A stretch of DNA of 32,000 nucleotides from Dickeya solani IPO 2222 (GCF_001644705.1 NZ_CP015137.1:3060001-3092000), one strand, 5' to 3'; positions 1 through 32,000 are shown, counted from the first letter of the stretch. Notes: generated by a model not told the origin, from the sequence alone. Numbers and translations are program-made.

Positions 1-623
1 CGACCGAACTGGAATATCACCGCGATGATTTGCCGTCGTGCATACGCTTTGTGGGGCCGTTGCCGTTGAAAGTGACCGAAGAGGATGCGGAACAGGCGCT
101 GTGGCCGTTACAGGACACCCGGCCGCTGGTGATTGTGTCGCAGGGAACGCTGGCGAATGTGGATTTGCAGCAATTAATTGGCCCGACGTTACGCGCGCTG
201 GCCGACCTGCCCGTCCGGGTGCTGGCGACCACCGGCGGGCGACCGGTGGAAGAGCTGGCCGCCTCGGCGCCGGAAAACGCATGGGTGTGCCGTTTTGTCT
301 CGCTGGAGCACTGGTTGCCGCAGGCGGCGCTGCTGATCACCAACGGGGGATACGGTTCGCTCAACGCGGCCTTGTCTCACGGTGTGCCGCTGATTGTGGC
401 CGGTACGGGAGAAGACAAGCTGGAAACCGCGGCGAGAGTGGTGTTTGCCGGCTGCGGGCTGAATCTCGGCACCAGCACGCCGGGCGAGCCGCAGATTGCC
501 GACGCGGTGATGCGCATCCTCGAACAACCCGGTTATACCCAGCGAGCGCGTTGGGTTCAGGCGGATTGCGCGCGTCATCACGCGCTGGAGGCGATCGCGG
601 AAGAGGTGGCGGCAATCGGGTAA
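1..623 (+). CDS. GT1-family (MGT/UGT-type) glycosyltransferase, C-terminal part; the 5' end lies outside the window
   Basis: The frame is open from the window edge (frame of nt 3) to the stop at 621-623. The translation carries the GT1 nucleotide-sugar-binding signature (HWLPQAALLITNGGYGSLNAALSHGVPLIVAGTGEDK) seen in macrolide/zeaxanthin-type glycosyltransferases. Confidence 0.75.
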   Translation, partial: TELEYHRDDLPSCIRFVGPLPLKVTEEDAEQALWPLQDTRPLVIVSQGTLANVDLQQLIGPTLRALADLPVRVLATTGGRPVEELAASAPENAWVCRFVSLEHWLPQAALLITNGGYGSLNAALSHGVPLIVAGTGEDKLETAARVVFAGCGLNLGTSTPGEPQIADAVMRILEQPGYTQRARWVQADCARHHALEAIAEEVAAIG

Positions 624-664
624 GCGTTTTACGCCGCTTATATCTAAAACACGTTGTCTGGATA

Positions 665-694
665 AACCACTGTCATTTGCACGGTGGTTTTTTT
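665..694 (+). terminator. Rho-independent terminator after the glycosyltransferase gene; may also serve the convergent ner-like gene
   Basis: Stem aaccac (665-670) pairs with gtggtt (684-689), followed directly by a T7 run (688-694). Confidence 0.55.
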
Positions 695-736
695 CACCGG
701 TGGGTGACGCGGTGCGTTATCCCCGCTGGCGAATAT

Positions 737-1024
737 TTAGACTGATGCCTGGGGTTTATTGGCGGTATTGCGCATCAGTTTTTTACGATCAACCCAGGTA
801 TGGGTTTGAGGATCATAATAACGGCTGGGCCATATTTCTTCCGGCTTAACGCCTAATGCGTCGGCGATCAGCAATTCCCCTTTCGGCCAGGGGCGATATA
901 AAGCGTTTGCCAATGTGCTTGAACTTAATCCTGCTTCTCGTGAGACCGCTGAGAGTGATGTCCCTTTCTTCCTTAGTGCAGCAATGATATCGGCGGAATG
1001 CCAGTCCATTCTCCTTGCGCGCAT
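737..1024 (-). CDS. nlp: Ner/Nlp (SfsB)-family small DNA-binding transcriptional regulator
   Basis: The 95-aa product (DWHSADIIAALRKKGTSLSAVSREAGLSSSTLANALYRPWPKGELLIADALGV...IWPSRYYDPQTH) is near-colinear with E. coli Nlp/phage Mu Ner. A GAGGA Shine-Dalgarno lies 5 nt upstream of the ATG at 1024. Confidence 0.85.
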   Translation of the reverse strand: MRARRMDWHSADIIAALRKKGTSLSAVSREAGLSSSTLANALYRPWPKGELLIADALGVKPEEIWPSRYYDPQTHTWVDRKKLMRNTANKPQASV

Positions 1025-1385
1025 GATTTATCCTCGATACTTGTGGCTGGTTGTTATTTTGGTTATGACATACTTTTACTATTACACACTTTTATAGGTA
1101 AAAAATACTCTTGAATTAAATTTAATTTAATAAAATTAGGGATATCATGTGCCATTAATCTGCTGAAAGCAGGTATTTGTTTGGTTATATGAAGGATAAG
1201 GCAAGGAAGTGTTTGATATATTTAATGAATGGAAACGTGTTGGATGCTGCGGTTGTGAAAGTATGATGGATGAAATAAATTCAATGGAATATATTTAATT
1301 TAAAACTAATTATCTGGTTAATAATTGGTGATGCTGAATACCAAATACCATCCTAAAATTTGGCGAAAGAAATTTAATAAACAGG

Positions 1386-2075
1386 ATGTCGCTTGTAATG
1401 ACCGTTGAGCACGATTATCTACGCTCGTTTATTCCCTTGCTGGATAGTCTGAGCGAGCCATGGGGAATCAAGGATCTGGCGTCTCGCCATGTGTATATGA
1501 ACACGCCAGCATACAGTTATACCAATACGCCGGTACGTTTTGATATTGAGGGCAAATCCGACGAAGAATTTCCGATCGCCTGGGCGGAATTATCGGGTGA
1601 TTTTATTGAACACGACCGTCGAACGGAGATCCGTGCTGAACGGGTTACTGTTATTGAAACCCATTACTGGTTTGGCAAAACAGAACTGTCGCCGTATATC
1701 AGTGAAAAAATTCCTCTTTTTAATCAGGCAAAAGAATGCGTGGGCATTTTGTGGAATGCCCGGCCGATGACCACATTGTCGCCACTGATTCATATTGATC
1801 GGCGTAAGCCAACCGTACTGAAAGCCGAAATAACCACCGATCTTTTTACTCGCGCTGAACTGGATACGCTCTTTCTGGTGTTGCGGCGTTTTTCCAGCAA
1901 GGAAATAGCGAAGCGGTTCAACCTGTCCAACAGAACGATCGAAAACAGAATACAAAACATGTACCAAAAAGCCGGTGTGCATTCGTTCAATCAGTTTGAA
2001 GCGTTTTGCTATCAACAGGGGCTGGACGGCTTTATACCTCACTCATTGCTGACCAAAGGCATTTTATTTATTTAA
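1386..2075 (+). CDS. LuxR-type HTH solo regulator with an N-terminal sensor-like (PAS-like) domain and no receiver domain
   Basis: The C-terminus (FTRAELDTLFLVLRRFSSKEIAKRFNLSNRTIENRIQNMYQKAGVHSFNQFEAFC) is a GerE/LuxR HTH. The ~150-aa N-terminus lacks the response-regulator Asp pocket and the AHL-binding signature. The gene is preceded by ~350 bp of very AT-rich DNA. Confidence 0.7.
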   Translation: MSLVMTVEHDYLRSFIPLLDSLSEPWGIKDLASRHVYMNTPAYSYTNTPVRFDIEGKSDEEFPIAWAELSGDFIEHDRRTEIRAERVTVIETHYWFGKTELSPYISEKIPLFNQAKECVGILWNARPMTTLSPLIHIDRRKPTVLKAEITTDLFTRAELDTLFLVLRRFSSKEIAKRFNLSNRTIENRIQNMYQKAGVHSFNQFEAFCYQQGLDGFIPHSLLTKGILFI

Positions 2076-2090
2076 GCAAGGATGGGTGAA

Positions 2091-3386
2091 ATGGAAAACA
2101 TTGATGATTATCCGGTGAGTCGGGTTCCGGCGTCGGTCCGGCTGCCATTTTTCAATGTGGCTTTGGTTCATATCGGCATGCTCACCGCGCTGGATCAGTT
2201 TATGTTGGGCGCGGTGCTGGGACATTCGATGACACTCGGCGAGGCTTTTCTGGCGATAGCCATCGGCAGCGCGATTTTCGGTGTCGTCACGCTGGGGCTG
2301 GGTTACGCGGGCATGAAGGAGGGATTGTCCGGCAGTCTGTTGGCGCGCTGGTGCGGTTTTGGCCGGATGGGGGCGGTGTTTATCGGCGCGATTATTGCCG
2401 TCAGCCTGTTGGGCTGGTTTGGCGTGCAAAACGCGGTGTTTGCCAAATCGCTTAATTTTGCGTTAGGCGACCGACTGGGATTTGGCTGGTCGGCAGCGCT
2501 TTCCGGCTGTGCGCTGACGCTACTGGTCACCTTCGGTTTCAGTGCGTTACGCTACACCGCCAGAATTGCAGTGCCGCTGTTTATCATGGTGGTGGGCTAT
2601 ATTTCGACCATGACGCTGACCGGGCACACTATTACCGAGTTGCTGCAAAAAGGCGTGTCTGGCGAGGTTATTTCAGTGAGTGCCGGTGCGACTATGGTGG
2701 TCGGCGGTTGTATTGTGGCAAGTCTGATCACCCCTGATATGACGCGTTATTCTCGTCGCGGGCGGCATGTTTTCTGGATCACGATGTTGTCGATCATTAT
2801 CGGCGAATTTATCGTCAATGGGCTGGCTATCCTGATTGCCCGCGCGCTCAATACCGCCGACATCGTGACTATCATGTCGCAGACGGCGGGCGGTATCGGG
2901 CTGATTACGGTCATTTTCTCTACCCTGCGCATCAATGACATCAATCTGTATTCATCGTCACTGGGCATTGCTAATGCGGTGGAAGGCATCACGGGCAGAA
3001 AGCTGAGTTACAAGGCCATCACGTTGTTGATCGGTTTTATCGGCACTTTTCTGTCGGTTATCGGCATTCTGGATCGATTTGTAGATTTCCTGACATTGCT
3101 GGGGGTGTTCTTCCCGCCGGTTATCGGGGTCATGCTGGTGGATTACTATATTCTGCGTACCAGCCGGCGGTTGCTGGACGAAAGCCGTCAGCGCGGCGAA
3201 CTACCGGATGCAGGCAGTACGCCATACGTCGGTTGGTCGGCGATTATCGCCAGTCTGATGGGGAGCGCCGTTGGGTTGTTCACCGAATGGGGTATCCCGG
3301 CGTTGAATTCGCTGCTGGCGGCCAGTCTGCTGTACTGGCTGATCAAGGTAACGTTACCGACAGCGAAATCCATCCGGAGTCGGTAA
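2091..3386 (+). CDS. NCS1-family purine/cytosine-type permease (CodB-like)
   Basis: The ~431-aa polytopic membrane protein has about 12 hydrophobic segments and CodB-like motifs. The ORF opens at ATG 2082, but ATG 2091 has better spacing to the AAGGA at 2076-2080. It starts 7-16 nt after the LuxR stop, so an operon is likely. Confidence 0.75.
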   Translation: MENIDDYPVSRVPASVRLPFFNVALVHIGMLTALDQFMLGAVLGHSMTLGEAFLAIAIGSAIFGVVTLGLGYAGMKEGLSGSLLARWCGFGRMGAVFIGAIIAVSLLGWFGVQNAVFAKSLNFALGDRLGFGWSAALSGCALTLLVTFGFSALRYTARIAVPLFIMVVGYISTMTLTGHTITELLQKGVSGEVISVSAGATMVVGGCIVASLITPDMTRYSRRGRHVFWITMLSIIIGEFIVNGLAILIARALNTADIVTIMSQTAGGIGLITVIFSTLRINDINLYSSSLGIANAVEGITGRKLSYKAITLLIGFIGTFLSVIGILDRFVDFLTLLGVFFPPVIGVMLVDYYILRTSRRLLDESRQRGELPDAGSTPYVGWSAIIASLMGSAVGLFTEWGIPALNSLLAASLLYWLIKVTLPTAKSIRSR

Positions 3387-3498
3387 TGTGACCACTACGT
3401 TGATCATCCTTGCGAAAACAGTCACCTACGCTTTCCACCTTTATCGGTAAGGTTATCCTGTTATCGTCAACATCGTCTGATATCATGTGATCAGAATT

Positions 3499-3530
3499 GG
3501 GGCGTGGTGGTCACGCCCCGCGTCTTTATT
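3499..3530 (+). terminator. Hairpin terminator downstream of the permease gene
   Basis: Stem ggggcgtg (3499-3506) pairs with cacgcccc (3512-3519). The following T tract (cgtctttatt) is weak. Confidence 0.4.
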
Positions 3531-3612
3531 GATATAGCAGCATTGAGATAGCAGCCCGGCATGGCTTGCCGGCGCGAGAGAAACTGCACCGAGTAATGTG
3601 AGGAAGCAACAG

Positions 3613-4512
3613 ATGACACAAATTCAAAGCGGTATTTTGCTGGAGCATCGCCGTTTTGCCATCTTCATGGAGGCTATGGTACAGGGAGAATTTGATGCCA
3701 TCCGCCAGGGGTGTAAGAAGTTCTGTCAGGCGCTGACCGAGTTGCAGCAACGTTTCCCTGACGCGGGTCTTGGCGCGGTCATCGCTTTTGGCTACGACGT
3801 CTGGCGCGAGCTGGATAGCGATAACAGCGCGCAAGAACTCAAGCCCTTCACGCCGCTGGGCAACGGGCTGGCGCCCGCCACTCAGCGCGACATGCTGATC
3901 CACATCCAGTCGCTACGTCATGACGTCAACTTTTCGCTGGCGCAGGCGTTGCTGGCGGCGTTTGGCAACACCATCAACATCGAAGAGGAAACCCACGGTT
4001 TTCGCTGGGTGGAAGACCGCGATCTGAGCGGTTTTGTCGACGGTACCGAAAATCCGCAGGGCGACGCCCGGCGTGACGTCGCCATCGTGCCGGACGGGCA
4101 GGTGGGCGAAGGCGGCAGCTATGTGTTTGTCCAGCGCTGGGAACACAATCTGCGCCAGTTGAACCGCCTGAGCGTGGAACAGCAGGAACAGATGATCGGC
4201 CGCACCAAACAAGATAACGAAGAGTTGTCGTCCGAGTCGCGGCCGGTGACTTCGCACCTGAGCCGTGTCGACCTCAAGGAAGACGGCAAGGGGCTGAAAA
4301 TCCTGCGTCAGAGCCTGCCTTATGGCACCGCCAGCGGCAAGCACGGCCTGTATTTCACCGCTTACTGCGCCCGGCTTTACAACATTGAACAGCAATTGCT
4401 GAGCATGTTCGGCGATCGCGACGGCAAACGCGACGATATGTTGCGCTTTACCCGCGCGGTCAGCGGCAGTTACTTCTTTGCCCCTTCTCTTGATCGTCTA
4501 TTGTCGCTATAA
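3613..4512 (+). CDS. yfeX: Dye-decolorizing (DyP-type) peroxidase / porphyrinogen oxidase YfeX
   Basis: Colinear with E. coli YfeX from [12 protein letters not shown] through [20 protein letters not shown] and [29 protein letters not shown]. The start at ATG 3613 was chosen by alignment to the E. coli N-terminus; the ORF opens at 3598. Confidence 0.93.
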
Positions 4513-4535
4513 GAGAATCCGGTTTTGCTACAGTC

Positions 4536-4564
4536 AGGCACTGCACCGCGGTGCCTGTTTTTTT
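4536..4564 (+). terminator. Rho-independent terminator of yfeX
   Basis: Stem caggcac (4536-4542) pairs with gtgcctg (4552-4558), followed by a T6 run (4559-4564). Confidence 0.75.
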
Positions 4565-4595
4565 GGCGCCGCCTGACGTCTCCCGGAGAGAGAAT

Positions 4596-5477
4596 GTGAC
4601 CACGCTTGAACACTGCGTCGGCAATACGCCGCTGATTAAATTACAACGTCTGGCTCAGCACACCGGCAGCGAGATCTGGCTGAAGCTGGAGGGCAATAAT
4701 CCGGCTGGTTCGGTGAAGGATCGAGCCGCGTTGTCGATGATCCAGCAGGCGGAACGCCGGGGCGAGATTACGCCGGGCGACACGCTGATTGAGGCCACCA
4801 GCGGCAACACCGGCATCGCGCTGGCGATGGTGGCGGCGATGAAAGGTTACCGGCTGCGTCTGCTGATGCCGGAAAACATGAGCCTGGAACGGCAGGCCGC
4901 GATGCGCGCCTATGGCGCGGAACTGCTGCTGGTCAGCCAACAGCAAGGGATGGAAGGGGCGCGCGATCTGGCCCGGCAGATGGCGCAGGCGGGCCAAGGC
5001 ACGCTGCTCGACCAGTTCAATAACCCGGATAACCCGCTGGCGCACTTCACCACCACCGGTCCGGAAATCTGGCGGCAGACACAGGGCCGCCTCACCCATT
5101 TCGTTTCCTGCATGGGCACCACCGGCACCATCACCGGCGTTAGTCGTTACCTGAAAAGCCAGAGCAAAACGGTTTGCACTGTCGGCCTGCAGCCGCAGGA
5201 CGGCAGCCAGATCCCTGGAATCCGTCGCTGGTCGCCGGACTATATGCCGGGGATCTTTCAGCCACAGCTGGTGGACCGGATTATGGATATGTCGCAGCAG
5301 GAGGCGGAAACTACCATGCAGCAACTGGCGCGGGTGGAAGGGGTGTTCTGCGGCGTCAGCTCCGGCGGCGCGGTGGCGGGGGCGCTACGTATCGCCGCCG
5401 AGCAGCCCGGCAGCCTGATCGTCACCGTGGTGTGCGATCGCGGCGATCGTTACTTGTCTACCGGTGTGTTTGGCTGA
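4596..5477 (+). CDS. cysM: Cysteine synthase B (O-acetylserine sulfhydrylase B)
   Basis: Near-colinear with E. coli CysM (TLEHCVGNTPLIKLQR...WLKLEGNNPAGSVKDRAALSMI...[16 protein letters not shown]...CDRGDRYLSTGVFG). GTG 4596 is preceded by GGAGAGAGA and aligns with the E. coli N-terminus. The upstream ATG at 4551 lies inside the yfeX terminator. Confidence 0.93.
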   Translation: MTTLEHCVGNTPLIKLQRLAQHTGSEIWLKLEGNNPAGSVKDRAALSMIQQAERRGEITPGDTLIEATSGNTGIALAMVAAMKGYRLRLLMPENMSLERQAAMRAYGAELLLVSQQQGMEGARDLARQMAQAGQGTLLDQFNNPDNPLAHFTTTGPEIWRQTQGRLTHFVSCMGTTGTITGVSRYLKSQSKTVCTVGLQPQDGSQIPGIRRWSPDYMPGIFQPQLVDRIMDMSQQEAETTMQQLARVEGVFCGVSSGGAVAGALRIAAEQPGSLIVTVVCDRGDRYLSTGVFG

Positions 5478-5529
5478 CGCGCTCGCGCGACGGCTGCTGA
5501 CAGGAGGTGTGCGGGAGGCGACGGCATAA

Positions 5530-5720
5530 GGCGCTTGGTTACGTCCCGCATTAACCGAAGCGGGTATCTGTGAACGAACCTGGCGTCGCAGGCAACTGTC
5601 GCCGGAGGACCGGCGTGCCAGTGCGGTCAGACCCCACCTGGCTAACAGATTAAGCGAGAAGGAAGAGCAGCAGATAAGTAACGACAACGCGTATGTGGAA
5701 TCGCTGTTCCAGGCGCTGAC
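5530..5720 (+). mobile_element. Relic of a DDE (rve-type) IS transposase with an internal deletion and no start codon
   Basis: The frame is open from 5530 with no initiator. It reads ...TEAGICERTWRRRQLSPEDRRASAVRPHLANRLSEKEEQQI (an HTH/N-terminal transposase-like segment) joined directly to SNDNAYVESLF (the conserved C-terminal DNxYxESxF transposase motif). The catalytic core between them is missing. Confidence 0.6.
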
Positions 5721-5918
5721 ATGTAGTGCTTTGATTGAATCGTGTCTCTGGACAGAAGGTATAGTAGAACTTCAGATGAGCCACATGGAAAAGAACAATG
5801 TTCGTGCCGCCTACACATTCTTGAACCGCATCGCCTGATGCTGCAATGGTGGGCCGATTTTCTGAATGCTAACCGGGATGGAATAATCAGGCCGCTTGAG
5901 TTTGCACAGCCAAAATAG
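5716..5918 (+). pseudogene. 3' relic of a P4/CP4-57-type tyrosine integrase, 5'-truncated and frameshifted
   Basis: The translation ...ALIESCLWTEGIVELQMSHMEKNNVRAAY stops at TGA 5836-5838. It resumes in the -1 frame as HILEPHRLMLQWWADFLNANRDGIIRPLEFAQPK*, with a stop at 5916-5918. This matches the conserved integrase C-terminus (..LSH...NxVRAAY......RRxMMQWWADYL). Confidence 0.7.
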
Positions 5919-6165
5919 AATGCTTCACAGGCCACAGGGAAAAGTGGCCTGAAATCGTAACAGCTCTGAATAACACCCGCTATTTTCATTCGCCTGTTAA
6001 TGCCCAGTCTTTTCCAGTGACTGAACCGACTTTCCCAAGATTATTCAATCCACTTAACGGGTTGAGAAATACTTACTGTTGACTCATCTGATAAAATATG
6101 TAGAAATCTTACTCTCACAGGGTTATGGATTTTGTGAAAACACATGGACACAGCGAGGGACTGAT

Positions 6166-6645
6166 ATGGCAAATCTTATTTATTTGAAGCTTACAGGTGA
6201 AAAACAGGGGCTTATATCTGCCGGATGTTCAACCGCAGACTCTATCGGTAATAAATACCAATCTGCGCACGAAGACGAAATTTTTGTCTATGAACTGATG
6301 AACCAGATAACAAGGGTAGATAATGTATCTTTACACCCCGTAGAAATCAGGAAACCTGTAGATAAATCCACACCACTTTTAGCTCAAGCATTGAATGATA
6401 ATGAAAAACTGAAATGTGAGTTTCTTTTTTACCGAACCTCTCCGTCAGGCGGTAATGAGCTCTATTTCAAAGTTAAGCTGAATGATGCCATCATTACAGA
6501 TCTTCGTTTCTTTTATCCCAATTCATTGACACATAATGAGATGCAGCCACAGGAAAATATCTCTTTCAAATTTGCATCAATCGAATGGGAGCATGTTGTT
6601 GCCCGTACTAGCTCTTATATATTGTGGAATAACGTAGAGTACTGA
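6166..6645 (+). CDS. hcp: Type VI secretion tube protein Hcp (Hcp1/TssD family), orphan copy
   Basis: The 159-aa product MANLIYLKLTGEKQGLISAGCSTADSIGNKYQSAHEDEIFVYEL...HPVEIRKPVDKSTPLL...FYRTS..GG.ELYFKVKL...SIEWEH has typical enterobacterial Hcp length and motifs. A GAGGGA Shine-Dalgarno (6152-6157) precedes ATG 6166; the ORF opens earlier at TTG 6079. The gene is AT-rich. Confidence 0.9.
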   Translation: MANLIYLKLTGEKQGLISAGCSTADSIGNKYQSAHEDEIFVYELMNQITRVDNVSLHPVEIRKPVDKSTPLLAQALNDNEKLKCEFLFYRTSPSGGNELYFKVKLNDAIITDLRFFYPNSLTHNEMQPQENISFKFASIEWEHVVARTSSYILWNNVEY

Positions 6646-6646
6646 T

Positions 6647-7480
6647 ATGACAACAGCTGTCTTACTTTATGGGTTTTATGATGAGAGTGAGCGACTAAGA
6701 AGGATAGCTCTTCTTGCTTCTTCTTTTTTCATTGAAGATAGAACCATTCGTATGGAGTATATTAAAGAGATAGATGATTTCATTAATTCACTCCGTTTGA
6801 AAATCACCTCTTCTACATCAGAATTTAGCGATCAGAATGCTATTTTAGAAGAGATAAGAAAAGAACGTGAATCCACAGAAAAAGAATATCAAAGATTAAG
6901 AGCAGGCGATTATATAAAATATATTGTTACCGATATCTTTGAAGACCAAGGTGTGTTGAAATACGCGAAAATTGCATCAGGTGTGGTTTCAGGTGGATTC
7001 CAGACATTTGCAGGATATAAACTAAATCAGTTTGGAAAAACGTTCCATATAAAACATTTTAAATCTTTTGGGATTTTACTAATAGCGCATGGCGCTAATA
7101 ATATGTACGAAGCGGCATCTCCGTTATTTAATGATGGAATACATAAATCTGGCACATTGAGAAATATATATAGGTATATTACCAATTCTTTTGGGTATAA
7201 CAACGATGATGGTGATTTACTCTATAGCGCAGGAGATCTTTCATTAACCTTATACGCTGCATTCAGAACACCAGTACTATTTGAAAATCCAAACCGCCTT
7301 GTATCCAAAGGTTTTATGGATAGTCCAAGAGCTATAAAATTATTCTACTACGTGAATAAAGATCACATTTCTAAATTTTCATCAGCAAGCAACTTGATGA
7401 AAATGTATATGGTCGGTAATTCGGCCAGAAAAGTTTACGCCGAATTCAAGGACGGAAATTACATCTATAGTAAAAATTAG
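6647..7480 (+). CDS. Uncharacterised 277-aa protein translationally coupled to hcp; candidate Hcp-dependent T6SS cargo effector. It resembles my recollection of the DUF4225 family, which is unverified
   Basis: The ATG at 6647 is 1 nt after the hcp TGA (6643-6645) and the composition is equally AT-rich. The N-terminus is charged and coiled-coil-like (EEIRKERESTEKEYQRLRAG). Gly/Ala-rich hydrophobic segments follow (YAKIASGVVSGGFQTFAGY; FGILLIAHGANNMYEAASPLF; LLYSAGDLSLTLYAAF). Confidence 0.6.
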   Translation: MTTAVLLYGFYDESERLRRIALLASSFFIEDRTIRMEYIKEIDDFINSLRLKITSSTSEFSDQNAILEEIRKERESTEKEYQRLRAGDYIKYIVTDIFEDQGVLKYAKIASGVVSGGFQTFAGYKLNQFGKTFHIKHFKSFGILLIAHGANNMYEAASPLFNDGIHKSGTLRNIYRYITNSFGYNNDDGDLLYSAGDLSLTLYAAFRTPVLFENPNRLVSKGFMDSPRAIKLFYYVNKDHISKFSSASNLMKMYMVGNSARKVYAEFKDGNYIYSKN

Positions 7481-7518
7481 CTTTCATTCACTACAAATGG
7501 AATATTTCAGACGCTAGA

Positions 7519-7908
7519 TTATTCCATCCGATACAACAATAACATGACTCTGAGAAACATCAATTTCAGAGTCATTTTCATGCTAATCTTGAAAAATACG
7601 GTTTTACTTTTAACAAAACAAATCATCATTACAATAAAAAGAAAAGAAAAAATCTTTAAGCTTTTCATCAAAACTTTATCTTCCAGGTAATCACCTATTG
7701 CAAAAAAAAGACATAAAGCAATAGTAATAACGATTCCGTCCCAGCATGAATACGCTGTTGAAAAAATATATTCCCGCAATGACTCTGCTGATTTTATATT
7801 CTTACTTTTTCTGTAAGGGTTTTCTTTAGTAGCCATATAATTTTTTTTGAGAACAAGCAACTCTTTCCTGGAAAGTCCTGTTTTTGCGATAAAATTCCGT
7901 TTGTTCAT
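7519..7908 (-). CDS. Small (129-aa) membrane protein of unknown function, convergent with the hcp cassette; candidate immunity protein
   Basis: This is a long ORF for such AT-rich, stop-rich DNA. An AAGGG Shine-Dalgarno lies 8 nt upstream of ATG 7908. The N-terminus is basic, followed by 2-3 hydrophobic helices (WDGIVITIALCLFFAIGDYL; IFSFLFIVMMICFV; LKLMFLRVMLLLY). Confidence 0.55.
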   Translation of the reverse strand: MNKRNFIAKTGLSRKELLVLKKNYMATKENPYRKSKNIKSAESLREYIFSTAYSCWDGIVITIALCLFFAIGDYLEDKVLMKSLKIFSFLFIVMMICFVKSKTVFFKISMKMTLKLMFLRVMLLLYRME

Positions 7909-7969
7909 TCTTGCTACCCTTTATCAAATAACCCAATAAAATAATTAATAATATTTTTCCTTCTTTTCT

Positions 7970-8065
7970 TTAAGTTTTATCTTTAAATTCCAGGTGCTTC
8001 TTTTTTAAAGAAGTAATTTCTTTGAAAGGAAGTCCTGATGTTAGTGTTAACTTCCGTTTATCCAT
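7970..8065 (-). pseudogene. 31-codon ORF resembling the N-terminus of the adjacent 129-aa membrane protein (truncated paralog)
   Basis: MDKRKLTLTSGLPFKEITSLKKKHLEFKDKT* compared with MNKRNFIAKTGLSRKELLVLKKNYMATKEN gives about 11 identities in the first 25 positions with no gaps. It lies immediately upstream on the same strand and is below the ORF-track length cut-off. Confidence 0.3.
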
Positions 8066-8476
8066 ATCTGTTCTATTCCATGACTTAGGTGTGATAAATA
8101 ACATGCTATGTTTATAGCACTTTCTAAGAATAGAAGCTAGCAGCACTCTTTGGCTTAATCCTCAGCTATTTAACCTCCCGCCGGGTCAATTCCTTAAAGC
8201 AGTTTCCCAGACTCATCTCTGCATTCGTCGCCGCTTCCTCAAACAATTTGCACAGCTAGGGGCTATACGAATTTGAACGGTCGGAAATTTACCCGTCATT
8301 GATTTCCTTGTTTCGCGTTTAGCAATTGATATAGGCGTACCAGACAGGGGCTAACTACAACGTCACCTATTCCTTTCCTGAAGGGGCAACGCATTGCGTT
8401 GTTCAAAACGCGAGCGTGTTGCCCTGCAATTCGAATTATTTAGGGGATACACAGCCATCAACTGCTATCCCGGCGG

Positions 8477-10423
8477 CTATTCCCGTTCCAGCGCGTGGAT
8501 CGGTTGCAGACGGGCCGCCCGCCGCGCCGGGAAGAAGCCGAAAATCACGCCAATCAGGCTGGAGCAGAAGAACGCCGCTACCATTGAGGTGGCGGAATAA
8601 AGGAACGCCACGCTGCTGACGCGGCTGGCGATTGCGCCTGCCAGCAATGACAGCACCACGCCCAATACCCCGCCGCACAGACACACCAGCACCGCCTCAA
8701 TCAGAAACTGCTGCATGATGTCGCCGGTACGCGCGCCGACCGCCATGCGTACACCGATCTCCCGTGTGCGCTCGGTCACTGACACCAGCATGATGTTCAT
8801 CACGCCGATGCCGCCCACAATCAGCGAAATCAGCGCGATGGCGGACACCAGCAGCGTCATGGTGGCGGTGGTCTGCCGGATGGTTTGACGGATGCTGTCG
8901 GTGTTCATGACGAAGAAGTCCTTGTTGCCGTGCTGGCGGGTCAGAACCTGGGTGATGCCCTGCTGCGCCACGCTCAGGTCGATGTTGTCTTTAACCCTTA
9001 CGGTGATGCTGCGCAGGTACGACTGGCCGACCATGCGGCGCATCACGGTGGTATAGGGCACCCAGACATTCAGGTTTTCATCGCTGCCGAAGCCGGACTG
9101 TTTGCGGGTGGCGACGCCGATGATGCGACAGGGTAGGGTGCCGAGAAAAATCACCTGTCCCAGCGGGTTCTCGCCGTTGGGGAACAGTTTATTGCGGGTG
9201 TTCTGATCGATGACCGCCTCCTGCGTCAGGCGTTCAACGCTGAGCGGCGAGAAACCGTTGCCTTCCGACAGAACATAGCCGCGCACGGTGAAGAACTGCT
9301 CGCCCACGCCGCTGACGCTGACCGAGACCGCTTTACTGGCGTAACGCAGCGTTACCGAGGTGGAGACGGTGGGCGTGACGCTGTGGATATAGGGTTGTTG
9401 CTCCAGCGGCCGCAGATCGTTAACCCGCAGCGTCTGAATGGCGGCGGAGCGCATATCGCCGAAATCCTTGCCGGGAAAGATTTCCAGCGTGCTGGTGCCC
9501 ATAGCGTTGATATGCTCCAGCACCTGCTGTTGCGAGCCTTTGCCGAGCGCCACCACCGACACCACCGAGGCGATGCCGATGATGATCCCCAGCATGGTCA
9601 GGAAGGTGCGCATCCGCTGGGCGTTCATGGCACGCAGCGCCATCCTGAAGGCATTCTGCAACCGGTCGTACCCGCTGGTCAGCGTTCTGGCCGGTAGCGG
9701 CGCTGAAGGCGTTGGGGTCGCCGGCGTCATGTCGTCGGCCGTTTTGCGGTCGGCCACGATTTCACCGTCGTGAATCTCGATGATGCGGCCGGCCATCCGG
9801 GCGATGCGCATATCGTGGGTGACCAGCACGATGGTGTGCCCTTGCTGATGCAGCTCGTGAAGAATCGACAGCACCTCCTCGCCGCTGGCGCTGTCGAGCG
9901 CACCGGTGGGTTCGTCCGCCAGAATCACCTGGCCGCCGTTGATCAGCGCGCGGGCGATGCTGACACGTTGCTGCTGCCCGCCCGACAGTTGGCTGGGCGA
10001 ATCCTGCAGGCGGTCGGCGAGGCCCAGTCTCGCCAGCAGGGCGGCGGCGCGCTGGCGGCGTTCGTGGCGAGACTGACCGGCATACACCGCCGGCATTTCC
10101 ACGTTGTCGCCGACGTTCAGGTCATTAAGCAGGTGATAACGCTGGAAGATGAACCCGAAGTGCTCGCGGCGCAACGCGGCAAGCTGGTCGTCATTCAGCG
10201 TCAGGGTGGAAACGCCGGCTACCTGATAATCCCCTTGCGTCGGTTTATCCAGACAACCGAGGATATTCATCAGCGTGGATTTGCCGGAGCCGGATGCGCC
10301 GACAATCGCCACCATTTCACCGGCTTGAATCGTCAGATTGATGTTTTTCAACACATCGACGCGTTGTTCACCGTTGATAAAGCTGCGGTGGAGCTGGCGC
10401 AGCGCTAGTAGAGGCGCGCTCAT
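8477..10423 (-). CDS. macB: MacB-type ABC transporter (fused ATPase/FtsX-like permease), macrolide/peptide export
   Basis: 648 aa, the same length as E. coli MacB and colinear with it ([45 protein letters not shown]-terminal [28 protein letters not shown]). Confidence 0.95.
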
Positions 10424-10426
10424 GGC

Positions 10427-11644
10427 TTAAAACCCCATCGGCGGCGGTGGCGGGGACGACGCGCCGCTGCTGTCGCTTGCCGTCTGCTGGCTGATCACCA
10501 CCTCCTCGCCGGGCAGTACGCCGGAGAGTAGCTGGATATACGCGTTGTCGCTGATGCCGGTGGTCACTTCGCGAAGTGAAGGTCGGCCTTGCGGCTGCGT
10601 CACCTGAACAAACAGTTTTCCCTGACGGTTAATCAGCGCGCTGACCGGCGCGACGATGGCGCGTTTAGCCTCCGACAATAGAATATAGACCTGTGCGGTC
10701 ATGGAAATACGCAGGGTTTCGTCCGGATTGTCGACATCGAACAAGCCGTTGTAGTAGATGGCGGAACTGGAGGTGCTGCTGCTGGCGCTGCTGGTGGTGG
10801 TGCCGCTGCCACTGGTGGTGCTGCTTTCACTGCTGATGGATTCCGGCGCCGGTTCGATAGCGCGCAGCACCGCCTGATAGCGCTTGTTCGGATTGCCGAG
10901 AATAGTGAACCACACCGGCATGCCGGTTCTGACGTTGATAACGTCCGCTTCCGATATTTTGGCGTCAATCGTCATGGTGTCGAGGTTGGCGACCTTGGCG
11001 ATGGTCGGCGTGCTCTGCACCGCGTTGACGGTTTGTCCCTGTTCGACCGGCAGCGCCACCACGGTGCCGTTCATCGGTGAGACAATCTTGGTGTAACCCA
11101 GATTGACCTGCGCGGTGTTGACGGCGATTTTCGCCCGTACAATCTGGGCGTCCAGCGCGTCGATATCGGCCTGCGTGGCGTCCAGCGTGGCTTTGGCGCT
11201 GTCGTAATCCGCCTGTACGCCGACGCCTTTCTGCATCAGATTGTGCTGGCGTTGCCAGTTGAGCTGGTTATTACGCAGCGTAGCCTGTCTGGAAGCGCGC
11301 TGCGCCTGAATGTTATCCAGCGCCGCCTTGCTGTCCCGCAGCGTGTTCTGCTGGGTTAAATCGTCGATTTCGGCCAGCAACTGCCCCTGTTTCACTTTGT
11401 CGCCCAGCGAGACATGCAATGCTTTGATTTGCCCGGAAACCTGCGCGCCGACGCTAACCAGTTTACGTGCGTTGACGGTACCGTCGGCCAGCACAGTCTG
11501 TTGCAGATCGCGGACATCCACCGTGGCCGTAATATAATTCGGCGCCGGCGCCGGCCGGGACAGGCGAAAGACGACGAACAGGGTAAGGGCGGCAAGGCTG
11601 GCCAAAAGCCACCAAAAACGGCTGGAGCGGGGTCGGAATCTCAT
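10427..11644 (-). CDS. macA: MacA-type periplasmic adaptor (HlyD/MFP family)
   Basis: Colinear with E. coli MacA (VGAQVSGQIK.L.V..GDKVK.GQLL; TKIVSPM.GTV; SEADV..V..GM.VWFT.LG.P..RY). Its stop is 3 nt before the macB ATG. The start is uncertain: ATG 11644 (MRFRPRSSRFWWLLASLAALTL..., a signal anchor) is preferred, but the ORF stays open to 11725. Confidence 0.9.
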   Translation of the reverse strand: MRFRPRSSRFWWLLASLAALTLFVVFRLSRPAPAPNYITATVDVRDLQQTVLADGTVNARKLVSVGAQVSGQIKALHVSLGDKVKQGQLLAEIDDLTQQNTLRDSKAALDNIQAQRASRQATLRNNQLNWQRQHNLMQKGVGVQADYDSAKATLDATQADIDALDAQIVRAKIAVNTAQVNLGYTKIVSPMNGTVVALPVEQGQTVNAVQSTPTIAKVANLDTMTIDAKISEADVINVRTGMPVWFTILGNPNKRYQAVLRAIEPAPESISSESSTTSGSGTTTSSASSSTSSSAIYYNGLFDVDNPDETLRISMTAQVYILLSEAKRAIVAPVSALINRQGKLFVQVTQPQGRPSLREVTTGISDNAYIQLLSGVLPGEEVVISQQTASDSSGASSPPPPPMGF

Positions 11645-11874
11645 CAAAACAGAAGCATCCTTGGCTGAGTAAAACGCCGAAACGAAGAACATGGACAGAA
11701 CACGCAGCGTGTCCCTGAATCTCAAGGAGCACGAGCTGCGTATAATTTACCCGTCATCCCGCTTCGGATGCGTTATGTTTTGAACAATGAAAGGTAAGGA
11801 TTCCGTAAATGGTGCTGCGCAGATTGCAACCAGCCCTGACAATGGGTGCGGTAACAATGCATGGGAATGAAAGT

Positions 11875-12555
11875 ATGAAAATTTTACTGGTAGATGATGA
11901 CGCTGAACTGGGACACATGCTGTGTGAATACCTCACGGCGGAAGGGTTCAGCACTTCACAGGTGATGACCGGCAAGGAAGGGGTGGACGGCGCCATGTCC
12001 GATCAGTATACCGCAATGATTTTGGACATCATGCTGCCGGATATGAGCGGAATTGACGTACTGCGGCAGGTACGTCGCAACCGCTCGATTCCCATCATTA
12101 TGTTGACGGCTAAGGGCGATAACATCGATCGCGTGATCGGGCTGGAAATGGGTGCGGATGATTATGTACCGAAGCCTTGCTATCCGCGAGAGCTGGTGGC
12201 GCGTTTGCGTGCGGTGCTGCGCCGTTATGAAGACAAGGCGGAAAAAAGCGAAGACACCGGGACGGTGAACTATGGCGAACTGGTGATTTGCCCTTCCACC
12301 CGCAGCAGCGAGTGGCGCGGTAAGGCGTTTGATCTTACCGCTTCGGAATTCAACCTGCTGGAGTTGCTGATGCGCTCGTCCGAACGGGTAGTGACCAAGG
12401 ATGAACTGTCGGAGAAATGTCTGGGACGCCGCCGGGAGGCTTATGACCGCAGCGTGGATGTGCACATCAGCAATATTCGACAGAAGCTGGCGGCGCTGGT
12501 TGGGTGTAACCTGACCATCGAGACGGTGCGTAGCGTCGGATACCGGATTCGCTAA
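11875..12555 (+). CDS. OmpR/PhoB-family response regulator (CpxR-like), divergent from macAB
   Basis: MKILLVDDDAELGHML...ILDIMLPDMSGIDVLRQVR...IIMLTAKGDNIDRVIGLEMGADDYVPKPCYPRELVARLRAVLRR followed by a winged-helix C-terminus (VDVHISNIRQKL...TVRSVGYRI). The start at ATG 11875 was chosen by family alignment; the ORF opens at 11809. Confidence 0.9.
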   Translation: MKILLVDDDAELGHMLCEYLTAEGFSTSQVMTGKEGVDGAMSDQYTAMILDIMLPDMSGIDVLRQVRRNRSIPIIMLTAKGDNIDRVIGLEMGADDYVPKPCYPRELVARLRAVLRRYEDKAEKSEDTGTVNYGELVICPSTRSSEWRGKAFDLTASEFNLLELLMRSSERVVTKDELSEKCLGRRREAYDRSVDVHISNIRQKLAALVGCNLTIETVRSVGYRIR

Positions 12556-12557
12556 TC

Positions 12558-13982
12558 ATGCATGGAAGGCTGTTCTGGAAGATCCTGCTCGGTTTGTGGC
12601 TGACGTTTTTTGTCATTTCACAGCTGCTGTGGGTGGGCTTCTCGTTTTATGGCGGGCGCAACGAGCCGCCGGAAGTTCGTCTGGGAAGACACACCATGTC
12701 GTTGCAAATGGCGCTGGCGACGCAGGCGTTACGTCAGGGCGGCATGGCTGAACTGGGCCGCACTCTGGCCGACTGGCCGAAGAGCGAGCGTGGTTACATC
12801 AATGTCTCGGTTATCGGCGACAATGACGACGTGGCCGGGATGGGCGGTGAACCGCCGCCGGAGATGGGGATGCTGGGCGAACCGCCCGGACGTCCGGGGC
12901 CGGGGTTTGGGCCGGGGCTGATGCCTGGGCCGGGCCCGGGCGGCGCGCCGGAGCGGCCGGACGCGGCGTCGCTGCAGGTGGTGGAAGGCCCAGATGGGCA
13001 GCGCTATCAGGTGAGCTTCAATACCGCTCGCTGGCGGCAGGATCTGATGCCGGATAACGGTCCGGTGCCGATGCCGTTTTTCCTGCATTTGCCGCCGCCG
13101 ATGATCTGGATTGGCGCGCTGGGCGGGTTGCTGTTTAGCGGCATGCTGGCGTGGAACCTGGCTCGTCCGTTGGGCCGGTTGCGGGCCAGTTTCGAACGGG
13201 TCGCGCAGGGTGACCTGTCGGTGCGGCTTTATCCGTCGATGCGCCGCCGCCATGATGAAATAGGCGATGTGGCGCGCGACTTTGACGCTATGGTTGGTCG
13301 CCTGTCGGTACTGGTGGGCGCGCGCGAGCAACTGCTGCATGACGTCTCCCACGAATTGCGATCGCCGCTGGCCCGGCTGCAACTGGCGATAGGATTAGCG
13401 CGTCAGAATCCTGATAACGTGGAAAACGCATTGCAGCGCATTGAGCGTGAAGCGGAACGGATGGACAAGATGATCGGCGAAGTGCTGACGCTGTCCCGCG
13501 CGGAAAACAACGCGGTAAACACTGAGGAGTATTTTGATCTGCTCGGGTTGGTGAACGCGGTGGTTAACGATGCCCGCTACGAAGCGCAGGTGCCGGGGGT
13601 GGACATCGCGCTCAGCATCAGCGATTACGATGATTACACCGTCAAAGGCTCGGCGGAGCTGATGCGGCATGCGCTGGATAATATCATCCGCAATGGGCTG
13701 CGTTTTTCTTCGCGCGGTCAGCAGGTGCTGGTCACGCTGTCACGGGATGAGAAAGAGTGGTGTATCGGTGTGGCGGATCGCGGGCCGGGTGTGGAAGAAA
13801 GCAAACTCTCCAGCATTTTCGATCCTTTCATGCGCATCGATTCGCCGCAGTCGGGCAAAGGATACGGGCTGGGGCTGGCCATCGCGCGCAAGGCGGTGGT
13901 GGCGCACGGCGGCCGCATCGAAGCGGAGAACCGCGATCAGGGCGGGTTGCAGATCCGCATCTGTATTCCTCGCTGGCAATAG
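12558..13982 (+). CDS. Sensor histidine kinase (CpxA-like architecture: TM, periplasmic loop, TM, HAMP, HisKA, HATPase)
   Basis: H-box HDVSHELRSPLARLQL, N-box NIIRNGLRF, G-boxes DRGPGV and GYGLGLAI. The ATG is 2 nt after the response-regulator stop. The periplasmic loop contains a Pro/Gly-rich low-complexity tract. Confidence 0.9.
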   Translation: MHGRLFWKILLGLWLTFFVISQLLWVGFSFYGGRNEPPEVRLGRHTMSLQMALATQALRQGGMAELGRTLADWPKSERGYINVSVIGDNDDVAGMGGEPPPEMGMLGEPPGRPGPGFGPGLMPGPGPGGAPERPDAASLQVVEGPDGQRYQVSFNTARWRQDLMPDNGPVPMPFFLHLPPPMIWIGALGGLLFSGMLAWNLARPLGRLRASFERVAQGDLSVRLYPSMRRRHDEIGDVARDFDAMVGRLSVLVGAREQLLHDVSHELRSPLARLQLAIGLARQNPDNVENALQRIEREAERMDKMIGEVLTLSRAENNAVNTEEYFDLLGLVNAVVNDARYEAQVPGVDIALSISDYDDYTVKGSAELMRHALDNIIRNGLRFSSRGQQVLVTLSRDEKEWCIGVADRGPGVEESKLSSIFDPFMRIDSPQSGKGYGLGLAIARKAVVAHGGRIEAENRDQGGLQIRICIPRWQ

Positions 13983-14063
13983 CTTGGCTTACTGATTCCT
14001 GTAGTGATTTGACGCCAAACAGCCGCTGGCCCTGTGGCGATTTGGCGTCCTGAATCGTTTGTC

Positions 14064-14082
14064 GGCGGTGATACTCACCGCC
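14064..14082. terminator. Hairpin between the convergent kinase and crotonase genes
   Basis: Stem ggcggtga (14064-14071) pairs with tcaccgcc (14075-14082) across a 3-nt loop, with no clear U tract on either strand. A second imperfect hairpin, gacgccaaa (14011-14019) with tttggcgtc (14041-14049), lies just upstream. Confidence 0.35.
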
Positions 14083-14085
14083 TGA

Positions 14086-15045
14086 TTAATTACCATGAAA
14101 TATGGGGGGGCGGCCTTCGGCTTGTGCAGCCATGCCTTCGATAAAATCCTTGGTGCGATAAAGCGCGCTGTACTGTGTGCCGAGTTGTGCGAAGGCTATG
14201 GCCTCACTAGAATCAATGGCCAGGTGCGCCGATGCCAGCGTGGTTTGCACGCCGATTGGGCCGCATGCCGCGACTTTGTTGGCGATAGCCATGGCTCTGT
14301 CTAGCGTTGCCTGAGGTGTTTCGACGATCTCTTGCAATATTCCCATGCGATATGCATCGTCCGCCCCCCAATGGTCCCCTGTCAGCATGAATCGCATGGC
14401 ATTGCCCCAGCCGGCTTCACGCACGAATCGAACGGTTGAGCCGCCTCCGGGGAAACGTCCGTGGGAGTTTTCATCCTGCCCGAATTTCGTATTCGCTGCT
14501 GCTACTCGGATATCCGCTGACAGGAATAACTCGTGAGCCATGTTCCATGTGTCGCCGTGCACGGCGGCGATGAGCGGTTTGGAACGCCGGGTCGGGCCAT
14601 AATTAAGCGGACTGATGACGTGAGTCAGGCCCGCCAGAATATTTCCTTTATTGACGGTTGCTTTATAGGCATCAACATCAATACCCCGAGAAAAACTGTC
14701 CCCGTGACCAAATAAGATCGCTGCCCGCAGTGAAGGATCATGATCGTAGTCGTATATGGCTCTTGCCAGTGCCTGAAAGGTCTCAGGATCGATACGGTTT
14801 TGGACGGCAGGGCGATTGAGCCCCAATAACACGACTTGCCCCCGGCGTTCGATCGATAATTTTGTGTTTGGCCCAGGAGGAACTTCAGCGAGGGTTGTTG
14901 GTTGCGTCGCTGTTTCTGTCGCGGGGGATGGTGTCTGTTCTGCACCAAATGCGGATGTCGCCATAGCCATTGTCGGTACGGCGGCTGCGATGGTAGCTGT
15001 TGCCTTAATCAATGTACGGCGCGTTAAATCAAGTTTTTCTTCCAC
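14086..15045 (-). CDS. Enoyl-CoA hydratase/isomerase (crotonase) superfamily protein with an N-terminal twin-arginine (Tat) signal peptide
   Basis: GTG start at 15045 with GGAG 8 nt upstream. The N-terminus is EEKLDLTRRTLIKATATIAAAVPTMAMATSAFGA|EQ (Tat motif T-R-R-x-L-I-K, hydrophobic core, AxA-like cleavage site). A Thr/Pro-rich linker follows, then a crotonase core (GHGDSFSRGIDV; KPLIAAVHG...HELFLSADIRVAAANTKFGQDENSHGRFPGGGSTVRF; FIEGMAAQAEGRPPIF). Confidence 0.8.
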   Translation of the reverse strand: MEEKLDLTRRTLIKATATIAAAVPTMAMATSAFGAEQTPSPATETATQPTTLAEVPPGPNTKLSIERRGQVVLLGLNRPAVQNRIDPETFQALARAIYDYDHDPSLRAAILFGHGDSFSRGIDVDAYKATVNKGNILAGLTHVISPLNYGPTRRSKPLIAAVHGDTWNMAHELFLSADIRVAAANTKFGQDENSHGRFPGGGSTVRFVREAGWGNAMRFMLTGDHWGADDAYRMGILQEIVETPQATLDRAMAIANKVAACGPIGVQTTLASAHLAIDSSEAIAFAQLGTQYSALYRTKDFIEGMAAQAEGRPPIFHGN

Positions 15046-15576
15046 TTATTACGCTCCAGCTTGGGTTGCCTACTGTGCCCGGTCAATATCACACTGACAA
15101 AACCACCGATGCCCAGATTCAGCCTATCCACTCGATGACATGCTGACGGTGACCCGGTGAACATCATCAGGCGGTCGACGCGTCGTATGACGCTTACAGA
15201 TAAACCCGAGTATTAAAAAACCCTAGTGTATGGCAAAGAATCACCAGGCAGCCCTGAGACTGTCGCTGGTGGGGGAATGACTTTGGTTGTCTTGTGCGAC
15301 AGCAAGTGTGAACGCCTCTGTCTGGGGCGTTGCCATGATCATGGTGAGATATGATCGCCTTGTGACGTCAACCTGCCGAAGCATCAGTATGCATAGTTAA
15401 TCTTATAATAAGAGTTACTGACCATGCAAGAACTTACCCGAATGATGGATCTGCGGGGATCACTCCCTGAGTGGCCTGAGCTCATCGGCTACCGCATGCC
15501 CAAATAAGGCTTTGCGGTTGATGGGGGGGATTTCTATAATTAACGGTTTATCCAAGGGGCTGGCTTGGGGTGGTCA

Positions 15577-16134
15577 ATGCGATCGAAAGGTTTTGATGGA
15601 ATGGTGTGTTCAATTGCCGGCGTGATGGCCGCAATTGGCGATCGCTGGGGGTTGTTGATTCTTCGTGATCTTGTTTTTGGCATCAGCCGATATGACGAGT
15701 TACGTCAATCATCCGGCGTAACCAATGCGACGCTAAGCAACCGACTCAAGCATCTTGAGGCGAACGGTCTTGTAGAGCGGCGGCGCTATCAAGTGAATCC
15801 CGAGCGATTTGAATACCGATTGACCCCAAATGGTTGGCAAATTGCCCCTGTAATGGTGCTGCTCTCTCAGATAGGGGATCGCTTAGATCTATCGGGCGCT
15901 TCAGCTCCTCCGCTGAAATTTGTGAATCGAAAAACGGGTGCCGATGTGCAGTGGAGTTTCATCGATCAGAGTACCGGAGAGCCGCTGAGCAGCGAAGATA
16001 TCGCCTTTGAGGAAGGCCCCGGTGCGGACGATTTGGTGCGCTGGCGGTTATCCCACACCGATCGCCGCCGTGAAGTCGACAGCATGACCATTTTGAGGGA
16101 CTTCCCTGTTCAAATTTCAAAGCATAAGGACTAA
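15577..16134 (+). CDS. HxlR-family winged-helix transcriptional regulator with a ~80-aa C-terminal extension
   Basis: CSIAGVMAAIGDRWGLLILRDLVFGISRYDELRQSSGVTNATLSNRLKHLEANGLVERRRYQVNPERFEYRLTPNG is the HxlR signature. The start is ambiguous between ATG 15577 and ATG 15601; the ORF opens at TTG 15565. Confidence 0.8.
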   Translation: MRSKGFDGMVCSIAGVMAAIGDRWGLLILRDLVFGISRYDELRQSSGVTNATLSNRLKHLEANGLVERRRYQVNPERFEYRLTPNGWQIAPVMVLLSQIGDRLDLSGASAPPLKFVNRKTGADVQWSFIDQSTGEPLSSEDIAFEEGPGADDLVRWRLSHTDRRREVDSMTILRDFPVQISKHKD

Positions 16135-16281
16135 AGCAGCCCTCTCAGATTTATGTAATTGTATCTTGACCTACAGCGTAAAACATTACGTAGAGTGTCG
16201 ATCAAATCTTAGGGCATATTTTGGATATAGCATTAAGTATCATTTATTAGTCTGGCAGTAAAAAGATTATCCAAGAGCGAT

Positions 16282-16314
16282 AAAAAAGAAGCCGCAATGT
16301 CTATCCATTGCGGC
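16282..16314 (-). terminator. Rho-independent terminator of crr
   Basis: On the minus strand, gccgcaatg-gataga-cattgcggc (plus coordinates 16291-16314) is followed by TTCTTTTTT (16282-16290). Confidence 0.85.
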
Positions 16315-16376
16315 GTTCTTAAAAGTTAAGTTAAGTATTGTGTCCGAAGGTGCCGTTTTTCATGACGGAAAGTCGC

Positions 16377-16886
16377 TTATTTCTTGATGCGAATAACCGG
16401 GGTTTCCCCAACGACAACGGTGCCGCTCAGCTTGGTCAGCTCTTTGATCTCGTCCATATTGGAGATCACGACCGGGGTCAGGGTGGACTTGGCTTTCTCT
16501 TCCAGCAACGGCAGATCAAACTCAATGACCACGTCGCCTTTTTTGACGCGCTGCCCTTCTTCCGCGATACGCTTAAAGCCTTCGCCTTTCAGTTCAACGG
16601 TATCAATACCGAAGTGAACGAACAGCTCGATGCCATTGTCTGATTCGATGGAAAAAGCATGGTTGGTTTCGAATATCTTACCAATGGTACCGTCCACCGG
16701 CGCGACCATTTTGTTACCGCTAGGCTTGATAGCGATACCATCGCCGACGATTTTCTCTGCGAATACCACATCAGGCACGTCTTCGATGTTGACGATTTCA
16801 CCGGATAACGGGGCAATGATTTCGATGCTGCCGGTTTCTTTCTTGTCGTCAGAAACCAGAGATTTCAGTTTATCGAACAAACCCAT
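16377..16886 (-). CDS. crr: PTS glucose-specific enzyme IIA component
   Basis: 169 aa and almost identical in sequence to E. coli Crr ([16 protein letters not shown]...[42 protein letters not shown]). Confidence 0.98.
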
Positions 16887-16927
16887 GATTTTCTCCTAAG
16901 CATTAATATTGGGTCAGCACAGCGGTA

Positions 16928-18655
16928 TCAGCAAAGCGTCTTTTCTTTAATGAACCGGCTTACCAGACTGCTTAACTCTTCTGCTGTCGGCTTGGCTAAT
17001 GCCTGCTCCGCCAGCGCTTTCGCATCTTCGTAGTTGGCATTGCGAATAATTTTCTTGATGCGAGGAATCGAGATGGCACTCATGCTGAATTCATCCAGAC
17101 CCATCCCCAGCAGCAGCAGTGTAGCACGTTCGTCACCCGCGAGTTCACCACACATGCCTGTCCACTTGCCTTCGGCATGCGAGGCATCGATCACCTGCTT
17201 GATCAGGGTCAACACGGCCGGAGACATCGGGTTATAGAGATGAGAAATCAGCTCGTTCCCACGATCTACCGCCAGAGTATACTGGGTTAAGTCATTTGTC
17301 CCAATACTAAAGAAGTCAACTTCCTTCGCCAGATGATGGGCAATGGCCGCTGCGGCCGGGGTTTCCACCATCACGCCGACTTCGATTGTTTCGTCGAATA
17401 CTTTGCCTTCCGCGCGCAACTGGCCTTTGAGCATCTCCAGTTCGGCTTTCAGCGTACGCACTTCTTCCACCGAAATGATCATCGGGAACATGATGCGCAG
17501 TTTGCCAAACGCGGACGCACGCAGAATAGCGCGCAGCTGCGAATGCAGAATTTCCTTGCGATCAAGGCAGATACGAATCGCGCGCCAGCCAAGGAACGGG
17601 TTCTCTTCCTTCGGCAGGTCCATGTACGGCAGATCTTTATCGCCGCCGATGTCCATGGTGCGCACGATCACCGCCTGCTCGCCCACCGCTTCCGCGACGG
17701 CCTTGTAGGCCAGGAACTGCTCTTCTTCAGTCGGCAGGGCATCGCGGTCCATGAACAGGAATTCGGTGCGATACAGGCCCACGCCTTCCGCGCCGTTACG
17801 CTCAGCGCCGGCGACGTCGCGCACGGTGCCGATGTTGGCGCACACTTCTACCTGATGACCGTCCAGCGAGATGGCCGGCAGATCTTTCAGTTTGGCGAGT
17901 TCGTATTTCTCGGTGTCGTACTGTTCCTGAACGGCCTTGAGCTGGTCAATGGTGGCCTGCTCAGGGTTCTGGTAAATCTTGTTGTTTACCCCGTCCAGAA
18001 TGATGAAATCGCCGTTCTTGATTTTCTGGGTGGCGTCGGTGGTGCCCACGATGGCCGGCAGCTCCAGCGAGCGCGCCATGATCGAGGTATGGGACGTGCG
18101 TCCGCCGATATCGGTAATGAAACCCAGCACCTTGTTCAGGTTCAACTGCGCGGTTTCGGACGGGGTCAGATCCTTGGCAATCAGAATCACTTCGTCCTGG
18201 ATGTCGCCCAGGTCGACGATGTGCAGGCCCAGAATGTTTTTCAGCAGGCGCTTGCCGATGTCGCGCATATCTGCGGCGCGCTCTTTCAGGTATTCGTCAT
18301 CCAGTTCTTCCAGCGCTTTCGCCTGGGTCTCGATGACGGAAAACGCCGCCGCGTCTGCGGACGCGTGGTCGTCTTTAATCAGGGAGATGATTTCCTGCTC
18401 GAATTCCTCATCTTCCAACAGCATGATATGCCCTTCGAAGATGGCTTCTTTCTCTGGCCCCAGCGTTTCAGCCGCTTTTTGCTTGATCGCTTCCAACTGC
18501 TTCGAGGCTTTGGCGCGACCCGTCAGAAAGAGTTCGATTTCCTGATCGACCTGGTCTGCAGAGATTTTTTTCCGGTTGACGACAATCTCGTCCTCTTTCA
18601 GTAGCAGCGCCTTACCAAAAGCAATTCCCGGTGATACTAATATGCCTGAAATCAT
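16928..18655 (-). CDS. ptsI: Phosphoenolpyruvate-protein phosphotransferase (PTS enzyme I)
   Basis: 575 aa and colinear with E. coli PtsI along its full length ([24 protein letters not shown]...[22 protein letters not shown]...). Confidence 0.98.
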
Positions 18656-18702
18656 AACCCTACCTTACTTGATTCTGATGTTCACTAAAGAGAGCGGGCC
18701 GT

Positions 18703-18960
18703 TTACTCAAGCTCAGCCATCAGTTTAACCAGATGTTCAACGGCGTGCTGCTCGTCTTCACCTTCGGCGGAAATGGTGACCACGGTACCCTGGGTCAGAC
18801 CGAGGGTCTGCAGTTTGAACAGGCTCTTGGCGCTGGCGCTTTTGCCGTTGGAGGTAACGGTGATTTCAGAGGTGAATCCTTTAGCTTCTTTCACAAACTG
18901 TGCGGCGGGACGAGTGTGCAGGCCATTCGGCGCGGTAATCGTTACTTCTTGCTGGAACAT
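18703..18960 (-). CDS. ptsH: Phosphocarrier protein HPr
   Basis: The 85-aa product [84 protein letters not shown] is essentially E. coli HPr. The ORF opens 11 codons upstream, but ATG 18960 matches the known N-terminus. Confidence 0.98.
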
Positions 18961-19308
18961 TCTGTTTTCCCCAACTTGTTGGATTAGGTTCATGTTGTGG
19001 AACTAAAGTTTAGTGTATGTACTGAACTTTAGCCTGTTTGGTTGCCCTGAATGGTTCAGGACAGGCCGGGATGCGGTTGAGGGAAACGGTGTTCGCTTAC
19101 CCCTGGTTTAAACGTCGACAATGCCCCGTGTTTTGATCCTGCGATCGATGAAGCGTCCGGCCGTGCTGCTCCATGTCGCTGGAATGATATCCGTATGTTG
19201 GGGCCTCGATGGATATTAATTTCACGCATCAAAATAATTGTTCGGTTAAATACTAAACCTGGCCGGGAAAAGCAATGTGTAAGTAGCAGAAAGTTTGAAC
19301 TCGGCCAC

Positions 19309-19336
19309 AAAAAAGCACCCCGCAGGGTGCTTTTTT
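19309..19336 (-). terminator. Rho-independent terminator of cysK (symmetrical, A-run and T-run flanked)
   Basis: aaaaaa-gcaccc-cgca-gggtgc-tttttt, with the stem at 19315-19320 and 19325-19330. Confidence 0.85.
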
Positions 19337-19369
19337 AACTTTTAAATCACATTTGTGACCAGCGGAAAC

Positions 19370-20338
19370 TTATTGCTGCAGTTCCTGTTCGGTGAACAAA
19401 TCGGCAAACAACGCCGTACTGAGGTAACGTTCGCCGGAAGAGGGCAGGATCACCACGATGGTTTTGTTGGCGAATTCCTCTTCCTTCAACAGGTTCAGGG
19501 CGGCCGCTACCGCTGCGCCCGAAGAGATGCCCGCCAGAATGCCTTCTTCTTCCATCAGACGACGTGCGGTATGGATAGCGTCTTCGTTGGTAACGCGCTC
19601 GACGCGATCGACCAGTTTCAGGTCCAGGTTAGCTGGGATGAAACCGGCGCCGATCCCCTGGATCTTGTGCGGACCGGGTTTGATCTCTTCACCAGCCAGC
19701 GCCTGGGTGATTACCGGCGAGTCGGTTGGCTCAACGGCGACAGAGATAATGGCTTTACCCTTGGTGTTCTTGATGTAACGGCTAACCCCGGTCAACGTAC
19801 CGCCGGTGCCCACGCCGGAAATGAACACGTCCACTTCGCCGTCGGTGTCTTCCCAGATTTCCGGACCGGTGGTTTTTTCGTGAATTTCCGGGTTGGCCGG
19901 GTTACTGAACTGCTGCAGCAGCAGGTAACGTTGCGGGTCGATGGCTACGATTTCTTCGGCTTTGGCGATCGCGCCCTTCATGCCTTTGGCGCCTTCGGTC
20001 AGCACCAGGTTGGCGCCCAGCGCCTTGAGCAGCTTGCGACGTTCAATACTCATGGTTTCCGGCATGGTCAGCGTCAGTTTGTAACCGCGCGCCGCCGCCA
20101 CATACGCCAGTGCGATACCGGTATTCCCGCTGGTCGGTTCTACGAGTTCGATGCCGGGCTTCAGCACACCGCGCTTTTCGGCATCCCAAATCAGATTGGC
20201 GCCGATGCGGCATTTCACGCTGAAGCTCGGGTTACGCGACTCCACCTTAGCCAGAATACGCCCATTGCCGATGCGATTCAGACGAACCAGCGGCGTATGA
20301 CCGATAGTGAAAGAATTGTCTTCGTAGATCTTACTCAT
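19370..20338 (-). CDS. cysK: Cysteine synthase A (O-acetylserine sulfhydrylase A)
   Basis: 322 aa and colinear with E. coli CysK ([56 protein letters not shown]...). Confidence 0.98.
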
Positions 20339-20501
20339 AGCCCGTCCTTAATAACTGTATGAAATTTTTGCGAACCGTAGAGAGAATACTCGTTCGGGAC
20401 AGCCAGTGAAGGAAAGAATCGCTATATCGATATGTTCTGAGGAAATATGTTTTCATCAATATCAAGTTATAGAACATACTTAGTGTTAGCATCCTGCTCA
20501 C

Positions 20502-21272
20502 TCAGCTCCGGTACAAGGTGCCGGAAAGATGACGGTAACGATCCACCCACAGCGCCGTAGCGCCGCAGACCGCCACCGGCATGATCAACAAATTCAGCAA
20601 CGGCACCATGGTGCACAGGCTGACCAGCGCGCCAAACTGTAGGTTGGTCAGCTTGTTTTGTCGCAGCGCCTGCCGCATGGCTGAAAAACCGACTTTGTGG
20701 TTGTCGAACGGGTAATCGCAGTACTGGATTGCCAGCATCCAGGCGCCAAACAGGAACCACACCACCGGCACCACTGTCTGGCCGATGCCAGGCACGAAAT
20801 ACAACAGCAGCAACACCAGTACCCGCGGTAAATAATAGGCCAGTTTTTGAATTTCGCGCCGCATGATGCGGGGCACGTCTTTGGCGATATCGAAGATACC
20901 GCTGGCCGGCAGCGGCTGGCCGGTCAGCCTGGCTTCCAGTTGTTCCGCCAGCAGGCCGTTGAACGGCGCGGCAATCAGGTTGGTGATGGTGCTGAAAAAA
21001 TAGCTGAACACCAGTAGCACGGAGAGGGTCACCAGCGGCCAGAGCAGGTAGCTCAGCCACTGCAGCCAGTCCGGGACATGGGTCATCAGTTGCGGTATCC
21101 AGGTGCCAAGCTGGCGGAACAACCACCAAAAGGCGCCGCCCATCAGCAGGATATTAACCAGCATGGGAAGAATGACAAAACGGCGGATGCCGGGCAGTGA
21201 GAGAAGTTGCCAGCCTTTCAGAAAGTAATGCAGGCCGCTGTGTTTGGGATCAAGGTGTTGCGTGTAAGACAT
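20502..21272 (-). CDS. cysZ: Sulfate transporter CysZ
   Basis: 256 aa and colinear with E. coli CysZ ([24 protein letters not shown]...[16 protein letters not shown]...[14 protein letters not shown]). It sits in the conserved position upstream of cysK. Confidence 0.96.
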
Positions 21273-21494
21273 GGTGTTGTTCTCACCCTATGATATGCAG
21301 GTTACGGCATCATATCGGGATGATTTTCAGCTGGCTAGTTGCGATTTGCATGAAAAAACGGCAAAAAAATGCCCGCTGTCGATCTTTATTATCATAAACT
21401 AGCGCCCAGACTTGCACTTGGGTACACAGGCAAATACAGTTAGAGATATGTGTATTTGCCGTAGTGGCAACGTATTGGAATAACTGGGATAGCA

Positions 21495-22418
21495 ATGATG
21501 CAGGACCTGCGTCTGATCTTGATTGTTGTTGGCGCGATCGCAATTATAGCACTGTTACTGCATGGTCTTTGGACAAGCCGTAAGGAGCGCTCGTCCCTTT
21601 TTCGCGATCGTCCGGTAAAACGCCTGAAGCCAAAGCGTGATGACGCCCCGTTGGAAGAGCTTGACGAAGGGGTCGGCGAGGTGCGGGTAACGCACCAGCA
21701 GAATCCTTCGCCCGGCAACTATGCGCCTTCGGGCGAGCGTTCAGCGCCGTCCTTCGGACAGGAGCCGGCGGCCTATGATCCGCTGCTGGATGATGTCGAG
21801 CCACAAGCGCCGTTGCGTCAACCCGTTCAGCCTGCGGCGTCGCGGGCAGAGCCTCAATCCGCTCCCCAGTATCAGCAACCGCAGCCTCATTCGGTATCCG
21901 AACCGGCGACGCGCATTGTTGACGAGACCGCGCCTGAAGCCTATGACCGGCAACCCGAACCGCCGGTGTCTGACGCGCCTGTAGCCGCACAGCAGCAGGA
22001 GGCTGTGCTGGTGCTGCATGTGGCGGCTCATCAGGGCGGGGTGATCGGCGGTGAATTGTTGTTGCAAAGCGTGTTGCAGTCCGGTTTCCAGTTCGGCGAA
22101 ATGAACATTTTCCACCGCCACGTCAATCCGGCGGGCAGCGGCCCGGTGCTGTTCAGCCTGGCTAACATGGTCAAACCCGGTTCTTTCAATGTGGAAGCGA
22201 TGTCCGAGTTCACCACGCCGGGCGTGTCGATTTTCATGATGGTGCCGTCTTACGGCGACGCCAGTCAGAATTTCAAGCTGATGCTGCAGTCGGCTCAGCG
22301 TATCGCTGATGACGTGGGCGGTGTGGTGCTGGACGACGAGCGTCGTCTGGTGACGCCGCAGAAAGTGGAAGCCTATAAAGCCCGTATTCGCGCAGTACTC
22401 AAGGCTAATGGCGAATAG
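21495..22418 (+). CDS. zipA: Cell division protein ZipA
   Basis: [40 protein letters not shown], then a P/Q-rich linker and the conserved FtsZ-binding C-terminal domain ([11 protein letters not shown]....[41 protein letters not shown]). It is divergent from cysZ as in E. coli. Confidence 0.97.
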
Positions 22419-22470
22419 CGCTCAGGACGAATAACGGCGAATGTGTCGTTAATACTTGTAGTTTTCAGAA

Positions 22471-22493
22471 GCCTCCGTCCGCGGGGGCTTTTT
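22471..22493 (+). terminator. Rho-independent terminator of zipA
   Basis: Stem gcctccg (22471-22477) pairs with cgggggc (22482-22488, one G-U pair), followed by a T5 run (22489-22493). Confidence 0.7.
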
Positions 22494-22581
22494 ACTTTCA
22501 CTGTGATCGTCCGTGCGGCGTTCACGTTCAGTGTGTCGGCGCAGGGCGAGATGCGCGCCGGCTGGCGACAAGGTGCAGACA

Positions 22582-23835
22582 GTGGGCGGCAGTAATACAT
22601 TAAAACAGGAATTGGGGCTGGTTCAGGGCATCGGGTTGTTGTCGACCTCGTTGCTGGGGACCGGCGTGTTTGCCGTGCCTGCACTGGTGGCGGAGCAGGC
22701 GCGGGGCGATAGCCTGTGGGCCTGGCCGCTGCTGATTGCGCTGGTGTTTCCGATAGCCATTGCCTTTGCGTCGCTTGGCCGGCACTTTCCGAATGCCGGC
22801 GGCGCGGCGCATTTTGTTCGGCTGGCGTTTGGCCCCCGGCTGGCCAGGGTCACCGGTTGGTTATTCTTGTCAGTTATTCCGGTTGGTTTGCCCGCCGCGA
22901 TGCAAATCGCGGCCGGTTTCTGGCAGGCGGCCTTTGGCCTGACTGCGGGCGGCTTGCTGCTGGTGCAATTACTGACGCTGGCCGTGATTTGGCTGCTGGG
23001 AATGCGTAGCGCCGGCTCCAGCGCCACGGTACAGACGCTGATTGCGCTGCTGGTCGTCTTGCTGGTGGCGGCTATCTGGTGGCAGGGCCGGATTACGCCG
23101 TCCCAGATTCCGTGGCCTGCGTTGGCGGACATTAACGGAGCGAAGATGCTGGACGCGCTGGCGGTGATGTTCTGGTGCTTCGTCGGGCTGGAGGCTTTTG
23201 CCCATTTGGCGACGGAGTTCAAATCGCCCGAGCGGGATTTTCCTCGCGCACTGCTGATCGGCATGCTGCTGGCGGGCGTCGTTTACTGGGGATGTACTGT
23301 CGCGGTGCTGCATTTCGGGGCGTATGGCCCTCACCAGGCGGCTACCGCTTCTTTACCCGGTATTGTGGTGCGTCTGTTTGGCGATCATGCATTGTGGCTG
23401 GCTTGCATCGTGGGTTATCTCGCCTGTTTCGCCAGCGTGAATATCTATACTCAGGGCTTTGCGCGGCTGGTGTGGTCGCAGGCGCCTGAAGAGAGCCGGC
23501 TGTCCCGGTTATCGGCGTCGCGTACGCCGGTGAATGCGTTGTCGCTGGTGGTGGCTTGCTGTCTGATCTGCTGTTTGATCATTTACTGGCTGAATTTGCC
23601 GTTGTCCGAACTGATTGTTTACGCCAACGGCATTTTCATTCTGATTTATCTGCTGTGCATGCTGGCGGGGTGGCGCCTGTTGAGTGGGCGTTCTCGGGTG
23701 ATGGCGATCGTCGGCAGCGTGCTGTGCGCGGCGCTGTTGTTGACGCTCGGCTGGAAGTCGTTGTATGCGTTGGGGATGCTGGCGGCGTTGTGGCTGATGT
23801 TGCCAGCCAGACGCGGCGAGGCGGTGGCTGACTGA
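22582..23835 (+). CDS. yjeH: APC-superfamily L-methionine/branched-chain amino acid exporter (YjeH-like)
   Basis: Colinear with E. coli YjeH (LKQELGL.QGIGLLSTSLLGTGVFAVPAL...SLWAWP.LI.LVFPIAI.FA.LGRH.P.AGG.AHFV...FWCFVGLEAFAHLA.EFK.PERDFPRAL). The start is uncertain: GTG 22582 (an AAGG lies 8 nt upstream) aligns with the E. coli N-terminus, but the ORF opens at GTG 22513. Confidence 0.88.
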   Translation: MGGSNTLKQELGLVQGIGLLSTSLLGTGVFAVPALVAEQARGDSLWAWPLLIALVFPIAIAFASLGRHFPNAGGAAHFVRLAFGPRLARVTGWLFLSVIPVGLPAAMQIAAGFWQAAFGLTAGGLLLVQLLTLAVIWLLGMRSAGSSATVQTLIALLVVLLVAAIWWQGRITPSQIPWPALADINGAKMLDALAVMFWCFVGLEAFAHLATEFKSPERDFPRALLIGMLLAGVVYWGCTVAVLHFGAYGPHQAATASLPGIVVRLFGDHALWLACIVGYLACFASVNIYTQGFARLVWSQAPEESRLSRLSASRTPVNALSLVVACCLICCLIIYWLNLPLSELIVYANGIFILIYLLCMLAGWRLLSGRSRVMAIVGSVLCAALLLTLGWKSLYALGMLAALWLMLPARRGEAVAD

Positions 23836-23844
23836 AAGTAGACA

Positions 23845-23869
23845 CAGACAGGGCAGAAAGCCCTGTCTG
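23845..23869. terminator. Strong hairpin between convergent yjeH and ubiK (possible bidirectional terminator; no clear U tract)
   Basis: cagacagggc (23845-23854) pairs with gccctgtctg (23860-23869) across the loop agaaa. Confidence 0.45.
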
Positions 23870-23889
23870 GCGTCGCATGCTGGCGAGAA

Positions 23890-24174
23890 TTACTGCGGAT
23901 CGGCAGGCGGCTGTTGTGTCGGCTCGCTGCCTGCAGCTTTCGCTTCCAGCGCGCTCAGACGCTGCTCCAGCAGCGCCAGTTTTTCGCGGGTTCGCAACAA
24001 TACCTGGGTTTGCACGTCAAACTCTTCGCGGCTGACCAAATCCAGTTTGCCCAGCTGTGATTGCAAAATCTGACGGATTTTCTTCTCTACATCCTCGCCA
24101 AATTCCCGGATGCCTTTTGGCATGGATTCCTGCACCTGACGGGCAATCTGCTCTAACTTTTTCGGGTCAATCAT
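23890..24174 (-). CDS. ubiK: Ubiquinone biosynthesis accessory factor UbiK (YqiC)
   Basis: [72 protein letters not shown] is near-identical to E. coli YqiC. An AGGAA Shine-Dalgarno precedes ATG 24174. It is divergent from ribB as in E. coli. Confidence 0.93.
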
Positions 24175-24299
24175 GACGCTTTCCTGAACTGTTTGACGAA
24201 ATGGCGAATATAACTCAAGTGTAATGCCAGACTGGCGTTGTATAAACAAAAAGTGATTTTCATGAGATGAATTTTGCGATCCATAAGCGGGGTTAGAGA

Positions 24300-24328
24300 T
24301 TGCCCGTCCTTCCGGTTAGCGCTATAGT
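24300..24328 (+). promoter_or_regulatory. Candidate sigma70 promoter of the ribB leader
   Basis: TTGCCC (24300-24305), a 17-nt spacer, then TATAGT (24323-24328). This places the transcription start a few nt before the first conserved riboswitch nucleotides. Confidence 0.5.
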
Positions 24329-24334
24329 AACCCT

Positions 24335-24496
24335 GCTTATTCTCAGGGCGGGGCGTAATTCCCCACCGGCGGTAAACCAGTTTGCGCCATCAGGCCAGTT
24401 GGAAGCCCGCGAGCGCTCAGGCGGTATCGTTTGAGGTCAGCAGATCCGGTGAAATTCCGGGGCCGACGGTAATAGTCCGGATGGGAGAGAGTAACG
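24335..24496 (+). promoter_or_regulatory. FMN riboswitch (RFN element) aptamer in the ribB leader; the expression platform extends to about 24615
   Basis: gcttattctcagggcggggcgtaattccccaccggcggtaaa...agcccgcgagcgc...cagcagatccggtgaaattccggggccgacggtaatagtccggatgggagagagtaacgg matches the conserved RFN core and the E. coli ribB leader almost base for base. U-rich tracts follow at 24526-24553. Confidence 0.93.
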
Positions 24497-24621
24497 GTTT
24501 CTGACAGGCTTGCGCCTGCCCGCGTTATTTTTGCGTTTTTGCCTGTTTTTTCAGAGCAAAAGCGACTCCTCAAGCTAGCCCTGATTCTGGTAATCCATAT
24601 TAACAATGAGGTTTTTTTACC

Positions 24622-25275
24622 ATGAATCAGACTTTACTTTCCGAATTCGGTACCCCTGTCGAACGTGTTGAACGTGCGCTGGATGCGCTGCGCCACGGCC
24701 GCGGCGTAATGGTGCTGGACGATGAAGATCGTGAAAACGAAGGTGACATGATTTTCCCGGCCGAAACCATGACCGTTGAGCAGATGGCGCTGACCATTCG
24801 TCACGGCAGCGGCATCGTGTGCCTGTGTCTCACCGAAGAACGCCGCCAGAAGCTGGAACTGCCGATGATGGTGGAAAACAATTCCAGCCATTTTCAGACC
24901 GCGTTCACCGTCACGATTGAAGCCGCCGAAGGCGTCACCACTGGCGTATCCGCCGCTGACCGTCTGACCACGATTCGCGCCGCAACTGCCGATGATGCCC
25001 GCCCGAGCGACCTGAACCGCCCCGGCCATGTGTTCCCGTTGCGTGCGCAGCCGGGCGGCGTGCTGGCGCGCGGCGGCCATACCGAAGCCACCGTGGATCT
25101 GATGCGTCTGGCAGGGTTCAAACCGTTCGGCGTGTTGTGCGAATTGACGAATGACGATGGTTCTATGGCCCACGCGCCGGAAGTGATCGCCTTCGCGAAA
25201 CAGCACGCTATGCCGGTACTGACTATCGAGGATTTGGTGGCCTATCGCCAGGCGGCTGAGCGCAAAGCCAGCTGA
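24622..25275 (+). CDS. ribB: 3,4-dihydroxy-2-butanone-4-phosphate synthase
   Basis: 217 aa and colinear with E. coli RibB ([63 protein letters not shown]...). Confidence 0.97.
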
Positions 25276-25310
25276 TTATCAGGCGGCATGCCGTTGAGTG
25301 TTGTTCCTGC

Positions 25311-25340
25311 AGGGCCGGCTTTCCGGCCCTGATTGTTTTC
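25311..25340 (+). terminator. Terminator hairpin between convergent ribB and tehB
   Basis: agggccgg (25311-25318) pairs with ccggccct (25323-25330), followed by gattgtttt. Confidence 0.6.
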
Positions 25341-25351
25341 AAGCGCCGGTT

Positions 25352-26215
25352 TCAGGCTGGTTTGCGCGCCAGCAGCGTGGCAAAGCGCAGTTTGATGCGG
25401 TTGCCGTTGGCGTCGGTTTTGTGCAGTTCTCCCACATCCTCGTTGTATTTCACGATCTCCCAGTCACGGTAATAGTCGTGTAACTCGTTGTGCCCAAAGG
25501 TGAACGAGAACGGCATCGGGCAGGGGAAATCATCGGTGGACATGGCGGCGACGATCAGGTTATAGCCCCCGGCGACGGTGTGTTGCTGCATATTGCTGAT
25601 GATCGCCGGGATCTGTGCCCGTTCCAGAAACATGAACACCACTGTCGACAGGATGAAATCGTACTGGTGACGAATATCGGCCTGATTGATGTCGTGGACG
25701 AACGCTTCAATCCGGCTGAGCGGCTCATCGGCGATGATGCTATTGAGCGTATCAATGCTCATGACGTTCTTGTCGCAGGCGGTGACGTCAAACCCTTTCA
25801 GGTTCAGGTAGAGCGCGTTACGCCCGCCGCCACAGCCCAGATCCAGCGCTTTTCCCGGCTGTACATAACGCAAGGCGTTGAGCACTTCCGAGTGGGTGCG
25901 CGTCAGTTCATATTTTTTGTGGTAATAGTCTTCCGCCGTGCAATAGAAGCCCAACTGACATTCCAGATCGTCTGAAAACGAAACGATGCGGTGCCAGCAC
26001 TGTGGTTCAATATAGGGCGGTTGCTGGTGTGGCGAGAAGTGGAAGTGTTCTTCGATGTCACCCTGTTCTGTTAGCAGGTCGAACGTCAGCTCGCCTTTTA
26101 AAATATGTAGCTTTGCCCAGGTACCTTCTTTGGTGTTGTGTTTTTCCTGGAATGCCGCAGGCAGCGTGCTGCTGTTCCATACCGGCATGTGTTTATAGCA
26201 AATCAGTTCTTGCAT
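25352..26215 (-). CDS. tehB: Tellurite-resistance SAM-dependent methyltransferase, long (Haemophilus-type) TehB with an N-terminal DUF1971-like domain
   Basis: 287 aa and colinear with H. influenzae TehB (ELICYK.MPVW....[20 protein letters not shown]...LDLGCG.GRN.LYL...G.DV...D.N...I...[13 protein letters not shown]...[38 protein letters not shown]...YNE..GELHKTD.NGNRIK..FAT.LARK). Confidence 0.9.
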
Positions 26216-26346
26216 AAAGACCTCGTGCGTCCGCGTATATTTCTATTCTATTAATCACGCGATGGTGTGACCAGAAATATGTATTATAAATGCATCAAAT
26301 AACCTGCTACCTGCGTGGCGGCTATTACCATCGGCATGATGACGAC

Positions 26347-27510
26347 TCATGCTGACAATTGCCGTAACAGCGGAAAGGCGTCTTTCATGCGATCGCCACC
26401 CACGACGAACCCCCGTAGTTGCTCTCCCGCCATCCCTTTTGCCACCATTCCGCCATGATCGGCGATGATGTGCCAGACCAGTTCCGGGTTTTGTGTTTCG
26501 CCAGCCAGCTGTAATGGAAACAGCGGGGTTTTCACCTTAATCAGCATCGCGGGCAGAGTGAGAGAACCGTTCCCTTCCCGTACATGGCCGGCTGTATTAC
26601 CGGCGCTGGCCGCAATGCTGTTGGCAGCGATGCTGGCGGTCAATTGAATTGGTTGCAAAAAGGGCCGCAGTTTGCCGTTGATTTCGGCGCAGTCTCCCAC
26701 TGCGTAAATATGCGGATCAGAGGTCCGCAGCTGGCTGTCGGTAACGATGCCGCGATTAACCGCCAGACCGGCGGCAACTGCCAGCGAGGTATTGGCGCGC
26801 AACCCGATGGCGGAGATCACTTCGTCGACCTCCAGCGTGCGCCCGGACATCAACGTGACTCTCAGGCCGGCGTCGGTTTTTTCCAACTGCTGGAGTTCGT
26901 TATTGAGCATCAGCTCCACGCCTTGTTGCAGCAAGGCGGCTTGCAGTCGGGCGCTGATTTCGACGGGCAGCAGTGCAGAAAGAAGATGCGATGCCCGATC
27001 CACCAGAGTGACGTGCTTGCCAGCCTGCGCCATATCCATCGCCAGTTCGCTGCCGATCAAACCCGCCCCGAGTATCAGAATCCGGGTCGCCTGCGTCAGG
27101 CGTGCTTCCGCCCGGCGATATTCCTGCTGACTGTTGAGCGTCAACATCCACTCATGACCGGGAACCGGTGGTATCACGGCGCTGGCGCCCGTCGCCAGCA
27201 CCAGTGTGTGGTAATCATAGTGCCGGGTATCGCACATAACCTGCCGCCGCCCGGCATCAATGCCGGTGACGGGGGTGTGCGCCAGCAGGGTAATCCGCTG
27301 CTCTTCGGCAAATTGCGCCGCGCTCATGCGCGTTAGATCGTCGGCGGGGCGATGCTGACTGAGCACATGGCTCAGTTCCGGTTTGTTGTATTCATCGCCG
27401 CTGTCGGCGGTGATCAGGCGAATCGGGCGTTGGGTATCCTGCTTACGCAGGTTTTTAATCAGTTGCCGGGCGGCGAAACCCGCCCCGATAACAATGATGT
27501 CGTCAGACAT
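26347..27510 (-). CDS. norW: NADH:flavorubredoxin oxidoreductase
   Basis: 387 aa with two Rossmann motifs (IVIGAGFAARQL; ILILGAGLIGSELA). It lies immediately downstream of norV (9-nt gap), in the conserved norVW arrangement. Confidence 0.93.
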   Translation of the reverse strand: MSDDIIVIGAGFAARQLIKNLRKQDTQRPIRLITADSGDEYNKPELSHVLSQHRPADDLTRMSAAQFAEEQRITLLAHTPVTGIDAGRRQVMCDTRHYDYHTLVLATGASAVIPPVPGHEWMLTLNSQQEYRRAEARLTQATRILILGAGLIGSELAMDMAQAGKHVTLVDRASHLLSALLPVEISARLQAALLQQGVELMLNNELQQLEKTDAGLRVTLMSGRTLEVDEVISAIGLRANTSLAVAAGLAVNRGIVTDSQLRTSDPHIYAVGDCAEINGKLRPFLQPIQLTASIAANSIAASAGNTAGHVREGNGSLTLPAMLIKVKTPLFPLQLAGETQNPELVWHIIADHGGMVAKGMAGEQLRGFVVGGDRMKDAFPLLRQLSA

Positions 27511-27519
27511 GACCGTTCC

Positions 27520-29001
27520 TTAGTGGATGGGATTAAACACGTCTTTGCCTAAGCCACATTCTGGGCACAGGAAGCTGTCGGGCACATCAGACCAGGGGGT
27601 GCCCGGCGTCACTTCCTGCATCGGTTCACCGATGGCGGGATCGTAAATCCACTGGCACACGCTGCACTGCATCCGGCTGTTATCTTGCGACGTTGACGCG
27701 CTGTTGCAGGCGCAGGCAGATGGCGCCGCCATGATCGCCGGTGTTTCAGCCGTTTCGGCCGTTTTGGCGGCGTCGATAGCGACGACAGGCGATACGGTTA
27801 ACGGGCGTAATGCCCATTGACGCGCAATTTCGCGGCCATGTTCCCGGCAAATTGCCAGCGCGGACCCGTCCGGACGCCATTTGGTTTTCAGCGACAGCGT
27901 GGTCTCAAAGCCGGCATCCATCAGCCGGGTTTGGATGCGGTCAACCGCGCCGCCGTTCCAACCGTAGCTGCCAAAGGCGGAGGCTTTCTTGTTCTGGAAG
28001 CGCAGACCGGTGATTTCCTCCAGCATGGCGGCCACTTTCGGCATCATCACATTATTCATGGTGGAAGAACCGACCAGCACGCCTTTGGAACGGAACACCT
28101 GCGTCAGAATTTCGTTTTTATCGTGGCGAGCCACGTTGTAGATTTTCACGGCGACACCCGGATCGACATCGTGGATGCCTTGCGCGATGGCGTCAGCCAT
28201 CATGCGGGTATTGTTGGACATGGTGTCGTAGAACAGCGTGATGCGATCTTCCTGATAGCTGTCGGCCCACCGCAAATAGTGATGAATAATCTGCGCCGGG
28301 TCGTCGCGCCACACCACGCCGTGTGAAGTGGCGATCATCGACAGCGGCAGGTTAAACCCCAGCACTTCGTTGATCTTGGCGGTGACCAGGCGGCTGAACG
28401 GCGTCAGGATATTGGCGAAATAGCGTTGGCATTGTTCAAACAGTTCACCCTGATCGACCTCATCATTGAACAGATGCTCATCGCAGTAGTGCTGACCGAA
28501 AGCGTCATTGCTGAACAGGACCGCGTCGCCGCTCATATAGGTCATCATGCTGTCCGGCCAGTGCAGCATCGGGGTTTCGATGAAGACCAGCTGTTTGCCG
28601 TTGCCGATATCCAGAGAATCGCCGGTTTTGACGGTATGGAAATGCCATTCCGGATGATGGTGATGGCCGGTAATGGAGTCGATGGCGTTATGGGTGCAGT
28701 AGATCGGCGTCTCGGGGATGTGAGCCATCAGTTCGCTCAGCGCCCCGGCGTGGTCTTCTTCGGCATGGTTGATCACGATGTAATCGATCTGTGCCAGATC
28801 GATCTCCGTCATCAGGTTCTGTACAAAATCACGGCTGAACTTGTGGTCAACGGTGTCGATCAGCACCGTTTTTTCTTCCCGGATCAGGTAGCTGTTATAG
28901 CTGCTGCCTTTCAGCGTTTTGTATTCGGTTCCGTGGAAGTCGCGCACTTCCCAATCCCGTTGCCCGACCCAGTGAATATTATTCTTAACATGAATAGACA
29001 T
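27520..29001 (-). CDS. norV: Anaerobic nitric oxide reductase flavorubredoxin
   Basis: 493 aa and colinear with E. coli NorV. It has a metallo-beta-lactamase-like di-iron domain ([12 protein letters not shown]), a flavodoxin domain and a C-terminal rubredoxin ([39 protein letters not shown]). Confidence 0.97.
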
Positions 29002-29044
29002 CGTAACACTCCGATTAGCGTATTAAAGGTAGATGCGATGTCAT

Positions 29045-29060
29045 TGCACGAGCCGTGCCA
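29045..29060 (-). promoter_or_regulatory. sigma54 (-24/-12) promoter of norVW
   Basis: The minus strand reads TGGCAC-GGCTC-GTGCA (consensus TGGCAC-N5-TTGCW), ending about 45 nt upstream of the norV ATG. Confidence 0.85.
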
Positions 29061-29103
29061 GATTTTATCTATTTGATTATTAATAATTTTAAAAATACCT
29101 TTT

Positions 29104-29158
29104 GTCATTATGACAATGCTCGGATAATGTCTTTTTGACACTCATTTGTGAAAAAGAC
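29104..29158. promoter_or_regulatory. Three NorR enhancer-binding sites (GT-N7-AC) in the norR-norV intergenic region
   Basis: GTcattatgAC (29104-29114), GTctttttgAC (29129-29139) and GTgaaaaagAC (29148-29158). An AT-rich tract at 29061-29100 between these sites and the sigma54 promoter is compatible with an IHF bend site. Confidence 0.8.
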
Positions 29159-29163
29159 AGACC

Positions 29164-30690
29164 ATGCCGCTATCGATAGATTCCTTTGCGCACATTGCCA
29201 TTGAACTGCAACAAGGGCTTTCAACCCGGGACCGCTTTCAGCGCCTGCTCAATAGTTTGCGCCAGTTGTTATGCTGCGATGCCGCTGCGTTGTTGTGTTA
29301 TGAAAGCCAACTGCTGCGTCCGCTGGCGACCGATGGGCTGGCGCCGGACGTGCTGGGGCGGCGTTTCCGTCTGTCCGAGCATCCCCGTCTGGAGGCGATA
29401 GCCCGGGCGGGCGACGTGGTGCGTTTCCCGGCGGACAGCCAGCTTCCTGATCCTTACGATGGCCTGATTCCCGGTCAGGAAGCGCTGAAAGTCCACGCCT
29501 GCGTGGGCCTGCCACTGTTTGCTCACCATACGCTGATCGGCGCGCTGACCATTGATGGAATGGACCCTCACCAGTTCGATCATTTCAGCGATGAGGAGCT
29601 GCGGCTGATTGGCGCGATGGCGTCCGTTGCCTTGAGCAATGCGTTGCTGATGGAGCAACTGGAACGGCAAACGCTGGCGCCGCTGCCGGATGCCGCTCCG
29701 ATGGCGGAGGTGGAGGCTGATGAGATGGTAGGATTATCGGAGCCTATGCAGCAGTTGAAAAAAGAACTGGCTATCGTGGCCGACAGCGATCTTAACGTGC
29801 TGATCATGGGTGAAACCGGTGTCGGCAAGGAGCTGGTGGCGCGGGCTATCCATCAGGGATCGCGGCGCGCGGGCCGTCCGCTGGTGTATCTGAACTGTGC
29901 CGCGCTGCCGGAGTCGGTGGCGGAAAGCGAGCTGTTTGGTCACGTGAAAGGGGCGTTTACCGGTGCGATCCACCACCGTACCGGCAAGTTCGAACTGGCG
30001 GACAACGGCACGCTGTTTCTGGATGAAATTGGCGAGTTATCGCTAACGTTACAGGCCAAACTGTTGCGGGTGTTGCAGTACGGCGATTTGCAGCGCGTAG
30101 GTGACGACAGTAGCCTGAAAGTGGATGTGCGCGTGCTGGCGGCCACCAACCGGGATTTAAAGCAGTCGGTGCAGGAGGGCGCTTTCCGTGCCGACCTGTT
30201 CCATCGTCTGAGCGTGTTTCCGCTGTCGGTGCCGCCGCTGCGCGCGCGCGGTCAGGATATTGCCTTGCTGGCCGGTTTTTTCTGCGAACGCAGCCGCGCC
30301 CGATTGGGGTTGCAGCGGCTGTCGTTGTCGCCGGAAGCGATGCAGTTGCTGGCGCGTTATCCGTGGCCGGGGAATGTGCGCGAGCTGGAGCATGTGATTT
30401 ACCGGGCGACCATTGTGGCGCGGGCCGGTGGGTCGACCGGCGATCTGGCATTACGTCCGGAACATTTGAATCTGGATGGCGTCTTGCCGGAAGAGCCTCA
30501 TCCGGCCGCCGCCGATACCGTGCCGACGTGGCGCGGCATCAGCCTGCGGGATGCGACGGATCAGTATCAGCGGCAGGTGATTAGCGACACGCTGGCGCGA
30601 CATCAGGGCAACTGGTCGTCCTGTGCCCGCGAACTGGCGGTGGATAGCGGCAATTTGCACCGGATGGCAAAACGGTTAGGGATTAAATAA
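29164..30690 (+). CDS. norR: NO-responsive sigma54-dependent transcriptional activator NorR (GAF-AAA+-HTH)
   Basis: 508 aa and colinear with E. coli NorR (IAIELQ.G....DRFQRL...LRQ.L.CDA.ALL.Y...GETG.GKELVA.AIH...GAFTGA...ESELFGH...NVRELEH). Confidence 0.97.
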
Positions 30691-30691
30691 C

Positions 30692-30714
30692 AAACCCCGG
30701 CATGACCGGGGTTT
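30692..30714. terminator. Bidirectional terminator hairpin between convergent norR and the fumarase gene
   Basis: aaaccccgg (30692-30700) pairs with ccggggttt (30706-30714) across the loop catga. Confidence 0.65.
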
Positions 30715-30736
30715 GAAGGGTTAGCCTGGCGAATAA

Positions 30737-32000
30737 TCAACCGCAGCTGGTGCATTTCTGCGACTGGATCACCTGGAAGAAGTCGTTGCCCTTGTCATCC
30801 ACCAGAATGAAGGCCGGGAAGTCTTCCACTTCGATTTTCCAGATAGCTTCCATACCCAGTTCCGGGTATTCCACGCATTCCAGACTCTTGATGCTGTTCT
30901 GCGCCAGAATCGCCGCCGGGCCGCCGATGCTGCCGAGGTAGAAACCGCCGTGTTTATTACAGGCGTCGGTCACCTGCTGGCTGCGGTTGCCCTTGGCCAG
31001 CATGATCATGCTGCCGCCGTGGGATTGCAGCAGATCAACGTAGGAGTCCATGCGGCCAGCGGTGGTGGGGCCGAGTGAACCGGAGGCATAGCCTTCCGGC
31101 GTTTTGGCCGGGCCGGCGTAGTAGATCGGATGATCTTTCACGTATTGCGGCAGCTCGCCGCCGTTATCCAGCAGCTCTTTCAGCTTGGCGTGCGCGATGT
31201 CGCGCGCCACGATGATGGTGCCGTTGAGCGACAGGCGGGTGGAAACCGGGTACTGCGACAGCGTCTTGAGAATGTCGGCCATCGGGCGGTTCAGGTCGAT
31301 GCGCAACACTTCGCCTTCGCCAGCCTGACGCAAGTGCTCCGGAATGTATTTGCCGGGGTTGGTTTCCAACTGTTCCAGCCAGATACCCTGACGGTTAATC
31401 TTGGCCTTGATGTTGCGGTCCGCCGAGCAAGACACGCCCATGCCGATCGGGCAAGAAGCGCCATGACGCGGCAGACGGATCACGCGCACATCGTGGGCGA
31501 AGTATTTGCCGCCGAATTGGGCGCCGAGCCCCAGATTGCGGGCTTCCTCCAGCAATTCCTGCTCCAGCGCCACATCGCGGAACGCCTGACCATGCTCGTT
31601 GCCTTCGGTCGGCAGCTGGTCATAGTAGCGGGTGGAGGCCAGTTTGGCGGTTTTCAGGTTGGTTTCCGCCGAGGTGCCGCCGATGACGAACGCAATGTGG
31701 TACGGCGGGCAGGCCGCGGTACCCAGCGTACGCATTTTTTCCACCAGATAGTTGGTCAGCTTGCCCGGCGACAGCAGCGCTTTGGTTTCCTGATACAGGT
31801 AGGTCTTGTTGGCGGAACCGCCGCCTTTGGTGACGAACAGGAATTTGTACTCATCGCCTTCGGTGCTGTAGAGGTCGATCTGCGCCGGCAGGTTGGTGCC
31901 GGTGTTGACCTCTTTGTACATGTCCAGCGCCGCGTTCTGAGAATAGCGCAGGTTGTCTTCGATAAAGGTGTTGTACACCCCGCGCGACAGCGCTTCGGCA
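30737..32000 (-). CDS. Class I (Fe-S, FumA/FumB-type) fumarate hydratase, C-terminal ~420 aa; the N-terminus lies outside the window
   Basis: The minus-strand frame is open to the window edge. The translation matches FumA/FumB ([20 protein letters not shown]; [15 protein letters not shown]; [21 protein letters not shown]; [13 protein letters not shown]; MLAKGNRS; [21 protein letters not shown]). FumA and FumB cannot be told apart from sequence alone. Confidence 0.93.

Follow-up and report, generated by a model that had tools for sequence, protein, structure and literature searches.

An AT-rich Dickeya islet with an orphan hcp, a DUF4225 gene and a convergent membrane-protein gene: a probable horizontally acquired T6SS effector/immunity module

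Why does an intact hcp, coupled to a second gene and faced by a convergent membrane-protein gene, lie in AT-rich DNA between cysM and macB, away from any T6SS structural cluster? The window, by which we mean the whole 32-kb stretch of DNA analysed, was 95-98% identical to D. dadantii strain 3937. The earlier note had found no further T6SS core gene in it. None turned up among the scanned ORFs of the 32 kb either, a scan that was not exhaustive under 110 aa and may thus have missed a small PAAR gene. We consider, with a probability of about 0.82, that the islet is a horizontally acquired, DUF4225-type T6SS Hcp auxiliary module that has become fixed in a D. dadantii chromosome and works as an antibacterial effector/immunity unit. 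Its features are the following.

5509-5719, plus strand: IS3-family transposase relic without start codon, with an internal deletion, in frame with the integrase relic
5714-5937, plus strand: 3' end of a P4-type tyrosine integrase gene, with a frameshift and a 5-codon gap
5981-6165, plus strand: left arm, non-coding, upstream of hcp, travelling with the module; promoter presumed
6166-6645, plus strand: intact hcp (tssD) for an orphan, "auxiliary" Hcp of 159 aa (PF05638, TIGR03344)
6647-7480, plus strand: DUF4225 toxin gene, 277 aa, presumed T6SS cargo effector (PF13988)
7519-7908, minus strand: candidate cognate immunity protein, 129 aa, pI 9.9, convergent with the toxin gene
7970-8065, minus strand: relic of a second immunity paralogue, its first 31 codons followed by a stop
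8066-8329, no strand assigned: right arm, non-coding, upstream of the immunity genes, common to insertion sites; immunity promoter presumed

The insert comprised 2.4 kb of AT-rich DNA between cysM (4551-5477, G+C 0.63) and macB (8477-10423, minus strand, G+C 0.62). A patch of about one-third G+C with an abrupt switch at 5530 had been described. The estimate was borne out by a G+C of 0.342 over 5990-8160 (0.374 for 5530-8220 as a whole), but the switch was not abrupt: G+C fell in steps, from 0.61 over 5478-5713 to 0.48 over 5714-5937, down to a strongly AT-rich core at about 5940-8150, and was back at 0.48 over 8147-8476. The spacing of cysM and macB was 3.0 kb here versus about 13-50 bp in Lonsdalea, Brenneria, Pectobacterium, Samsonia and Chimaeribacter. 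The comparison of empty and occupied junctions proposed earlier thus yielded sister genera without the insert and, judged from these alignments, the islet is an insertion.

The left edge was indeed made of a start-less transposase relic joined to the frameshifted end of a P4-type integrase gene. Positions 5509-5719 gave a two-piece match of 75% DNA identity to genes annotated as IS3 family transposase (blastn) and one of 67% identity over 49 aa (tblastn, E 3e-10), and the NDNAYVESLFQ motif was readable in frame from 5479. Positions 5714-5937 corresponded to the terminal 217 nt of E. coli genes for a 424-aa integrase located beside tRNA-Asn (domains Arm-DNA-bind_3, Phage_int_M and Phage_integrase), with 72-76% nucleotide identity to integrase-gene 3' ends in 3,357 E. 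coli genomes. In BLASTP the relic aligned with residues 358-424 of 424, about 67 codons, at 67% identity (E 6e-29). A functional P4-type, tRNA-associated integrase was rejected, as only this frameshifted equivalent of residues 358-424 is left. The window contained no tRNA genes, and at the same site in D. zeae the integrase remnant was reduced to 5874-5937. Destroyed mobility genes and a junction that is empty in sister genera agree with the view of an old, now immobilised insertion. An element carrying a P4-type integrase would have brought the module into the cysM|macB junction and would then have been wrecked by an IS3 insertion and later deletions.

The hcp gene was full length as predicted, PF05638 being matched end to end (129/129 model positions, E 5.8e-22) and TIGR03344 with an E-value of 5.9e-59. 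Hcp chains in the PDB matched as well (6a2v, E 1e-26; 3he1, E 5e-25), and the protein was identical to that of strain 3937. The junction TAC TGA T ATG confirmed that the start codon of the 277-aa protein lies 1 nt past the hcp stop. This second protein (31.8 kDa, pI 8.9, without signal peptide) was 99% identical to Dda3937_01417 of strain 3937. DUF4225, the family put forward for it in the earlier note, was recovered clearly, with PF13988 matching at E 1e-61 and 207.6 bits versus a cut-off of 25.9, over model positions 2-165 of 165. The family-wide AHGxNNxYE motif and conserved glycines were present; residues conserved over 71 homologues comprised G112, G116, G123, G142, H148, G149, N151, N152, Y154, E155, Y175, Y193, D197, F233 and D239. 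The earlier note could not assign the protein to a characterised toxin fold, and this held at the level of both sequence and fold: a PDB profile search gave nothing at E < 0.2, and the AlphaFold models, of moderate quality (pLDDT 70-73, pTM about 0.45), had no Foldseek match in the PDB at E < 1.

The convergent gene ended 38 bp beyond the toxin stop and did encode a small membrane protein with two hydrophobic segments. Its hydropathy profile gave a basic stretch of about 50 aa at the N-terminus, then two TM helices with some 10 loop residues between them, and finally a basic C-terminal tail. The protein matched no Pfam or NCBIfam family. In all copies of this clade's module that were examined, from Dickeya, Pectobacterium, Buttiauxella, Photorhabdus and a metagenome, homologues of 127-139 aa were encoded convergently to the toxin, and the protein co-diverged with the toxin. 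The truncated copy of its N-terminus reported before was real as well. On the minus strand, the reading frame from the ATG at 8065 to the stop at 7970 encodes MDKRKLTLTSGLPFKEITSLKKKHLEFKDKT, which aligned with the family's N-terminal motif and was recognised by an HMM of this small-protein family (E 1.2e-10). The relic was 79% identical in nucleotides to the 127-aa immunity gene of a variant module in a metagenome (L011), whose toxin was 73% identical to that of the window; the module copies of D. chrysanthemi and D. fangzhongdai lacked such a relic. It is probably the remnant of an immunity gene of another specificity.

The same arrangement, an hcp followed by a DUF4225 gene and one to four convergent small TM genes, was found at five different chromosomal sites. 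These were cysM|macB in D. dadantii and D. zeae, lysR|ABC transporter in D. chrysanthemi, D. fangzhongdai and metagenome L011, GST|mutS in P. polaris, and further sites in Buttiauxella and in Photorhabdus, the last flanked by PirA-like toxin genes. The module was AT-rich in every host (G+C 0.30-0.36 vs 0.45-0.59 in the flanks) and has moved from site to site, in keeping with the IS3 and P4-integrase relics. Its non-coding arms were shared between sites. On the left, homology with copies at another site began at 5981 (D. fangzhongdai L017), 6036 (L011) or 6045 (D. chrysanthemi L014); on the right, 8152-8292 (79% identity), reaching 8329, was common to copies at the lysR|ABC-transporter site. 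The coupled hcp-toxin junction was kept from Pseudomonas to Dickeya. All three genes are under purifying selection, with dN/dS values of 0.035 for hcp versus D. zeae, 0.06-0.10 for the toxin among Dickeya species and 0.23-0.32 for the immunity candidate. Conservation decreased from Hcp over toxin to immunity candidate (94/73/38% identity to L011; 87/61/41% to P. polaris). Within the toxin, the N-terminal half was 87-94% and the C-terminal half 56-62% identical to the L011 type. The C-terminal half and the immunity gene seem to diversify together, and the C-terminal variants, their matching immunity genes and the immunity relic form a natural series that could guide mapping of the toxin-immunity interface.

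Modules of this type have been shown to work. In V. parahaemolyticus CFSAN018764, Hcp1b-DUF4225^18764-Imm4225^18764 mediates T6SS1-dependent antibacterial killing; this DUF4225 protein is toxic in the periplasm only, where it is lytic, and a small TM protein rescues the cells (Jana et al. 2022, PMC9765294). In the same work, DUF4225 genes were often found right behind an orphan hcp, with mobility genes on the flanks. These results were still the state of knowledge in the 2025 literature. The two modules are alike in an orphan hcp outside a T6SS cluster, a following DUF4225 gene of about 260-280 aa without signal peptide, an adjacent small multi-TM gene, nearby mobility genes, variable synteny and a T6SS encoded elsewhere. 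The Dickeya toxin, however, was about 25% identical to Vibrio-type homologues, and the immunity side differs: the Dickeya candidate has 129 aa, about 50 of them in a cytoplasmic N-terminal extension, and its gene is convergent, versus 89 aa, three TM helices and a co-directional gene in Vibrio. The Vibrio gene direction was deduced from the coordinates in the paper, whereas co-direction was seen directly in a Vibrio-like (L098) and a Pseudomonas (L101) copy. The 129-aa family had no detectable sequence similarity to the co-directional immunity proteins of Vibrio and Pseudomonas. Module type, T6SS dependence and lytic periplasmic action were already published in 2022 (PMC9765294), and the islet is a new example rather than a new kind. 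By the genes compared here, it is the convergent immunity candidates, unlike those of Vibrio and Pseudomonas and standing in arrays of one to four genes with additional relics, that are particular to the Dickeya/Pectobacterium/Buttiauxella/Photorhabdus clade. The module is conserved across soft-rot and insect-pathogenic Enterobacterales with a distinct immunity family.

The earlier note had read the islet as an uncharacterised candidate effector/immunity module depending on a T6SS encoded elsewhere. The module reading stands on PF13988, the coupled hcp and the membrane protein, and fits every test run, including the T6SS of the host species (PMC4028081); "uncharacterised" does not, given the family member tested in Vibrio (PMC9765294). 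By analogy with this 25%-identical homologue, T6SS dependence, lytic toxicity in the periplasm and immunity would carry over to Dickeya. Translation of the hcp and DUF4225 genes would be coupled, and the 31.8-kDa protein would presumably be recruited or chaperoned by the specialised Hcp. A T6SS encoded elsewhere in the genome, presumably as in the reference strain D. dadantii 3937 (95-98% identity), would fire the toxin into neighbouring Gram-negative cells, damaging their envelope from the periplasm and leading to lysis. The 129-aa inner-membrane hairpin, expressed from its own transcript on the opposite strand, would protect the producer and its kin.

Within the envelope, the toxin most likely acts at or in the inner membrane. 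Since only about 10 residues of the 129-aa protein face the periplasm, neutralisation probably takes place at the membrane. Action there is suggested by this two-TM hairpin and by the glycine-rich toxin helix 103-133, which is hydrophobic enough for a TM segment in 28 of 71 distant homologues; Phobius, moreover, assigned two TM segments to DUF4225 proteins listed in Data set S4 of PMC9765294. Against it, the hydrophobic helices of the toxins in the Dickeya/Pectobacterium/Buttiauxella/Photorhabdus clade are broken by charged residues and stay below TM grade (Kyte-Doolittle maximum 0.85 over 19 residues). The Vibrio phenotype, amidase-like rather than like that of the membrane disruptor Tme1 (PMC9765294), also weakens this step. 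A more detailed version is possible, although we hold it rather doubtful: the clade toxins would act inside the target inner membrane, the hairpins would intercept them by helix-helix contact, and a swap of the toxin C-terminal half along with its immunity gene would change specificity and leave behind relics like 7970-8065. If true, it would offer a first mechanistic handle on the widespread DUF4225 toxin domain. The hairpins would in that case be a separate immunity family with opposite-strand transcripts, as with pore-forming colicins.

Pore-forming colicins act from the periplasmic side. Their immunity genes (cai, cei and others) encode small polytopic inner-membrane proteins on the opposite strand with a transcript of their own (Cascales et al. 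2007, Colicin Biology). The resemblance is one of layout only, namely an opposite-strand inner-membrane immunity protein and a periplasmic-side toxin. The DUF4225 module differs by its proposed delivery through a T6SS instead of receptor and translocation domains, and by the lysis, not simple depolarisation, caused by the Vibrio homologue. A colicin-like or Tme-like pore-former class was rejected for the Dickeya toxin, which had neither a TM-grade hydrophobic hairpin nor sequence or fold similarity to pore domains.

The carrier role of the neighbouring Hcp deserves separate consideration. A protein of 31.8 kDa is large for the Hcp lumen, given the size limit on Hcp cargo, and the toxin may be too large for it. 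The linkage could then reflect co-mobilisation or the supply of tube subunits, with the toxin loaded otherwise, for example on VgrG or PAAR. In D. fangzhongdai L017 the hcp gene was frameshifted and in D. chrysanthemi L015 it carried an internal deletion, while toxin and immunity genes were intact in both, so that the linked Hcp may not be strictly required. Jana et al. 2022 (PMC9765294) list DUF4225 as a C-terminal domain of polymorphic toxins, in fusions of the PAAR, VgrG, Hcp, Rhs and CdiA types, and we found it fused to PAAR (P0082) and, between ISAs1 elements, in an Rhs region of E. coli. Vibrio Hcp1b, too, could not stand in for the canonical Hcp1 and alone gave no delivery (PMC9765294). 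The Dickeya protein shares PF13988 with the polymorphic-toxin fusions, as well as a C-terminal half that diversifies alongside its immunity gene and the relic of a displaced immunity gene. It is, however, a standalone protein, and standalone DUF4225 proteins have a conserved N-terminal region (about 68 residues here) confined to the DUF4225 family, with no VgrG or PAAR adaptor genes seen near their genes. Together with the conserved coupled junction, this argues for the Hcp as carrier and makes loading by another route unlikely.

The islet might also be a silent fossil, i.e. cargo of a dead island silenced as AT-rich foreign DNA, in which only the immunity gene matters, as protection against the toxin of relatives. 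The wrecked mobility genes and the broken hcp copies of L015 and L017 would fit, a promoter scan of the left and right arms gave nothing above chance, and we found no paper naming the locus tags. However, all three ORFs were intact in the window and in strain 3937, the coupled start was kept, and dN/dS values of 0.035-0.10 for hcp and toxin across Dickeya indicate that both proteins, and not immunity alone, are kept by selection; we regard the fossil as quite improbable. Buttiauxella is not known to be a pathogen, which counts against a toxin aimed at eukaryotes. That the clade protein targets plant or insect cells, its small membrane proteins not being immunity proteins, is very unlikely: the hosts include plant (Dickeya, Pectobacterium) and insect (Photorhabdus) pathogens, the Photorhabdus module lies beside PirA-like toxin genes and expression of T6SS genes by D. 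dadantii rises in planta (PMC11385963), but the only family member tested is antibacterial (PMC9765294) and one to four always linked paralogues co-diverging with the toxin are a signature of self-protection.

Read as an antibacterial module, the islet gives a model soft-rot plant pathogen an unannotated candidate weapon, Dda3937_01417 with the adjoining genes, beside its known Rhs and CDI systems. For D. dadantii 3937, PMC4028081 describes a T6SS and three hcp-vgrG-rhs loci, with VgrG needed for Rhs-mediated inhibition. These loci (Koskiniemi et al. 2013, cited in PMC4028081) and the DUF4225 islet are both auxiliary T6SS toxin/immunity loci of one genome, horizontally acquired and variable between Dickeya species. 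The former encode VgrG and large, nuclease-tipped Rhs proteins, with immunity proteins that are cytoplasmic, whereas the islet has neither VgrG nor Rhs and combines a toxin from a periplasm-acting family with a membrane-bound immunity candidate.

The AT-rich islet between cysM and macB carried a full-length hcp gene, followed after 1 nt by a gene for a 277-aa protein and by a convergent gene for a 129-aa membrane protein, all at the positions that an earlier note on this DNA had assigned to them. The profile search for DUF4225 (PF13988) suggested there was positive: the 277-aa protein matched the whole Pfam model (E 1e-61). With Dda3937_01417 of Dickeya dadantii 3937 it shared 99% identity, and the window DNA was 95-98% identical to positions 970973-987806 of CP002038.1, from which its source was assigned to D. 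dadantii. A truncated second copy of the N-terminus of the 129-aa protein and decayed mobility genes at the left edge, also described before, were both recovered.

Features of the cysM-macB interval
4551-5477: cysM; G+C 0.62-0.66
5509-5719: IS3-family transposase fragment with an internal deletion, continuing in frame into the integrase relic
5714-5937: integrase relic, residues 358-424 of a 424-aa tRNA-Asn-associated integrase; 67% identity, interrupted by a frameshift and a gap of five codons
6166-6645: hcp, full length; G+C 0.379; PF05638 E 5.8e-22, TIGR03344 E 5.9e-59, PDB Hcp chains E 1e-26
6647-7480: 277-aa ORF (toxin), ATG 1 nt past the hcp TGA; G+C 0.339
7519-7908, minus strand: 129-aa ORF (immunity candidate), convergent to the 277-aa ORF; G+C 0.303
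7970-8146: relic ORF; its ATG 8065 opens 31 codons with homology to the N-terminal end of the 129-aa family
8477-10423, minus strand: macB; G+C 0.62-0.66

The identity of the left-edge relics came from blastn, tblastn and BLASTP; a Pfam search of the relic peptides gave no match, and a full-length 424-aa relative of the integrase relic contained the domains Arm-DNA-bind_3, Phage_int_M and Phage_integrase. At the start of hcp, 13 nt (6160-6172, ACTGATATGGCAA) were nearly repeated at the junction of hcp stop and toxin start (6641-6653, ACTGATATGACAA), which could be chance or the vestige of an earlier gene 5' of hcp that was coupled to it in like manner.

Hcp auxiliary modules of Vibrio parahaemolyticus mostly contain a DUF4225 gene directly 3' of hcp, and many have a neighbouring small gene for a protein with transmembrane (TM) helices as well as mobility genes on their flanks (PMC9765294). 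In the module Hcp1b-DUF4225^18764-Imm4225^18764, prey killing was T6SS1-dependent, and DUF4225^18764 was toxic only when directed to the periplasm; cells lysed and were rescued by the small membrane protein (PMC9765294). Fusions of the domain to delivery domains (PAAR, VgrG, Hcp, Rhs and CdiA-type) are likewise described, and its molecular target was left open (PMC9765294); a 2025 review gives its activity only as 'cell lysis'. Judged by its gene content and layout, the islet shares every testable property of the published Hcp-DUF4225 auxiliary module, which supports the reading as a T6SS effector/immunity module proposed earlier. The description of the effector as uncharacterised had to be abandoned, since a DUF4225 module has already been shown to be antibacterial and T6SS1-dependent in V. 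parahaemolyticus (PMC9765294). The module type is thus characterised and the locus is a further example of it. D. dadantii 3937 possesses a T6SS and three hcp-vgrG-rhs loci, where Rhs-mediated inhibition needs VgrG (PMC4028081), and D. dadantii T6SS genes are induced in planta (PMC11385963). A literature search for the locus tags of the islet found no paper, and the module would give a model plant pathogen a weapon so far unannotated.

G+C fell from 0.62-0.66 in cysM and macB to 0.29-0.40 over about 5940-8150. The claimed abrupt switch to AT-rich DNA held for composition (0.342 over 5990-8160; 0.374 over 5530-8220, the span of the earlier note) and not for its abruptness on the left, where G+C changed stepwise, with 0.61 at 5478-5713 and 0.48 at 5714-5937. 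The proposed comparison of empty and occupied cysM-macB junctions could be made: among the matches listed, none of which came from Dickeya, the two genes of Lonsdalea, Brenneria, Pectobacterium, Samsonia and Chimaeribacter were convergent with only about 13-50 bp between them, and the gap in the window was 3.0 kb. The junctions of these five sister genera are empty sites. Searches for att-like direct repeats around the islet gave only short chance-level matches, the promoter and terminator scan of the islet did not rise above shuffled expectation and the tRNA scan of the window detected no tRNA gene.

The same layout, hcp (159 aa) followed by a DUF4225 gene (276-283 aa) and one to four convergent genes (127-139 aa), was found at five different chromosomal sites, and in every host the module had a G+C of 0.30-0.36 against 0.45-0.59 in the flanks.

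Chromosomal sites of the module
D. dadantii (including the window) and D. zeae: cysM / macB; one convergent small gene, joined in D. dadantii by the 31-codon remnant of another
D. chrysanthemi, D. fangzhongdai and metagenome contig L011: lysR / ABC transporter (for L011, seen on the lysR side only); one small gene
Pectobacterium polaris: GST / mutS; two convergent small genes
Buttiauxella gaviniae: DJ-1 / sugar ABC transporter; two convergent small genes
Photorhabdus: cobT / eutC, with PirA-like genes beside the module; four convergent small genes

Copies at different sites were homologous over a stretch that begins at about 5981-6045 and ends at about 8292-8329 (window coordinates), which gives a mobile unit of about 2.3 kb with the integrase relic outside it. 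At the same site, D. zeae was devoid of the equivalent of 5494-5873 and retained only the 3'-terminal 64 nt of this relic, a shortening that fits progressive decay. In Photorhabdus laumondii (L009/L010, 4801-9783) the immunity paralogues, 133-139 aa long, formed a tandem of four, and PirA-like toxin genes flanked the module on both sides (4801-5115 and 9136-9783).

Identity to the window proteins descended from Hcp over toxin to immunity protein in the compared modules: 94%, 73% and 38% in L011, 87%, 61% and 41% and 33% (two immunity proteins) in P. polaris, and 59%, 41% and about 22% in Photorhabdus. Within the toxin, the N-terminal half was 87-94% identical to the L011-type toxin and the C-terminal half only 56-62%. 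The relic of a second immunity gene (7970-8065) was nearest to the L011 immunity gene, with 79% nucleotide identity. Such a pattern of divergence would be expected for a polymorphic toxin whose specificity part co-evolves with the immunity gene, and this natural series of toxin and immunity variants could help to find the target of DUF4225. Between Dickeya species, the dN/dS of hcp (0.035) equalled that of the housekeeping gene cysM (0.035); the toxin gave 0.06-0.10 and the immunity candidate 0.23-0.32. From these values we conclude that all three islet genes are maintained by selection. Synonymous divergence between the species (6166-7908 compared with another Dickeya copy, L016, with D. chrysanthemi L014 and with D. 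fangzhongdai L017) was about 0.65 in hcp and 0.70 in cysM and only 0.13-0.28 in the toxin and immunity genes, and nucleotide identity to the same three copies was 86-91% in hcp and reached 94-97% in the 3' half of the toxin gene. The low toxin and immunity values may reflect a more recent interspecies exchange of this segment or an effect of codon composition.

On paper the toxin would be a soluble protein: its GRAVY was -0.32, its Kyte-Doolittle maximum 0.85, and it had no signal peptide. Two AlphaFold2 models, from 29 and 71 sequences, reached pLDDT values of 69.7 and 73.2 at a pTM of about 0.45; they were all-alpha with nine helices, of good confidence at residues 1-87 and 103-213 and of poor confidence in the C-terminal 60 residues. 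Assignment of a fold failed: Foldseek against the PDB retrieved generic helical bundles, GPCRs and BAR domains, with best E values of 1.0 and 1.7 for the two models (all at least 1.0) and TM-scores of 0.25 or below, and a profile search of PDB sequences with the toxin alignment A2 found nothing below E 0.2. Conserved across the 71 homologues were glycines 112, 116, 123, 142 and 149, the motif A-H148-G-x-N151-N152-x-Y154-E155 and residues Y175, Y193, D197, F233 and D239.

Within the overall model, we tentatively propose, at somewhat less than even odds, an action of the toxin at or within the inner membrane, with its interception at the same place. We do so because the glycine-rich helix equivalent to residues 103-133 was of TM-grade hydrophobicity in 28 of the 71 homologues, because entries of Data set S4 (PMC9765294) give two Phobius TM segments for DUF4225 proteins, and because hardly any part of the immunity candidates is exposed to the periplasm. 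Against this proposal stand the Vibrio phenotype, which is closer to that of an amidase than to that of a membrane disruptor (PMC9765294), the invariant polar motif, which could be catalytic, and the charged residues that interrupt the helices of the Dickeya-clade toxins.

The neighbouring Hcp is a candidate for the carrier of the toxin. A role of the N-terminal 100 residues as a modular delivery domain common to other toxins was not supported. Only 10 representative clusters matched this stretch: the six longer matches that were scanned all proved to be DUF4225 proteins, two others had already appeared in the DUF4225 search, and the remaining two, fragments of about 100 aa, lay outside the scan. 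Since these residues were found only in DUF4225 proteins, there is no evidence for a portable Hcp-targeting domain.

The small convergent proteins of the compared modules were mutually homologous, sharing the N-terminal motif M(D/N)KRxLILKSG(L/F)SxKELLxLKKN(Y/F), two hydrophobic helices and a basic tail. For the 129-aa protein, the charge distribution suggests cytoplasmic location of both termini and a periplasmic loop of about 10 residues. Unlike in the Vibrio module (Jana et al. 2022), the immunity genes here are convergent, have their own upstream region, belong to a different family with a predicted cytoplasmic N-terminal extension and occur in this clade as arrays and relics; the toxin, too, is only about 25% identical to Vibrio-type homologues. 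In the distant modules (Vibrio-like L098, Pseudomonas L100/L101) the downstream gene was co-directional, overlapped the toxin stop and encoded 102-106 aa with two to three TM helices, a layout also present in entries of Data set S4 for Enterobacter and Erwinia mallotivora (PMC9765294). No sequence similarity was detected between the 129-aa family and the Vibrio-like and Pseudomonas downstream proteins. Residues 1-45 of the 129-aa protein (7519-7908, minus strand; MxKRxLILKSGLSxKELLxLKKNY), conserved, basic and predicted to be cytoplasmic, were missing from those downstream proteins; the sole family match of this segment was a non-significant one to sigma-70 (E 0.007). Operons of pore-forming colicins carry a membrane immunity gene on the strand opposite to the toxin gene, and the islet may be likened to them as an analogy of layout only: tested for membership among pore-forming, colicin-like proteins, the toxin did not qualify as one of them.

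Several of the compared loci were partly decayed. The module hcp was frameshifted in D. fangzhongdai L017 (7267-7742) and had lost codons of about 30-75 in D. chrysanthemi L015 (7270-7607), and the DUF4225 (277 aa) and immunity genes (129 or 130 aa) beside it were intact, so that a toxin/immunity pair can survive the decay of the Hcp linked to it. In Pseudomonas L100/L101 (4519-7496), two hcp-DUF4225 modules stood in tandem. The second, adjoined by HNH and Bro-N genes, is a decayed duplicate, since its DUF4225 gene was broken into two pieces (80 and 47 aa) and the gene for a 105-aa three-TM protein persisted. In E. coli CUVET16-465 (L102, 4760-5593), two ISAs1-family transposase genes enclosed a DUF4225 gene for a 277-aa protein. 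An RHS core-domain gene and an imm11 immunity gene lay directly upstream of it and no hcp within 5 kb; this is another delivery context for the same domain.

The remaining scanned ORFs of the 32 kb were housekeeping or regulatory genes (cysK, ptsI, crr, cysZ, zipA, ribB, tehB, norVW/norR-like, fumarase and others). Apart from the islet hcp, no T6SS core family was found among the ORFs scanned (those below 110 aa non-exhaustively), in agreement with the earlier note. The sole Rfam match in the window was an FMN riboswitch unrelated to the islet (RF00050, 113 bits, E 7.6e-26; 24335-24496), ordinary in its position upstream of ribB (24622-25275; DHBP synthase). Another AT-rich patch (G+C 0.28-0.37 around 1050-1500) lay within 1006-1650, a stretch of 644 bp that did not align to the corresponding 1,148 bp of D. 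dadantii 3937. The latter include a 137-aa acetyltransferase gene (L002, the 3937 locus, 2291-2704) that has no counterpart in the window, and both sequences share the neighbouring genes, one of HTH_35 type (737-1024, minus strand) and one of LuxR type (1386-2075); the difference is a strain-specific indel.
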